In this document: positions 1 to 64,000 of the stretch, in pieces | How positions within the stretch are numbered: position 1 is the first letter of the stretch | Layout of the letters: every line of letters begins with the position of its first letter | Sequence record: PQ416618.1 | Length of the DNA: 64,000 bases | Direction: 5' to 3' (one strand) | DNA from: Escherichia phage vB_VIPECOMC06 | The notes under the pieces: generated by a model | The model's database searches: none | The model's input: the letters and a program-made list of their open reading frames with translations, nothing else | Told to the model about the DNA's origin: nothing | Made by a program: the position numbers and the translations under genes

Positions 1-1
1 T

Positions 2-256
2 CCTGTAATTATTGCACAAATTGGCAAAACTCAAAAATGGTTTTATACTGTAGCTGAGTATGAAGAAGCTAAAGATACACTGCCTAAGCATAGTATTCGA
101 TACATCAAGGGATTGGGCTCCCTTGAAAAGTCAGAATATCGTGAAATGATTCAGAACCCTGTGTACGACGTAGTTAAACTTCCTGAAAATTGGAAAGAAC
201 TCTTTGAAATGTTGTTGGGTGATGATTCAGAACTTCGTAAAGAATGGATGTCCTAA
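2..256 (+). CDS. 39: DNA topoisomerase II large subunit, C-terminal end (5' truncated by window edge)
   Basis: Open frame from window start ending ...IRYIKGLGSLEKSEYREMIQNPVYDVVKLPENWKELFEML..KEWMS*, matching the C-terminus of the T4 topo II large subunit (gp39/gp60) as I recall it. Confidence 0.85.
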   Translation, partial: PVIIAQIGKTQKWFYTVAEYEEAKDTLPKHSIRYIKGLGSLEKSEYREMIQNPVYDVVKLPENWKELFEMLLGDDSELRKEWMS

Positions 257-298
257 GCTCCTTCTGGAGCTTCATTTTAATTTTAATAAGGCTTAATT

Positions 299-1399
299 AT
301 GAAAGTTATGTTTATCCCATCTCGTGCAGTCCCATTTAATCCTGACCGTGTACAAGGTGGTCTTGAAGCAGTACATTTAAATGTGTTGAAATATCTTGTG
401 TCCATCGGTGCTGATATTGATTATATCGGCTTTGATAATGACACGTTTGGTGACTGGAAAGTTACACACCATCCTGTTGGTCATCTGACTAAATTTAGCC
501 TAGGTATGAGTTATACTATGGCTCGTAAGATTGTTGAACTAGCCGGCATTCATGAATACGATTTTGTTGTTACTATGGAACCGACTAAACTAACCGTTCA
601 GGCAATTAAAGACGCAGGTCTCTCTAAAGTTCATAAGAATTTTATGGCAACACCATTTGAACCGGTATCTCGTGGCATTGTTCAAATTTGGGACCAGACT
701 ATTCAAATTCATAAGAATGGCGGCAAGAGTTATGCTCCTACTAAAGCCTTCCGTGAATTTGAACGTAAATATTGTTATATGACTTCAGGTCTGACTGACA
801 AAATTGATTATGATTATTGGCGAGCAAATCCGTTGTTTGAAGCCGAAGATTATCCGGTTATTTGTTTGAATGAGAAACCTGAAGTTCTTCCGGCGACTGA
901 TCTGATTATTAGTGCACAACGTTATGACACTAAAATGCGTCGTACTGATGTTGCTCTTGAAGCGATTAAAGCACTAGGCGAAAATGGTGTAGGATACTGT
1001 CCTAGTAAATGGGCACCACCAGCTAAATATCCTGTTATTATTGATGCTCCACACAGTGAAATCATGGAACGTCTTAAAACAGCTAAAGCGCTTATTAATA
1101 CATGTCCTGACACAGGTACGGTAGAGAATAGTTCTATTGAAGCCATCTCTAAAGGTGTCCCTGTAATCCAGTTAGTTTTTAAGGATTATCCTCATGCGAC
1201 ATTCGAATACGACCCAGATACTGTGCGTGTAGAAATTGATTCCTCTACTCCTAAGAAAGAAGTAGTTGCGCTTTACACAAAAGCTGTATTAGAATTCACT
1301 GACACATACGAAGCTCGAGTTAAACGTGCTGAAGCAGTATGGAAGAAGTATAACCGAGATGCAGTTGTTGCGATGTGGGATAAAATCTTCACAGCGTAA
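299..1399 (+). CDS. GT-B fold glycosyltransferase (GT4-like); candidate DNA sugar-modification enzyme
   Basis: 366 aa; N-terminal MKVMFIPS...GGLEAVHLNVLKYLVSIGADIDYIGF and C-terminal ENSSIEAISKGVPVIQ resemble GT4 donor/acceptor-binding motifs; AT-rich phage-like codon usage; sits between gene 39 and rIIA. Confidence 0.6.
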   Translation: MKVMFIPSRAVPFNPDRVQGGLEAVHLNVLKYLVSIGADIDYIGFDNDTFGDWKVTHHPVGHLTKFSLGMSYTMARKIVELAGIHEYDFVVTMEPTKLTVQAIKDAGLSKVHKNFMATPFEPVSRGIVQIWDQTIQIHKNGGKSYAPTKAFREFERKYCYMTSGLTDKIDYDYWRANPLFEAEDYPVICLNEKPEVLPATDLIISAQRYDTKMRRTDVALEAIKALGENGVGYCPSKWAPPAKYPVIIDAPHSEIMERLKTAKALINTCPDTGTVENSSIEAISKGVPVIQLVFKDYPHATFEYDPDTVRVEIDSSTPKKEVVALYTKAVLEFTDTYEARVKRAEAVWKKYNRDAVVAMWDKIFTA

Positions 1400-1410
1400 A
1401 TCCTGAATTG

Positions 1411-1471
1411 CCTGGGGCACTATTACACATAAGATGATAGATTATATGGTCTTTAGTAATAGTGCCCTAGG
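1411..1471 (+). other. long RNA hairpin (16-bp stem, 29-nt loop) between the glycosyltransferase gene and rIIA.1
   Basis: CCTGGGGCACTATTAC (1411-1426) pairs with GTAATAGTGCCCTAGG (1456-1471), with one G-U pair. Confidence 0.6.
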
Positions 1472-1491
1472 AATCTACTGAAGAGAATATT

Positions 1492-1692
1492 ATGAGAACA
1501 TATAACGTGGACTTGGAACTTTTTGATAAAGCAGTGCTCCGGGAATTCCGGCTTATCCAAAGATTTTTTGATATCGAGTCAGCAGAGTTCTTTAAAGAAC
1601 GCTTTAAAGAAATTCGATATAAAATACAAACCGATACAGCTACTAAAGAAGAACTTCTTGAAGTAGCAGAAATTTTTAAACGTAACTTGTGA
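1492..1692 (+). CDS. small early protein (rIIA.1-like by position)
   Basis: 66-aa ORF directly upstream of rIIA with a purine-rich region upstream of the ATG. Confidence 0.5.
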   Translation: MRTYNVDLELFDKAVLREFRLIQRFFDIESAEFFKERFKEIRYKIQTDTATKEELLEVAEIFKRNL

Positions 1693-1704
1693 TGAGAGAA
1701 AAAT

Positions 1705-3918
1705 ATGATTATTGAAACGGCTAAAGAAACGATTATTGGTTCAGGTGGTAAGAGCACAGCATTTACTATTCAAGGCAATAGCAAAGTTTATAAGATTTTG
1801 TCTAATGACCTTTATACAAACAAAGAATTGGCTTGTGTACGTGAATTAATCACAAACTGTATCGATGGTCAAATTCTTAATGGTTGCACTGATAAGTTTA
1901 TTGTTCAGGCTCCAGGTCGTTTAGACCCACGTTTTGTAGTTCGAGACTTTGGTCCTGGTATGAGTGATTTCACCATTCGAGGTAATGACGAAGAGCCAGG
2001 AATCTATAACTCATATTTTGCTTCAACTAAAACATCGAGTAACGATTTCATTGGTGGATTCGGACTCGGCTCTAAAGCTCCACTAGCATATACCGATACG
2101 TTTAACCTTACGTCTTATCACAATGGTGAAGTTCGTGGTTATGTAATTTATCAAGATGACACAGGTCCACAGATTAAGCCAACCTTCGTAGATAAGATGG
2201 GTCCTGATGATCGGACCGGCGTTGAAGTAGTTGTGCCTGTTAACCCAGAAGATTTTGAAAAGTTCGCATCTGAAATTGCATATGTTATGCGTCCTCTCGG
2301 TGATATTGCAGAAGTTCGTGGTGTTAAAGATATCAAATACTTCCCGGAATTCGATGATGTTTATTTAGCCAAGGAAGCTCCATGGGGTGAACGTGGTAAT
2401 ATCATGGCTGTTTATGGTGGTATTGTATATCCAATCGGAAGTGTTATTAAAGAACAAACATGGATGATGACGCGATGCACTACAGCTTATATTAAATTCC
2501 CTATGGGTGAACTAGATGTAGCCCCGTCTCGTGAAGCATTGTCATTTGATAAACGTACAGTAGCAAATATCCATAAACGCGTTGCAGAAATCGATGCTAA
2601 ATTGTTCGCTGAAGATTCTAAGAAATGGATTGATTGTAAATACCCACGTCATGTGTTCCGTGAAATTGATTCTCTTGGCTATACCGCTCGCAAATACATG
2701 GAAAAGGCTGGGTCTAATATTGAATCACTGAAATACTCTAAAGAACAACTAACTTATTCCGAGTTGTACAAACGTTTTAAAATGGGACCTGAGTGGTGTA
2801 ATCTTGGCGTCGTATACGATATCGTTGAATCCCCTCGTCTTCGTCGTATTCGTGAAAGCGGTAGCTCAACGGCAACCATTTCAATTAACAGTCTGATTGG
2901 CATTAACATTAAAAATGTTGAAATTGTTATTGACGACGTTAAGGGACGCGTTCCATTAATGCGAGCTCTTAATTCAATTGAAATGTCTAAAGACGAGGTT
3001 AAATTAACCGGTAAAGTTCCACGCGGTTTTGGTAAAAGCGTACTATTCGTTGACCCTACAGACGAAGATGCAATGAAACTTCTGGAACGCCTTAAAGTTA
3101 TCTTTGATGGCGACAACATTAACATGTACAAGACTTCAGAGCTTTTACAAATCGTTAAGCCATGGATTGAAGTCAAGAAACGGACTAATGAGCCTCGTCC
3201 TAAATCCCCGAGTGCTCATCGATTCTTTAAGAATGAAAACGATGTTTGGGTATCAGAAGACCTCTTTATTCCGGCAAGTGAAGCAGATGAAATCCAAGGT
3301 TATGCTATAGTTCGTAATCGTTCTAATGCTGAATGTCTTGACGCAGATAAAGGTTGGTTGAACTATGACTCCAATTTCTTGACTCGTATTGCTGATTTGT
3401 CAGGTATTAAAGAGTTCACTGTAGTCCGTCCACAGATTGCTAAGAAAGTTCGTAAACTTGGTGAAGTAGAATGCTTGTTCGAAAAATCAATTAATGACTA
3501 TATTACGCTAATTGATAAAGTGGATTATGATGAGTATGTATCACCAAGTCGTAGAGCACAGCCTTATTTGAATCATATTACTCGTAATGAAGAGCTTAAC
3601 TTCCTTAGTAAATATTTTAGCTCTAAGAACAAAGAAATCAGTAAAGATTTTGCAAAACTTTCAACAGTAAATAATCGTTGGGGTTGGAATCGATTCTCAG
3701 GTGCTACTAACAGAGATCTGAATAAGAAGTTAGAATTGTGTGCTAAAATTTTCGATAAGCTTAAAGATAATGCTTACGATAATGATGATAAAATGGTTAT
3801 TGAATTTGAAACCAATTATCATATTGTGTCAGAATACATGGGACGACGTGGTACTCTTTCTAAAGAACAGGTCGCTCAAATCGTTAAATTCATGAAGGCC
3901 GTGGAAGCGGCCAAATAA
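1705..3918 (+). CDS. rIIA: rIIA membrane-associated protein (rapid lysis / lysis inhibition; GHKL ATPase-like N-terminus)
   Basis: 737 aa; N-terminus MIIETAKETIIGSGGKSTAF...RELITNCIDGQ matches the T4 rIIA pattern. Confidence 0.9.
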   Translation: MIIETAKETIIGSGGKSTAFTIQGNSKVYKILSNDLYTNKELACVRELITNCIDGQILNGCTDKFIVQAPGRLDPRFVVRDFGPGMSDFTIRGNDEEPGIYNSYFASTKTSSNDFIGGFGLGSKAPLAYTDTFNLTSYHNGEVRGYVIYQDDTGPQIKPTFVDKMGPDDRTGVEVVVPVNPEDFEKFASEIAYVMRPLGDIAEVRGVKDIKYFPEFDDVYLAKEAPWGERGNIMAVYGGIVYPIGSVIKEQTWMMTRCTTAYIKFPMGELDVAPSREALSFDKRTVANIHKRVAEIDAKLFAEDSKKWIDCKYPRHVFREIDSLGYTARKYMEKAGSNIESLKYSKEQLTYSELYKRFKMGPEWCNLGVVYDIVESPRLRRIRESGSSTATISINSLIGINIKNVEIVIDDVKGRVPLMRALNSIEMSKDEVKLTGKVPRGFGKSVLFVDPTDEDAMKLLERLKVIFDGDNINMYKTSELLQIVKPWIEVKKRTNEPRPKSPSAHRFFKNENDVWVSEDLFIPASEADEIQGYAIVRNRSNAECLDADKGWLNYDSNFLTRIADLSGIKEFTVVRPQIAKKVRKLGEVECLFEKSINDYITLIDKVDYDEYVSPSRRAQPYLNHITRNEELNFLSKYFSSKNKEISKDFAKLSTVNNRWGWNRFSGATNRDLNKKLELCAKIFDKLKDNAYDNDDKMVIEFETNYHIVSEYMGRRGTLSKEQVAQIVKFMKAVEAAK

Positions 3919-3927
3919 GGAAACATT

Positions 3928-4863
3928 ATGTACAATATCAAATGCTTGTCCCAAGAAGAACAGTTAGAAGCTTACGACCTGGTCAAATCAGGCAAATGGA
4001 CCCGTAAAGAAATTGCCGATTACTTCGACATTTCAACAGATACTCTTCGTAAGATTGTTAAGAATTTTAAAGCTGAAGAGAAAGCAGCTGAATTTGAAGA
4101 CGAAGAACAGGTCCCAGAAAATAATGAACCTATTATTACAGGTCATCGTCCAGAAATCGTATGGAACGCGTCATCTAAATTTATTTCAATCATTGAAGGA
4201 CGCGTAGCATACAATGCGACCCCATCAAGTCATGCAAATTTTGAAGAAATTAAAGCTAATTTGGTCGCAGGAAACCTTAGTAAAGCTGTCGAACTTATTA
4301 ACATCAAGAAAGCTATTAGTAAGTTTGTTGACGGTAATGTTGTTATTGAAGGTGGTAGTTTATTTTATCAAGGTATAGAGATTCGTTCTGGCCTGGTTAA
4401 TCGTATTATTGATTCTATGGAAAAAGGCGAAGACTTTAAATTCTATCTGCCATTCCTTGAAAACCTGTTAGAAAACCCAAGCGAAAAAGCTGTACAACGT
4501 TTATTCGACTTCTTGGTTGCAAATGATATTGAAATCACTGAAGATGGGCATTTCTATGCATGGAAAGTAGTTCGTAAAGACTATTTAGATTGCTATAGCG
4601 GCACATTTGATAACTCGCCTGGTAAAATTGTTTCAATGCCTCGTACTCGTGTTAACGATGATGATACACAAACTTGTTCCCGTGGTCTACATGTTTGTGC
4701 TAAATCATATATTCGTTACTTTGGTTCTAGCTCAGATAAAGTTGTTAAGGTTAAAGTTCATCCACGTGATGTTGTATCTATCCCAGTTGACTATGGTGAT
4801 GCTAAGATGCGTACTTGTCGTTATGAAGTAATTTCAGACGTTACTGAATTATTTGCAGAATAA
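3928..4863 (+). CDS. rIIB: rIIB protein
   Basis: 311 aa; MYNIKCL... start and conserved C-terminal block ...PRTRVNDDDTQTCSRGLHVC.KSYIR.FGSS match T4 rIIB. Confidence 0.92.
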   Translation: MYNIKCLSQEEQLEAYDLVKSGKWTRKEIADYFDISTDTLRKIVKNFKAEEKAAEFEDEEQVPENNEPIITGHRPEIVWNASSKFISIIEGRVAYNATPSSHANFEEIKANLVAGNLSKAVELINIKKAISKFVDGNVVIEGGSLFYQGIEIRSGLVNRIIDSMEKGEDFKFYLPFLENLLENPSEKAVQRLFDFLVANDIEITEDGHFYAWKVVRKDYLDCYSGTFDNSPGKIVSMPRTRVNDDDTQTCSRGLHVCAKSYIRYFGSSSDKVVKVKVHPRDVVSIPVDYGDAKMRTCRYEVISDVTELFAE

Positions 4864-4868
4864 TAATT

Positions 4869-4890
4869 GGGGACTTCGGTCCCCTTTTTT
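4869..4890 (+). terminator. intrinsic terminator after rIIB
   Basis: GGGGACTTCGGTCCCC hairpin with UUCG loop followed by TTTTTT. Confidence 0.8.
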
Positions 4891-4904
4891 CTTTAGGGGT
4901 AATT

Positions 4905-5192
4905 ATGATTCATCCATTTGACGTATCAGAATCCAAAATTGCTAATCTTCGTGGTCATCATAAGTGTAAATCAGTTTATTGTGCTAAATTGGTAAAACAT
5001 CCTGGTGATGCACACTACGGCTGGTTAGAATGCGACGAAGTTGTTATTGAAATTCCGCCTGTAGATGCAGAATATCTTGAAGAAGGTGACCGCATTTATT
5101 TTGGCGAACTACACATTAGAGGTATCTATGGTAAAGACGAACTTGGGACTGTTGAGACTGAAGAATCTTCCGACATTTATCCTGTCGAATGA
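4905..5192 (+). CDS. hypothetical protein (overlaps the denB start in another frame)
   Basis: 95-aa ORF with AGGGG Shine-Dalgarno 6 nt upstream; follows the rIIB terminator. Confidence 0.45.
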   Translation: MIHPFDVSESKIANLRGHHKCKSVYCAKLVKHPGDAHYGWLECDEVVIEIPPVDAEYLEEGDRIYFGELHIRGIYGKDELGTVETEESSDIYPVE

Positions 5193-5685
5193 GTTTTTGA
5201 CTAGTGAAATGAAGGTGAAGATTGCTGACACTGCTCGGTATTCCCTGAGCCAAAATCCTGGCCAAAACAAAGAAGATGTAGTTCGACGTTGTAAGGTTGC
5301 GGTCTTTGCAGAGTATGTAGTAGCAAATTGGCTAGACGGGTATGTTAATAAAGGTATTGAAGACGTAGAAGACCCGTACACGTATGCATGGGACGTGTTA
5401 GCCCATCCCAAGTATTGTGGAATTCGTGTAGAAGTCAAGACGCACCAGATAGATTCTAAATGGATTTCGGTTACCACAGGATACAGTGGTGATTATCCGG
5501 GTGGTAATGGAATCAATATAGGGCCCTTCTTGAACCATCGAGTCGCAGATTGCATTATTATATTAGATGTCAAAGAAACCTCACCTGACGTCTTCTCTTA
5601 TTCTATAAAGTTCGTGGGAGACCATGAAGACCTAAAGAAAATCGTCCGCAAGAGCAACTACAACGGGTGGTATCTTCAACTTTAA
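5128..5685 (+). CDS. denB: endonuclease IV (dC-specific ssDNA endonuclease), DenB-like
   Basis: ATG at 5128 with AGAGG SD gives 185 aa (T4 DenB length from memory) and places a Ser at residue 176, the residue reported as critical in T4 EndoIV; position downstream of rIIB fits. Confidence 0.5.
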   Translation: MVKTNLGLLRLKNLPTFILSNEFLTSEMKVKIADTARYSLSQNPGQNKEDVVRRCKVAVFAEYVVANWLDGYVNKGIEDVEDPYTYAWDVLAHPKYCGIRVEVKTHQIDSKWISVTTGYSGDYPGGNGINIGPFLNHRVADCIIILDVKETSPDVFSYSIKFVGDHEDLKKIVRKSNYNGWYLQL

Positions 5686-5696
5686 TTTCATAAAGT

Positions 5697-5730
5697 GTTT
5701 ACAACTAAGTAGGACTATGATATAGTAGTC
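5697..5730 (+). promoter_or_regulatory. T4-type early promoter with palindrome around -10
   Basis: GTTTACaactaagTAGGACTAtgaTATAGTAGTCCTAtc. Confidence 0.6.
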
Positions 5731-5752
5731 CTATCTAAAAGAGGATAACATC

Positions 5753-6016
5753 ATGAAATTTAAATTTTTCTACGCAAAACATAAAGTAACAGGCGAATTT
5801 GTTTCAATGTACAACACTGCAGATGACGAAGGGATGATTTATACCCATTTGGGACTATCTCATTGGGACTCGGACGTGCCTTATATGTCATCTGAAGCCG
5901 AAATAACTCGTCTGGTTAATGGACATATGAACGACCATTTTGGTGTTATTCTTTCTAAAGACCTTAAAGAGGTTATCAACAAAGGATATATGGAACTCGC
6001 GGAAGTTGAGATATGA
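5753..6016 (+). CDS. hypothetical early protein
   Basis: 87-aa ORF preceded by an early promoter and AGAGGA SD. Confidence 0.55.
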   Translation: MKFKFFYAKHKVTGEFVSMYNTADDEGMIYTHLGLSHWDSDVPYMSSEAEITRLVNGHMNDHFGVILSKDLKEVINKGYMELAEVEI

Positions 6017-6205
6017 GCTCTAAAACGTGGATCGGAATATGGCTGCTTAGTATCCCTATGATTTGTATAATATTTTCAATTGCATTGAGGTACTTATGAA
6101 AAATGCACTTATTGTACTAAGAACAATTTGCGATACAGGTTTTTACATCGCATGTTCGTTCACTGGAACATGGTTGGCTTTAACATATTTTAATGTAATT
6201 TAATT

Positions 6206-6243
6206 GTTTACAACAAGGTAGGATTATGGTATAGTAGTCCTAC
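6206..6243 (+). promoter_or_regulatory. T4-type early promoter with palindrome around -10
   Basis: GTTTACaacaagGTAGGAttatggTATAGTAGTCCTAC. Confidence 0.6.
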
Positions 6244-6263
6244 TGGAACATGAGGAACACAAA

Positions 6264-6464
6264 ATGGCTAAGCTTTTTAAAGATGTTGAAATTGGTGAAA
6301 AATTTGTTCTGAATAATGGTCAGCAGCTTATTCGTGTAGCTTCTATCGCCGGACAAACTCATAACTGTATCGCCCCAACGTGTTGGACTCGATTCTTTAT
6401 TGAAGATGACACTGAATGTTTAACTGTTGAAGAGCTTTTTGAACGTTCTGATATAGCCGAATAA
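6264..6464 (+). CDS. hypothetical early protein
   Basis: 66-aa ORF preceded by an early promoter and GAGGAA SD. Confidence 0.55.
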   Translation: MAKLFKDVEIGEKFVLNNGQQLIRVASIAGQTHNCIAPTCWTRFFIEDDTECLTVEELFERSDIAE

Positions 6465-6466
6465 AA

Positions 6467-6503
6467 TTGTACAAACTCTCGAGAGCAGAGTATAATGCTC
6501 TCA
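6467..6503 (+). promoter_or_regulatory. early promoter upstream of ndd (variant -35) with palindrome flanking TATAAT
   Basis: TTGTACaaactctcGAGAGCAgagTATAATGCTCTC. Confidence 0.55.
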
Positions 6504-6540
6504 TGGATTACAAAAACATTAATCAATTGAGGAAATTAGC

Positions 6541-6987
6541 ATGTCCAAATATTTAACTCGTAAAGACCTTCTGGCAGTTGGCGGTGAAGTTGTTGCAGTA
6601 GTTCGTAATGGCGAATACGGTTCTGAAGTTTCTAAAGAGTTTCGTTCTCGTGAAGGTTTTTACTTCTTTGTTAAAGGTTCATCTGATTGGCGTCAAGTAG
6701 CAGCACGATTCTTTGTAGGACGTCAACGTTCTAAACAAGGGTTGGATGCAATTCTTTCTCACATTCGTCAAGGCCGTTCGCAACTAGCCCGTACTATGGG
6801 CACTAACAATATTGAATATGATGTAATCTTTGTTGCAGCTAAGAACATGAAACCCCTGACTACTGGTTACGGTAAAGGACAATTGGCTCTGGCATTCACT
6901 CGCAATCATACATCAGAATATCAAACACTCACTGAAATGAACCGTCTTCTGGCAGATAATTTCAAATTCATTCTGCAGAGTTACTAA
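6541..6987 (+). CDS. ndd: nucleoid disruption protein Ndd
   Basis: 148 aa; FYVGNQRSKQG...LSHIRQ.RSQLART...[39 protein letters not shown] block matches T4 Ndd. Confidence 0.9.
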
Positions 6988-6994
6988 TTTATAC

Positions 6995-7026
6995 AGGCCT
7001 ATTAAGCTAGGCCTTTAATTTATTTT
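6995..7026 (+). terminator. putative terminator after ndd
   Basis: AGGCCT-attaagct-AGGCCT stem-loop followed by a T-rich run. Confidence 0.5.
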
Positions 7027-7039
7027 TGAGGTAATTAAA

Positions 7040-7189
7040 ATGGTAGCATGGATTATTGCATTGCTGTGTTGGTCGTTTTTATTCGTTAACACTTTAGTTA
7101 CAGGCGAAACAACAGTATTTCAACAGGCTGTGTCACAAGGTACCTTAGCGGTCTTAGCTCTTCTTAACGTATTAAAAGGCGAGCAATGA
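7040..7189 (+). CDS. small hydrophobic membrane peptide (49 aa)
   Basis: MVAWIIALLCWSFLFVNTLVTGETTVFQQAVSQGTLAVLALLNVLKGEQ; GAGGTAA SD upstream; below the 60-aa cutoff of the ORF track. Confidence 0.5.
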   Translation: MVAWIIALLCWSFLFVNTLVTGETTVFQQAVSQGTLAVLALLNVLKGEQ

Positions 7190-7326
7190 TTAAGAAAATC
7201 TTAGCAGGAGCCTTCGGGCTCTTGTTGTTGCTTACTGTTCTGTACTACGGTGTGATGTTTGGGCTAATCCAAGTAGTGCTTTTCATTTCGGATGTTATAA
7301 TGGTTATTCGTTCATTAGTATGGTGA
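7186..7326 (+). CDS. small hydrophobic membrane peptide (46 aa)
   Basis: MIKKILAGAFGLLLLLTVLYYGVMFGLIQVVLFISDVIMVIRSLVW; ATGA start/stop overlap with the previous peptide. Confidence 0.45.
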   Translation: MIKKILAGAFGLLLLLTVLYYGVMFGLIQVVLFISDVIMVIRSLVW

Positions 7327-7330
7327 AAAT

Positions 7331-8656
7331 ATGCAATTGAATTCTCGTAATCTAAAAAGTATTATTGATAACGAAGCCTTAGCATATGCGATGTACACCG
7401 TTGAAAACCGTGCAATCCCAAACATGATTGATGGATTTAAGCCGGTTCAACGTTTTGTGGTTCATCGTGCGTTAGATTTGGCTCGTGGTAATAAAGAAAA
7501 ATTTCATAAACTTGCGTCAATTGCAGGCGGTGTTGCAGATTTAGGTTATCATCATGGCGAATCTTCTGCACAAGATGCAGGTGCATTGATGGCTAACACA
7601 TGGAACAACAACTATCCACTGTTAGATGGCCAAGGCAACTTTGGTTCTCGAACAGTCCAAAAAGCTGCAGCATCTCGTTATATTTTTGCTCGTGTAAGTA
7701 AAAATTTCTATAACGTATATAAAGATACTGAATATGCTCCAGCTCATGAAGATAAAGAACACATTCCACCAAAATTCTATCTTCCTATTATTCCGACAGT
7801 TCTTTTGAATGGTGTCTCTGGTATTGCAACCGGTTACGCAACAAATATTCTGCCTCATAGTTTTAAAACAGTCAAAAAGGCTGTATTACAAGCTCTTCAA
7901 GGTAAAAATGTCACTAAGCCAAAAGTTGAATTCCCGGAATTCCGTGGTGAAGTACATGAAGTTGATGGGCGTTATGAGATTCACGGAACATATAAGTTCA
8001 CATCTCGCACTCAAATGCAGATAACTGAAATCCCATATAAATTCGACCGTGAAACGTATGTGAGTAAGGTTCTTGACCCGTTGGAAGACAAAGGTCTAAT
8101 CTCATGGGAAGATGATTGCGGTGAACACGGCTTTGGGTTTAAGGTGAAGTTCCGTAAAGAGTACTCGCTTCCTGATGATGAAGAGCTACGTCATGAAAAA
8201 ATCATGAAAGATTTTAGTCTCATCGAACGTCGTTCACAAAACATCACAGTGATTAATGAAAAGGGTAAATTAGCGGTCTATGATAACGTAGTGGACTTAA
8301 TCAAAGATTTTGTTGAAGTCCGTAAGACTTACGTTCAAAAACGTATTGACAACAAAATCCTTGAATCTGAAAAAGCATTTAAACTGGCTTTTGCTAAGGC
8401 ACACTTCATCAAAAAAGTTATTACAGGTGAAATTGTGATTCAGGGCAAGACTCGTAAAGCTTTGACTGAAGAGCTAGCACAAATCGAAATGTACAAAGAA
8501 CATGTCGATAAACTGGTAGGCCTTAACATCTTCCATATCACTTCCGACGAAGCACGTAAACTGGCAGAAGAAGCTAAAGCTAAGAAAGAAGAAAATGAGT
8601 ATTGGAAGTCTACCGATGTTGTGACAGAGTACACTAAAGACTTGGAGGCACTTTGA
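7331..8656 (+). CDS. 52: DNA topoisomerase II medium subunit (GyrA-like)
   Basis: 441 aa; MQLN.R.LKSIIDNEALAYAMYTVENRAIPNMIDGFKPVQRF... matches T4 gp52. Confidence 0.95.
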   Translation: MQLNSRNLKSIIDNEALAYAMYTVENRAIPNMIDGFKPVQRFVVHRALDLARGNKEKFHKLASIAGGVADLGYHHGESSAQDAGALMANTWNNNYPLLDGQGNFGSRTVQKAAASRYIFARVSKNFYNVYKDTEYAPAHEDKEHIPPKFYLPIIPTVLLNGVSGIATGYATNILPHSFKTVKKAVLQALQGKNVTKPKVEFPEFRGEVHEVDGRYEIHGTYKFTSRTQMQITEIPYKFDRETYVSKVLDPLEDKGLISWEDDCGEHGFGFKVKFRKEYSLPDDEELRHEKIMKDFSLIERRSQNITVINEKGKLAVYDNVVDLIKDFVEVRKTYVQKRIDNKILESEKAFKLAFAKAHFIKKVITGEIVIQGKTRKALTEELAQIEMYKEHVDKLVGLNIFHITSDEARKLAEEAKAKKEENEYWKSTDVVTEYTKDLEAL

Positions 8657-8732
8657 GTGCCCTAGCCTTAGGATTTCTCGGTGCAATAGCTGCACTAGTG
8701 ATTTGGCTGTATCGGTTGGACAAACATGATTA

Positions 8733-8752
8733 GGGAGCTTCGGCTCCCTTTT
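8733..8752 (+). terminator. intrinsic terminator after gene 52
   Basis: GGGAGCTTCGGCTCCC hairpin followed by TTTT. Confidence 0.8.
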
Positions 8753-8773
8753 GTGCATTTTTCTCACAAAACA

Positions 8774-8802
8774 GTTTACATGTGCTTCAAACATGATATT
8801 AT
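8774..8802 (+). promoter_or_regulatory. T4-type early promoter upstream of motA
   Basis: GTTTAC + 17 nt + TATTAT. Confidence 0.6.
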
Positions 8803-8841
8803 AGACCTATCAAAACAAAACAACCAAATTGGAGAAATAAA

Positions 8842-9474
8842 ATGTCTAAAGTTACTTACATCATCAAAGCTTCTGAAAACGCTCTGAATGAAAAAACTGC
8901 TGCAATAATGGTTTATATCATTAAGAACAACTTCACCACTGCTGCCAATGTCCGTGAAGCTCTGGAAGCGGAATACAATGCATCAGTTGTTAACTCTAAC
9001 ATTGGTGTATTGATTAAGAAAGGTTTAGTCGAAAAATCCGGTGATGGACTTATAGCAACAGGCGAAGCAATGGATATTATCCAAAAAGCTGCAGACCTCT
9101 TTGCCCAAGAAAATGCTCCAGAACTTCTTCAGAAACGTAACACTAGAAAAGCACGTGGAGTTACTCCTGAAATGCATGAATTAGCAAACTTTGTTTTTGA
9201 AAATATTAAAGATAAAGTTGAAGTTAAAGAAATTGGTGAAAACCGTAGTAACTTGGAAGTTCGATTTGCAAAACGAGTTCTAGGTATTCGTCAGATCGAA
9301 ATTCGTCGAGATGGTTGTCTTAGAATATTTGCATACAACATGTCAGAAACTGAATCAAAACTGTTTACTTCTCTTGAAAATGATGTTAAAATTAAGATCG
9401 GTGGTAAATATACTTACATTGACTTCCCTAATGTATCCAAAGAAATCATTACCCTTGTAACTAACGTACTGTGA
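8842..9474 (+). CDS. motA: middle transcription activator MotA
   Basis: 210 aa; MSKVTYIIKAS...NSNIGVLIKKGLVEKSGDGLI.TGEA matches T4 MotA. Confidence 0.9.
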   Translation: MSKVTYIIKASENALNEKTAAIMVYIIKNNFTTAANVREALEAEYNASVVNSNIGVLIKKGLVEKSGDGLIATGEAMDIIQKAADLFAQENAPELLQKRNTRKARGVTPEMHELANFVFENIKDKVEVKEIGENRSNLEVRFAKRVLGIRQIEIRRDGCLRIFAYNMSETESKLFTSLENDVKIKIGGKYTYIDFPNVSKEIITLVTNVL

Positions 9475-9484
9475 GGAATACATA

Positions 9485-9829
9485 ATGAATAAGCTGAATA
9501 TTATTAACGAACTTCGTAAATGTGCAGAACCTACTCAGGAAGGATGGGATATTTGGTACCACGGGGCTTATTTAGGGACAATTGTAAAGATTAAAGCTGG
9601 GTTATATTTAATTATTCGCGAAAATTCTGAATTCCCTAATGGAGTAGCTCCTGGCGGTATACGTAAAAACTACATGGCAGCGATCAGTTCATTTGTTGAT
9701 GCAGCTTACGAAATCTATAAAGAAGATTATAAAGAATATCAGCAGTCACAACCGGTTATTCGTTCGATTGGTGTAAATAAACAAGCACAAAAATCTATTT
9801 GGCAACGTATTAAGGAATGGTTTAAATGA
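9485..9829 (+). CDS. hypothetical early protein
   Basis: 114-aa ORF, tightly packed after motA. Confidence 0.55.
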
Positions 9830-10287
9830 AATCATTTAAAGAACGTTTAGAGCTATTAGATTTGGCCTTGTCTCGTGAGACTCCTGAAAGTCTAGCAGAA
9901 AAATTCCAGTCCTATGGTTATAATTATTCTGCTGATGATATAATGAATGAAGTTCCTGAAATCTGTTGGCAAACGTGTTATTGGAATAATGACCAAAAAG
10001 TTCAACGTGTTATAGTATGTGCAGCTAATAGGTTTAAATTGAAGAGTGGTGGAACTCTGGTTATTCCTGGAGTTCGTCATTACTCTAAAGATATGGCTGA
10101 AGTACTTGATATAGTTGGTCCTCAATTAGTCTCTCAACAAGTTTGTGGTGACGATCAAGGCTTTATCGACCAATACTCTAATTATTGGACTCGTGAAGAA
10201 GCAATGATTATTGCAACGTATGCTGGACAGGTACGTATTGAACGTGGCGGAAGCGAGAAAGAACTTTATTCAGAGGACCTTTATTAA
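9826..10287 (+). CDS. hypothetical early protein
   Basis: 153-aa ORF, ATGA overlap with upstream gene. Confidence 0.55.
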
Positions 10288-10568
10288 TGAATATTAAACA
10301 ACTCCAGAAAGATGCTATTGAATCACGTATCCAAGATATCAAACGTCTTAATCATATGATGGAAGAAAACTATGGTATGTATGCTAATCAGCCTGGTTGG
10401 GACGCTTTAGACCATCCTTATTTGGTCAATTTATGTAAAGGTGATACGTTAGCAATTATTCGTGATGGGCTAAAACCTTTCTTGCGTGATATGTATATTA
10501 AAATGAACGAAGAAATTATTAGCTCGTTGCAATATCAATTAAGGAAATTAGATGATGAGAATAATTGA
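10287..10568 (+). CDS. hypothetical early protein
   Basis: 93-aa ORF, start overlaps upstream stop. Confidence 0.5.
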   Translation: MNIKQLQKDAIESRIQDIKRLNHMMEENYGMYANQPGWDALDHPYLVNLCKGDTLAIIRDGLKPFLRDMYIKMNEEIISSLQYQLRKLDDENN

Positions 10569-10779
10569 TTCTAAAGCAGATTATTTTAATTCTGTTAATG
10601 ATAAGAATAAAGCTTTAATTCGCCACTTTATTACTGAGATGGGATACACTGACTCTAAAGATTTGAAAGAGCACATTATCGAATGTTCTGTGGCTAAAAA
10701 GTTTTCTTTTACCGATAAATGTTTAAACGAGGTTATAAAGCATTATGAACAATCTTGTAGCAAAACACGATTTCAATAA
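10552..10779 (+). CDS. hypothetical early protein
   Basis: 75-aa ORF overlapping the upstream gene. Confidence 0.45.
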   Translation: MMRIIDSKADYFNSVNDKNKALIRHFITEMGYTDSKDLKEHIIECSVAKKFSFTDKCLNEVIKHYEQSCSKTRFQ

Positions 10780-10853
10780 GGCTTCTGTTCATAAGGACAA
10801 GAAGAAATCAGAACTTCAATCTAAACGCAAACAAAAACATAAGGGTAAAGACT

Positions 10854-11153
10854 ATGCTTACTAAAATCAAAGAAAATCCTGCCACTGAACTTGTTATTCG
10901 TTGTGAAGAACTTGCAGAGCTTTATCAGGTTAACCGAGAAGTGTATCGTAGTGTTATCATAGATATGGAAGATGAAGTCTGCTCTCGACTTGAGTTTAGT
11001 GTTGATTTCAGTCATTTTAAACCTGGTGAAATCACTATTGTATTTGGTTCTGACTACACCGAAGAACAGGCTCTTAATGCCCTAGAATATGAAATATCAT
11101 TCTTCGACATACAGGACTACATTGATAGTTATAAGGAACAATATGAGTCATAA
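10854..11153 (+). CDS. strongly acidic small protein, possible DNA mimic (Arn-like anti-restriction candidate)
   Basis: 99 aa with roughly 23 Asp/Glu against 8 Lys/Arg; sits just upstream of asiA where T4 has arn; identity not verified. Confidence 0.4.
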   Translation: MLTKIKENPATELVIRCEELAELYQVNREVYRSVIIDMEDEVCSRLEFSVDFSHFKPGEITIVFGSDYTEEQALNALEYEISFFDIQDYIDSYKEQYES

Positions 11154-11304
11154 TCTTCAGAACGTAGTAGAGGCCGAACGTGAGCGTGAGGCTTTAGTCT
11201 ATAATGAACTATTAGCTCAGTTCTTAGCCTTACACTCGTATGAACAGGAAGACTATACCAATTACGTTAAAAGCGTAGAAAAAGCCGTTTACAATCAACA
11301 CTGA
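11143..11304 (+). CDS. hypothetical small protein (53 aa)
   Basis: ATG at 11143 overlapping the upstream stop; MSHNLQNVVEAERE... Confidence 0.4.
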   Translation: MSHNLQNVVEAEREREALVYNELLAQFLALHSYEQEDYTNYVKSVEKAVYNQH

Positions 11305-11350
11305 TAATGGTACTATATCCATATCAACTAAGTGGAATGAATAAAACGTT

Positions 11351-11623
11351 ATGAATAAAGACATTGAAATCGTACGTGAAATTATTACTATTGCTTCTAT
11401 TTTGATTAAATTCTCTAGGGAAGATATTGTTGAAGACCGAGCAAGTTTCATCGGATTCTTGAATGAGATTGGAATTAAAAAAGATGGTCGGCAGCTAAAT
11501 CAGAATTCGTTCAGAAAACTAATTACAAATTTAACTGCCGAAGAAAAGAAAACACTGATTAGTGAATTCAACGAAGGTTTTGAAAATATTTATCGTCATT
11601 TAGCGATGTATTCTAACAACTAA
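11351..11623 (+). CDS. asiA: anti-sigma70 factor AsiA
   Basis: 90 aa; MNK.I..VREIIT.ASILIKFSREDIVE.RA.FI.FLNEIG...NQNSFRK...L..E.KKTLI.EFNEGFE matches T4 AsiA. Confidence 0.92.
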   Translation: MNKDIEIVREIITIASILIKFSREDIVEDRASFIGFLNEIGIKKDGRQLNQNSFRKLITNLTAEEKKTLISEFNEGFENIYRHLAMYSNN

Positions 11624-12283
11624 TTATTTGGCCCTTCCTAGTATTCGGATCGCTTGGTTGCATATAGCCGCTAAGCGATCTTCCTCAAGTATATTACTCC
11701 CCTTATACCAATACATCGTCACAGTTCCGGCATAGATGTTATCCAAATTAAAGTATGGACAACTATACATATAAGAAAGTTCAGCAGTCTTAGATTTTGT
11801 AGGCAAAAATGCAAATTCTGATTTAGATGAGAAATGACGGCCACTTAAATGAATTATATATTCATTGGCCGTTTTATCCACCGGGAATCCGCCAAGGGAC
11901 TTTTCAGAAATTGTGCTAGGTAGTTTGCCTTCATAAGCTATAAGGTCGACGAAATAATTTAAGTTTTTAGGTCTGAAAGAATACACAGCACTAAAATCTG
12001 CACCAGATGAGATATGAACTATTTGCAGTTGTTCTAGAGCCGCAGATTCAAAACGTAAAGCTCGTTCTTTTTGGATTATTTCAGTATAAGTATCATACTT
12101 AGCTCTTACGTAATAATCCAGCAAAATACTTCCTTTGTACCATATTAGTGCCATTAGGAACAAAAGAATAATTACCGCTACTCGTGACATTAAAACCTTT
12201 CCAGTAGCGTTATCTTTGAAAATACGATCTAGCAACCCAAATAGAATATCACTAGGCGAAGATGATACTTTTGGTGTTGCCAT
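11624..12283 (-). CDS. t: holin (lysis inhibition sensor) T
   Basis: 219 aa; ...SPSDILFG.LDR.FKDNATGKVL.SRVAV...YSFRPKNLNYFVD.IAYEGKLPSTISEKSLGG.PVDKT matches T4 holin. Confidence 0.93.
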   Translation of the reverse strand: MATPKVSSSPSDILFGLLDRIFKDNATGKVLMSRVAVIILLFLMALIWYKGSILLDYYVRAKYDTYTEIIQKERALRFESAALEQLQIVHISSGADFSAVYSFRPKNLNYFVDLIAYEGKLPSTISEKSLGGFPVDKTANEYIIHLSGRHFSSKSEFAFLPTKSKTAELSYMYSCPYFNLDNIYAGTVTMYWYKGSNILEEDRLAAICNQAIRILGRAK

Positions 12284-12292
12284 AATACCTCC

Positions 12293-12844
12293 TTACTTAA
12301 AGATATTTATAATCGCTTTGACAATAGATTTGTTTTCAAGGTCAGGGAATTTGGGGAATTCACCGCCAAGATGTTCATGTTTTTCTAAAAGGGCAAAGAA
12401 TTTTTTGAGCTCTTTAAATTTTCGTTTTTCTTCTCTATTAGCAACCTCTGCGTCAATAAGAGAACTTAAAACACTGAATAATTTATAGAGTTCATGAATT
12501 TTCTTATCACGTTGAACTACGCGTTTATATGCTTCATCTTCCTTCCACCCGTCGTCGGTCCAAATGTCAAATTCGCCAGGTTCTTCTGTAGTAACATTTT
12601 GAAGAGCCCCTGGAGTGTCAATAACAATTTTTTGCTTATCATAAGTCCATACTGTTTTTCCGCGATGGTCTTCAACATAAACCCATTCTTGCTCGCGTTC
12701 GTCAAATATAACAGCATAGCCTTCTTTATGGTCTAAAGGTTTTTTTGGTGTCGAATGAGCCGGAAATCCTACGCCTTTTAATGGTTTATAATTTTCTTCT
12801 TTGTAAAATTCTTTAGTGTCAAAATAATAGTGATAGAGTTTCAT
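12293..12844 (-). CDS. 38: gp38 distal long tail fibre assembly chaperone (T4-type)
   Basis: 183 aa; MK.YHYYFDTKEFYKEENYKP...GEFDIWTDDGWKEDE...FALLEKHEHLGGEFP matches T4 gp38. Confidence 0.9.
   Translation of the reverse strand: MKLYHYYFDTKEFYKEENYKPLKGVGFPAHSTPKKPLDHKEGYAVIFDEREQEWVYVEDHRGKTVWTYDKQKIVIDTPGALQNVTTEEPGEFDIWTDDGWKEDEAYKRVVQRDKKIHELYKLFSVLSSLIDAEVANREEKRKFKELKKFFALLEKHEHLGGEFPKFPDLENKSIVKAIINIFK
12304..12311 (-). promoter_or_regulatory. late promoter for holin t
   Basis: TATAAATA on - strand about 20 nt upstream of the t ATG, inside the 3' end of gene 38. Confidence 0.6.
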
Positions 12845-12849
12845 ATTAT

Positions 12850-12867
12850 AAAAGGGACCGAAGTCCC
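12850..12867 (-). terminator. hairpin between genes 37 and 38
   Basis: GGGACTTCGGTCCC (read on - strand) followed by TTTTAT. Confidence 0.6.
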
Positions 12868-12873
12868 TTCTCC

Positions 12874-15800
12874 TTATGCTAAACGAACGATATAGTTAAA
12901 AGCAACGTTTTTAACTGTGTTTTCTGTATTTCCTGTGGCATTTACAGTTATTGTATGTCCATGGGAACCAATTGCAACAGTATGAGAATGAGCACCAATA
13001 CCTACCGTATGGGTATGAGCACCAATACCAACAGTGTGGGCATGGTTACCCGTAGCGCTAGTAGTACCAGACCAACTATGGGTGTGGGCACCGTCTGAAG
13101 AAGTTTTGGCCATATTCGACGATGCAGTAGCACCGCTCACGGATCCAGTGATTTTAGCGTTACCGTTTGGACCAGCACTATTGTATCCATCATAGAATAT
13201 GCTAGCGGGTACGCCGCCTTGTATCTGAGGGCCTGAACGCGCGTGTTGGTGAGCACCGGCGGAACTAGTATTACCACTCACTGTATGGTTATGGTTGCCA
13301 GTGGTATTACTGGTCTTAGTACCATAATCAAAGCTTGAAGTCGTTTTGCTACCGTAATCAAAACTAGAAGTGGTCTTAGTACCCAAATCTGTGTTTGATG
13401 CACTTGCACTATGGCTATGTGACTTAACACCGTCTGCTTCTGTACTTAATACAGCACGCCCAGATGGTTTACCCTTGATAGTTTGACCACGCATATCAGG
13501 CAGAGAACCGGAAGGATACACAGCGGCTAACTTAGGATACAAGCCAGCATCAAATGTTTGACCTTCCATTATGGCATAACCTTCAGGAGGTGTATCAGTA
13601 GGCCAAGGAATCGGAGCACCAATTGGATAACTTGAGACAATATCCGTCTTAAGGTTATTTATTGTGGTATTCAAGTTAGCAAAGTTACCAGAACCACCAG
13701 TAATATTACCATCAGTTCCTAGTTGGGCATTTCCGACTTTAAAGGGTTTAGTGATTGACACGAAATTATCACTTATAACAAGACCGTGTCCATACGATTG
13801 GCTATAAAGTGATAAATCATTTCCAGAACCACCAAGACCAACATACCAAGATCTAGTTCCAGCTTTAGAACCCTGCAAATAATTAGCAGAAGAAGATGAA
13901 GGAGAATCTAGAGTAAGCGCTGCATTACGTTCATTAATAGTTACTGGACATATCATTTTAATAGTTTTAAGACTATTACTTACTTGTAATAATCCTGTAC
14001 CAGATCCAGAATCTCCTAAATGAACATCGTGCGACATTTTAACTGTGCCAGTGTTCAGTTCTATTGTCAATGGTCTAAGATTACTTATACCGCCTGATTC
14101 TCCAGCATCTTTAGGAGTCGGGATAATATATAATGATGCTTCTGAACGACGGAAAATTGCCCCGTATTCAGCATTCCAAATTCTTAATGCATCAGCTGTT
14201 CCGCCGATTTTAACTTGACCAGTAATAGAAGAACCACCAGTTAAATTAAGCCCATTATTCATGGTCACAGCACCTTCATGTGTACTCAATCCTCCCACAT
14301 AAAGGTTGCCAGTGGCGGTCAATGTTCCTTTTGCATTTAAAGAACCTGAAACTTGCATTAATACAGGGCCTATAGTTTCGTCACCTGTAGGCGCACCACG
14401 TTGAGAATAAAAATGGTATCCTTGTCCGTCACTAACTTCAAATACAGTTTCACGATATTTATCACCAGTGGTGTTAAATGCATTACCCCATGCTTTAACA
14501 GTTACATAACTCTTATTCTGACCTGCTCGAGTACCACCTTCCCACATGATTTGCTTAGTGCCATCAATACCTGAAGCTGCTTTAAAAACTAGAGAAGCAT
14601 TAGTTCCATCACCATTAAAATATAATCCATTATTAAGTTTTAATGTTTGAACAGAAGCGATGGTACCATCAGCACGTAAATTTAATGAATTTGAACCAGT
14701 TTTAAGATCTAAAATTCCTGGTTCAACAAGAAGTCCATCGCCCATGCTAACAGACATACGACCCGTGCCGCGGAAATAGTGATACATTTTAGAATTACTG
14801 CTATAACCAATATGAGTCTGCCCATCGCCGTTATTATTACCATCAACATCGGTGCGTGCGGTAAACATTGCTTGGTTGTTATTTGGAAAATCCCAAGTAG
14901 AACCGGAATCTCGACTATAACCAACCGTCAATTTTTTAGTACTATTAATACCATTATTCAAAATGGTAGCGGTTGAAATACTGTTAGCCATTAAGTCAAT
15001 AACGCCATCACGGACCCATTTAATACCAGTATCGTTATCGCCAATTGCAATACCAATGGAAATGGCAGACTCTAAAGGATAACGCCCATTTGTACCATTA
15101 TCAGGAAGACCTACTGAAATAGATTTACCTGCGGTAATACGCCCGGAAGTATCAAACGCCCATTGGAAATATTGAGCACCAGTCCCTGTCCACCAAGAAA
15201 TTTCGTGTGGTTTACCTGAACGAGCATCAGCAATTTCATGGAAAATAGCAGAAGAAACATGTCCGCGGAATTTACGAAGGTAGTTTATACCATTAGTATC
15301 CAAATCCGTTTCGGTTGGAGTATAGCGCCAAGTCGGTAATGAAACTAAATCATATGCAGTATCAATATTAGTGTCCCAAGATTTAGTGCTCACATTGATA
15401 TTTTTGGTAATAACTTTAGGACCAATTAAAGAACCAGCTTTAGTTTCAATATTACTTTGAGTAACTAAATATCCATTAGCTACTAATAAATTTCCGGAAT
15501 CAACTTGAAAATTACCATTACGGTTAAAGGTCCAATATTTCGAAGTGCCTGTTTCATCAATATAATGCATCTTCATTGAGCCTTCATTAACTAAGGTCCC
15601 TAATGAGAAAGTACCATCTTTATAACGTTGCTTAATTAACGGGTTATATTCTGAAGTAGCGGTTGATGCGGAAATATCCATGAAAATAGGGGCTTTTGCC
15701 GTGTGTTGACCAGCCCAAGAACCAACTCCGGTGGCCTTATAAGCAAATTCGATATATCCACCAGATGCAACATTTTGTGAGCCTATTAAATTAAATGTAC

Positions 15801-16014
15801 CTGTCTGAGTATAGTTACCTACATGAGTTACATTACCGTTAATATCCCCGCCTTTAGCAAAACCCAGATCAATGATATTTCCTAAATCATCTTTAGTAAA
15901 AATTGTTCTATCTTTTAAGTTTATAGCCAATTCACCTTCGGCTAATACTGAAGCAGCAGGGCGTGCACCTGCGGTTTTGCTTCTTTTAAATTGTATTTGT
16001 TTTAAAGTAGCCAT
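12874..16014 (-). CDS. 37: gp37 long tail fibre distal subunit (receptor-binding)
   Basis: 1046 aa; C-terminal His-box repeats [38 protein letters not shown]...[15 protein letters not shown] as in T4 gp37. Confidence 0.93.
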
Positions 16015-16022
16015 AAGTCCTC

Positions 16023-16688
16023 TTAATAATAGCCGAAATCTTGAACAGAATCCTTAATTACGATTTGGTCGAAACGAGGAACATGATTAGCCTCAGACGC
16101 CGGATTCTGTGAGAAAAAGTTTGGTGCTGTTAAAGTACCAGTCATGGTGTCGCCTTTACGCAATACACGGGAATTTGCGTTATCCGTAACAATATTTATT
16201 CGTCCATCAACATAGTCCTTTCTAGTAAGGTCATTCGCTGCTACAGGAGCAGTAGCGTTAGAACGGACAGGACCAGTTGCATAAATACCACCTTTAGTGC
16301 TGATATCACCAGTACGAGTGTTAACAACAACAGTTCTACCTGCAGATCCTTGTGATGATTTAAAACCAATGCCATACCATGAAACAATATCAATATTTGC
16401 TGTATCAAAAGTAGCAGCATCGCCATTGCCAGGATAAATACCACTTTGATTTGTGTTATTTACGGCATAAGGTACTTGCACACCATTATTAAATGTTACT
16501 CGAGCGGCATACGTACCACCATTAGCTTTAGAAACAAAATCGTTATCAGCCGCTTGTGGTTTATTATATTCTGAATAGAGTTTAAACGTTTTATACAGGA
16601 CGTCATCACCTGCTGGCATTAAAGGGAAATTACCTTGATGCCATATAACGGCACCGCCAGTTGTACTACCAGCTTTTAAATCGGCCAT
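16023..16688 (-). CDS. 36: gp36 long tail fibre hinge/distal connector
   Basis: 221 aa, between gp35 and gp37 in the conserved fibre cluster. Confidence 0.85.
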
Positions 16689-16712
16689 AGTTGTCTCCTT
16701 ATATGTATACCA

Positions 16713-16720
16713 TATTTATA
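16713..16720 (-). promoter_or_regulatory. late promoter for gene 36
   Basis: TATAAATA on - strand about 25 nt upstream of the gp36 ATG. Confidence 0.7.
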
Positions 16721-16744
16721 CAAAAATGGGAGACCGAAGTCTCC
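16720..16744 (-). terminator. intrinsic terminator after gene 35
   Basis: GGGAGACTTCGGTCTCCC (read on - strand) followed by ATTTTT; sits just upstream of the gp36 late promoter. Confidence 0.75.
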
Positions 16745-16750
16745 CTAAAT

Positions 16751-17878
16751 TTATTCTGATGCTTCTTTAAATTCTTGTCCAAATACCTTACCAGTATCAG
16801 TTGAAGATTGAGTAGGTAATGTCATTATGTCTGTGGCACTTAAAGATTCTGAAACATAATTTACACGAATACCATTTATACCAAACTCAGCAGGTTTTGA
16901 AACGCTTCCATTATATGATACTTCAGTGAATATAACGTTTCTTAATCCACCTTGCCCGACTGGAGCTGTACGATAACAATAAATCGTGAACCCGTCAGCA
17001 CCAGCAGGAATTTCTATGTAGTCTTCATATATCTTCCATTCACCTGCAGCCCCATCAAAGTTTATATCCTTAAATGAAATAGGTGAAGTAGAAGGAGATT
17101 TAAAGAAACGAATAGAAAGTCGTGTCGTCCCTTGTGCTAACAAATCAGCATCGGCCATTAGTTGGAATTTCATATAAAGGAAATCTCCAGGCTTCAATTT
17201 ATACCCAGCGAGAGGTGTAATAAGGGACGTTGTAGGCATCCTTTTAATTTCATTATTAGTACCTCCAACAGCAGATAAAAATGTGTCTGTCGATTCGTAC
17301 GTACGACTAGGGAAGCCGGTAGCACCAATATCATCGATCGTGTCGTACACAACATCAAGTGGTGTACTATAGTCGGTTGAAGTTTTCTTATTACTATACT
17401 TAATATGTTCTAGTGCTATAGCATTCTTACCAGAAATATAAAATGCAGAATAAGAAATGTCCACTATATTTAAAACTTGTTGAGCTAATGGAATAACAGA
17501 ACTCCCAGCTTTAGTAAACCATGCAAGAACTTCAGGTGGAAAGTTCGTTTTAGCGTTAGTAACAAGAGCAAATATAAAATTTGAAGCATATGTGTCCATG
17601 AAAGTAACAAATGCACTTGACGTGGCGTCGTTTTCAGTAGAGAAATTATATGACTTAGATTCAACTACTGCACCTGTTGTAGGATTTATTACACGAACGT
17701 TTAATCCAACGGAAAAAACCTGGGACCCAAGTGGATTATCTTGGAACTTAATATAAGCAGGAGATGTTGATAGCGGACAAGAGCCCGCTATACTTAATTT
17801 AAATCGTACTGAATTGCTTTCCGATAAAAATGGCGTTTGGACATATCCTTGTCCAAACTTAGCCATAAATTTTTCCAT
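16751..17878 (-). CDS. 35: gp35 long tail fibre hinge connector
   Basis: 375 aa, position between gp34 and gp36. Confidence 0.85.
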   Translation of the reverse strand: MEKFMAKFGQGYVQTPFLSESNSVRFKLSIAGSCPLSTSPAYIKFQDNPLGSQVFSVGLNVRVINPTTGAVVESKSYNFSTENDATSSAFVTFMDTYASNFIFALVTNAKTNFPPEVLAWFTKAGSSVIPLAQQVLNIVDISYSAFYISGKNAIALEHIKYSNKKTSTDYSTPLDVVYDTIDDIGATGFPSRTYESTDTFLSAVGGTNNEIKRMPTTSLITPLAGYKLKPGDFLYMKFQLMADADLLAQGTTRLSIRFFKSPSTSPISFKDINFDGAAGEWKIYEDYIEIPAGADGFTIYCYRTAPVGQGGLRNVIFTEVSYNGSVSKPAEFGINGIRVNYVSESLSATDIMTLPTQSSTDTGKVFGQEFKEASE

Positions 17879-17886
17879 AATACCTC

Positions 17887-20800
17887 TTATTCAACCCATT
17901 CAAATTTAACAGATTTATTCACAGGGTCTGGAATAATGCGGACATTACCAATCCTTAAGAAATCACGAATAGTAAGATTCCCCATTGTAGCATTATCAGA
18001 TGGTAAAGCGCCAATATCAGAAGGTTGAGGAGGGTTTCCACCATCAAATACCTGAACAAAACTCGACCAAGAATTTTTAGTTTTCTGCCATGTACGTGTC
18101 CAACGGGTTGTACGTGCTTCTGGAGTTGTTGGATAAGTAATCCAATCTTGGTAAAGCGAATCAAGTGTGTTACCAAACTGAGTCAATGTACCAGGAGATT
18201 TAACTTCTTCGCCACGTTCTAAGTATGGAAGTCCAGTCACTTCATTAGTTTTTTCAACCATTTTAAAATAACCTGGGAACTGGTTATAAGTGGCTGAATC
18301 GTTAATATCGATTGACCAGAATCCTACAGTATCAGATGTTGGTGCACGTGTATATAAATCAGATGTTTTAGTACCTTGAGAACGAATTCTCGAGTTAACC
18401 GTTAAACCACCTGAATTTATAGTAGCACCTTTAGCAATGATTAAGCTTTCACCAATCGTTACTTGACCAGATGTATTGTTAATAGCTAAAGGACGTAATC
18501 CATTAAATCCACCAGTCTGATCACCTGATGCAGTAAGCATAAAATAGGTATTAACAGCATCATTACGAATAAAGAATCCGTAATTACCACTAATAGCTCT
18601 AAAAGCATTCGATGATTTGCTGATGAATTCACCATTAGCAGTAACTGAACTACCAAATGTTGCAACGCCGTTCGCGTTCAAAGAACCTGAAGCGTTGACA
18701 TTTATCGGCATCACAGTACCATTGATACTAAACGTTATATTCCCAGCTTTATTGCGTTGAGAATAAAAGTGATTAGACGTTTCATCACCAACTTCAAATA
18801 CAGTAGAACGTGTTGTATCTGAACCGCCACCAAACTGATTTCCCCATACACGGATGCTCATTGACTGTGCTGGGTTAGTTCCAGTTTGAGGTCCTTTTTC
18901 AAAAATCAGACGAGTTGCTGTTCCAGCGTTAGAAATAGTTAATGTACTATTTGCCGAAACTGAACCACCAAACGTAGCAGTACTAGATGATACAAGAGGG
19001 GCACTCAGATTCGTTTGTTGGGTTAATGTTAGTGAACCATTAACCGTCTGTGCAATGTCCCTACGAATGAACTGAGATGAATCTAGGCCATCCAATAAAT
19101 TCGTGTCAGCAGCTTTTGCTTTTAATGGCAAGTAATTTGCTAATACACGGTTTAATTCATATGGTGATACTGCATAGCTATTTTTCTCATATAGCTCTAA
19201 GTTCTGTGTAGAACCGACTGTATCATTACCAACGAATGTAATTGAACCGGATGAAGTTTTAACGAATCCACGAATTGCTGTAGTAGCAGCCCATGTTGGT
19301 TCGTTCTGGACAATCCATTTTAAATTCTTAGGAGATACAGCAGTGTTCGCTGACGTTCCAGTCACAGTTTCAGTCTGGGTTGCAACCTTGATTACACCTT
19401 CAGACGTTTCAGTGGACTTAGTCCCTAAAAGCTTTTTAGGAGTAATAAGAACATCATCTAAAGTTCCTGCATTAGATTCTGCCTGGGTCGCTACGCGAAG
19501 TGTACCACGTTGTGTTTCATTTGCTTTAGAAATATCAAGAGTATAATGGTTCCACAAGGTTCCTTCTTCAATAAGTCCGGAATCAGAATTAACACTGGTA
19601 CGGTCAGAAGAATCAAAATGAGTTTTAATTTTCAGTGGAGTCGAGATACGAGTATCATCAGTTCCAGTATCAAATTCAACTTGCGTAGCAATTTCGGCTA
19701 TGCCGGATAATCCTTCCGTCGCTCTCCTATCATTTAACGTCTTAGGCGTTACTGCACGTGTATAATCAGTCCCAGCATTAGTTTCTGCTTGCGTAGCAAT
19801 TTCAATTAAACCAATACGTCCATCAGTAGAAGTTTTCTTATGTAGTGTTTCAGGAGTTACTACAGCATGAGAGTATCCAGACTGAGATTGTCCAGCAATT
19901 ACTTCACTATCAATAGCTAAAATTACTGCACCTTGTTGAGCATACGTTGCTTTATATTGGTCAAGGGCTTTAGGAGAAATAGTTAAATTATTTACGGTTT
20001 TATTATAAACGTTAGTGCCTGCGGCCCCACGAGTTTCGGCAGGAGTAGCAGAAGTAGTCGATACATATTTAACTATACCAGACAGCGTTTCAGAGCCCTG
20101 ACGTGCCTGTAATTTCTTAGGCGTAATAATCGTTGTGTCATCAAGACCAGCATCGGTTTCAGTCTGAGTAGCAATTTCAGCAAGACCGCGACGAGTTTCA
20201 GTTGCTGTACGCTCATTTAGTTTTTTAGGCGTAACAATAGTATCGTCCACAAATGATGCTGTGGAGTTCTGGTTAACTTGTGCTGTTGTAGCAATTTTAG
20301 CGATACCACGTCGAGCTTCAGTTGCTGTACGATTTGCCAACGTTTCAGGAGTAATAGCAACTTCTTTAGCCGGAGTATTCTCTAAATCAACATTTGCTTG
20401 CGCTTGAGTAGCAAGAGCAATAACACCTAAACGAGCTCGTGTAGCATCAGATCCAGCATCAACACGTTCTACCGTAGGGACATTCTGTTGCACAACCCAA
20501 TAATGAGTGTCAGAATCAGTGTCTTCGATATACGCTAATTCTAATACAGGAACATATGAAGTAGTGCCATTGAATTCTAGTTCAGTAACAGAGACCCATT
20601 GAGCATCAGGTGGATATTCAGAACGTTTAGGGAACTGAAGTAATGCGACAGAAGAAGCAATTGTATCACCTTCGGCAGCTTTAATTTTTACTGTTTGGCC
20701 TTTACGCATGTAGTTCATTGAAATTTTAACAGTGTCACCACTCAAAATTCCAGTAGGCAGCGTAAGATTAATAGTTCCGGTTGTAGCGTTATTTGTGCCA

Positions 20801-21762
20801 AAAATAAGAACTTCTTCGTTTGGACGAATATTTGAATCTGCACGGATAATACGAAGACGCGATTTCTGGTCGCCTTCCCATATACGCCATAAACTATTTG
20901 CAGCATCAAAAACAAAAAACGCGTCAGAGTCATTTCTGCCTTCGGCAATATGAGTCCCTACTTCACCAATAGACGTTGTATCATCAAATGTTTTAACAAT
21001 TGTATGATACAGTGGGTTTAATCTATCTAAATCGACTAGGCTGATTATATCACCATTGTTAGCATTACGTGGAAGTGTAATGTTGATTGGTGCTGCACTA
21101 GTAAAACGACGAACTATAAAATCATTTGCTTGTGCTTGATATGGTGTCGCAGGTGTAACAGTGATTGATTCTTTACCGTAATCAATGATATACATCTGCC
21201 ACAAACGATTACTAAACACAAACACTAGTTGTGAACGTGGTCGCGTCATTAAAACTGAACGAACTTGTTCGCCTCTAAAGTTTAAAATACTCTGCACAGA
21301 CGCGTTAATCTGTACTTTAACTGTCCCGGTTCTTCCACCAATATCAGCCAAAACAACAGTATCACCATCAACCGGCGCATTTGGCAATGTGAAAACCATA
21401 TCATTGCCGGCACCGGTGTTAACCGAAATCGAATCACCTGAAGAAAGTTGATAAGTCCCAGAAGCGACAGTTATCCATTGTGCATCTGTACGAACTGCAC
21501 GCCATTGTAAAAGGTTAAATGTCCCGGAAGGAGACACGATATCATTTATTGCTTGATATAAACGGTTGTCATAAAGAACAACAAATCCTTTGTTATATCC
21601 ACGCGTAGAATCATATACTTGAACGGTGTTTTCTTGTACCAGGAAGTCAACGTTTACGCCATCAGTACCTACTGTACGGTCGGCTAATGCTACGTTAACA
21701 ATCTTGTCGCCACCGGCGTCCAGACCGTCTTCGGCTCTGAACTTACGTTTGATGTCGGCCAT
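17887..21762 (-). CDS. 34: gp34 long tail fibre proximal subunit
   Basis: 1291 aa; internal repeats of about 40 aa (...RRGIAKIATQAE...D..ITPKKL...); late promoter TATAAATA about 30 nt upstream. Confidence 0.92.
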   Translation of the reverse strand: MADIKRKFRAEDGLDAGGDKIVNVALADRTVGTDGVNVDFLVQENTVQVYDSTRGYNKGFVVLYDNRLYQAINDIVSPSGTFNLLQWRAVRTDAQWITVASGTYQLSSGDSISVNTGAGNDMVFTLPNAPVDGDTVVLADIGGRTGTVKVQINASVQSILNFRGEQVRSVLMTRPRSQLVFVFSNRLWQMYIIDYGKESITVTPATPYQAQANDFIVRRFTSAAPINITLPRNANNGDIISLVDLDRLNPLYHTIVKTFDDTTSIGEVGTHIAEGRNDSDAFFVFDAANSLWRIWEGDQKSRLRIIRADSNIRPNEEVLIFGTNNATTGTINLTLPTGILSGDTVKISMNYMRKGQTVKIKAAEGDTIASSVALLQFPKRSEYPPDAQWVSVTELEFNGTTSYVPVLELAYIEDTDSDTHYWVVQQNVPTVERVDAGSDATRARLGVIALATQAQANVDLENTPAKEVAITPETLANRTATEARRGIAKIATTAQVNQNSTASFVDDTIVTPKKLNERTATETRRGLAEIATQTETDAGLDDTTIITPKKLQARQGSETLSGIVKYVSTTSATPAETRGAAGTNVYNKTVNNLTISPKALDQYKATYAQQGAVILAIDSEVIAGQSQSGYSHAVVTPETLHKKTSTDGRIGLIEIATQAETNAGTDYTRAVTPKTLNDRRATEGLSGIAEIATQVEFDTGTDDTRISTPLKIKTHFDSSDRTSVNSDSGLIEEGTLWNHYTLDISKANETQRGTLRVATQAESNAGTLDDVLITPKKLLGTKSTETSEGVIKVATQTETVTGTSANTAVSPKNLKWIVQNEPTWAATTAIRGFVKTSSGSITFVGNDTVGSTQNLELYEKNSYAVSPYELNRVLANYLPLKAKAADTNLLDGLDSSQFIRRDIAQTVNGSLTLTQQTNLSAPLVSSSTATFGGSVSANSTLTISNAGTATRLIFEKGPQTGTNPAQSMSIRVWGNQFGGGSDTTRSTVFEVGDETSNHFYSQRNKAGNITFSINGTVMPINVNASGSLNANGVATFGSSVTANGEFISKSSNAFRAISGNYGFFIRNDAVNTYFMLTASGDQTGGFNGLRPLAINNTSGQVTIGESLIIAKGATINSGGLTVNSRIRSQGTKTSDLYTRAPTSDTVGFWSIDINDSATYNQFPGYFKMVEKTNEVTGLPYLERGEEVKSPGTLTQFGNTLDSLYQDWITYPTTPEARTTRWTRTWQKTKNSWSSFVQVFDGGNPPQPSDIGALPSDNATMGNLTIRDFLRIGNVRIIPDPVNKSVKFEWVE

Positions 21763-21792
21763 TCGTTTTTCCTTTATTGTTTCAATAATACT

Positions 21793-21800
21793 TATTTATA
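21793..21800 (-). promoter_or_regulatory. late promoter for gene 34
   Basis: TATAAATA on - strand about 30 nt upstream of the gp34 ATG. Confidence 0.7.
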
Positions 21801-21802
21801 CC

Positions 21803-21832
21803 AGTTTACGCTTTCAAATGAGTATGTTACTA
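21803..21832 (+). promoter_or_regulatory. early promoter upstream of rnh
   Basis: GTTTAC + 18 nt + TACTAT. Confidence 0.5.
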
Positions 21833-21865
21833 TAGACAAGTTGACTAACTGAACAAGAGGTTCAT

Positions 21866-22783
21866 ATGGATTTAGAAATGATGTTGGATGAAGATTACAA
21901 AGAAGGTATTGCACTTGCCGACTTTAGTAACATTGCATTGGCAGCTGCATTAAACAACTTTGAAGACGGCGATAAAATTACTGTTCCGATGGTTCGCCAT
22001 GTAATCTTGAATTCAATTCGTAAAAACGTAGTGATGTTCCGTAAGCAAGGCTATACAAAATTTGTATTGTGTATGGATAATGCTACTTCAGGTTATTGGC
22101 GTCGTGACTTTGCTTACTATTACAAGAAAAATCGTAAAACCGATCGTGAAGCTTCAAAGTGGGATTGGGAAGGATATTTTACTGCACTCCGTCAAGTTGT
22201 TGATGAGATTAAGAAATACATGCCATACGTTGTAATGGATATTGACAAGTATGAAGCGGATGACCATATCGGTGTATTAACTAAATATTTGTCATTAGCT
22301 GGACATAAGGTATGTATTGTTGCATCAGATGGTGACTTTACACAATTACACAAATATCCTAACGTTAAACAGTGGTCGCCACCACAGAAAAAATGGGTTA
22401 AAATTAAGAACGGTTCTGCTGAAATTGATTGCATGACTAAAATTCTTAAAGGTGACCGTAAAGACGGCGTTGCATCTGTTCGAGTTCGTGGCGACTTCTG
22501 GTTTACCAGAGTTGATGGTGAACGAACTCCGAGCATGAAAACAACGATTATTGAAGCAATTGCCAATGACCGTTCTCAAGCTGAAGTATTATTAAGTGCG
22601 GAAGAATATAAACGGTATCAAGAAAATTTGGTTCTCATTGATTTTGATTATATCCCTGATAATATTGCTTCAACCATTATAGAGTATTATAACTCATATA
22701 AACCACAACCTAAAGGCAAGATTTATTCATACTTTGTAAAATCTGGTCTTTCTAAATTAACAAGTGTAATTAATGAATTCTGA
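21866..22783 (+). CDS. rnh: RNase H (5'-3' exonuclease / flap endonuclease)
   Basis: 305 aa; MDLEMMLDEDYKEGI...DIDKYEADDHI...SDGDFTQLHKYPNVKQWSP matches T4 RNase H. Confidence 0.95.
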   Translation: MDLEMMLDEDYKEGIALADFSNIALAAALNNFEDGDKITVPMVRHVILNSIRKNVVMFRKQGYTKFVLCMDNATSGYWRRDFAYYYKKNRKTDREASKWDWEGYFTALRQVVDEIKKYMPYVVMDIDKYEADDHIGVLTKYLSLAGHKVCIVASDGDFTQLHKYPNVKQWSPPQKKWVKIKNGSAEIDCMTKILKGDRKDGVASVRVRGDFWFTRVDGERTPSMKTTIIEAIANDRSQAEVLLSAEEYKRYQENLVLIDFDYIPDNIASTIIEYYNSYKPQPKGKIYSYFVKSGLSKLTSVINEF

Positions 22784-22790
22784 GGTAAAC

Positions 22791-23060
22791 ATGGCTAAGA
22801 AAGAAGCAGTTGAATTTAATCAAGATGTGCATGGTGAAGAACTGGCTAAACTAGTCAAGGAAGCTTCCGATAACAAACTTAAAATTTCTGGTTATAATGA
22901 ACTGATTAAAGACATTCGTACTCGTGCTAAAGAAGAGCTTGGCGTCGATGGAAAAATGTTTAATCGTTTGTTAGCTCTTTATCATAAAGATGCTCGTGAT
23001 CAATTTGAAGCTGAAAACGAAGAGGTAGTCGAGCTTTATGACACAGTTTTCACTAAGTGA
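22791..23060 (+). CDS. dsbA: dsDNA-binding late transcription enhancer DsbA
   Basis: ATG at 22791 (GAGGTAAAC SD) gives MAKKEAVEF...ISGYNELIKDIR.RAK.ELGVDGKMFNRLLALYHKD, matching T4 DsbA. Confidence 0.88.
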   Translation: MAKKEAVEFNQDVHGEELAKLVKEASDNKLKISGYNELIKDIRTRAKEELGVDGKMFNRLLALYHKDARDQFEAENEEVVELYDTVFTK

Positions 23061-23376
23061 TATTAAACCGGTTGATGAGGCCGGTTTATCTGAACAAGAA
23101 TTAGCGGTAAAACACGATAAAGATGATATCGCTAAATTGCTTGACCGACAAGAAAACGGATTCATTATCGAATCCATGGTTGAACAATTTGGTATGTCTT
23201 ATTTAGAAGCAACAACTGCTTTCTTGGAAGAAAATTCTATTCCAGAAACACAATTTGCTAAATTTATTCCTACAGGAATTGTTGAAAAAATTACAAGCGA
23301 AGCAATTGATGAAAACATGCTTCGCCCATCAGTTGCTCGTGGTGAAAAAACTAATACGTTAGATTTCTTATTATGA
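23038..23376 (+). CDS. 33: late transcription co-activator gp33
   Basis: 112 aa; MTQFSL.DI.PVDE.GLSE.EL...LLDRQENGFIIE.MVE.FGMSYLEATTAFLEENSIPETQFAKFIP matches T4 gp33. Confidence 0.93.
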   Translation: MTQFSLSDIKPVDEAGLSEQELAVKHDKDDIAKLLDRQENGFIIESMVEQFGMSYLEATTAFLEENSIPETQFAKFIPTGIVEKITSEAIDENMLRPSVARGEKTNTLDFLL

Positions 23377-24056
23377 AATACGTTGTGTATAAAACTACCA
23401 ATAAAATAAATGGTAAAATTTATATAGGCGTACACAAAAAACATAAAGAGAAAGATTGGTATATTGGGTCTGGCCGCGCTATATTAGCGGCCAAAGCTAA
23501 ATACGGACTAAAAAATTTTTATACTGAAGTTCTTTATGAATATGATAATGACAAGGACGCCTATAAAAAAGAAGCAGAATTGGTTAATGAAGATTTTGTT
23601 TTGCGAACTGATACTTATAACCTGGTTCCAGGTGGTAAAGGTGGCCCTGGTAAAAAACAAAGTGATGAAGCTAAAAGGGCTATTTCACTTTCTAAAATAG
23701 GGAAACCTAGATCTGAAGAGACTAAGGCTAAAGTATCTAAAACCAGATTAGAAAGAAAAATACCATCACCTAATAAGGGTAAGAAACTATCTGAAGCTCA
23801 TAAATTAGCTTTGAGTAAAGTCCGAAAAGGGCGAAAAACGAATAAGCCGATGCCTGATTCAACCAAAGAAGCTCTTAGAATAGCAAATTCAAAGCCGCAT
23901 TCTAAAGAAAGAACTATTAAAAAACAAAAACCTATAATTATTGATGGTATAAAATACTCATCATGTACAGAAGTTTCGGATGTTTTTAATATTTCTGCAT
24001 CTCTAGTTACGTATAGACTTAAATCTTCAAAATGGCCTGGATGGAACTATGATTAA
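23373..24056 (+). CDS. GIY-YIG family homing-endonuclease-like protein (Seg-like), free-standing
   Basis: 227 aa; N-terminal YKTTNKINGKIYIGV (YIG element) plus a Lys/Arg-rich C-terminal DNA-binding-like region; ATGA overlap with gp33 stop. Confidence 0.65.
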   Translation: MKYVVYKTTNKINGKIYIGVHKKHKEKDWYIGSGRAILAAKAKYGLKNFYTEVLYEYDNDKDAYKKEAELVNEDFVLRTDTYNLVPGGKGGPGKKQSDEAKRAISLSKIGKPRSEETKAKVSKTRLERKIPSPNKGKKLSEAHKLALSKVRKGRKTNKPMPDSTKEALRIANSKPHSKERTIKKQKPIIIDGIKYSSCTEVSDVFNISASLVTYRLKSSKWPGWNYD

Positions 24057-24702
24057 AATACGCATGCCTCCTGACGGAGAACGTTATATTAATGGTAAAT
24101 CAGTATATAAACTATACTTGATGTGCAAAAACCACTTTGGTGGTCGGTATGACGTAATCAAATATAACTGGTGCATGCGTGTTTCGGATAATGCGTATCA
24201 AAAACGCCGAGATAAATATTTCTTTGAAAAACTAGCAGAGAAATATAAATTGAAGGAACTCACCTTGATATTTATAAGCAACTTAGTTGCTAACCAAGAC
24301 GCATGGATTGGTGAGATATCAGACGCTGATGCATTAGTTTTCTATAGGGAATATATTGGACGTCTCAAACAAGCCAAGGAGACGTTTGCTGAAGATGTAC
24401 GTAACATCTACTATTTCAGTAAGAAAGTGGAAGTTAGTGCGCTTCAAGAGATATTTGATTATAATAACAACGTTCAGTCGAGCTACATATTCAAATTGCT
24501 ACAAAGCAATATAATTTCATTTGAGACTTTCTTATTGTTGGACTCATTTTTGAATATTATAGATAAGCACGACGAACTTACTGACAATTTGGTCTGGCAA
24601 AATTATTCTACCAAATTAAAGGCATATCGAAAAATACTTCAAATCGATGGAAATGCTGCTAAGAAATTGTTCATAGAAACAATCAAATCATGTAGGTATT
24701 AA
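24049..24702 (+). CDS. 59: gp59 helicase loader
   Basis: 217 aa; MIK.RMP..GERYI.GKSVYKLYLM.K.H..G.YDVIKYNWCMRVSD.AYQKRRDKYFF matches T4 gp59. Confidence 0.93.
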   Translation: MIKIRMPPDGERYINGKSVYKLYLMCKNHFGGRYDVIKYNWCMRVSDNAYQKRRDKYFFEKLAEKYKLKELTLIFISNLVANQDAWIGEISDADALVFYREYIGRLKQAKETFAEDVRNIYYFSKKVEVSALQEIFDYNNNVQSSYIFKLLQSNIISFETFLLLDSFLNIIDKHDELTDNLVWQNYSTKLKAYRKILQIDGNAAKKLFIETIKSCRY

Positions 24703-24731
24703 GCTTTATTTCTTGTGTGTTAAAATTACTT

Positions 24732-24739
24732 TATAAATA
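24732..24739 (+). promoter_or_regulatory. late promoter upstream of gene 32
   Basis: TATAAATA on + strand in the gene 59-32 intergenic region. Confidence 0.5.
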
Positions 24740-24749
24740 AATCATACCA

Positions 24750-24819
24750 GCTACGAGGTATAAGTGTCGTAGCAACCAACTGTAAATAAATTAAATAATC
24801 TAAATAAAGGTAATAATCC
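24750..24819 (+). promoter_or_regulatory. gene 32 translational operator (structured element plus unstructured A/U-rich gp32 binding region)
   Basis: Hairpin AGCTACGaggtataagtgtCGTAGC followed by repeated (U)AAAUAA units up to the ATG (taaataaattaaataatctaaataaagg). Confidence 0.6.
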
Positions 24820-25719
24820 ATGTTTAAACGTAAATCTACTGCTGACCTCGCTGCTCAAATGGCTAAACTGAATGGTAACAAAGGTTTCTCTTCAGAAGAT
24901 AAAGGCGAATGGAAGCTGAAACTCGATGCATCTGGTAATGGTCAAGCGGTAATTCGTTTCTTGCCAGCAAAAACTGATGATGCACTACCATTTGCAATTC
25001 TTGTTAACCACGGTTTCAAGAAAAACGGTAAATGGTATATTGAAAATTGCTCTTCTACACATGGTGATTATGACTCTTGTCCTGTATGTCAGTACATTAG
25101 TAAAAATGACCTGTACAATACTAACAAAACTGAATATTCTCAACTGAAACGTAAAACTTCTTATTGGGCTAATATTCTGGTTGTTAAAGACCCTCAAGCT
25201 CCAGATAACGAAGGTAAAGTATTTAAATATCGTTTCGGTAAAAAGATTTGGGACAAAATTAATGCAATGATTGCAGTTGATACTGAAATGGGTGAAACTC
25301 CAGTTGATGTTACTTGCCCGTTTGAAGGTGCTAACTTCGTTCTTAAAGCTAAGCAGGTTTCTGGTTTTAGCAACTATGACGAATCTAAATTCTTGGGTCA
25401 ATCTGAAATTCCTCGTATTAATGACGAAGCATTCCAGAAAGAACTATATGACCAGATGGTAGACCTTACTACTTTGACGGCTAAAGACCAGTTCAAATCC
25501 TTTGAAAAATTAAATGAATCTTTCGCTAAGGTTCTTGGTACTGCCGCTCTTGGTGGTGCAGCAGCCGCAGCAGCTTCTGTTGCTGATAAAGTTGCTTCTG
25601 ACCTTGACGATTTTGATAAAGACATGGAAGCCTTTAGTTCTGCAAAAACTGAAGATGACTTCATGAGTTCCTCGTCTTCTGACGATGGCGACCTCGATGA
25701 CCTGTTAGCTGGTCTATAA
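24820..25719 (+). CDS. 32: gp32 single-stranded DNA-binding protein
   Basis: 299 aa; [35 protein letters not shown]...[17 protein letters not shown] matches T4 gp32. Confidence 0.96.
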
Positions 25720-25725
25720 TAAATT

Positions 25726-25747
25726 GGGAGACTTCGGTCTCCCTTTT
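25726..25747 (+). terminator. intrinsic terminator after gene 32
   Basis: GGGAGACTTCGGTCTCCC followed by TTTTG. Confidence 0.85.
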
Positions 25748-25774
25748 GAGTATCTGTAAATTGCCGAAAAAGTT

Positions 25775-25803
25775 GTTTACTTTTCCTTTAAACATGATAC
25801 TAT
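25775..25803 (+). promoter_or_regulatory. T4-type early promoter
   Basis: GTTTACttttcctttaaacatgaTACTAT; near-identical to the motA promoter. Confidence 0.6.
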
Positions 25804-25832
25804 AGACTTATCAACAACATGAGGAAATCAAA

Positions 25833-26219
25833 ATGGAAATCGGAAAATCTTATATCATTAACCCTTTATTTAAAGACGACTTTGCTAACGAGTGCCGTTG
25901 CAATGCAATGATGCTAAATTTAATAGAGAAGCACGGACCTAGTTTTGTTGTAGATGAAATGGAAAGTGATGATTGTGCTGGTGACTGTGTGGTACGTGTA
26001 ACTATGGAAGACGGCACTGAATACATGGCCGGTGGCCCACTTGAGACGTATTTTGAGATTTACTCTGAAGAATTCAAATACTTTACTGAGGTAACTTTAG
26101 AAAAGCCTCAACCTACTAACGAAGGTATAACTTTAGGTGTAACAAAAATCCATTGTATCGTAGATGAAACCAACGTCGACGAAATCATCAAACTTTTGCA
26201 AAAAACTTTTAAAAAGTAG
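25833..26219 (+). CDS. hypothetical early protein
   Basis: 128-aa ORF after an early promoter, GAGGAAA SD. Confidence 0.55.
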   Translation: MEIGKSYIINPLFKDDFANECRCNAMMLNLIEKHGPSFVVDEMESDDCAGDCVVRVTMEDGTEYMAGGPLETYFEIYSEEFKYFTEVTLEKPQPTNEGITLGVTKIHCIVDETNVDEIIKLLQKTFKK

Positions 26220-26258
26220 TTTACAACAAGATAGGGCTATGTTATAGTAGCCCTATCA
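26219..26258 (+). promoter_or_regulatory. T4-type early promoter with palindrome around -10
   Basis: GTTTACaacaaGATAGGGCTAtgtTATAGTAGCCCTATC. Confidence 0.6.
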
Positions 26259-26280
26259 AATAAAAGTGAAGGAGAATAAA

Positions 26281-27976
<1,696 letters not shown>

Positions 27977-27977
27977 A

Positions 27978-28232
27978 ATGATTTTACGTTTTATTAATTC
28001 ATATGGCACCACAATTTTTGAAATGAAAAATCCTACCGAACTGGATATCCCTTCACCGAATAGTGAAATCACAGTTAAAGGTGAACGATTCATTTGTTAT
28101 TCACATGAACGAATTTATGAATATCGTGAATTTTGTGGTGGCTACGGCATGGAAAAAGAACCGTTGGTTTATTTCGATATCACGGTCTTGACACCTAAAG
28201 AATACGAAGAAATTATTGCTGAGGATAATTAA
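27978..28232 (+). CDS. hypothetical small protein
   Basis: 84-aa ORF starting 1 nt after td stop. Confidence 0.5.
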   Translation: MILRFINSYGTTIFEMKNPTELDIPSPNSEITVKGERFICYSHERIYEYREFCGGYGMEKEPLVYFDITVLTPKEYEEIIAEDN

Positions 28233-28319
28233 CGCTTCAGTTTAAAAGTGTATAATAAATTAACGGGATAAATACTATCCCGTTTGGAGTAATGTCTATC
28301 AACCTATACTGAGGAATAT

Positions 28320-30575
28320 ATGCAAGTAATTAAGAGCAGTGGGGTATCCCAAAATTTTGATGCACAGAAAATTATTCAAGTCTTAACTTGGCAGTGTGAA
28401 GGAACACAAATCGACCCGTATGAATTGTATGAAGAAATTAAGACCCATCTGGTTGATGGGATGAGCACCAAAGATATCCAGAAGATTTGTATTAAAGTTG
28501 CAGCTAACTCGATTTCTGTCGAAGAACCTGATTATCAGTATGTCGCCGCCAAAGGGCTAATGTTTGCACTCCGTAAAGATGTATACGGACAGTTTGAACC
28601 GCCTGCTTTTATCGACCATATTTCTCACTGTGTTAATGAAGGCAAATACGACCCTGAGTTGTTGTCTCAATATTCAGCAGAAGAAATCATTTATCTCGAT
28701 TCACAGATTAAACATGAACGAGACTTTGACCTGACTTATGCTGGTGCTATGCAGCTTAAAGAAAAATATCTAGTTAAAGATAAAACAACTGGGAAGATTT
28801 ATGAAACTCCACAGTTTGCTATCATGGCTATTGGCATGGCCTTACACCAAGACGAAACTCATGACCGTTTGAAACATATTATTCGTTTTTATGATGCCGT
28901 TTCTACTCATCAAGTTTCATTGCCAACCCCAATTATGGCAGGTGCTCGTACTCCGACTCGCCAGTTCTCTAGTTGTGTAGTTATTGAAGCCGGTGATTCG
29001 TTAAAATCTATTAACAAAACTTCAGCATCAATTATTGAATATATTTCTAAACGAGCTGGTATCGGTATCAACGTTGGTATGCTTCGTGCAGAAGGTTCTA
29101 AGATCGGTACGGGTGAAGTTCGACATACAGGTGTTATTCCATTCTGGAAACATTTCCAAACTGCAGTAAAATCTTGTTCTCAAGGTGGTATTCGTGGTGG
29201 TGCTGCTACAGCGTATTATCCGATGTGGCACTTAGAAGTAGAGAACCTATTAGTTCTGAAAAATAACAAAGGGGTGGATGAAAACCGTATTCGACATATG
29301 GACTACGGAATTCAGATTAATGACCTTATGATGGAACGCCTTGGTAAAAATGATTATATTACTTTATTTAGCCCTCACGAAATGTCAGGCGAACTATACT
29401 ACTCGTTCTTTGAAGATCAAGATAAATTCCGTGAGCTTTATGAGAAAGCTGAAAAAGACCCGACAATCAGAAAGAAAAGAATCAAAGCACTAGAACTCTT
29501 TGAATTGTTCATGACTGAACGTTCTGGCACTGCTCGAATTTATCCACAATTCGTTGATAACACGAATAACTACACTCCGTTTATTCGCGAAAAAGCTCCA
29601 ATTCGTCAGAGTAACTTATGTTGTGAAATCGCTATTCCGACTAATGACGTGAATGGTCCTGATGCTGAAATTGGTTTATGCACATTATCTGCTTTTGTAT
29701 TAGATAAATTTGATTGGCAAGACCAAGATAAAATTAATGAACTTGCTGAAGTACAAGTACGTGCACTCGATAACCTGTTAGACTATCAAGATTATCCGGT
29801 TCCAGAAGCTTTAAAAGCTAAAAAGCGTCGTAACTTGGGTATTGGTGTGACGAACTATGCTGCATGGTTAGCTTCTAACTTTGCTTCATATGAAGACGCT
29901 AACGATTTGACTCATGAATTGTTTGAGAGATTGCAATATGGCCTTATCAAAGCTTCAATCAAACTCGCCAAAGAAAAAGGATGTTGCGAGTATTATTCAG
30001 ACACTAAATGGTCTAGAGGCGAATTACCTATCGACTGGTACAATAAAAAGATTGACCAAATCGCAGCCCCGAACTACGTCTGTGACTGGGAAGAACTTCG
30101 AGCTGAACTCAAAGAACATGGAATTCGTAACTCAACGTTGTCTGCACTCATGCCTTGTGAGTCAAGCAGTCAAGTATCGAACTCTACAAACGGGATTGAG
30201 CCCCCACGCGGTCCAGTAAGTATTAAAGAATCTAAAGAAGGCAACTTCCGACAGGTTGTTCCTAATATAGAACATAACATGAGTCTTTACGACTACGCGT
30301 GGAAACTTGCTAAGAAAGGTAATAAACCTTATTTGACCCAAGTTGCTATCATGTTGAAATGGGTGTGCCAATCTGCTTCTGCTAATACTTACTATGACCC
30401 TGCAGTATTTGAGAAAGGTAAAGTGCCAATGTCAGTAATGCTTGACGATCTACTTTACTTCTGGTACTTTGGTGGAAAAAACCTCTACTATCATAACACT
30501 CGTGATGGGTCAGGTACAGATGACTATGAATTAGAAACACCTAAAGCTGAAGATTGTTCTGCTTGTAAGCTTTAA
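28320..30575 (+). CDS. nrdA: aerobic ribonucleotide reductase large subunit
   Basis: 751 aa; class I RNR alpha subunit features; C-terminal ...CSACKL tail. Confidence 0.93.
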   Translation: MQVIKSSGVSQNFDAQKIIQVLTWQCEGTQIDPYELYEEIKTHLVDGMSTKDIQKICIKVAANSISVEEPDYQYVAAKGLMFALRKDVYGQFEPPAFIDHISHCVNEGKYDPELLSQYSAEEIIYLDSQIKHERDFDLTYAGAMQLKEKYLVKDKTTGKIYETPQFAIMAIGMALHQDETHDRLKHIIRFYDAVSTHQVSLPTPIMAGARTPTRQFSSCVVIEAGDSLKSINKTSASIIEYISKRAGIGINVGMLRAEGSKIGTGEVRHTGVIPFWKHFQTAVKSCSQGGIRGGAATAYYPMWHLEVENLLVLKNNKGVDENRIRHMDYGIQINDLMMERLGKNDYITLFSPHEMSGELYYSFFEDQDKFRELYEKAEKDPTIRKKRIKALELFELFMTERSGTARIYPQFVDNTNNYTPFIREKAPIRQSNLCCEIAIPTNDVNGPDAEIGLCTLSAFVLDKFDWQDQDKINELAEVQVRALDNLLDYQDYPVPEALKAKKRRNLGIGVTNYAAWLASNFASYEDANDLTHELFERLQYGLIKASIKLAKEKGCCEYYSDTKWSRGELPIDWYNKKIDQIAAPNYVCDWEELRAELKEHGIRNSTLSALMPCESSSQVSNSTNGIEPPRGPVSIKESKEGNFRQVVPNIEHNMSLYDYAWKLAKKGNKPYLTQVAIMLKWVCQSASANTYYDPAVFEKGKVPMSVMLDDLLYFWYFGGKNLYYHNTRDGSGTDDYELETPKAEDCSACKL

Positions 30576-30627
30576 GTCTTTTGATTATAATTTACTCATG
30601 GATGAGTTAAACTAAGTGAGAAATATA

Positions 30628-31806
30628 ATGAGTACAGTTTTTAACACACAACAAGTCGATGTTTTGAATGAGCCGATGTTCTTTGGTTCTGGTCTTGGTA
30701 TTGCGCGTTATGATATTCAACGCCATAAAGTTTTTGAAGATTTGACCGAAAAACAATTGTCATTTTTCTGGCGCCCCGAAGAGGTAAACTTGATGTTGGA
30801 CTCTGCGCAGTTCAATAAGCTTCCTCAGTTCCAACAGGACATCTTTACAAACAACCTTAAGTATCAATCATTATTAGATTCTATCCAAGGCAGAGCCCCA
30901 TCTGCGGTACTTATGGCACTGATTTCTGACCCTTCATTAGATACATGGGTTGCAACATGGACATTCAGTGAAACTATTCACTCTCGTTCGTATACTCATA
31001 TTATGCGAAATCTTTATACAGACCCATCTAAGGTATTTGATGAAATTGTATTAGACGAAGCAATCATGAAACGAGCTGAATCAATAGGTAAATATTACGA
31101 TGATGTTCTAGTTAAAACACGTGAATGGGAAAATGCTAAAGAAATTTTTAAATGTTTTTCCGAAAATGAATATGATTTGGATGCATATTCAAATAGTCTT
31201 ATGCATGTGGAAGAATGTAAACGTGCATTAATGAAGTCTCTTTATCTCTGCTTACACGTTATTAACGCCTTAGAAGCTATTCGTTTTTATGTATCTTTTG
31301 CATGTACTTTCAACTTCCATAAGAACATGGAAATCATGGAAGGTAATGCAAAGATTATGAAGTTCATCGCTCGTGACGAACAACTCCACCTTAAAGGCAC
31401 TCAGTACATTATCCGTCAACTTCAATCTGGTACTGATGGTGATGAGTGGGTTCAAATTGCTAAAGAATGTGAACAAGACGCAGTTGACATTTTTATGGAA
31501 GTAAATAGACAAGAGAAGGAATGGGCTGCACACCTCTTTAAAGACGGTACATGCCCGGGTATCAATACGCAGAGTATGTGTGCTTTTGTTGATTACTTGA
31601 CTGTGTCTCGTATGAAACAGTGCGGTTTGCCATGCCCAATAACTGATGCTCCGACCAAGCATCCGTATCCTTGGATTCGTGAATATCTGAACTCTGATTT
31701 AGTTCAATCAGCTCCTCAGGAAGTTGAAATCAGTTCTTATCTTGTCGCACAAATTGATAATGATGTAGACCAAAATGTAATCAATTCATACAAAAAATAT
31801 TTCTAA
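30628..31806 (+). CDS. nrdB: aerobic ribonucleotide reductase small subunit (uninterrupted, no intron)
   Basis: ATG at 30628 (MSTVFNTQQVDVLNEPMFFG...); continuous 392-aa ORF with R2 di-iron ligand helices. Confidence 0.93.
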   Translation: MSTVFNTQQVDVLNEPMFFGSGLGIARYDIQRHKVFEDLTEKQLSFFWRPEEVNLMLDSAQFNKLPQFQQDIFTNNLKYQSLLDSIQGRAPSAVLMALISDPSLDTWVATWTFSETIHSRSYTHIMRNLYTDPSKVFDEIVLDEAIMKRAESIGKYYDDVLVKTREWENAKEIFKCFSENEYDLDAYSNSLMHVEECKRALMKSLYLCLHVINALEAIRFYVSFACTFNFHKNMEIMEGNAKIMKFIARDEQLHLKGTQYIIRQLQSGTDGDEWVQIAKECEQDAVDIFMEVNRQEKEWAAHLFKDGTCPGINTQSMCAFVDYLTVSRMKQCGLPCPITDAPTKHPYPWIREYLNSDLVQSAPQEVEISSYLVAQIDNDVDQNVINSYKKYF

Positions 31807-31810
31807 GGAC

Positions 31811-31830
31811 GGGACTTCGGTCCCACTTTA
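31811..31830 (+). terminator. putative terminator after nrdB
   Basis: GGGACTTCGGTCCC hairpin followed by a U-containing tail. Confidence 0.6.
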
Positions 31831-31832
31831 TT

Positions 31833-32243
31833 ATGAAAGATATTGCCGCCGAATATTCCTTTATTAAATATACAGAATTGGAGCTATTAGAAGATGCAAC
31901 AATTAAAACAGTTGATGTCCCTAATAAGAAAAATGTCATATACGCTATTGCTATAGATGACGAACTTGTGTATATTGGTAAAACCAAGAATTTAAAGAAA
32001 CGCATTAACTATTATCGAACAGCCATAAATCGAAAAGACCAGACTTCAGATTCAAGAAAATCTCTTATGATTTTGGATGCCTTAATGCAAGGCAAAAAGG
32101 TTGAATTCTGGGCCCGCCAATGTTTTGACCTTTCAGTCACCAACGAACTTGGTTCAATGACCATCGCAACAATGGACCTTGAAGAACCGCTTTTTATCAA
32201 AAAGTTCAACCCGCCTTGGAATATCCAACATAAGAAAAAGTAG
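31833..32243 (+). CDS. denA: endonuclease II (GIY-YIG family)
   Basis: 136 aa; MK.IA.EYSFIKYTELEL...NVIYAIAI.DELVYIGKTKNL.KRINYYRTAINRKD...PPWNIQHKKK matches T4 DenA. Confidence 0.92.
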   Translation: MKDIAAEYSFIKYTELELLEDATIKTVDVPNKKNVIYAIAIDDELVYIGKTKNLKKRINYYRTAINRKDQTSDSRKSLMILDALMQGKKVEFWARQCFDLSVTNELGSMTIATMDLEEPLFIKKFNPPWNIQHKKK

Positions 32244-32272
32244 TTTACATGCCACAAGGATTGTGGTACAAT
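32243..32272 (+). promoter_or_regulatory. early promoter upstream of rnlA
   Basis: GTTTACatgCCACAAggaTTGTGGTACAAT. Confidence 0.55.
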
Positions 32273-32290
32273 TTAAAAAAAACTAACTGA

Positions 32291-33424
<1,134 letters not shown>

Positions 33425-33426
33425 TG

Positions 33427-33456
33427 GTTTACAAACACCACGGAAGGTGTTACTAT
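33427..33456 (+). promoter_or_regulatory. early promoter upstream of alc
   Basis: GTTTACaaacaccacggaaggtgtTACTAT. Confidence 0.55.
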
Positions 33457-33486
33457 GGCTTTTATCAACAACACGAGGAGAAAATT

Positions 33487-33987
33487 ATGAATATGCAATT
33501 GATTACTAACGATATGGTTGTGGCAGCATTTGGTGATTCTACAGACGGAATCCGAGTCTTTAAGAAAGGACGTCCAGTTGGTTATCTTACTGACCTACGT
33601 GTTACACTGGCCAAAAATGCTAAAAAGAAGTTAAAGCAAAAAGAATATTCAACACGTTACACCGAAGAGAAACGTGAAGCGATGCCAGAAGCAGTTAATG
33701 CCATGGTAGAATTTCTTCAAAACAATTTGACTAAATATGACGCTAATGTGTTCATTAATATTAGTCAACCAAATGTACATATCGCAGGTATAAAATTCTA
33801 CATTATTTGCGACCCTCTTACCGACAAATTCAACCGCCTCGGAATTTCAAGTCCATATCATACAGCAGAAGAGTTGTGTGTATTGTTTGAATCGTACAAA
33901 ATCCAGTGCGATGGTCCGAAAACCGTTCTTATCAATGGATTATCCCGAGATGAAATCATTGAGATTATTAAAACATGCTTAAAGTAA
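33487..33987 (+). CDS. alc: Alc (blocks host transcription on dC-DNA)
   Basis: ATG at 33487 with GAGGAGAAAA SD; MNMQLITNDM.VAAFGDST.GIRVFKKGR.VGYL.DLRV.LAKN.KKKLK matches T4 Alc; the upstream part of the track ORF contains an early promoter, so the shorter start is used. Confidence 0.85.
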   Translation: MNMQLITNDMVVAAFGDSTDGIRVFKKGRPVGYLTDLRVTLAKNAKKKLKQKEYSTRYTEEKREAMPEAVNAMVEFLQNNLTKYDANVFINISQPNVHIAGIKFYIICDPLTDKFNRLGISSPYHTAEELCVLFESYKIQCDGPKTVLINGLSRDEIIEIIKTCLK

Positions 33988-34331
33988 ATCCGATTTATGC
34001 TATAGTAGCAGCTTTTGCTCTAGTTTCTACGGTAACAATAGTTGTCTTAAACAACAAAGTTGATTCGTTGAATACTGAATTAGCTTCTGTCAAAGAGACC
34101 GCTAAAAACAATGCTAAAGTATTAGACGACTTCAAGGTTCAATATCAGTCAATCGAAGAAATGACTTATAAGAACCGTGTTTTAGTTGACCAACTTAAGG
34201 CCGAAAATGAAAAGCTCCGTAAGGATTCGAAGAAGAAGAACGTGGTGGCGAGTAAGCCAGGATTGGTCGAAAAACAAATCAACAAGTCCTTCGATTCCTT
34301 TGCAGAAGACCTCAGGAAGCTCTCAGAATGA
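33975..34331 (+). CDS. membrane-anchored protein (pseT.3-like by position)
   Basis: 118 aa; N-terminal hydrophobic helix VNPIYAIVAAFALVSTVTIVVL then coiled-coil-like region. Confidence 0.55.
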   Translation: MLKVNPIYAIVAAFALVSTVTIVVLNNKVDSLNTELASVKETAKNNAKVLDDFKVQYQSIEEMTYKNRVLVDQLKAENEKLRKDSKKKNVVASKPGLVEKQINKSFDSFAEDLRKLSE

Positions 34332-34618
34332 TTAAATTAACCGCAGTTGTATTATCTATTGGCATTTTGGCTGGGTGTGCCCAGGATGTGCCCTTAAGCC
34401 CTAAAGAAACTTTACATCCGCCATGGCCTGAATCTATTGTTGAATATAACCAGAAATGGCAAGTAAAGGTTATTGATGGTAATCCGTGGGTTGGAATGCC
34501 GTTTGAAGACTCTCAAGAATTTCGTATCTGGTTAAACGACGTAAAAAGATATGTACATGACCAGAAGACTATGATATGTTATTATCGTAGTGGTTTAAAA
34601 GAGGAAAAATGCCAATGA
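34328..34618 (+). CDS. putative lipoprotein (pseT.2-like by position)
   Basis: 96 aa; signal peptide with lipobox-like LAGC (MIKLTAVVLSIGILAGC). Confidence 0.55.
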   Translation: MIKLTAVVLSIGILAGCAQDVPLSPKETLHPPWPESIVEYNQKWQVKVIDGNPWVGMPFEDSQEFRIWLNDVKRYVHDQKTMICYYRSGLKEEKCQ

Positions 34619-34833
34619 CTAAAGAACAGCACGAATACATTAAAGGGCTTATCTATGAATCTGAAATGGCGGCTATGATTTATGGGCGACAGATTCAACG
34701 ATTAGAATCTTTGCCTCCGACTAACGACCGCTTGTTAGTTCAGTCTCGTGCTAATCTGAAAAATGAATATCAGAATAAGTGGGCAGTAGCGACTAAAGCT
34801 CTTCACGAGTATATTGAATCTTTAGTAAAATAG
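34609..34833 (+). CDS. hypothetical small protein
   Basis: 74-aa ORF overlapping the upstream stop. Confidence 0.5.
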   Translation: MPMTKEQHEYIKGLIYESEMAAMIYGRQIQRLESLPPTNDRLLVQSRANLKNEYQNKWAVATKALHEYIESLVK

Positions 34834-34868
34834 TTTACAAACTCTCGGGAGCAGAGTATAATGCTCCT
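34833..34868 (+). promoter_or_regulatory. early promoter with palindrome flanking TATAAT
   Basis: GTTTACaaactctcgGGAGCAgagTATAATGCTCC. Confidence 0.6.
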
Positions 34869-36102
<1,234 letters not shown>

Positions 36103-36103
<1 letters not shown>

Positions 36104-36294
36104 TGAAACGATTATATGAAGTGATTGAGGCCATCGAACAGCATAAAGAATATTTGTTTGTAGCCTGGCCTTTAGTAAATGGACAGTTCGGTATTGATGT
36201 GCTGGACTATGAGCATGAAGAACGTTTGGACTGCGGTATATTTGATAACGTCGACCAGGCAATTGAATGGTTAAATGAAAACTATGTACGATAA
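36103..36294 (+). CDS. hypothetical small protein
   Basis: 63-aa ORF, ATGA overlap with pseT stop. Confidence 0.5.
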
Positions 36295-36499
36295 ACATCA
36301 CGAAATCGAAGATGAAGCATACAAAATGCTTCGTAAACTAGTGGGACTCAATATGAGTTCTACATTAATCAACAAGCTTACCGAAATTCGTAACGACCTG
36401 AATACTCGTTACAAAGGCGAATATCATGTAGAGTTTGTTCCTGTAGGTGAACCGACCGAGCAATTTGTTGTTCGAGTTAAAGTAAATACTGTACACTGA
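36275..36499 (+). CDS. hypothetical small protein
   Basis: 74-aa ORF. Confidence 0.45.
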   Translation: MKTMYDKHHEIEDEAYKMLRKLVGLNMSSTLINKLTEIRNDLNTRYKGEYHVEFVPVGEPTEQFVVRVKVNTVH

Positions 36500-36506
36500 G
36501 GTAATT

Positions 36507-36782
36507 ATGTTCCCAACTTATTCTGAAATTGTAAAGGTAGTCTTCAGTCAGATTATTGCTAATAATATGTTTGAAGTGTTTGATAATGCAGCCGAACTCA
36601 GAGTTCATGCTCAACTAACTCATGTACTCAATGCTTTGCTCCCAGACCAAGTAGATTCTATTGCTATTACTCTTCTCCCTGGGTCTGCACACGTCATAGT
36701 GGTATTTGATCTTGACGGCGATTTAGTTATCCAATGTGATATCAATTTCGGTACACAAAAAATTGAATGCAAAGCAATTTAA
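36507..36782 (+). CDS. hypothetical small protein
   Basis: 91-aa ORF with GAGG SD. Confidence 0.5.
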   Translation: MFPTYSEIVKVVFSQIIANNMFEVFDNAAELRVHAQLTHVLNALLPDQVDSIAITLLPGSAHVIVVFDLDGDLVIQCDINFGTQKIECKAI

Positions 36783-36784
36783 TG

Positions 36785-36818
36785 GTTTACAACATGGTGG
36801 AGTTGTGATACTATAACT
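36785..36818 (+). promoter_or_regulatory. early promoter driving the operon that includes the DAHP-synthase-like gene
   Basis: GTTTACaacatggtgGAGTTgtgaTACTATAACTC. Confidence 0.55.
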
Positions 36819-36842
36819 CTACCAACAAATGAGGAAATAGAA

Positions 36843-37079
36843 ATGCTAAGTGAAAACCCAATTACAGTACACGAATTTCAGATTAAAGTAAAAGAATTTG
36901 CTCAAGCACTCATCAATAAAGTGTCTGAACGTTTCCAAGATGCAACATTACGAGTTATTCAAGAATCTCCACGTTCTTTTCTCATAATCGTTAATCCTAA
37001 AGATGGTGACCAAATTACTAATCTTAAATTAGGCAGTGATGGTCTTGTTGAAGCAACTCGAGTATATGGAACACTATAA
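36843..37079 (+). CDS. hypothetical small protein
   Basis: 78-aa ORF after an early promoter, GAGGAAA SD. Confidence 0.5.
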   Translation: MLSENPITVHEFQIKVKEFAQALINKVSERFQDATLRVIQESPRSFLIIVNPKDGDQITNLKLGSDGLVEATRVYGTL

Positions 37080-37199
37080 TTAGAGCTATCTCATTACTAT
37101 CGAGAATGGTCATAAATCTGAGCACTACCAACTTAGCCTGTCTAATCCGGTTAAAGGTGTTGTTGAATCAGAATCTGTTTATATCTCCTAAGGATTGTT

Positions 37200-38192
37200 A
37201 TGTTACCTGTCATCAGAAAACTTATTTCTCCAAAAGAACTGGCTGAGATTATTCCTTTGTCGGAAGCTTACGCATCACAAGTGGCTTCTCATCGCGAACA
37301 AGTTAATTCGATTATGAACGGTGAAGACCCACGCAAACTTATTGTTGTAGGTCCTTGTTCAATTCATGACCCTATTGCTGCTGTTGAATACGGCAAACGT
37401 CTGGCTGAACTTCAAACTCGTCTTCCTAATGTTCTGTTAGTGATGCGCGTTTATTTTGAAAAGCCTCGAACTACCGTAGGTTGGAAAGGTCTTGTAAATG
37501 ATCCATATCTTGACGGAAGTTTTGATATGAACCACGGTCTTATAGTTGCACGAACATTGTGTCGTAAACTTCTACGCATGGGACTTCCATTAGCAACTGA
37601 AGTATTAGACCCATTCACGATTAAGTATCTTTCTGGTATTTTCTCATGGGTTGCTATTGGCGCCCGTACGACTGAAAGTCAGACACATCGTGAAATTGCT
37701 TCAGGTCTACCGATGTGCGTAGGCTTCAAGAACGCAACCAATGGTTCTATTAAAGTAGCTACAGACGCGATGTATAGTGCCGCCTGGCCTCATCGGTATA
37801 TGGGTATGGACGTCGATGGTACTGTAGGCATTGTTGAAGCTGAAGGTAATCAGAATACGCATATCGTATTGCGTGGCGGGACTAACGGCCCGAACTATCA
37901 TTCTTCTGATATTCAAGAAGCTTCTAACAAAGCAAGTGCATTAGGTCTGAATCATTATGTAATGGTTGACTGTAGCCATGCAAACGCTGATGGGTATTAT
38001 AGCAATCAAATTGGTATTGGTAAAAATTTAGCAGCTAATGATTTGGTCAAAGGAATTATGATAGAATCATTCCTACATGAAGGAAATCAAAAAATTTCTG
38101 ATAATATGTCCTATGGCGTTTCCGTTACCGATGCGTGCATCAGTTGGGAACAAACTAAAGAGCTGTTAACTTATATTAATAAGGTTCAATAA
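37200..38192 (+). CDS. class I DAHP synthase homologue (3-deoxy-D-arabino-heptulosonate-7-phosphate synthase, AroG/AroF-like)
   Basis: 330 aa; conserved blocks VVGPCSIHD, VMRVYFEKPRTTVGWKGL, AIGARTTESQTHRE, VDCSHANA, MIESFLHEGNQ, VSVTDACISWEQT align with E. coli AroG active-site motifs; AAGGA SD. Confidence 0.85.
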   Translation: MLPVIRKLISPKELAEIIPLSEAYASQVASHREQVNSIMNGEDPRKLIVVGPCSIHDPIAAVEYGKRLAELQTRLPNVLLVMRVYFEKPRTTVGWKGLVNDPYLDGSFDMNHGLIVARTLCRKLLRMGLPLATEVLDPFTIKYLSGIFSWVAIGARTTESQTHREIASGLPMCVGFKNATNGSIKVATDAMYSAAWPHRYMGMDVDGTVGIVEAEGNQNTHIVLRGGTNGPNYHSSDIQEASNKASALGLNHYVMVDCSHANADGYYSNQIGIGKNLAANDLVKGIMIESFLHEGNQKISDNMSYGVSVTDACISWEQTKELLTYINKVQ

Positions 38193-38773
38193 TGAAAGCT
38201 AGCACATATCTTCAAATTGCTTATTTGATTTCTCAAGAATCAAAATGTTGTTCATGGAAAGTTGGTGCCGTCATTGAAAAAGATGGACGCATTATCTCTA
38301 CTGGATATAATGGCTCACCAGCAGGTGGCGTTAACTGTTGTGAACATGCATCCGAAAATGGTTGGTTGAAGAATAAACCAAGCCCGGTCATCGTTGCTGG
38401 ACATAAAGAAGGCACTACGGCATTTGGACGGGCAGATAATTTTGTTTTGGCTAAAGAACATCGGGCCGCTCATAGTGCATGGTCTGCTAATAATGAAATC
38501 CATGCGGAATTGAACGCAATTTTGTTTGCAGCTCGTAAAGGTAATTCTATTGAAGGTGCTACGTTATATACGACGCTTTCTCCGTGTCCTGATTGCACTA
38601 AAGCTATTACGCAGTCAGGTATTAAAAAGGTTGTATACGCAGAATTATATGACAGATCTCCTGAAAATTGGGCAGACATTCTAAAACAAGCCGGTATTGA
38701 AGTAATTCAGTACTCTCGTAATAATCTTCGTTCTCTGAATTGGGAACAAATCCGAAACTTTTGTGGTGAATAA
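38192..38773 (+). CDS. cd: dCMP deaminase
   Basis: 193 aa; MKAST.LQIAYL.SQESKCCSWKVGAVIEK.GRIISTGYNGSPAGGVNCC...HAELNAILFAAR.G.SIEGAT.Y.TLSPCPDC.KAI matches T4 Cd. Confidence 0.95.
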   Translation: MKASTYLQIAYLISQESKCCSWKVGAVIEKDGRIISTGYNGSPAGGVNCCEHASENGWLKNKPSPVIVAGHKEGTTAFGRADNFVLAKEHRAAHSAWSANNEIHAELNAILFAARKGNSIEGATLYTTLSPCPDCTKAITQSGIKKVVYAELYDRSPENWADILKQAGIEVIQYSRNNLRSLNWEQIRNFCGE

Positions 38774-38774
38774 T

Positions 38775-39071
38775 ATGATTTTAACTGAACAAGAAACTAT
38801 GGTTCTTCGTGAACGTATTAAAACTATTCTATCTGTAGGCGTTCATTGTGTTGTATTTGAAAAGGCTAACGGCGAGGTACGCACTATGTTTGCTTCGCGC
38901 GATGAACTTGAAGTCAAATATGAAAATAACAATCCAGCAACAGAAGTTCGTTATGAACCTCGTGAATCAGTTCGAGCATTCGATACCAAGTTAGGCCAGT
39001 GGCGTTCTTTCCGCCTTGATAAAGTAATTTCGGTTGATGGTACTCCGGTGGAACGTTTGCTTCTTATGTAA
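38775..39071 (+). CDS. hypothetical protein
   Basis: ATG at 38775 just after cd stop; about 98 aa. Confidence 0.5.
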   Translation: MILTEQETMVLRERIKTILSVGVHCVVFEKANGEVRTMFASRDELEVKYENNNPATEVRYEPRESVRAFDTKLGQWRSFRLDKVISVDGTPVERLLLM

Positions 39072-39128
39072 TATGCTTTACGAATAGTATGGTATTATTA
39101 ATCTATCGTCAAACAACAAGGAAATAAG

Positions 39129-39461
39129 ATGTCTGAAGTACAACTCCCAATTCGTGCTGTTGGTGAATATGTCATTCTGGTTTCTGAACCCGCTCAAGCA
39201 GGCGATGAAGAAGTTACAGAATCAGGACTTGTGATTGGTAAACGTGTTCAAGGTGAAGTTCCTGAACTATGTGTAGTTCATTCTGTAGGTCCTGATGTTC
39301 CTGAAGGTTTTGTTGAAGTCGGTGATTTGACTCCACTACCAGTTGGACAAATTCGAAATGTTCCGCATCCATTTGTGGCTTTAGGTCTTAAACAACCTAA
39401 AGAAATTAAACAGAAATTCGTAACATGTCACTATAAAGCTATTCCATGTCTTTATAAGTGA
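39129..39461 (+). CDS. 31: gp31 co-chaperonin (GroES-like) for capsid protein folding
   Basis: 110 aa; ...[102 protein letters not shown] matches T4 gp31. Confidence 0.95.
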
Positions 39462-39585
39462 TATAAATAACTATATGAAGAGAACACTCTTCTAAGCGGT
39501 AGCCTACAACTGAGAGACTTGTCGAAAGAAGGTGAAATTCAGAAGAACGTGGCTACTAAATATTATCTCGAATTGAGAATTTAAA

Positions 39586-39834
39586 ATGATTAAACAATTA
39601 CAACACGCTCTTGAACTGCAACGCCATGCATGGAATAATGGCCATGACAATTACGGTGCATCTATTGATGTTGAAGCCGAAGCTCTTGAAATCTTACAGT
39701 ATTTCAAACATCTGAATCCAGCACAAGCCGATCTTCGCGATATCCTGGTCCAGAAAGATGAATTGAAATATGCTAAGCCTCTGGCTTCTGCAGCACGTAA
39801 AGCAGTTCGTCATTTTGTTATTACTTTGAAATAA
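39586..39834 (+). CDS. rIII: rIII lysis inhibition accessory protein
   Basis: 82 aa; MIKQLQHALELQR.AWNNGH.NYGASIDVEAEALEIL.YFKHLNPAQ...KDELKYAKPLASAAR.AVRHFV.TLK matches T4 rIII. Confidence 0.92.
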   Translation: MIKQLQHALELQRHAWNNGHDNYGASIDVEAEALEILQYFKHLNPAQADLRDILVQKDELKYAKPLASAARKAVRHFVITLK

Positions 39835-39997
39835 TTACTACCATGCGTCAGCAAAATGTTAGCTGTGTAAGTCATGGTAGGTATGATGACGGGTTTACGG
39901 TTATCCTGTCGTTAAATATCCAAAACCTATGTTCCCCTTGAGGGCTTGAGCAGGCAATGTCAATAAGTCCTGCATTTTCATTTAAAGAGAATTTATA

Positions 39998-40177
39998 ATG
40001 GCAAAACAAGCTAAAGCAAAGAAAGCAGTCGAAAAGAAAGTTGATGGTACCTCTAAACGCGCTGGATACAAGCGTGGGTCGAACTATCGTATTAATCAAA
40101 CCGTTGAGAAGATCATGCGCAGAGCACGTGCAGTTCTTCGAGATGATGCTTCTCGTTTTGGAAAGGTTGTTGCATAA
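39998..40177 (+). CDS. small basic protein (59 aa)
   Basis: MAKQAKAKKAVEKKVDGTSKRAGYKRGSNYRINQTVEKIMRRARAVLRDDASRFGKVVA; followed directly by a terminator hairpin; below the ORF-track cutoff. Confidence 0.45.
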   Translation: MAKQAKAKKAVEKKVDGTSKRAGYKRGSNYRINQTVEKIMRRARAVLRDDASRFGKVVA

Positions 40178-40182
40178 TTTTA

Positions 40183-40205
40183 GGGAGACTTCGGTCTCCC
40201 TTTTG
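40183..40205 (+). terminator. intrinsic terminator after the rIII-region small gene
   Basis: GGGAGACTTCGGTCTCCC followed by TTTTG. Confidence 0.85.
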
Positions 40206-40236
40206 TGCGTTTAGGGCAGAAAAAGTTTAAAAAAGA

Positions 40237-40266
40237 TGTTTACTCTCCTGTAGGATGTGTTACTAT
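40237..40266 (+). promoter_or_regulatory. T4-type early promoter
   Basis: GTTTACtctcctgtaggatgtgtTACTAT. Confidence 0.55.
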
Positions 40267-40307
40267 AGACTTGTACCACCTAATCAATAAAACAACCGGA
40301 GAATAAA

Positions 40308-40679
40308 ATGAACATTATCAATTTAAATGCTACAATTAAATGCCGTGACCATGATGGATATAAATCTCAAGTTGTTAACGAGTTACAGTGGATGGTTCGT
40401 TCAGTTCAAGGTGATGTGGTTTATTGTACAACTCCTGATGGCCCTTCAGACGATTTTTGTTATCATATCGAAATCGAAAACTTTTTCACTGGTGAAATTT
40501 ACCGTCTGAATTCTACAGTTTATGGTTGTATTCGTTCTAAAACTTACGAAGATGAAGAGACTGGTTACTCTGAAGATGTTGTATGGTACGAAAATGCCAG
40601 AAATCGCGCAGAGGCATTAATCGAGAAGATTAAAGCAAAAGGTGTTATCGATTCAGCTAAGTGGACAAAAATCAAATAA
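40308..40679 (+). CDS. hypothetical early protein
   Basis: 123-aa ORF after an early promoter, GGAGAA SD. Confidence 0.55.
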   Translation: MNIINLNATIKCRDHDGYKSQVVNELQWMVRSVQGDVVYCTTPDGPSDDFCYHIEIENFFTGEIYRLNSTVYGCIRSKTYEDEETGYSEDVVWYENARNRAEALIEKIKAKGVIDSAKWTKIK

Positions 40680-40683
40680 AAAT

Positions 40684-40722
40684 GTTTACTTTGGTACAGG
40701 TTTTGTTATTATAGACCTGTAC
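40684..40722 (+). promoter_or_regulatory. T4-type early promoter with palindrome around -10
   Basis: GTTTACtttGGTACAGGttttgtTATTATagaCCTGTACC. Confidence 0.6.
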
Positions 40723-40753
40723 CAACAAACAACTTAAACATCTGGAGAATAAA

Positions 40754-41119
40754 ATGAACTACATCAACTTCGAACGTAAATATGTTTCTAACGGTATTGC
40801 TGGTTCTATTGATACGATTTGCTTATGGAAACATAATAACGGTTCAGTATGTGAAATTGAGCAGTATATGACTCCTAATTACGTTTATATGCGATTTGAA
40901 AATGGCATCACGGTTTCAATCACGATGGAAGGTTCTACTTTTAAAATCGCTTTAGATGATGATTTCCGTCAACGTGATTTAGGTACCCATCCTTGCTGGA
41001 ACGGCGTTAATCGTAAGCTTCTGGTTAAAACCTGGATTCGTCACATCCTGAGCAACCGAGCTAAACCTGAACATCTCGAAGCAATCTTTGATGTAGTTCT
41101 GAATGAATTCGATATCTAA
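40754..41119 (+). CDS. hypothetical early protein
   Basis: 121-aa ORF after an early promoter, GGAGAA SD. Confidence 0.55.
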   Translation: MNYINFERKYVSNGIAGSIDTICLWKHNNGSVCEIEQYMTPNYVYMRFENGITVSITMEGSTFKIALDDDFRQRDLGTHPCWNGVNRKLLVKTWIRHILSNRAKPEHLEAIFDVVLNEFDI

Positions 41120-41129
41120 TCTTAAAAAT

Positions 41130-41148
41130 GGAGGCTTCGGCCTCCTTT
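41130..41148 (+). terminator. intrinsic terminator
   Basis: GGAGGCTTCGGCCTCC hairpin followed by TTT. Confidence 0.7.
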
Positions 41149-41160
41149 GAGGAAAATATT

Positions 41161-41448
41161 ATGTTTATGACCACTTATTTCGATACTCGTAAAAATTTCT
41201 GTGAAGTTGTTTTCTCTAAAGCTGGTAAAGACGTTCCTGCCGACAAACAACCTACTCGTGAATCTATTAAGGCTTATGCTGATGTTGTATGCCCGGTAGA
41301 ATTCCGTACTGTTAATGGACGTGATACCCTGGCAATCACTAAGCTCAACCGTGACATCAATATCGACCCAAGTGTCGCCCGTGAAGTCAATACCTCTGAC
41401 ATCTATGGTGGTAATGTTAAATCACACGGCTTTCAGATGAGGTTCTAA
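41161..41448 (+). CDS. hypothetical protein
   Basis: ATG at 41161 downstream of the terminator hairpin; the track start at 41128 lies inside the hairpin. Confidence 0.45.
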   Translation: MFMTTYFDTRKNFCEVVFSKAGKDVPADKQPTRESIKAYADVVCPVEFRTVNGRDTLAITKLNRDINIDPSVAREVNTSDIYGGNVKSHGFQMRF

Positions 41449-41642
41449 TGCAACTATTCTTATCACAAACAGTCCAGTTAAAAGGCATAGGTATTCCTGG
41501 AATGATTTCAAAGGTTCTACCTGCTTTTAAATTAGGTAATGTTACTATTAAAAAAGCCTACGCCGTCTTATGGGTCGATGGAACTGAAGACGTTCGCATG
41601 AGTTCTGAATTAGAAGTTATCAAAAACCTTAAAAGACTATGA
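41448..41642 (+). CDS. hypothetical small protein
   Basis: 64-aa ORF. Confidence 0.45.
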   Translation: MQLFLSQTVQLKGIGIPGMISKVLPAFKLGNVTIKKAYAVLWVDGTEDVRMSSELEVIKNLKRL

Positions 41643-42091
41643 TTGAAATCAGAAGCAATTTTCCATGGCCGTCATGTGCATTAAGTAACTTTGCTAAATG
41701 GCCTTTTGTTATGGATGGTATTCAATTCGGAGGTCTTGAAGGATTTCTCCAAGGATGTAAGGTGAAAAATATTGAACAACAAAAACGTATATTTGGGTTG
41801 TCCGGATTGGCTGCACAGCAAGCTGGAAGGTCTTATGCAAGAGCTCAGGACCGTGGGACTCTCTTCTGGTTAGGAGTTCCATTTTCAAGATACTCCGAAG
41901 CGTGGAAAGAATTATACACAAATGCATATTTTGAAGCCGCGATCCAAAACAAGGGGTTTCGTGATGCCTTACAAGCCTCTAAAGGAAAAATTTTGAAGCA
42001 CAGCATGGCTAGCGGTCTAACAAAAGATGATACAATACTAACCGAAGCTGAATTTATTGATGTGTTAAACCTATTAAGAGACTCTTTATGA
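41639..42091 (+). CDS. NADAR/YbiA-like (DUF1768 family) domain protein
   Basis: 150 aa; LSNFAKWPFVMDGIQFGGLEGFLQGCKV resembles the YbiA core FSNFA.WP..VDG...SEHYFQAQKF; C-terminal region follows the same family pattern. Confidence 0.5.
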   Translation: MIEIRSNFPWPSCALSNFAKWPFVMDGIQFGGLEGFLQGCKVKNIEQQKRIFGLSGLAAQQAGRSYARAQDRGTLFWLGVPFSRYSEAWKELYTNAYFEAAIQNKGFRDALQASKGKILKHSMASGLTKDDTILTEAEFIDVLNLLRDSL

Positions 42092-42912
42092 AACCTACTA
42101 TTTTGACCGATATTGATGGTGTATGTTTAAGCTGGCAATCCGGACTTCCTTATTTTGCCCAAAAATATAATCTTCCATTAGAACATATTTTAAAAATGAT
42201 TCAGGACGAAAAATTTATTTCTCCTGGTAAACTATTCAATACCGACGATAACCTTGGTAAACAATTAATAGAAAAATATAATAGCTCTGATTTTATTCGT
42301 TACTTAGCGCCTTATTCAGATGCTCTTCGAGTTATCAATAAACTAAAAGAAGACTATAATTTTGTAGCCGTGACGGCGCTAGGTGATTCAATTGATGCTC
42401 GATTGAATAGACAATTTAATTTGAATGCTTTGTTCCCAGGCGCTTTCTCTGAAGTAATGATGTGTGGTCATGATTCTTCAAAGGAACAATTATTCGAACT
42501 AGCTAAAACAAAATATAACGTGATTTGTTACGTTGACGATTTAGCTCATCACTGTGACCATGCAGCAGAAATTCTTAATGTACCGATTTATTGGTTGGCT
42601 CGAGGTGAACGTGATGCCATTCCTCGTACTGCACAACGTGTACACACGTGGGATGATATTGAATCTCGTTTGGTTCCACCTGAGCATAAGTCAGGTTCAG
42701 ATCGTGAAGACCTTTTAAAACGATTGGCCGATTTGCTTAAAGAATCTGGTGCAACAAGTCCAGGTGCATGGCCTAATCAAATCGGCGGCCCCTCGACAAC
42801 ACGTACTCCATATACCTGGCGAACTCCAGGACCAACTGATATGCAGCCGTGGTGGACGATTCAAAACTTTCCTTTAGATTCGTCTAAATGGACTTGGTCT
42901 ATAAATTGTTAA
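42088..42912 (+). CDS. HAD-superfamily hydrolase-like protein
   Basis: 274 aa; N-terminal ILTDIDGV (HAD motif I, DxDG[TV]); later YVDD acidic motif. Confidence 0.5.
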   Translation: MKPTILTDIDGVCLSWQSGLPYFAQKYNLPLEHILKMIQDEKFISPGKLFNTDDNLGKQLIEKYNSSDFIRYLAPYSDALRVINKLKEDYNFVAVTALGDSIDARLNRQFNLNALFPGAFSEVMMCGHDSSKEQLFELAKTKYNVICYVDDLAHHCDHAAEILNVPIYWLARGERDAIPRTAQRVHTWDDIESRLVPPEHKSGSDREDLLKRLADLLKESGATSPGAWPNQIGGPSTTRTPYTWRTPGPTDMQPWWTIQNFPLDSSKWTWSINC

Positions 42913-42921
42913 GGGTTAATT

Positions 42922-43191
42922 ATGTTTGTAGTTCATGATATTACAGATGGCAAAAACACAACGCGTGACTACGGTCACGTTAACATGTTCTTTCGAGACT
43001 GGCCATTGTTTCGTTCAGTAAAAGACGCAGAAATATTTAAAGAGTGTGTTGAACAAGGGTTCATCTACATTTCAGAATACTATGTTGAAGGACTCGGTAA
43101 ATGGATTACCACTTATCAGAAAACGCTGAAATCGCTTCTAGATGAAGTGGCTTATAATAGAACCGTAACCAAAATCGAGGACATCAAATGA
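42922..43191 (+). CDS. hypothetical small protein
   Basis: 89-aa ORF with AGGG SD. Confidence 0.5.
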   Translation: MFVVHDITDGKNTTRDYGHVNMFFRDWPLFRSVKDAEIFKECVEQGFIYISEYYVEGLGKWITTYQKTLKSLLDEVAYNRTVTKIEDIK

Positions 43192-44681
43192 TTTTAGATA
43201 TTTTAAACCAAATAGCTGCGATCGGTTCTACTAAAACAAAACAAGAAATCCTTAAGAAAAATAAGGACAACAAATTACTTGAACGTGTGTATCGTTTAAC
43301 ATATGCACGTGGTATCCAGTATTATATTAAGAAATGGCCGGGGCCAGGTGAAAGGTCTCAAGCATATGGTCTTCTTGAATTAGATGACATGTTGGATTTT
43401 ATTGAGTTCACATTAGCCACTCGTAAACTCACTGGTAATGCTGCAATTAAAGAGCTCATGGGTTATATCGCTGATGGTAAACCTGATGATGTAGAAGTCC
43501 TTCGACGTGTAATGATGCGCGACCTTGAAGTAGGTGCTTCAGTGTCTATCGCGAATAAGGTGTGGCCTGGACTTATTCAATTGCAACCACAGATGTTAGC
43601 ATCTGCATATGATGAGAAATTGATTACTAAAAATATTAAATGGCCTGCATTTGCCCAATTAAAAGCAGATGGTGCTCGTTGTTTCGCTGAAGTTCGCGAT
43701 GATGGTGTTCAATTCTTTTCTCGTGCCGGTAACGAATATCACGGTCTTACTCTATTAGCGGATGAACTAATGGAAATGACTAAAGAAGCTCGTGAAAGAC
43801 ACCCTAATGGGGTTTTAATCGACGGTGAATTAGTTTATCATTCATTTGATATTAAAAAGGCTGTGAGCTCAGGAAATGACCTGTCGTTCTTATTTGGTGA
43901 TAATGAAGAATCTGAAGAAGTACAAGTTGCAGACCGTAGCACTTCAAATGGTTTAGCAAATAAATCTCTTCAAGGGACTATTTCTCCTAAAGAAGCGGAA
44001 GGTATGGTTCTTCAAGCCTGGGACTATGTTCCTTTAGATGAAGTCTATTCTGATGGCAAAATTAAAGGTCAGAAATACGATGTTCGTTTTGCTGCTCTTG
44101 AAAATATGGCTGAAGGCTTTAAGCGAATTGAGCCAATTGAAAATCAGTTAGTTCGTAATCTTGATGAAGCTAAAGTGGTTTATAAAAAATATGTTGACCA
44201 AGGTCTTGAAGGTATTATCCTTAAAAACCGTGATTCATATTGGGAAAACAAACGCTCTAAGAACCTAATTAAATTTAAAGAAGTTATTGATATCGCTTTA
44301 GAAGTTGTAGGATACTATGAACACTCTAAAGACCCTAACAAATTAGGTGGTGTCGAACTCGTATCACGTTGTCGTCGTATTACAACCGATTGTGGTTCAG
44401 GGTTTAAAGATACAACTCATAAAACAGTTGACGGTGTAAAGGTTCTTATTCCTTTAGACGAGCGTCATGATTTAGACCGTGAACGATTAATGACCGAAGC
44501 TCGTGAAGGTAAATTAATTGGACGTATCGCTGATTGTGAATGTAATGGTTGGGTTCATTCTAAAGGCCGTGAAGGTACTGTAGGTATTTTCCTTCCAATT
44601 ATTAAAGGGTTCCGTTTTGATAAAACAGAAGCGGATTCGTTTGAAGACGTATTTGGACCGTGGTCCCAGACAGGTTTATAA
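43188..44681 (+). CDS. 30: ATP-dependent DNA ligase
   Basis: 497 aa; MILDILNQIAAIGSTK.KQ.IL.KNKDN.LL.RVYRLTY.RG.QYYIKKWP... and adenylation lysine motif FAQLKADGARCFAEV match T4 DNA ligase. Confidence 0.95.
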   Translation: MILDILNQIAAIGSTKTKQEILKKNKDNKLLERVYRLTYARGIQYYIKKWPGPGERSQAYGLLELDDMLDFIEFTLATRKLTGNAAIKELMGYIADGKPDDVEVLRRVMMRDLEVGASVSIANKVWPGLIQLQPQMLASAYDEKLITKNIKWPAFAQLKADGARCFAEVRDDGVQFFSRAGNEYHGLTLLADELMEMTKEARERHPNGVLIDGELVYHSFDIKKAVSSGNDLSFLFGDNEESEEVQVADRSTSNGLANKSLQGTISPKEAEGMVLQAWDYVPLDEVYSDGKIKGQKYDVRFAALENMAEGFKRIEPIENQLVRNLDEAKVVYKKYVDQGLEGIILKNRDSYWENKRSKNLIKFKEVIDIALEVVGYYEHSKDPNKLGGVELVSRCRRITTDCGSGFKDTTHKTVDGVKVLIPLDERHDLDRERLMTEAREGKLIGRIADCECNGWVHSKGREGTVGIFLPIIKGFRFDKTEADSFEDVFGPWSQTGL

Positions 44682-44869
44682 TGAAAGCTTATTTAGAAAC
44701 AGTTGTTGTAGCTAAGAAGGATGGTGGAGATGTTTCCACCTCTTGCTCTCAGATTATATTAGATTTTCCTAATGAAAATTCGTATCGGGTTTTCGTAGAT
44801 AACGTTAATGGGTACGAAAAAGGCCCCAATTTTGAAGTTTATCGCACTTTGCTCCCGATTGTAGATTAA
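44681..44869 (+). CDS. hypothetical small protein
   Basis: ATG overlapping gp30 stop (TAATG); 62 aa; followed by a terminator. Confidence 0.45.
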   Translation: MKAYLETVVVAKKDGGDVSTSCSQIILDFPNENSYRVFVDNVNGYEKGPNFEVYRTLLPIVD

Positions 44870-44888
44870 GAGCCTTCGGGCTCTTTTT
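44868..44888 (+). terminator. intrinsic terminator after gene 30 region
   Basis: AGAGCCTTCGGGCTCT hairpin followed by TTTTT. Confidence 0.8.
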
Positions 44889-44924
44889 GGCATAAATATA
44901 AATTATTACTAAAAGGAAAACACT

Positions 44925-47012
44925 ATGTCTGAACAATTAAATGAAGTGTTTGAATCTGAAGGCAGTCTTCCTGTCGTCAATTTGAACCCTAAAGCTAAAG
45001 TTCCACAAGTCTGGAAAATTGGTGATGTTGATACAAACATTGTAGTTCGCTTATTCTCTTACCTTTCTGAAGGCGATGCTGTAAAACAAGTTAAACTTGG
45101 CGACAAATACGCTCATGTTGTTATTATGAGTCTGTCTGAAAAGGGTAATCTCGCTGAATTGAAAAACGGCCTTGGTCCTGCTCCTATTGATGCAATCAAC
45201 ACCATTTTCAATACAGTATATGAACAAGTTAAAGCTCTTCGTATGGATGCAGTTCTGTTCCGATTCCCTACAAAGAAATTGAAAGGACGCGGACAACAAC
45301 TTCAAACTCTTCTTGCTCGTTTAGTTTCTACTAAAACCGGTGGTCGTTTTAAAGTATTGTCGGCAATGTATCAATTCACAGGTAAACACACCTATGTGAT
45401 GATGGTTCGTAAAAATGCTAACATTGAAGATATTAAAGGCATCCCTAACATTAACACAGAGTTGTACACGAAAGTTGATTCTGACGTTGGAGAAGTTTAT
45501 GTGAGTAAAAAGACTGGTGAAATGGTCACCAAAGAAACGGCTATCGCTGGTTCTATTGCTGCTGTAGAAGAAAAACGTAAAGATAAGCCTGTTATTGCTC
45601 GTACTAAAATTTCTCGTCGTGCTATTGCAGCAAGTCAATCTTTAGAAGCTGACCGCCAAGAAGGTGAGTTATTCCAGAAATACGAAAATTCTGCTAAAGA
45701 AGTTAGTGGCCCAGCTACAGCCGAATTACTTCCTGAAGCATATGAAATCGTACTAGCCCAAGCATCGTCCACAGCAAAAGGCACTTTAGTTGCTGATATC
45801 GAAAATAAGATTTATAATCGTATTGATGAATCCTTTAGATTTGCTGATGAAGTTTCTTATGGTAGTGTTATTAAACCAACTTTAGAAAAGTTTGCTAAGA
45901 AAATTAAAACTGAAAAAACAACATCTGTTAAAGCATTAGCTGCTTTTGTTGAAGCTGCAAATGAAATTGCAGACTCTATTAAAGACGAATGGTTTGAAGA
46001 TTTTAGACGTGATAATTTCCAACTGGCTGACGACGTTTTAGCTGAAGTATCTGAAAAAACTTGGAAACAACGTAAATCAGCGTTCTTGTCTAATGTGATG
46101 TATACTTATGCACGAGAATCGGCTAGAGGCACCTTTAATATAACAATGAATCGGGTCCCTAATCAATACTCTGTTGCTGAAAAACGAGCTATTCGTGAAT
46201 ATGCCTCTTCTGCGTATACTGATATCAATAATATGTTGTTAGGTCGTTATAAACCAGATTTTTACGATGTTGCAGATGAAGATGAAGTTAAACGCGCTAT
46301 TGATGGTCTTGATTCAGCGTTTTTAAATGGAGACCGTTTACCTGAAGGACTAACGTTATATAGAGCTCAGTCTATCAGAATGCCTATTTACGAAGCAATG
46401 GTTAAAAATAAGGTATTCTACTTCAGAAACTATGTTTCCACTTCACTAGCTCCTATTATTTTCGGTGGGTTTAAAGAGAACGTTGCCCTTGGACTTGCTC
46501 CTGAAGAAGTTCGCAAAGAGCTTAACATTGACAATAATGACGAAGGTGTTACTATTTCTCCTAGTCTGGTGCGTACCGCTATGCATGCACCAGACCAAAT
46601 CCGTGTTAACGTTGGATGGGCTATTGATGGCGCCCATAAAGTTAACGTGATTTATCCTGGACAGTTGAGTAATCACCCTAATGAGCAAGAAATTATTTTG
46701 CCTAGAGGTATTCTCTTGCAGATAAATAAAATTACAGATGCGTCATCTGACACCGGTGCAGGTTTAGAATCCAACCTTAAATTTATTCAAGCTGAAGTCA
46801 TGTCCTCAGACCAGTTGGACGAAGCTGTCATTTACGATGGTGATGTTCTCATGGAAACAGGCGAGGTGGTTGCTATGACTGGTGAAATCGAATCGGATGA
46901 GCCGGTATCGTTCTCTTCATTTGTAGAAAAAACTAGTGCTCCTAAAGGATTGAAATTGTTAGCATCTTTAATGGATTTAGAATCAGTTCCGTTTAAATTT
47001 GTCCAAGGATAG
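44925..47012 (+). CDS. alt: Alt ADP-ribosyltransferase (packaged, modifies host RNA polymerase)
   Basis: 695 aa; location after gene 30 and overall match to T4 Alt; ART-like Y..Y.R..S / STS region near residues 480-520. Confidence 0.85.
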   Translation: MSEQLNEVFESEGSLPVVNLNPKAKVPQVWKIGDVDTNIVVRLFSYLSEGDAVKQVKLGDKYAHVVIMSLSEKGNLAELKNGLGPAPIDAINTIFNTVYEQVKALRMDAVLFRFPTKKLKGRGQQLQTLLARLVSTKTGGRFKVLSAMYQFTGKHTYVMMVRKNANIEDIKGIPNINTELYTKVDSDVGEVYVSKKTGEMVTKETAIAGSIAAVEEKRKDKPVIARTKISRRAIAASQSLEADRQEGELFQKYENSAKEVSGPATAELLPEAYEIVLAQASSTAKGTLVADIENKIYNRIDESFRFADEVSYGSVIKPTLEKFAKKIKTEKTTSVKALAAFVEAANEIADSIKDEWFEDFRRDNFQLADDVLAEVSEKTWKQRKSAFLSNVMYTYARESARGTFNITMNRVPNQYSVAEKRAIREYASSAYTDINNMLLGRYKPDFYDVADEDEVKRAIDGLDSAFLNGDRLPEGLTLYRAQSIRMPIYEAMVKNKVFYFRNYVSTSLAPIIFGGFKENVALGLAPEEVRKELNIDNNDEGVTISPSLVRTAMHAPDQIRVNVGWAIDGAHKVNVIYPGQLSNHPNEQEIILPRGILLQINKITDASSDTGAGLESNLKFIQAEVMSSDQLDEAVIYDGDVLMETGEVVAMTGEIESDEPVSFSSFVEKTSAPKGLKLLASLMDLESVPFKFVQG

Positions 47013-47041
47013 TTTACAAACACATGGATGTGTGATACTAT
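47012..47041 (+). promoter_or_regulatory. T4-type early promoter
   Basis: GTTTACaaaCACATGgatGTGtgaTACTAT. Confidence 0.55.
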
Positions 47042-47070
47042 CATCCCATCAACAACATGAGGAAAACGTT

Positions 47071-47364
47071 ATGAAATCTATGCTTCGCTTTAATGGTCAA
47101 GAACTAGTAGTTGAAGATGTTATCCCAGCGGATGATGCTTTTAACGAAGCTGTGATTGACGAATTGAATCGAGTATTCCCAGGTGCATTCCATATTGCTA
47201 TGGAACCTCTTAAAAACTTTCGTGACCCTGAGCACACTGATCAAATTTTTGTCGGTGTAGTGACAGGTCATTTAGAAACAGAGGTACCAATGGTTGTATT
47301 AGTTAAATACTCTAAAGATGATACTCCATTCCGAGCACCAGCATTCCTTTCATTCCGTAAATAA
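47071..47364 (+). CDS. hypothetical protein
   Basis: ATG at 47071 with GAGGAAAA SD; the longer track ORF start overlaps an early promoter. Confidence 0.45.
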   Translation: MKSMLRFNGQELVVEDVIPADDAFNEAVIDELNRVFPGAFHIAMEPLKNFRDPEHTDQIFVGVVTGHLETEVPMVVLVKYSKDDTPFRAPAFLSFRK

Positions 47365-47373
47365 ACCCCTAAA

Positions 47374-47395
47374 GGGAGACGTTGTCTCCCTTTTT
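47374..47395 (+). terminator. terminator between convergent transcripts (alt region + / gp54 -)
   Basis: GGGAGACGTTGTCTCCC hairpin followed by TTTTT on + strand. Confidence 0.75.
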
Positions 47396-47397
47396 CC

Positions 47398-48360
47398 TTA
47401 TAGTCCTAAAACTCTTGACGCAGAATTCACAACACCTGTCAATGTGTTTATATTAGACACACCTCCAGCAGTCCCACCTAATCTAGAAAGTCTTGATACT
47501 GCACTTCCTAGACCAGAATCATTCTGATTATTTCCAAACATTCCTGAAACACTACTAATAAGTCCTGATTCCAGCCATTCTAAAGCAGCCTGTCTATTTA
47601 CAGCACCTGATTGCATAACGCGATAAGCAAATGTTACATCAAAAACTGTTATCTGATTATCACCATCATACGTTAACTCAGGAGAAGAGACACTAACAGG
47701 AATACATCCAGTGAACATGACAGCGGTATGTGGTAAACCATTTCGTGCATGTAAATTAACCTGAATATCTGCTTCGACGTCTTGTGGTAAAGCACGAAGA
47801 CCTGTTACAGGGTCTTGGACTGAGTTTACCCAGTCTTGCATTGCTCTAAAGTTAGATGCTTCTGAATCCATTCTAAAGCTTATTACTAACGGGTCCATTT
47901 CACGGCCGGTAATTCGGATGTTCGGTGAGTTATGGTTGAAATCTGTTTCATAAGATAATCGGTTCTCAGGCATTTTTACAGAATAAATCATTAAACCTGT
48001 ATTATTATATGCCATATTGAAGAAGTCTATCAGATAAGATCCTACTGTGAACTCGCCTAACAAGCTTTGTACCGTACGTTGACTCATTGCTCCAATCAGA
48101 TATTTACTTACACCCGATTTTCGAATTAATTTCTGTGTTCCTGCTGTAATCAGGGTTGTTACGCCCTGATTGATATCACCTTGAGTTAATCCTAACCAAT
48201 CGGAATCCAACCCTAAGTTATTATAAGCAAAACTACCAATTGACGAAATTAGTGAAGACGATTTGGTTGATGGTGTAGTAGCAAATACACAACTAAACAT
48301 ATTGTTTCGTTGGAAATCTGCATTTATAGCTTGGTTATTAAATTCTTCTAAAGAGTACAT
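47398..48360 (-). CDS. 54: gp54 baseplate tail tube initiator
   Basis: 320 aa; position and length in the 51-27-28-29-48-54 late cluster. Confidence 0.88.
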   Translation of the reverse strand: MYSLEEFNNQAINADFQRNNMFSCVFATTPSTKSSSLISSIGSFAYNNLGLDSDWLGLTQGDINQGVTTLITAGTQKLIRKSGVSKYLIGAMSQRTVQSLLGEFTVGSYLIDFFNMAYNNTGLMIYSVKMPENRLSYETDFNHNSPNIRITGREMDPLVISFRMDSEASNFRAMQDWVNSVQDPVTGLRALPQDVEADIQVNLHARNGLPHTAVMFTGCIPVSVSSPELTYDGDNQITVFDVTFAYRVMQSGAVNRQAALEWLESGLISSVSGMFGNNQNDSGLGSAVSRLSRLGGTAGGVSNINTLTGVVNSASRVLGL

Positions 48361-49469
48361 TAGAAAGTCCCCGCATAAAGTGAAGAACGGTTTAATGTAA
48401 TAATTTCTCGCATTGTTATCTCTAACGTAAATGTTGATGGTAAGTTAGGAGCAACAGCGAGACCATTAAATTGTCCATTTGGAGTTTTATCAAAACGTAC
48501 GCTTTGAATTTGGCATGGGCCAAATACGTCAGTTAATCCATCAAATTTAGACGTATAACCAAAGTTTTTAACCATCCAAATTGTAGGGTTGCTTACAACT
48601 AATACATTTGTTAATGACGCAGTAATCTTTTCAAACAATGTCTTATTTTTTACTGCATCATCAGGCGTCATAGGCTCAATAAACGTTGAACGGTACCATT
48701 CGTCTAAATAACTTTTAATCTCTTGGGCGTACTGTGATTTACCGGTCTCACCATATGAGAAATAGTTAAAATACTGGTAAATGTTTATAATAGCCATAAG
48801 GTCTTCAGTTGAACGTGGAGTTAAATCCCATGTAAAGACTTTAGTACGGTTCTCAGCACCGCCATACATACTACGAGAAGTCGTATAAATCTGTTCGTTA
48901 TTATCAGCCATAAGCCCTTGAGTAATAGAATCTAATGCACCAAAAACTGCAGTAGAAGCAATGTTACTTAAAACACCCGTAGCAGTACCTCCACCTTTAG
49001 TAATAAGGCTATCACCGATATCGTTAAAACGATGTGAAGTTGTATCAACGTCAGATTTGGAACGTGGCAAAAGTATATTAGCAACAGGAGTTTTATTTAT
49101 AGTAGGTTTATTAGCTCCGGCAGGAAGCAACCCATTAGAGAATTTAGTCACTGCATCTTTCACATTATCAGTTAAATCTGATATGATACCATTAGATGAA
49201 GTGCCGGCGTATGCCGGACGTAAATTCCTGAGGGATCCTGAATCTCGTGCAGACATATTGTACGCGGTAAATAATAACCCATTCTTATAAAGGTCTGTTA
49301 CCTGGAAGTCTCCTGTGGAGTCATTTCCGGCTGCTCTTCCTGTAGGAAATTGAGCAACATAAGTTTTAGTAGTTGTTTCGGTTTTAGTGCTTTGCCCAGC
49401 ACTTTCTGAGACTGGGATTGCTTTATTTAAATCCTTTGCATCTACTACTATTTCTTTTACACTAATCAT
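48360..49469 (-). CDS. 48: gp48 baseplate tail tube cap
   Basis: 369 aa; position in the conserved baseplate cluster. Confidence 0.88.
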   Translation of the reverse strand: MISVKEIVVDAKDLNKAIPVSESAGQSTKTETTTKTYVAQFPTGRAAGNDSTGDFQVTDLYKNGLLFTAYNMSARDSGSLRNLRPAYAGTSSNGIISDLTDNVKDAVTKFSNGLLPAGANKPTINKTPVANILLPRSKSDVDTTSHRFNDIGDSLITKGGGTATGVLSNIASTAVFGALDSITQGLMADNNEQIYTTSRSMYGGAENRTKVFTWDLTPRSTEDLMAIINIYQYFNYFSYGETGKSQYAQEIKSYLDEWYRSTFIEPMTPDDAVKNKTLFEKITASLTNVLVVSNPTIWMVKNFGYTSKFDGLTDVFGPCQIQSVRFDKTPNGQFNGLAVAPNLPSTFTLEITMREIITLNRSSLYAGTF

Positions 49470-49477
49470 AATAATCC

Positions 49478-51250
49478 TTAATTAACACCGGTGGCATGGA
49501 AAATTCCAGGAGCCGTTGTACTTGTTACAGGGGTCATATTCTGGACTACGGTATTCTTTTTGACGACATTATTTGTGTTACTAATCGCCGCTACCGGTTG
49601 CTGTTGTTTAGATTCAGAAGCACGTCCTTTCTCTATTGACTGAACTTGTTTTGCTTCAGGAGATTTAGTCGAAGATTCAGGCTTAACTGTCGTCTGAGCC
49701 TTTTTGGCTTCAGCCATTTTATTATTTAGCTTTTCAAATCTAGCATCTAATTCCTTTTTAACAACAGGAGTTTTATTAAGTTCAGGGTCTTTAATAAGTT
49801 TACTTAAATCAGCATAAGACTTCTCGACGTTTTTAGCATTTTCTGGATTAGTCATATCGATTTTATCGATATAATCCTCAAATCTAACCAGCGCCGCACG
49901 AGTTTCATTAGCTTTTATATACGCCTCTTTACGCTCCTCTTCAGGTAACTCTTTTAATTTTGCTGATTCCGCAGCACGCTCATCGCTTGTACTAAACTCT
50001 TCTTTATTGTCATTACCACGAACCCAGTTAGTAACGAATGTTTTGCCGCGTTGTAACATATCAAGACCTTTAGAAACGGTTCCTAATTCCCCATCGTCAC
50101 GCTTCATTTGATATTTAGCGACTTTCTCTTGGTCTTCTTTCTTTAATGTGTTCCCAGTAGTTTCTTGGAATCCTTCCAAAGCACGTCCTTCTATTTCGTC
50201 CGCAGTATCACCAAAACCTATAGCACGCAATATAGACGCGGAGAGTTTGGCCATTCCTAATTGAATTAGTTCACCTAAGTTCATTAATGCTGTTCCTACA
50301 CCTTTGACAATAGCAACGGTTAAACCACCCCAGTCTCCAGCTTCCCACAATTGTTTTATAGAGTCGATAGAAGTGAATATATCACTTAAGAATTTACCCC
50401 ACTCTTTAGCTTCATCGGAGAATTTAGTAAAGTTTTCATCAAATAAATCCCAGGCAGAAGTGAACTTGTCTGTCCAATATTTGAAATGGACTATCAATAA
50501 ATCAATACCGATAACAATACCAAGAATAAGTGCGGCCATTTTTGCTGCTTCAATAGCCGCCGTTATAGTGTATTTGAAAAGCATTCCAGCAATTCTGTCT
50601 GAAATTGATATTGATTTATTAAACCCGGCTTGAACTGTTTTGGTGAGCATTGCGATTTTATCGCTCAATTTAAAGCTAATTCCGCCTTTAGAATCGGAAG
50701 TAGAATTAGCACTTTCTTGAACCGGGGCCGGGAAGAAATCTTCGTCTGGCTTATTATCAATCTTTTCAGGTGTAGGTAATGCTTTAAACAGCTCATCATA
50801 AGTTTCATTCTCAACCACTTTAACAGGTATTGCGTTCTCAATTACTTCAAGAGAGGTGCCTCCTGTATTTTGAATAGCGGTAGATGTTTGTAATTTTTGC
50901 TCTAATAATGTAGCTAATCGGTCTAACTTAGAGCTTATTGCACTAGAAACTTCGTTTATACTTTTAGTGACTTCAGTTTGTTTTTCAATAACTTCTGCGA
51001 TAAGCTCTGTGCCTTCAGCAGTATTATCTGTCGAATTCTTTAAGTCTCCAATTGATTCAATAATTCCATTGCCTTTATCTTCTACACTTTGTGATGTGAG
51101 TTCAGACGCGGCTTGGACATCGTCTAGTTTTGATGAAATGTCATTCAATGCTTCTAATGAATCGGTAGCTGCTGTTGCAGCTACTTTTTGTGGTTTATTA
51201 TCGGCAATGACCTTATTTCTACGCATGGATTTCATTTCTTCAGGTTTCAT
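49478..51250 (-). CDS. 29: gp29 baseplate hub / tail length tape measure
   Basis: 590 aa; extended alpha-helical, Ala/Lys/Glu-rich protein at the T4 gp29 position. Confidence 0.88.
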   Translation of the reverse strand: MKPEEMKSMRRNKVIADNKPQKVAATAATDSLEALNDISSKLDDVQAASELTSQSVEDKGNGIIESIGDLKNSTDNTAEGTELIAEVIEKQTEVTKSINEVSSAISSKLDRLATLLEQKLQTSTAIQNTGGTSLEVIENAIPVKVVENETYDELFKALPTPEKIDNKPDEDFFPAPVQESANSTSDSKGGISFKLSDKIAMLTKTVQAGFNKSISISDRIAGMLFKYTITAAIEAAKMAALILGIVIGIDLLIVHFKYWTDKFTSAWDLFDENFTKFSDEAKEWGKFLSDIFTSIDSIKQLWEAGDWGGLTVAIVKGVGTALMNLGELIQLGMAKLSASILRAIGFGDTADEIEGRALEGFQETTGNTLKKEDQEKVAKYQMKRDDGELGTVSKGLDMLQRGKTFVTNWVRGNDNKEEFSTSDERAAESAKLKELPEEERKEAYIKANETRAALVRFEDYIDKIDMTNPENAKNVEKSYADLSKLIKDPELNKTPVVKKELDARFEKLNNKMAEAKKAQTTVKPESSTKSPEAKQVQSIEKGRASESKQQQPVAAISNTNNVVKKNTVVQNMTPVTSTTAPGIFHATGVN

Positions 51251-51780
51251 TCAAGCAATCCAATAATTTCTGCTATACCCTTAATAGGGCCATTAGGGCC
51301 TGGAATAGCAATAGTTGTCGAAAGGTCTTCTGCCCATTTGATTACAAAAGCAGGCATCTCAAGGAAAGAAATTTCTTTCTCTTCGTCATTAACTTTTATT
51401 AAGCAATTTGATAGCATTTCACTGATTGTAGCGAATTGTTCAAATTTGCCTGGAGGTCTAAAATAAAAAGTATTACCTTGAAATTGGAATTCTGTTCGTT
51501 GGCATACATAGACGTCATCTAGTTTATAAGTGAATCCATCTTTTTCAACTTCAGACTTAAGTTTGTTATTAAATTCCAATATGTGTAGACATGCAAAATC
51601 AAAATCTGCGGGACTCATATTTTTACAAATAGAATCAGCTAAGATTTTCATGTTTTCGTCAGGACCTTTAACGTCCTTTAAAAGATTATAATGTTTGAGC
51701 CCTAATTTAGGAATCATTACCTTTTTATTAGACTGTGGTAGAATTATTTTCTTTAGAGGTAGAATCAGATTTAAGTTCAT
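51247..51780 (-). CDS. 28: gp28 baseplate hub distal subunit
   Basis: 177 aa; position; the 5' end overlaps gp27 3' end by about 50 nt, so the true start may be internal. Confidence 0.8.
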
Positions 51781-52900
51781 TTTTAACCTTAACCGGGTTA
51801 ACAGGTTCTAACACCATTGAGTTGGTAAACATATACAGATGAGTTTGTGAGTTGTTATTTGATAACTCATGAATAACTTCATCCACGTAAAATTCGGATT
51901 TGAATTGGTTCTTTTGGTCAACAAATATAATTTTAGTAGCAGGCGTTATGTTAAAATTACCTGTAGTAGTGCATTTAGCATATCCGTCATATTGAGCCAT
52001 TGTCTGAAGACGACTTGCTTCTTCAAATCCATTACGATAGGTCATTTCAGAATATCCACCAGATCTTGACACAAGAATAGCGTTATCACCGTCGCCTGTA
52101 ACAATAACCGGAATAGATGTATCTAAAAATGAATGAGCGAATATCGTGGCGTTTTTAATAGGGTCTCTTGTAAATTGGTTAGCTTTAGTCATCCAGGTGA
52201 AATCCCATACTAATGGATACTCAAGCTCTTGAATATACTGACCTACAGTATTTGGCTCGCCTACAATCATCTTAATGCCTTCCTGACCAATAAGAGTATC
52301 ATAGTCAATCATGTTTACGCCTAAAATATCTTGCCATACGAATACGAACTTATCACTCGCTGTAGCAAGTCCTAATTCTCTGACATATGCCAAATAATCA
52401 TCAAATGTGCTTGTCCAAGGAATATCAGGAACATAAGCATTAATAGTGTTTATTGGCGGAGTAATTAACGTACGGTCTTTATATATGACACCTAACATTT
52501 CACGTATAGATTCTCCTGCATCTGAGAAGAATGGACGCCCAAATTTAAGGTTCTCTATAGAATGTATTGTTCCAAGCTCAATTGCAATAATATTGTCACC
52601 TTTTGAGTCCACAGACACAGAATAATGTCTACATCCATAAATTCGAGTTCTAACTTGGAGAGGTGTGTTTGAATTTGAAACAGAGATTTGGACTATCTGT
52701 CTACCATCCATTTTAGTGTGGATGTTTTTAGTGTCATAAAATTGAAGAATCCCTTCATTTCTTCCATATAGCGAATCTCGCATTGTTAAAGTTGTTATTG
52801 TTGCTGCGAGTTCAACGTATCTATTTTCTTGCCAAGCCGAATAATCTTGATATAATTTAACGCTTAAGTTAGGATATCCTGGACGTTGGAATACTGTCAT
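51728..52900 (-). CDS. 27: gp27 baseplate hub subunit
   Basis: 390 aa; position and length. Confidence 0.88.
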
Positions 52901-53649
52901 TTTTTATGGTCCTTTTCTACTAATGTTAAAGCAATACCACGTTCAACAGGAATCATTTGCATAATAGAATCCAATGTGTATTGACTCTTTACTAGTGAAT
53001 GGTTTATCTGATAGAATGTAAAAATCTCATCAGGGTTAACTAACAATTTAAAAACCTCTAAGATATCAGTATATGTTTTAACATGACGTTCACAACAACC
53101 TAATCTAAGGGTCAAATTAATAGGGTTCATAGAAGCAATAACCTTCTCGAGCGAGTCAATGTCTATTGCTTCTATTACTTGGATTTGGTTCTCTTCAGTC
53201 AAATCATTCCATGGGTACCATTCATCATTATAATATATTTCCTTTATGTTTTCACTTATCATTAATGCTTTATTGTCATAAAACTTTTCAGGGAAAGAAA
53301 AACGTATTTTTATACCAGCAACATCAAGTTCAGGTTCGACTAGTTCTTTTTGATATATCTCAAATGGTGCAGTTTTTTCTTTAGAGCATTTAGGGCAAGT
53401 GAAAATAACGGGAACTTTTGTTTTGCCTATAGAGCCTGCAAAAACTTGCAGGAATATAAATGGTTGCCATGTTTTAGGGTACTCGCCAAAATAATCATCA
53501 ATCAGATCGGCAATTATTTCTTTTTGTTCTTGCGGCGAACGATGTTCGATATCATTTCTAACTAGTAAAAAGTCTCTATAATCCGCCACAGTGAACGGCT
53601 TAAAACGATGAACACCATCCGGTAATTTACAACGAATTATATTAGCCAT
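52897..53649 (-). CDS. 51: gp51 baseplate hub assembly catalyst
   Basis: 250 aa; divergent from gp26 with shared late promoter region. Confidence 0.85.
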
Positions 53650-53665
53650 AATTACTCCTTTTCTA

Positions 53666-53677
53666 TTATTTATAAAT
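53666..53677. promoter_or_regulatory. overlapping divergent late promoters (gene 51 on -, gene 26 on +)
   Basis: TATTTATAAATA contains TATAAATA on both strands. Confidence 0.65.
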
Positions 53678-53696
53678 ACACAATAAAGGAGTTAAC

Positions 53697-54323
53697 ATGT
53701 ACAAATATACGTTTACCGTACGTTTAGGCGATAAAGAAGTGAATTGTAGAGCCTTTACTTTAAAAGAATATTTAGGACTCATTGGTGCGCGGGCTACCGG
53801 TACTATTGAATCAGCAGTGAACAATATTATCACTAATTGCTCTAACGCTAAAAACTTGACTAAACAAGAAGCCGAGTTATTGTTGGTAAATCTGTGGGCA
53901 CATTCATTAGGTGAAGTGAATCAAGAACACACCTGGAATTGTTCCTGTGGGCATTCATTTCAAGTCTATATGAATTTATTGCACACTCAATTAGATGAAC
54001 AGGCCGATCCCTGGTATTCGTTCAGTGGTATTAAAATTAAGTTCCGTCAACCTAAATTATTTGACGATAAAAATATCGCATTAATGATTGCTTCATGTAT
54101 TGAGGCCGTTTTTGTCAATGGAGAGTCCATCCCTGTTGAAGATTTAACTGAAGCAGAAATAAACGACCTTTACGGCCTTATAACAGAAGATGACATGATC
54201 AATATTAAAAATCTTTTAGTATCGCCATCAATTTATCTGGCAACCCCTATTAAATGTCCCAAATGTGGGGCGTCACACGTTCACACAATACGAGGCCTCA
54301 AAGAATTCTTTGAGTTACTATAA
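53697..54323 (+). CDS. 26: gp26 baseplate hub subunit
   Basis: 208 aa; late promoter TATAAATA upstream. Confidence 0.85.
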   Translation: MYKYTFTVRLGDKEVNCRAFTLKEYLGLIGARATGTIESAVNNIITNCSNAKNLTKQEAELLLVNLWAHSLGEVNQEHTWNCSCGHSFQVYMNLLHTQLDEQADPWYSFSGIKIKFRQPKLFDDKNIALMIASCIEAVFVNGESIPVEDLTEAEINDLYGLITEDDMINIKNLLVSPSIYLATPIKCPKCGASHVHTIRGLKEFFELL

Positions 54324-54721
54324 TGTCTAATATCAATAAACTTTATTCAGATATCGACCCAGAAATGCGTATGGATTGGAACAAGGACGTTGCTCGTTCT
54401 GTAGGACTTCGTTCTATTAAAAATAGTCTTCTTGGCATAGTGACAACTAGAAAAGGCTCACGCCCCTTCGACCCTGAATTTGGATGCGATTTGGTCGACG
54501 AACTTTTCGAGAACATGACACCACTTACAGCCGATACGATTGAGCGTAATATCCAGGCAGCTGTTCGTAACTATGAGCCGCGCATCGACAAACTTTCTGT
54601 AAGTGTAACGCCAGTATATGATGACTATACAGTTATAGTAGAGATTAGATTTTCGGTCGTAGACAACCCTGACGATATTGAACAAATTAAACTTCAGTTA
54701 GCGTCAAGCAATAGAGTGTAA
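54323..54721 (+). CDS. 25: gp25 baseplate wedge subunit (gpW/lysozyme-fold)
   Basis: 132 aa; M.NINKLYSDIDPEM.MDWNKDV.RS.GLRSIKNSLLGI.TTRKGSRPFDPEFGCDL...IEQIKLQLASSNRV matches T4 gp25. Confidence 0.95.
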   Translation: MSNINKLYSDIDPEMRMDWNKDVARSVGLRSIKNSLLGIVTTRKGSRPFDPEFGCDLVDELFENMTPLTADTIERNIQAAVRNYEPRIDKLSVSVTPVYDDYTVIVEIRFSVVDNPDDIEQIKLQLASSNRV

Positions 54722-54746
54722 TGCTTCAAGGCAACCTATGTATAAT
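54720..54746 (+). promoter_or_regulatory. MotA-dependent middle promoter upstream of uvsY
   Basis: MotA box aaTGCTTcA about 12 nt upstream of TATAAT. Confidence 0.6.
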
Positions 54747-54801
54747 GGTTTTAGGTCCTTCCGATACAGCCGGGAGATTATTAGTTAAAAGAGAGAACAT
54801 T

Positions 54802-55215
54802 ATGAAGCTGGAAGATTTACAGGAAGAGTTGGACGCAGACTTAGCTATTGATATGTCAAAGTTGCAATATGAGACGGCGAATAATGTTAAGTTATACAGC
54901 AAATGGCTACGTAAGCACTCATTTATTCGTAAAGAAATGTTGCGTATAGAGACTCAGAAGAAAACTGCTTTAAAAGCAAGATTAGACTACTACTCGGGAC
55001 GAGGTGACGGTGATGAATTCAGTATGGACCGATACGAGAAATCTGAAATGAAAACTGTCCTGGCTGCAGATAAAGATGTGCTTAAAATAGAGACTACTTT
55101 ACAATACTGGGGAATTTTACTTGAGTTCTGTAGTGGTGCACTTGACGCAGTTAAGTCTCGTAGTTTTGCACTTAAACATATCCAGGATATGCGAGAATTT
55201 GAAGCGGGGCAATAA
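54802..55215 (+). CDS. uvsY: UvsY recombination mediator
   Basis: ATG at 54802; M.LEDLQEEL...KLQYE.ANNV.LYSKWL.KHS.I.KEMLRIE.QKK.ALKARLDYYSGRGDGDEFSMDRYEKSEMKTVL matches T4 UvsY (137 aa). Confidence 0.93.
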   Translation: MKLEDLQEELDADLAIDMSKLQYETANNVKLYSKWLRKHSFIRKEMLRIETQKKTALKARLDYYSGRGDGDEFSMDRYEKSEMKTVLAADKDVLKIETTLQYWGILLEFCSGALDAVKSRSFALKHIQDMREFEAGQ

Positions 55216-55439
55216 TGCGTTATTCAATTGAAGATGCCTTTAATAATGATGAAGAATTTGAAACTGAAATTAAATTCTTAATGGGAAAGTATCGTCTACG
55301 TCGTCAGGATATTCGTATTCTGGCAGACCACCCTTGTGGCGAAGACGTCCTTTATATTAAAGGAAAGTTTGCTGGGTACATCGACGAGTATTTTTATACA
55401 AAAGATATGGGTATCGATATGTGTATGCGAGTGATATAA
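55215..55439 (+). CDS. hypothetical protein (uvsY.-1 position)
   Basis: 74-aa ORF, ATGA overlap with uvsY stop. Confidence 0.55.
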   Translation: MRYSIEDAFNNDEEFETEIKFLMGKYRLRRQDIRILADHPCGEDVLYIKGKFAGYIDEYFYTKDMGIDMCMRVI

Positions 55440-55471
55440 ATAGATATGTAATTTCAACTTAGGAGGCAATC

Positions 55472-55639
55472 ATGTCAGATAAGATTTGTGTTGTCTGTAA
55501 AACTCCAATCGATTCTGCATTGGTTGTTGAAACAGACAAAGGACCAGCACATCCTGGACCTTGTTATAATTATGTCCAACAAATGCCGGTTTCAGAAAGT
55601 TCAGAAGAGCAATTGAACGAAACCCAACTTTTACTATAG
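55472..55639 (+). CDS. small Cys-containing protein (55 aa; possible zinc-ribbon)
   Basis: MSDKICVVCKTPIDS...GPAHPGPCYNY; AGGAGG SD 6 nt upstream; below the ORF-track cutoff. Confidence 0.5.
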   Translation: MSDKICVVCKTPIDSALVVETDKGPAHPGPCYNYVQQMPVSESSEEQLNETQLLL

Positions 55640-55659
55640 TGTTACCTTTTTTGCCTATG

Positions 55660-55693
55660 GTTTTGGCCCTTCCAAAAAGGTCGGGCCTTTTTT
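55660..55693. terminator. putative bidirectional terminator between convergent uvsY-region and uvsW.1
   Basis: A-run / GC stem / T-run arrangement (aaaaaGGtcgggCCtttttt) in a convergent intergenic gap. Confidence 0.4.
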
Positions 55694-55695
55694 AA

Positions 55696-55929
55696 TTAGA
55701 AGTCTTCTTCCTCATCCTCATCATCATCGCCTTCAAGTTCGGCACGCTTACCTGCTAAGGCATCCCTGACAGAAATATCATCTGTATCTTTTAATTCCGT
55801 TTCTTTTATACGTTTCTTATAATAAGCTTCCAATTCTTCAAGCCCTTCTAGGGTATGACAACTAGCAATTTTACCCATGAATTCGTCAATAGATGCTTCG
55901 TATAAAAATTGTTTAAATTCAAGTACCAT
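55696..55929 (-). CDS. UvsW.1-like small acidic protein
   Basis: 77 aa directly downstream of uvsW on the same strand; acidic C-terminus GDDDEDEEEDF. Confidence 0.6.
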   Translation of the reverse strand: MVLEFKQFLYEASIDEFMGKIASCHTLEGLEELEAYYKKRIKETELKDTDDISVRDALAGKRAELEGDDDEDEEEDF

Positions 55930-55954
55930 TTTTATCTCCTAAGGGCCGAAGCCC

Positions 55955-57469
55955 TTATAAATTAATTGTTTTCATTACATAGTTAAATTTCTCATCAGCG
56001 TAACGTTGGATACGATCAATACCGTGTTTTAACAAGTAATTAAGATGAGTATACTTCTTTTTAGTATTTAATGATTTAGGTTTTACACCTGCGTCATCGA
56101 TGAGATCCCAAACTGTAGCAACAGCTTTAGAACCATGCTTACGAAGCACACGACCTACGGTTTGAAGTACGATAATTTTTGATTTAACACCATGGGCAAA
56201 AATAACATGATGAAGATTCTTGACTGAAATACCAGTAGAGAATACTCCATATGATGCGACAATAATAATGCCTTTACCATTTTCTGCCATGACTTTAAGC
56301 GCGTTACGTGTTTCAGTATCAACTTCACCTGATACGTAATAAACTTTTTCGTATCCAAGCTCTTTAATAGCTTCAAATATTTCTTTACCGTGTGTAACGT
56401 GTTTAAACATTACAAAGGCGTTCTCGTCTTTCTTAGCCAATTTGACTGAAAGTTGAGCAATCCACTTTGTACGACGTTTTAGCCCGGTAATAATTTTAAC
56501 TTCTTCTTGGTATGTTTTACCTTTTAATTTAACAGTGAATTCGTCCGGATAACGAAGGAAAATACTATTAATCTTAAGCTCAGTTACTTGTCCGTCTTCC
56601 ATTAATTTAGACGTGCTAACAGGACGGAAGATTTCGCCGAACATACCTACATACTGCATTACATTGGCTTTTCCGTCTCTTAATGAGCCAGATAAACCGA
56701 ATTTAAACATGCAATTATTTAATCCTGAGATGATTGAAGAAATACTTTTGCCTGTTGCTAAGTGGCATTCATCGTTCATCATCATACCGAATTGAGAGAA
56801 CCATTCTTTAGGCTGCTTAACTACCGTTTGCCATGTGCCAACAATAATTGGAGCGTCGTTTTTAGATTTGTCTGCTTTATCAGCACCACCGCCAATTTTC
56901 TTAATCATCGAATGACTAAACAAGCGGTAATCAACAAAATCATTAGCCATCTGGGTTGTCAATGCTGTTGTAGGGACGATAATGAGAATTTTACCTTCAT
57001 AGTTCTCTAGATAATATCGAGCTAAAAGTGCTTGGATTAGTGATTTACCTGCTGATGTCGGAAGGTTTAAAATTCGACGACGATTAACTAGTCCTTCGTA
57101 TACTGCATCTTTTTGATACCAATGTGGTTCGATTTTAGAGTTGCCCGAATAAATTTCTTGTTTAGAAAGCCATTCGTCAAAATCTTCCCTGGTAAGGTCT
57201 TCGGTTTCAAAGATTTTAGGGTCAATCCATACAGAATAACTCATATTGTTACAGAACTTTTTTATTTGTCCTACAAGTCCATATGGTAACAAACGGTTGT
57301 AATCTAAAAGTCGAATTCTACCATCCCATTGCCCATAGCGATATTTTGGGTTAAATTTATACCCGTCAGCTTCAAAGCTAAAAAAGTCACGAAGTTCGTA
57401 AAACGTACTTTCGTCGCATTCAATGCGCACGTGACTAAAATCATAAAAATGTACTTTAATGTCAGTCAT
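55955..57469 (-). CDS. uvsW: UvsW DNA/RNA helicase (SF2)
   Basis: 504 aa; Walker A LPTSAGKS, DEAH-like box MMMNDECH, helicase C-terminal motifs. Confidence 0.92.
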   Translation of the reverse strand: MTDIKVHFYDFSHVRIECDESTFYELRDFFSFEADGYKFNPKYRYGQWDGRIRLLDYNRLLPYGLVGQIKKFCNNMSYSVWIDPKIFETEDLTREDFDEWLSKQEIYSGNSKIEPHWYQKDAVYEGLVNRRRILNLPTSAGKSLIQALLARYYLENYEGKILIIVPTTALTTQMANDFVDYRLFSHSMIKKIGGGADKADKSKNDAPIIVGTWQTVVKQPKEWFSQFGMMMNDECHLATGKSISSIISGLNNCMFKFGLSGSLRDGKANVMQYVGMFGEIFRPVSTSKLMEDGQVTELKINSIFLRYPDEFTVKLKGKTYQEEVKIITGLKRRTKWIAQLSVKLAKKDENAFVMFKHVTHGKEIFEAIKELGYEKVYYVSGEVDTETRNALKVMAENGKGIIIVASYGVFSTGISVKNLHHVIFAHGVKSKIIVLQTVGRVLRKHGSKAVATVWDLIDDAGVKPKSLNTKKKYTHLNYLLKHGIDRIQRYADEKFNYVMKTINL

Positions 57470-57498
57470 GTCAAATTACCATGTAATAAATATAGTTA

Positions 57499-57506
57499 TA
57501 TTTATA
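57499..57506 (-). promoter_or_regulatory. late promoter for uvsW
   Basis: TATAAATA on - strand about 30 nt upstream of the uvsW ATG. Confidence 0.5.
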
Positions 57507-57519
57507 ATGAGGAAATACC

Positions 57520-58188
57520 ATGATCGATAAAGACTATATTGAAGAGTTACGTGCTCTTTCTGATAAAAAGGAAGCCAAAGCTAAACTGTTTGAATATGCG
57601 GAACAATTTGGCATTAGTGTTAAGAAAACAAAATCATTTGATAATATTGTTATTGATATCGAAGAAGCTCTTAACGCACTGGCTGATGAACCATTACCTG
57701 AAACTGATGGATTATCTATCACCGATTTAATTACTGCCGCAGATGATGTGGACGGTGTTAATTTCACCAACGAAGAAGTTAAAGAAGAAGCTATTCTGTT
57801 GTTTGATTCTCCAACAGAACAAGTTGAAGTATTAGAAGTTGTCGAACAAGAAAAAGAATTCGACCATGATAAATTCAAAGAAGCAATTACTCAGGTTGTT
57901 GAATCTGAAAAAGAGCCTGAGGCAGAGGTAAATAAAGAAGTAAAATTTGTTCTGCCTGAAAATTTTAGTCCTACACTCATTAAATTAGGCAAAAGCCCAG
58001 GATATGTTACTGTTCCTTGGTGGATTTATCAATGGATAGCCGAAACCCCAGATTGGAAATCTCGCCCAACTAGTTTTGTGCATGCTTCTGCTCACCAAAC
58101 ATTATTTAGCTTAATTTATTATATTAATCGCGATGGATCAGTTCTAATTCGTGAATCTCGTAATTCTTCTTTCGTAACATTAAAATAA
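57520..58188 (+). CDS. acidic protein at the inh (prohead protease inhibitor) position
   Basis: 222 aa, acidic; located immediately upstream of hoc; identity with T4 Inh not verified. Confidence 0.4.
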   Translation: MIDKDYIEELRALSDKKEAKAKLFEYAEQFGISVKKTKSFDNIVIDIEEALNALADEPLPETDGLSITDLITAADDVDGVNFTNEEVKEEAILLFDSPTEQVEVLEVVEQEKEFDHDKFKEAITQVVESEKEPEAEVNKEVKFVLPENFSPTLIKLGKSPGYVTVPWWIYQWIAETPDWKSRPTSFVHASAHQTLFSLIYYINRDGSVLIRESRNSSFVTLK

Positions 58189-58197
58189 GGATAACTT

Positions 58198-59328
58198 ATG
58201 GCTTTTACAGTTGATATAACTCCTAAAACACCTACTGGAGTTATAGATGAGACTAAGCAGTTTACTGCTACTCCCAGTGGTGAAACTGGAGGTGGAACTA
58301 TTACCTATGCATGGAGTGTAGACGATGCTCCTCAAGTAGGATCGGCAGAAACTTTTGATTATGTGTTAAAAGGACCTGCTGGAACAAAAACAATTAAAGT
58401 TGTTGCAACAAATACTATTCCTGACTCTGAAGCTGAAACAGCTGAAATTAGTACAACTATTACAGTTCAAAACAAAACACAGACAACTACGTTGGCAGTA
58501 ACTCCTAATAGTCCTCCAGCAGGAGTAATTGGAACCCCAGTTCAATTTACTGCTGCCTTAGCTTCTCAACCGGCTGGAGCGTCTGCTACGTATCAGTGGT
58601 ATGTAGATGATTCACAGGTTGGTGGAGAAACTAACTCTACATTTAGCTATACTCCAACTACAAGTGGAGTTAAAAAAATCAAGTGTGTAGCTCAAGTAAC
58701 CGCAACAGATTATGATGCACTGAGCGTTACTTCTAATGAAGTATCATTGACAGTTAATAAGAAGACAATGAATCCACAGGTTACATTGACTCCTCCTTCT
58801 ATTAACGTTCAGCAAGATGCTTCGGCTACATTTACTGCTAATGTAACTGATGCTCCTGAAGAAGCGCAAATTGCGTATTCATGGAAGAAAGATTCTTCTC
58901 CTGTAGAAGGGTCAACTAACGTATACACCGTTGATACATCATCTATTGGAAGTCAAACTATTGAAGTTACTGCAACTATTACTGCAACTGATTACGATAG
59001 CAAAACTATTACAGCAGAAGGTCAAGTTCAAGTGACTGATAAAGTTGCTCCAGAACCAGAAGGTGAATTACCTTATGTTCATCCTCTTCCACATCGTACT
59101 TCAGCTTATATCTGGTGCGGTTGGTGGGTTATGGATGAAATCCAAAAAATGACTGAAGAAGGTAAAGATTGGAAAACTGACGACCCGGATAGTAAATACT
59201 ACCTGCATCGTTACACTCTTCAGAAGATGTTGAAAGACTATCCGGAAGTTGATGTTCAAGAATCACGTAATGGATACATCATTCATAAAACTGCTTTGGA
59301 AACTGGTATCATCTATACATATCCATAA
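58198..59328 (+). CDS. hoc: Hoc highly immunogenic outer capsid protein (Ig-like domains)
   Basis: 376 aa; M.FTVDITPKTPTGVIDETKQFTATPSG.TGGGTITYAWSVD... and C-terminal ...YVHPLPHR.SAYIWCGWWVMDEIQKMTEEGKDWKTDDPDSKYYLHRYTLQKM.KDYPEVDVQESRNGYIIHKTALETGIIYTYP match T4 Hoc. Confidence 0.95.
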   Translation: MAFTVDITPKTPTGVIDETKQFTATPSGETGGGTITYAWSVDDAPQVGSAETFDYVLKGPAGTKTIKVVATNTIPDSEAETAEISTTITVQNKTQTTTLAVTPNSPPAGVIGTPVQFTAALASQPAGASATYQWYVDDSQVGGETNSTFSYTPTTSGVKKIKCVAQVTATDYDALSVTSNEVSLTVNKKTMNPQVTLTPPSINVQQDASATFTANVTDAPEEAQIAYSWKKDSSPVEGSTNVYTVDTSSIGSQTIEVTATITATDYDSKTITAEGQVQVTDKVAPEPEGELPYVHPLPHRTSAYIWCGWWVMDEIQKMTEEGKDWKTDDPDSKYYLHRYTLQKMLKDYPEVDVQESRNGYIIHKTALETGIIYTYP

Positions 59329-59332
59329 TCGT

Positions 59333-59360
59333 AAGGGGCTTCGGCCCCTTTCTTCGTTTT
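59333..59360 (+). terminator. intrinsic terminator after hoc
   Basis: AAGGGGCTTCGGCCCCTT hairpin followed by T-rich stretch. Confidence 0.8.
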
Positions 59361-59427
59361 TAAAGCATACAAAACACATCTTGAGATTGATGTATAATGG
59401 CACAAACCAAATGATACGGGATTGATT

Positions 59428-59622
59428 ATGAGAGTTGAAGTTGAAGTTTATACATTACATGAGGCGGGATTTTCATTCGTAGAAATTGCTCAAAAAATCG
59501 GTTTACAACCTAAAGAAGTTGGATTACTATGGACTAAAGCCGAGACAGCTCGGTCAAAGTTTAAAGCAAAAGAAAAAGTTGTATACCGTAAACGTTTGAT
59601 TAACAAAAAGGTGAAGAAATGA
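59428..59622 (+). CDS. small basic protein with HTH-like segment
   Basis: ATG at 59428 (the track ORF starts at an upstream TTG); FSFVEIAQKIGLQPKEV resembles a helix-turn-helix. Confidence 0.45.
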   Translation: MRVEVEVYTLHEAGFSFVEIAQKIGLQPKEVGLLWTKAETARSKFKAKEKVVYRKRLINKKVKK

Positions 59623-59870
59623 GTTTTGCACAGGAATTAAGAGAAAGGGCGCTGGCCACTAAAGCCAATTTGTTGAAAGATTTTATTACTAACTTCTCTG
59701 TGATGGCAGAGAAAGCCGCTGACAAAGGCCAGACACAATTTACATACTATCCGTCAAAGAATGATTTAACTATCACCGAGCAAATCGGGGAATGGTTCCG
59801 TGATAATGGCTTTCAGTACAAAATTAATCATGACCAGCGTGATGGGCACTGGATAGAAATCAAGTTCTAG
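59619..59870 (+). CDS. hypothetical small protein
   Basis: 83-aa ORF, ATGA overlap with upstream stop. Confidence 0.5.
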   Translation: MSFAQELRERALATKANLLKDFITNFSVMAEKAADKGQTQFTYYPSKNDLTITEQIGEWFRDNGFQYKINHDQRDGHWIEIKF

Positions 59871-59871
59871 T

Positions 59872-59900
59872 ATGCTTTACATTTTTTGATGGTATAATGA
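59872..59900 (+). promoter_or_regulatory. putative middle promoter upstream of rnlB
   Basis: aTGCTTtAca + about 12 nt + TATAAT. Confidence 0.45.
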
Positions 59901-59989
59901 ATCTAGGTTCTATCCATTCAAATTAAACATTGGGCCAGAGATAGAGTCTCTGCTAATTATTTTGATATTATTATTTATAATGGTGATTT

Positions 59990-60988
59990 ATGTTTAAGAA
60001 ATACAGCAGTCTTGAAAACCACTACAACTCTAAGTTTATTGAAAAACTCTACACTAATGGTTTGACTACTGGTGTTTGGGTAGCACGTGAGAAAATCCAT
60101 GGGACCAACTTCTCGTTAATAATTGAACGTGACAACGTCACATGCGCCAAGCGCACAGGCCCTATTCTTCCAGCAGAAGATTTTTACGGCTATGAAATCG
60201 TACTCAAGAAGTATGATAAAGCTATTAAAGCCGTTCAGGAATTAATGCACGCAGATCGAGCAGTATCATATCAAGTATTCGGTGAATTCGCTGGTGGTGG
60301 AATCCAGAAAGGTGTTGACTACGGTGAAAAAGATTTTTATGTGTTCGATATCATTATCAATACAGAAAGTGGTGATAATACGTATTTGACCGATTACGAA
60401 ATGCAAGATTTCTGTAATGAATTCGGTTTTAAAATGGCACCAATGCTTGGTCGTGGCACATTTGATTCTCTTATCATGATTCCAAACGACCTTGATTCCG
60501 TCTTAGCCGCTTATAATGCTACTGCGTCAGAAGACCTTGTAGAAGCAAATAATTGTGTATTTGATGCTAATGTTATTGGCGATAATACAGCAGAAGGTTA
60601 TGTTCTGAAGCCTTGTTTCCCTAAATGGCTGCCAAACGGTACTCGTGTAGCTATTAAGTGCAAGAACTCTAAATTCAGTGAAAAGAAAAAGTCTGATAAG
60701 CCTATTAAAACTCAGGTTCCATTAACCGAAATTGACAAAAACTTGCTTGATGTTCTAGCTTGTTATGTTACATTAAACCGTGTTAATAATGTGATTTCTA
60801 AGATTGGGACTGTAACGCCAAAAGATTTTGGCAAAGTGATGGGATTAACTGTTCAAGATATTCTGGAAGAAACTTCTCGTGAAGGTATTGTATTAACATC
60901 ATCTGATAATCCGAATCTTGTTAAGAAAGAATTAGTCCGAATGGTGCAAGATGTTCTGCGTCCTGCATGGATTGAATTAGTATCATAA
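59990..60988 (+). CDS. rnlB: RNA ligase 2
   Basis: 332 aa; [60 protein letters not shown] (ligase lysine KIHG) matches T4 Rnl2. Confidence 0.95.
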
Positions 60989-60990
60989 CG

Positions 60991-61016
60991 AAAAAGGGAC
61001 CTTACGGTCCCTTTTT
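60991..61016. terminator. bidirectional terminator between convergent rnlB (+) and gene 24 (-)
   Basis: AAAAAGGGACCTTACGGTCCCTTTTT: hairpin flanked by A-run and T-run. Confidence 0.8.
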
Positions 61017-61017
61017 A

Positions 61018-62298
61018 TTAATCAATAATAATTTTAGGCAATTTAACACCGAGTAAAACAGACAAGTCTGAACGTCCTGCCATTTTATCCATGTCCCCAC
61101 CATCAATTATTCTCGCTTCTTTTTCATCTTTTGCTACTGTGTAAGGATTTGCTGATAAAGCATATCTAACCAATAATCCGATAGATGGTTGCAAGCTTTC
61201 TGGATCAACTACGACTTTAAATGCACCGACATGTTCCGGGTCATCTAAATCTACTCCTTCAGTGTATGGAGCATAAAAGACGGACCCTACAATTTCTTTT
61301 TCGCCGATATTTTCTACAACACCCACAATAACATAATCTAACGGACTGTTGGTATCGCAGTAAAGAGGTAATCCATTTGCCAAGAATCCATAAGCATTTT
61401 GTGAAAGATACTTGTCATCTTCTGGCTTATGTTTTAACCAACCGGAAGCAGCAAGAATAGCAGCTGCACGAGCTGAGGCTACACAAAACGTTGCAGTATA
61501 AGTTGTCTCTTTTTGAATGTGTGATACCATTTCACACACCATTCGATATAACGAACGACCTGCTTCTGGAGCGGATGCATAGCTCAAGTCAATAAATCCG
61601 GTGTCAGTAATTCCAGTAACTTTATAACGTTTCGATACAGTAATTAAAGACTGAAGAATATCTTTATTAATTTCATCAGCCATTTCAGTGGCAAGCAAAT
61701 CTTCTAAGAAGTTAGGGGCATCAAATCCATTCGCTTCCAAATCTTGCGCTAATTCAACCGTGAGGCCAGTTTTAAGTTTACGAGATTTGACTGAAGTTTG
61801 CCATTTATTAATCTGGAATCTTGCATCAGCAATTTCGCTACCAGAACTTTCAAATTTGCTTGTTACCGCTGCATCTGAAAATAACCGTACCTTTAAATGA
61901 ACGACTGCAATCTGAAGAGCTAATTCTAGATCACTTTCTTGAATATCTGCAAATGGTGTATCTTCTAACACTTTATAGACGATATTATTATATTTGAAAA
62001 AATCGCCTTTATTTAGTGTGTCTTTTGATTCTTCTGTGAGCTCAGTAATTTTTTCTCGGTCTACATATCCAACTTCGCCTGCATAAGTAGCACCAGTTTT
62101 AAATGTGAATTCGTTATCTGGGTTAAGATATTTGATACCATAAAAAGCAGCAACAGGTTGATTAGTTCTTTGTGTTGCTACAATGTCAGAATATATTAAT
62201 TTAGTCGTAGCGCGAGTCAAAGCAACGAGATTTGGGCGACCGATTGAGTTGCTAGTAGACGTTGTAGATTCACGCAATAATTTTTGGATTTTACTCAT
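61018..62298 (-). CDS. 24: gp24 capsid vertex protein
   Basis: 426 aa; capsid-fold protein paralogous to gp23, late promoter TATAAATA about 28 nt upstream. Confidence 0.9.
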   Translation of the reverse strand: MSKIQKLLRESTTSTSNSIGRPNLVALTRATTKLIYSDIVATQRTNQPVAAFYGIKYLNPDNEFTFKTGATYAGEVGYVDREKITELTEESKDTLNKGDFFKYNNIVYKVLEDTPFADIQESDLELALQIAVVHLKVRLFSDAAVTSKFESSGSEIADARFQINKWQTSVKSRKLKTGLTVELAQDLEANGFDAPNFLEDLLATEMADEINKDILQSLITVSKRYKVTGITDTGFIDLSYASAPEAGRSLYRMVCEMVSHIQKETTYTATFCVASARAAAILAASGWLKHKPEDDKYLSQNAYGFLANGLPLYCDTNSPLDYVIVGVVENIGEKEIVGSVFYAPYTEGVDLDDPEHVGAFKVVVDPESLQPSIGLLVRYALSANPYTVAKDEKEARIIDGGDMDKMAGRSDLSVLLGVKLPKIIID

Positions 62299-62325
62299 TG
62301 CATTTTTTCCTTATGTGATATAGAT

Positions 62326-62333
62326 TATTTATA
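62326..62333 (-). promoter_or_regulatory. late promoter for gene 24
   Basis: TATAAATA on - strand about 28 nt upstream of the gp24 ATG. Confidence 0.7.
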
Positions 62334-62339
62334 AAGATT

Positions 62340-62370
62340 GTTTACAACGTATTTGGTATGTGATACTATA
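62340..62370 (+). promoter_or_regulatory. T4-type early promoter
   Basis: GTTTACaacgtatttggtatgtgaTACTAT. Confidence 0.55.
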
Positions 62371-62399
62371 GACTTATCAACTACAGAGGAGTAAACAAA

Positions 62400-62669
62400 A
62401 TGACTAAAGCACGTTTCTTACGAGATACTTTAAAAGTTCTGGAAGCTGAAGCAGTTAAGTTAGTAGAAAAATATGGTGCAAAAGTTAATGGTAATGCCTT
62501 CAACAAAGTATGGATGAAAGTTGATTCTGAAGCTCGAGCTAAAGGTTATTGGGCCACTGATAAACTTGCATCATTCAAAAACAAAGATGGTTCTCCAGCA
62601 TATGTCCAAGAAGGTATGCCTAATTGGCAAAATATTTTGAAAACTTACATCGAAATTGCACAGAAATAA
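62400..62669 (+). CDS. hypothetical protein
   Basis: 89-aa ORF between gp24 and gp23 after an early promoter; GAGGAG SD. Confidence 0.5.
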   Translation: MTKARFLRDTLKVLEAEAVKLVEKYGAKVNGNAFNKVWMKVDSEARAKGYWATDKLASFKNKDGSPAYVQEGMPNWQNILKTYIEIAQK

Positions 62670-62674
62670 AACCA

Positions 62675-62700
62675 AAAATGGGAGACCGAAGTCTCCCAAA
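62675..62700 (-). terminator. terminator downstream of gene 23 (- strand)
   Basis: GGGAGACTTCGGTCTCCC on - strand followed by ATTTTTGGTTTT. Confidence 0.75.
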
Positions 62701-62721
62701 ATAAGATTTAATCAATTAAGA

Positions 62722-63996
62722 TTAGATGCCTTTTACATATACACGGCGGAAGTAAGCGTTCTTACCAAGGCTGTTCAGGATAGACGGCATACCGGACTGG
62801 ATGCGAGCACCTGGAGCCTGCAGGGAACTTTCAGCAAACGGGTTAACACCGATACCGTAACGAGTTTTAAAGCCCATTACCGGCTGGAAGTTCTTAGGAT
62901 CGGAACCACGCAGTGGGGTAAGTGCAACGTAAGGAGCATAGTAAATACCTGCATCCATTTCGTTAGCGCCTTTGTAACCAACGGTAAAGTAATCCTGTTT
63001 AGCATACTGGTCGATGTATACGCGGTACTTACCACCAAGTACACCGGCAAATACAGACTTAGTAGTGTCGGTATTAAAACCAGAAGCCAGACCCTGTGCA
63101 GCGTAAGAAATACCAGTATCAACTGAAGCCAGTACGTTAACTACGTTACGGGAAGCGATAATGAAGTTACCTTCACCACGACCGGTTTGACGAGCAATTT
63201 CAACTGCTTCTTTATCAATCTGGAACAACAGAGCTTTAAAGCTTTCACCGGCCCAACGAGCACCACGGATATCAATCGGGTCCTGGAAGTCAAATACACC
63301 AGCTTTAGAACCAACGATATTAGTCATACCAGATTTACCAACCTGAGCGGAGTAGTTAATCCAGTCAACAACTTCACGGTTGATTTCCAGCATAATTTCA
63401 GTAGCAAGAATACCACTCAGTTCAGCATCAGCATCCATACCGTGTACTGCACGGAGGTCTTGTGCCAATTCGATGGAGTAAGCTGCTTTCAGCTGACGAG
63501 ATTTAGCTTCAATAACTTGTTTGTCGATACGGAAGCCCATTTCGTTCCATGGGTTATCGGTAGAACCGTTGAAACCTTCCTGAAGCTCGGCGATAGAAGT
63601 AGCCATACCTTCAGCGATTTCTACCAGTACACCAGCTTCCATTTGTTTCTTAATTTCAGCATCCAGTTTAGTTGCATCGGTAGCACTAGCATCGATTGTT
63701 ACTACAGCAGAAGCTTGTAGATACACAGTACCAGTGTCCTGGAAGAAGTGAGTATAGATATCACCTACAACGGTTTGTGTGCTAGCAGCCAGAGCTGGGA
63801 ATTTCTTAGCAGCACCCTGACCAGAGAACATCGCGTCTGGAGCATACATCGGATGGAAAGCTTCTTTAGCGTCAGCAGCGATAGGGTCTTTACCATATAC
63901 TGCACGGAGAGCAAATACCTGACCGGTAGGGCTGTTCATAGGCTGAACACCACAAATATCGAAAGCGATCAGATTAGGAATAGCACGACGAACCAT
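62722..63996 (-). CDS. 23: gp23 major capsid protein, C-terminal part (5' end beyond window)
   Basis: Open frame running to the window end; C-terminal ...FRRVYVKGI and HK97-like capsid sequence; adjacent to gp24. Confidence 0.9.
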   Translation of the reverse strand: MVRRAIPNLIAFDICGVQPMNSPTGQVFALRAVYGKDPIAADAKEAFHPMYAPDAMFSGQGAAKKFPALAASTQTVVGDIYTHFFQDTGTVYLQASAVVTIDASATDATKLDAEIKKQMEAGVLVEIAEGMATSIAELQEGFNGSTDNPWNEMGFRIDKQVIEAKSRQLKAAYSIELAQDLRAVHGMDADAELSGILATEIMLEINREVVDWINYSAQVGKSGMTNIVGSKAGVFDFQDPIDIRGARWAGESFKALLFQIDKEAVEIARQTGRGEGNFIIASRNVVNVLASVDTGISYAAQGLASGFNTDTTKSVFAGVLGGKYRVYIDQYAKQDYFTVGYKGANEMDAGIYYAPYVALTPLRGSDPKNFQPVMGFKTRYGIGVNPFAESSLQAPGARIQSGMPSILNSLGKNAYFRRVYVKGI

Positions 63997-64000
63997 ACCC

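Follow-up and report, generated by a model that had tools for sequence, protein, structure and literature searches.

We analysed a 64,000-nt stretch of Escherichia phage vB_VIPECOMC06 (PQ416618.1), referred to here as the window, which derives from a T4-like phage of the Mosigvirus/RB69 group. The locus comprises the conserved T-even block 30.5-30.3-30.2-30.1-30 (ligase)-alt.1, followed by alt, and its 30.3-to-alt portion spans 41639-47012. All ORFs described in an earlier note on this DNA were recovered at their positions on the + strand (Table 1). The 64-aa ORF directly 5' of 30.3, whose stop overlaps the 30.3 start by 4 nt, gave no alignment with T4 gp30.4 and corresponds to gp30.5; it adjoins 30.3 because the 30.4 gene of T4 is absent. 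The start of alt.1 is probably the ATG at 44681, which overlaps the ligase stop (TAATG), and alt.1 is annotated as a 189-nt CDS in RPN187, RB69 and T4.

Table 1. Genes and features of the 30.5-to-alt region, in window coordinates.
Feature	Coordinates	Strand	Evidence
gp30.5 orthologue, 64 aa	41448..41642	+	phrog_1690 E 9e-27; 63% identity to T4 gp30.5
gp30.3 = AdfN, 150 aa	41639..42091	+	PF08010 227.5 bits; 95% identity to T4 gp30.3
gp30.2, 274 aa	42088..42912	+	phrog_420 E 4.5e-77; 69% identity to T4 gp30.2
gp30.1, DUF3045	42922..43191	+	PF11243 E 1.4e-26
gp30 ATP-dependent DNA ligase	43188..44681	+	PF01068 E 1.9e-26; phrog_114 E 5e-155
alt.1, small conserved protein (Pfam Phage_blade), probable start	44681..44869	+	PF24647 E 4e-29
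Hairpin + late-promoter-like element	44869..44904	+	direct reading of the sequence
Alt ADP-ribosyltransferase, 695 aa	44925..47012	+	PF03496 E 1.8e-28; phrog_802 E 6e-260

The 150-aa ORF, which contains ALSNFAKWPFVMDGIQFGGLEGFLQGCKV, had been proposed as NADAR-like, with profile and structure comparison named as the checks, and both supported the fold. The protein matched Pfam PF08010 (Phage_30_3) far above the cutoff of 36 bits (E 5.4e-68), and a profile of its family matched E. coli YbiA (2b3w) with an E-value of 1e-3. The AF2 model (pLDDT 82) retrieved three PDB structures by Foldseek, 2b3w, 8bau and 8bat, with probabilities of 1.00, 0.99 and 0.91; nothing credible was found in the PDB beyond these YbiA, Phytophthora NADAR and Geobacter NADAR entries, all others having a probability of at most 0.02. 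The catalytic residues E34 and K41 align with E36 and K43 of T4, and H121 is invariant and sits in the last strand, where a His is a published hallmark of phage NADARs (PMC11125620). The C-terminal helix (136-149) is intact, with the C-terminal 15 residues present. The 150-aa protein is thus gp30.3, that is AdfN, a minimal phage-type NADAR.

Compared with T4 AdfN, the window allele shares the catalytic Glu and Lys, the last-strand His, the intact C-terminal helix and the genomic place directly 5' of 30.2, but it carries 7 substitutions and, due to a shifted start codon, is 2 residues shorter at the N-terminus (150 versus 152 aa). The gp30.3 of RB69, from the same genus (Mosigvirus), is 96% identical across the shared part and occupies the same locus; however, a T insertion removes its last 15 residues, including the terminal helix, and the window allele does not have this insertion. 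RB69 is sensitive to DarTG1, reportedly because of the truncated gp30.3 (PMC11825919). In IMG/VR, the RB69 junction sequence occurred 0 times and the intact junction 8 times. The DarG1 NADARs (for example 8bat from Geobacter lovleyi and that of E. coli C7) and YbiA have the same fold, the common core motif LSNF...DG...E...Q..K and the same chemistry, guanine-ADPr hydrolysis. Unlike DarG1, the phage protein is a bare core domain lacking the extra N-terminal elements and is not encoded beside a DarT; the position of the phage His is occupied by Asp in DarG1 and by Glu in YbiA.

The function of this protein has been described in T4: under the name AdfN, gp30.3 is known from the literature as a DNA glycohydrolase that acts on guanine-ADP-ribose and counteracts DarTG1 (Schuller 2023; Toxins 2024; Johannesman 2025; HIDEN-SEQ 2025). 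The T4 orthologue reverses guanine ADP-ribosylation of nucleic acid, as the earlier note had expected of a NADAR, and thereby counters the host toxin DarT1 (PMC11825919; PMC11125620; HIDEN-SEQ). When T4 was screened by Tn-seq on a host with DarTG1, the log2FC of 30.3 was -7.25 (adjusted p 0), a 150-fold drop (HIDEN-SEQ); on defence-free K-12 the gene was dispensable, with insertions at 27 of its 28 TA sites. The suggestion of a counter-defence role against an ADP-ribosylating host toxin is therefore right but not new, since T4 gp30.3 had already been published as the anti-DarTG1 AdfN. The enzyme activity of the window allele is predicted from T4 AdfN on the basis of sequence.

The 274-aa ORF, with the N-terminal sequence MKPTILTDIDGV, had been described as HAD-like, and the comparisons bear this out. 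All four HAD motifs are conserved across 45 homologues: T96 is nearly invariant, and D8, D10, K132, D150 and D151 do not vary at all. The model (pLDDT 83.5) has a confidently modelled core at approximately 1-197, with a helical C1-type cap whose helices (16-86) lie between motifs I and II, and a disordered, hypervariable, Trp/Pro-rich tail at approximately 197-274. Against the PDB, it gave 111 fold matches at E<=1e-3, mostly HAD hydrolases; cdN 2jao (E 2.6e-8), 3bwv and mdN came out on top, and the best matches comprise 5'(3')-deoxyribonucleotidases and other capped HADs, although the subfamily assignment is soft, as the Foldseek E-values of many HAD subfamilies fall within one log. Among named viral models, the nearest are 5'-nucleotidases. 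Members of the family gave weak Pfam matches to Hydrolase, NT5C and HAD_2, whereas no Pfam or NCBIfam model reached threshold for the window protein itself. The family is apparently restricted to T4-like phages, and no activity of gp30.2 has been reported in the literature.

Judged from its motifs and model, gp30.2 is a genuine capped HAD phosphatase, though a divergent one, closest to the 5'(3')-deoxyribonucleotidases, and would act as a Mg2+-dependent HAD phosphomonoesterase. In HADs, a helical cap between motifs I and II closes over the active site, so that small substrates are preferred; members acting on macromolecules, such as PNKP, are capless. The modelled cap suggests that the substrate is small and phosphorylated, with a (deoxy)nucleotide as the likeliest candidate. 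A capped HAD fold and a DxDG(V) nucleophile motif are common to gp30.2, cdN/mdN (NT5C) and the PBS1 dTMP phosphatase Dtm, but sequence identity is just 13-18% and the disordered Trp/Pro-rich tail is an addition of gp30.2. Dtm is a phage enzyme with an mdN-like fold and is a proven dNMP phosphatase (PMC12697855).

The neighbourhood of gp30.2 was examined in 78 gp30.2 loci from IMG/VR, with duplicates kept, so that well-sampled genera are overweighted. The ligase lies directly 3' of gp30.2 in 72 of them, usually within 300 bp, and this adjacency persists in T4-like genera that have diverged widely, including those that have lost gp30.1 and NADAR. A NADAR was found within 5 kb in 37 of the 78 loci and was adjacent in 22. 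Conversely, neither gp30.2 nor the ligase was nearby in 7 of 25 NADAR-anchored loci, and two contigs carry NADAR and gp30.2 tens of kb apart. In other T4-like genera, NADAR is gone from the locus or elsewhere in the genome, with gp30.2 still beside the ligase. Thus, gp30.2 tracks the ligase and not NADAR.

This adjacency could mean that gp30.2 aids the ligase in end or nick processing, for instance by removing 3'-phosphates to yield ligatable ends. Healing of DNA and RNA ends is a known activity of HAD phosphatase domains; one such domain, HAD_PNKP, is present in the Pnkp encoded in the window, and PNKP phosphatases are among the distant structural matches of gp30.2. However, the substantial helical cap favours small substrates, the best structural matches are nucleotidases and not PNKP, and the phage already encodes Pnkp. 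Neighbouring a core gene can also be inherited synteny, and in T4 Tn-seq 30.2 was non-essential (72 of 72 TA sites with insertions), whereas gene 30 was essential. We consider this role unlikely.

Another explanation makes gp30.2 a helper of AdfN. Full AdfN(T4) activity was seen only in T-even infection, and an extra T-even factor was reported as needed (PMC11825919); AdfN(T4) failed as an antitoxin in uninfected cells (PMC11825919; PMC11125620) and rescued T5 and Bas25 poorly (PMC11825919). The factor could be gp30.2, clearing ADP-ribose-derived phosphates or localising or stabilising AdfN via its disordered tail. The start of 30.2 overlaps the 30.3 stop by 4 nt (ATGA) here, in T4 and in RB69-group phages, so the two are probably co-translated, as expected for partners. 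Ectopic AdfN fully rescues RB69, whose gp30.2 is intact, and at one unrelated NADAR locus an HD phosphohydrolase overlaps the NADAR stop. Nevertheless, on plasmid-borne DarTG1 in rich medium, where 30.3 collapsed, 30.2 insertions were cost-free (71 TA sites, log2FC -0.12, p 0.61; HIDEN-SEQ), and the two genes occur without each other in the loci described above. Under the conditions of that T4 screen, which could miss a redundant role, gp30.2 is unnecessary for the anti-DarTG1 function of AdfN, and we regard the helper role as very improbable.

The earlier note also placed alt just downstream of gene 30 and suggested one ADP-ribosylation unit, with Alt as writer, gp30.3 as eraser and gp30.2 as processing enzyme. 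Alt does lie downstream, but not immediately, as alt.1 and a hairpin with a late-promoter-like element intervene. The hairpin, GAGCC-TTCG-GGCTC and then a stretch of T, was found by direct reading and was not listed by the consensus scan; 3' of it lies CATAAATATAAATT, in which the T4 late-promoter box TATAAATA is matched twice at 7 of 8 positions. These sequence elements set alt apart from the 30.x-30 unit and suggest that it may be transcribed independently. The ART domain of Alt covers residues 409-610. The protein matches the Alt family over its full length, shows no notable difference from T4 Alt and lies in the same place between alt.1 and alt.-3/gene 54; the partial duplication alt.-1/alt.-2 of T4 is absent in the window and in RB69. 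According to the RefSeq notes on these two phages, T4 and RB69, Alt is packaged into the capsid. Alt would thus be a virion-packaged protein ADP-ribosyltransferase, expressed separately.

In the single-unit proposal, the NADAR would tune or clean up the phage's own ART. The three genes share one strand and fit within 5.4 kb. Alt is a member of PF03496, a Pfam family of exotoxin-type ARTs, and presumably falls into the broad R-S-E class that also includes the pierisin/ScARP enzymes, whose guanine modification NADARs reverse. In addition, expression of T4-like NADARs close to ARTs has been noted, as has a frequent link of viral NADARs to phosphatases, e.g., DUF4326 (Iyer et al. 2022). Against this, 30.3 is dispensable on the defence-free host and hence does not serve to neutralise Alt, and alt (log2FC -0.01, p 0.97; HIDEN-SEQ), like 30.2, was neutral on the DarTG1 host, where 30.3 is essential. 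The genes split up in other T4-like genera, alt is inverted in several T4-like phages and has its own upstream signals, and the substrate reported for AdfN is guanine-ADPr on DNA. The unit is largely refuted, and we assign it only a minimal probability.

We consider it probable that AdfN, gp30.2 and Alt perform three independent functions, held together by inherited gene order and not by one pathway. AdfN activity and its genetic requirement were established in T4 by others; the present analysis adds orthology, fold, residue conservation and synteny statistics. A DarTG1-carrying host would ADP-ribosylate guanines of the phage DNA, and AdfN would hydrolyse the N-glycosidic ADP-ribose-guanine bond, freeing ADP-ribose and restoring replicable DNA. 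The RB69 protein is truncated, but the window allele is full length and keeps every catalytic residue, so the phage is predicted to resist DarTG1.

The 5.7 kb around the finding shared 97-98% identity with the Escherichia phages vB_EcoM-RPN187, AV112, and AV113, and the same segment matched 750 T4-like phage records. RPN187 is assigned to the Straboviridae, Tevenvirinae, genus Mosigvirus, which is also the genus of RB69. The gene order agrees with that of T4 and RB69 (pseT, cd, 31, rIII, 30.9...30.3, 30.2, 30.1, 30, alt.1, alt, alt.-3), and the genes beyond alt.-3 (54, 48, 29...) lie on the opposite strand. All ORFs described in the earlier note were recovered at the same positions, together with the peptides it had quoted.

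Features of the 30.5-alt region and further elements of the window
Feature	Coordinates	Strand	Description
DAHP-synthetase-I family protein	37200-38192	+	330 aa; PF00793, E 2e-74
gp30.5 orthologue	41448-41642	+	64-aa ORF; overlaps the start of 30.3; 63% identity to T4 gp30.5
gp30.3	41639-42091	+	150 aa; PF08010, E 5.4e-68
gp30.2	42088-42912		274 aa; 4-nt ATGA overlap with 30.3
C-terminal tail of gp30.2	42676-42912		residues ~197-274
gp30.1	42922-43191		DUF3045
DNA ligase	43188-44681		PF01068
alt.1	44681-44869		Pfam Phage_blade
Terminator-like hairpin	44869-44904	+	GAGCC TTCG GGCTC and a T run, then CATAAATATAAATT
Alt	44925-47012		PF03496, E 1.8e-28; phrog_802, E 6e-260
Long ORF, T4 position of td	27116-27976		identity from map order only
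Long ORF, T4 position of nrdA	28320-30575		identity from map order only
Long ORF, T4 position of nrdB	30616-31806		identity from map order only

The 64-aa ORF upstream of 30.3 showed no similarity to T4 gp30.4, and the T4 30.4 gene is absent from the window phage; the RB69 counterpart of this ORF, likewise a gp30.5 orthologue, is named 'gp30.4' in the RefSeq record. The out-of-frame internal gene 30.3' of T4 (228 nt within 30.3) was not conserved at 41639-42091, and the other plus-strand frames inside the 30.3 gene contained no ORF of at least 40 aa. This lack of conservation in the window phage suggests that T4 30.3' is not a real gene. Between pseT and cd, the window encodes a DAHP-synthetase-I family protein (PF00793, the KdsA/AroG-type aldolase family); in the part of T4 that was compared, no gene of this family directly precedes cd. 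It may serve the RB69 group as an auxiliary sugar-phosphate gene. Across the window (1-64000), neither tRNA genes nor Rfam families at the gathering threshold were found, and hence no group I intron was detected.

The proposal that the 150-aa ORF, gp30.3, is NADAR-like was supported concordantly by its Pfam family, a family profile, and fold matches. gp30.3 matched Pfam Phage_30_3 (PF08010) across residues 10-148 of 150, scoring 227.5 bits where the cutoff is 36. PF08010 was the only model reported at E<=10, the general NADAR/DUF1768 Pfam model giving no match; a single-sequence PDB search with gp30.3 returned nothing, and NCBIfam and PADLOC gave no match for gp30.3 or gp30.2. A 10-sequence family profile matched E. 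coli YbiA (2b3w; E 1e-3) across the LSNF...DG...E...Q..K core, exactly the core that the earlier note had picked out. The AF2 model of gp30.3 (pLDDT 81.9, pTM 0.80, with the initial 20 residues weak) presents the NADAR fold, a helical core flanked by small beta-hairpins. Its only credible PDB fold matches were YbiA 2b3w (E 2.2e-4, TM 0.63), PnNADAR 8bau, which is a Phytophthora NADAR with ADP-ribose, and GlNADAR 8bat, the NADAR of a Geobacter DarG1; these are the three solved NADARs, and all matches beyond them had a probability of 0.02 or less. Thus, the fold whose absence was to count against the proposal was found by profile and structure comparison alike. gp30.3 is a member of the NADAR superfamily and not of the YbiA family proper, the link to YbiA being at the profile and fold level only.

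Earlier comparative work assigned T4 gp30.3 to the 'phage NADAR' family, and in vitro the T4 protein hydrolyses ADP-ribose that is linked to guanine on DNA (PMC11543638, PMC11125620, PMC12945103). The name AdfN was given to it by Johannesman et al. (Nat Commun 2025; PMC11825919), who found that T-even resistance to the toxin-antitoxin defence DarTG1 requires this protein and that the protein is also sufficient for it. In the same study, the catalytic E36 and K43 of the T4 protein, which both contact ADP-ribose, were important for AdfN, an intact C-terminal helix was needed for full activity, and the DarTG1 sensitivity of RB69 was traced to a T insertion truncating the last 15 residues of its gp30.3 (PMC11825919). 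The T4 transposon screen HIDEN-SEQ independently confirmed the role of AdfN (bioRxiv 10.1101/2025.11.20.689424). The link of NADAR proteins to the reversal of nucleic-acid ADP-ribosylation, as claimed in the earlier note, is therefore published for the T4 orthologue, and its idea of counter-defence against a host ADP-ribosylating toxin agrees with the need for T4 30.3 on a DarTG1 host. The counter-defence role of the central element is already known from the literature and is not new.

The window allele shares 95% identity with T4 AdfN and, across the part common to both, 96% with RB69 gp30.3. Its E34 and K41 correspond to E36 and K43 of the T4 protein; in the family alignment, E34 is invariant and K41 nearly so. 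H121 is likewise invariant and falls within the last strand of the model (119-121). A His in place of Glu/Asp in the last strand is a hallmark of phage NADARs (PMC11125620), and H121, the putative equivalent of PnNADAR E125, would fit this hallmark by its invariance and its position in the modelled strand. Free of the T insertion seen in RB69, the window allele retains an intact terminal helix: residues 136-149 are helical in the AF2 model and identical to T4, and the RB69-type frameshift is absent. The RB69-type junction sequence occurred 0 times in IMG/VR, versus 8 times for the intact junction. By analogy with the T4 orthologue, the only one for which these properties have been shown, window gp30.3 is predicted to hydrolyse ADP-ribosyl-guanine on DNA and to protect against DarTG1. 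Because its allele reads as intact rather than truncated as in RB69, the window phage is also predicted to resist DarTG1.

The second ORF of the earlier note, gp30.2, had been called HAD-like, and this assignment was upheld by conserved motifs I-IV and by a Rossmann-like HAD core fold with a cap in the model. gp30.2 belongs to phrog_420 ('unknown function') and reached none of the curated Pfam or NCBIfam thresholds (HAD_2, 16 bits versus a cutoff of 23.8; TIGR01428, 12.7 against a cutoff of 125). In the alignment of 45 homologues, D8 and D10 of motif I (DxDx(T/V), here D8-I-D10-G-V) are invariant, and in motifs II-IV, T96 is nearly invariant and K132, D150, and D151 are invariant. Motif I thus has its nucleophile Asp and the Asp+2, the general acid/base, which is typical of phosphatases. 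Residues 1 to ~197 are modelled confidently, with the core mostly at pLDDT >90, and residues 226-274 are disordered. Helices 16-86 form a helical cap between strand 1, which bears motif I, and strand 91-96, the second core strand.

Foldseek returned 111 PDB matches for gp30.2 at E<=1e-3, mostly HAD enzymes, led by the cytosolic and mitochondrial 5'(3')-deoxyribonucleotidases (cdN and mdN) and the deoxyribonucleotidase-like 3bwv, with other capped HADs close behind. The nearest named relatives among viral models are 5'-nucleotidases. At the sequence level, phmmer gave an E-value of 0.11 against 2jao (cdN), 6 of the 45 family members weakly matched NT5C (PF06941; best E 0.002), and individual members gave weak matches to the Hydrolase and HAD_2 models of Pfam. 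A profile search for cellular relatives retrieved T4-like phage proteins only, and the family seems to be restricted to T4-like phages (Straboviridae). As judged from the motifs and the modelled fold, gp30.2 is a putative HAD phosphatase, divergent and from a family without a curated model of its own. HAD enzymes whose active site is capped are those with small substrates. From its own capped site, gp30.2 would act on nucleotides or sugar phosphates, with the subfamily call being soft. A phage precedent is Dtm of PBS1, an mdN-like HAD that acts as a dNMP phosphatase (PMC12697855); our literature search found no functional study of T4 gp30.2. The C-terminal tail is Trp/Pro-rich, with pLDDT below 50, and hypervariable in length and sequence across genera. 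It is missing in many of them, as in the ~200-aa homologues of Acinetobacter, Shewanella, and Serratia phages, and has only a short TWRTPG-like patch in common with T4; it may be an interaction tail. As a well-defined target, gp30.2 lends itself to a simple biochemical screen, and there is no sign here of unusual biology.

The earlier note had linked the ADP-ribosyltransferase (ART) Alt, as the writer, with potential eraser or processing enzymes. Genetics, comparative context, and local signals all argued against a functional module of Alt as the writer, gp30.3 as the eraser, and gp30.2 as a processing enzyme. According to the HIDEN-SEQ DarTG1 sheet, which reports T4 transposon insertions on a DarTG1 host, only 30.3 of the three genes was depleted (log2FC -7.25, adjusted p 0), whereas 30.2 (71 TA sites; log2FC -0.12, p 0.61) and alt (log2FC -0.01, p 0.97) were neutral. 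On defence-free K-12, T4 30.3 (27/28 TA sites hit) and 30.2 (72/72) are both non-essential (bioRxiv 10.1101/2025.11.20.689424). As 30.3 is dispensable without host DarTG1, AdfN does not serve as an antidote against the ART of the phage itself.

The genes also separate across genera. In the IMG/VR loci, a set that was not de-replicated, the ligase lay just downstream in 72 of the 78 loci anchored on gp30.2, while a gp30.3-type NADAR was present within 5 kb in 37 and adjacent in 22 of them. Seven of the 25 NADAR-anchored loci, again not de-replicated, had no gp30.2 or ligase nearby. On two contigs, the NADAR and the gp30.2-ligase locus are tens of kb apart (L099 versus L051 on IMGVR_UViG_2974754850_000001; L102 versus L027 on 2706796257_000001), which indicates that the NADAR has relocated within Straboviridae genomes. 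Several genera carry alt on the opposite strand. Unlike the ART and eraser of the DarT-DarG1 operon, Alt and gp30.3 are not co-inherited as a unit, and the neutrality of alt where 30.3 is essential speaks against a shared adduct.

Additionally, alt has putative signals of its own. A terminator-like hairpin lies directly upstream of it and is followed by CATAAATATAAATT, in which the T4 late promoter box is matched twice at 7/8 positions. These sequence elements would fit the RefSeq description of Alt as capsid-packaged. The consensus terminator scan missed the alt.1-alt hairpin; the scan for sigma-70 promoters and terminators did not rise above background (27 versus 23 expected, and 5 versus 5.5) and was not used.

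T4 AdfN is fully active during T-even infection only, and a T-even cofactor has been proposed (Johannesman et al., PMC11825919). Given its translational coupling to 30.3, gp30.2 was the obvious candidate; its neutrality on DarTG1 in the T4 Tn-seq data and the synteny argue against it. A broader version, in which gp30.2 dephosphorylates an ADP-ribose-derived or defence-related nucleotide and its coupling to AdfN in T-evens reflects a real two-step pathway, is disfavoured and appears very improbable. If it were true, the missing 'potentiating factor' of T-evens would be gp30.2, or gp30.2 would act in counter-defence against another system, and redundancy or the conditions used could have masked its role in the T4 Tn-seq.

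The HIDEN-SEQ sheet also shows mild depletion of 30.4 on DarTG1 (log2FC -1.79, adjusted p 0.014) and a non-significant value for 30.5 (log2FC -3.0); the text of the paper does not discuss either gene. An orthologue of gp30.4 is absent from the window phage and from RB69, yet RB69 is fully rescued by AdfN (PMC11825919), and gp30.4 was rejected as the cofactor. The depletion of 30.4, and of 30.5, is probably a polar effect on 30.3. A conserved partner beside the relocated NADARs was also rejected, as their neighbours (a glycosyltransferase, a DUF7338 protein, an HD domain protein, and a VWA/DUF2828 protein) are mutually unrelated. Nothing in the 30.3-alt locus identifies a cofactor of AdfN.

Two of the NADAR loci showed arrangements of their own. 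In L104:5001-6174, an HD-domain phosphohydrolase gene (5446-6174; PF01966, E 6e-12) begins within the 3' end of the gp30.3-type NADAR (5001-5453), which is a second, independent NADAR-phosphohydrolase pairing. On a 256-kb viral contig (L105:4983-5444), a gp30.3-type NADAR occurs as two adjoining ORFs (4983-5204 and 5208-5444), a split that points to a pseudogene or an in-frame stop.

Most deposited relatives of the window phage still label these genes 'hypothetical protein', and the 150-aa gene can be called AdfN. With this allele, the window Mosigvirus is predicted to plaque on E. coli carrying DarTG1, which is relevant to the choice of therapeutic phages.
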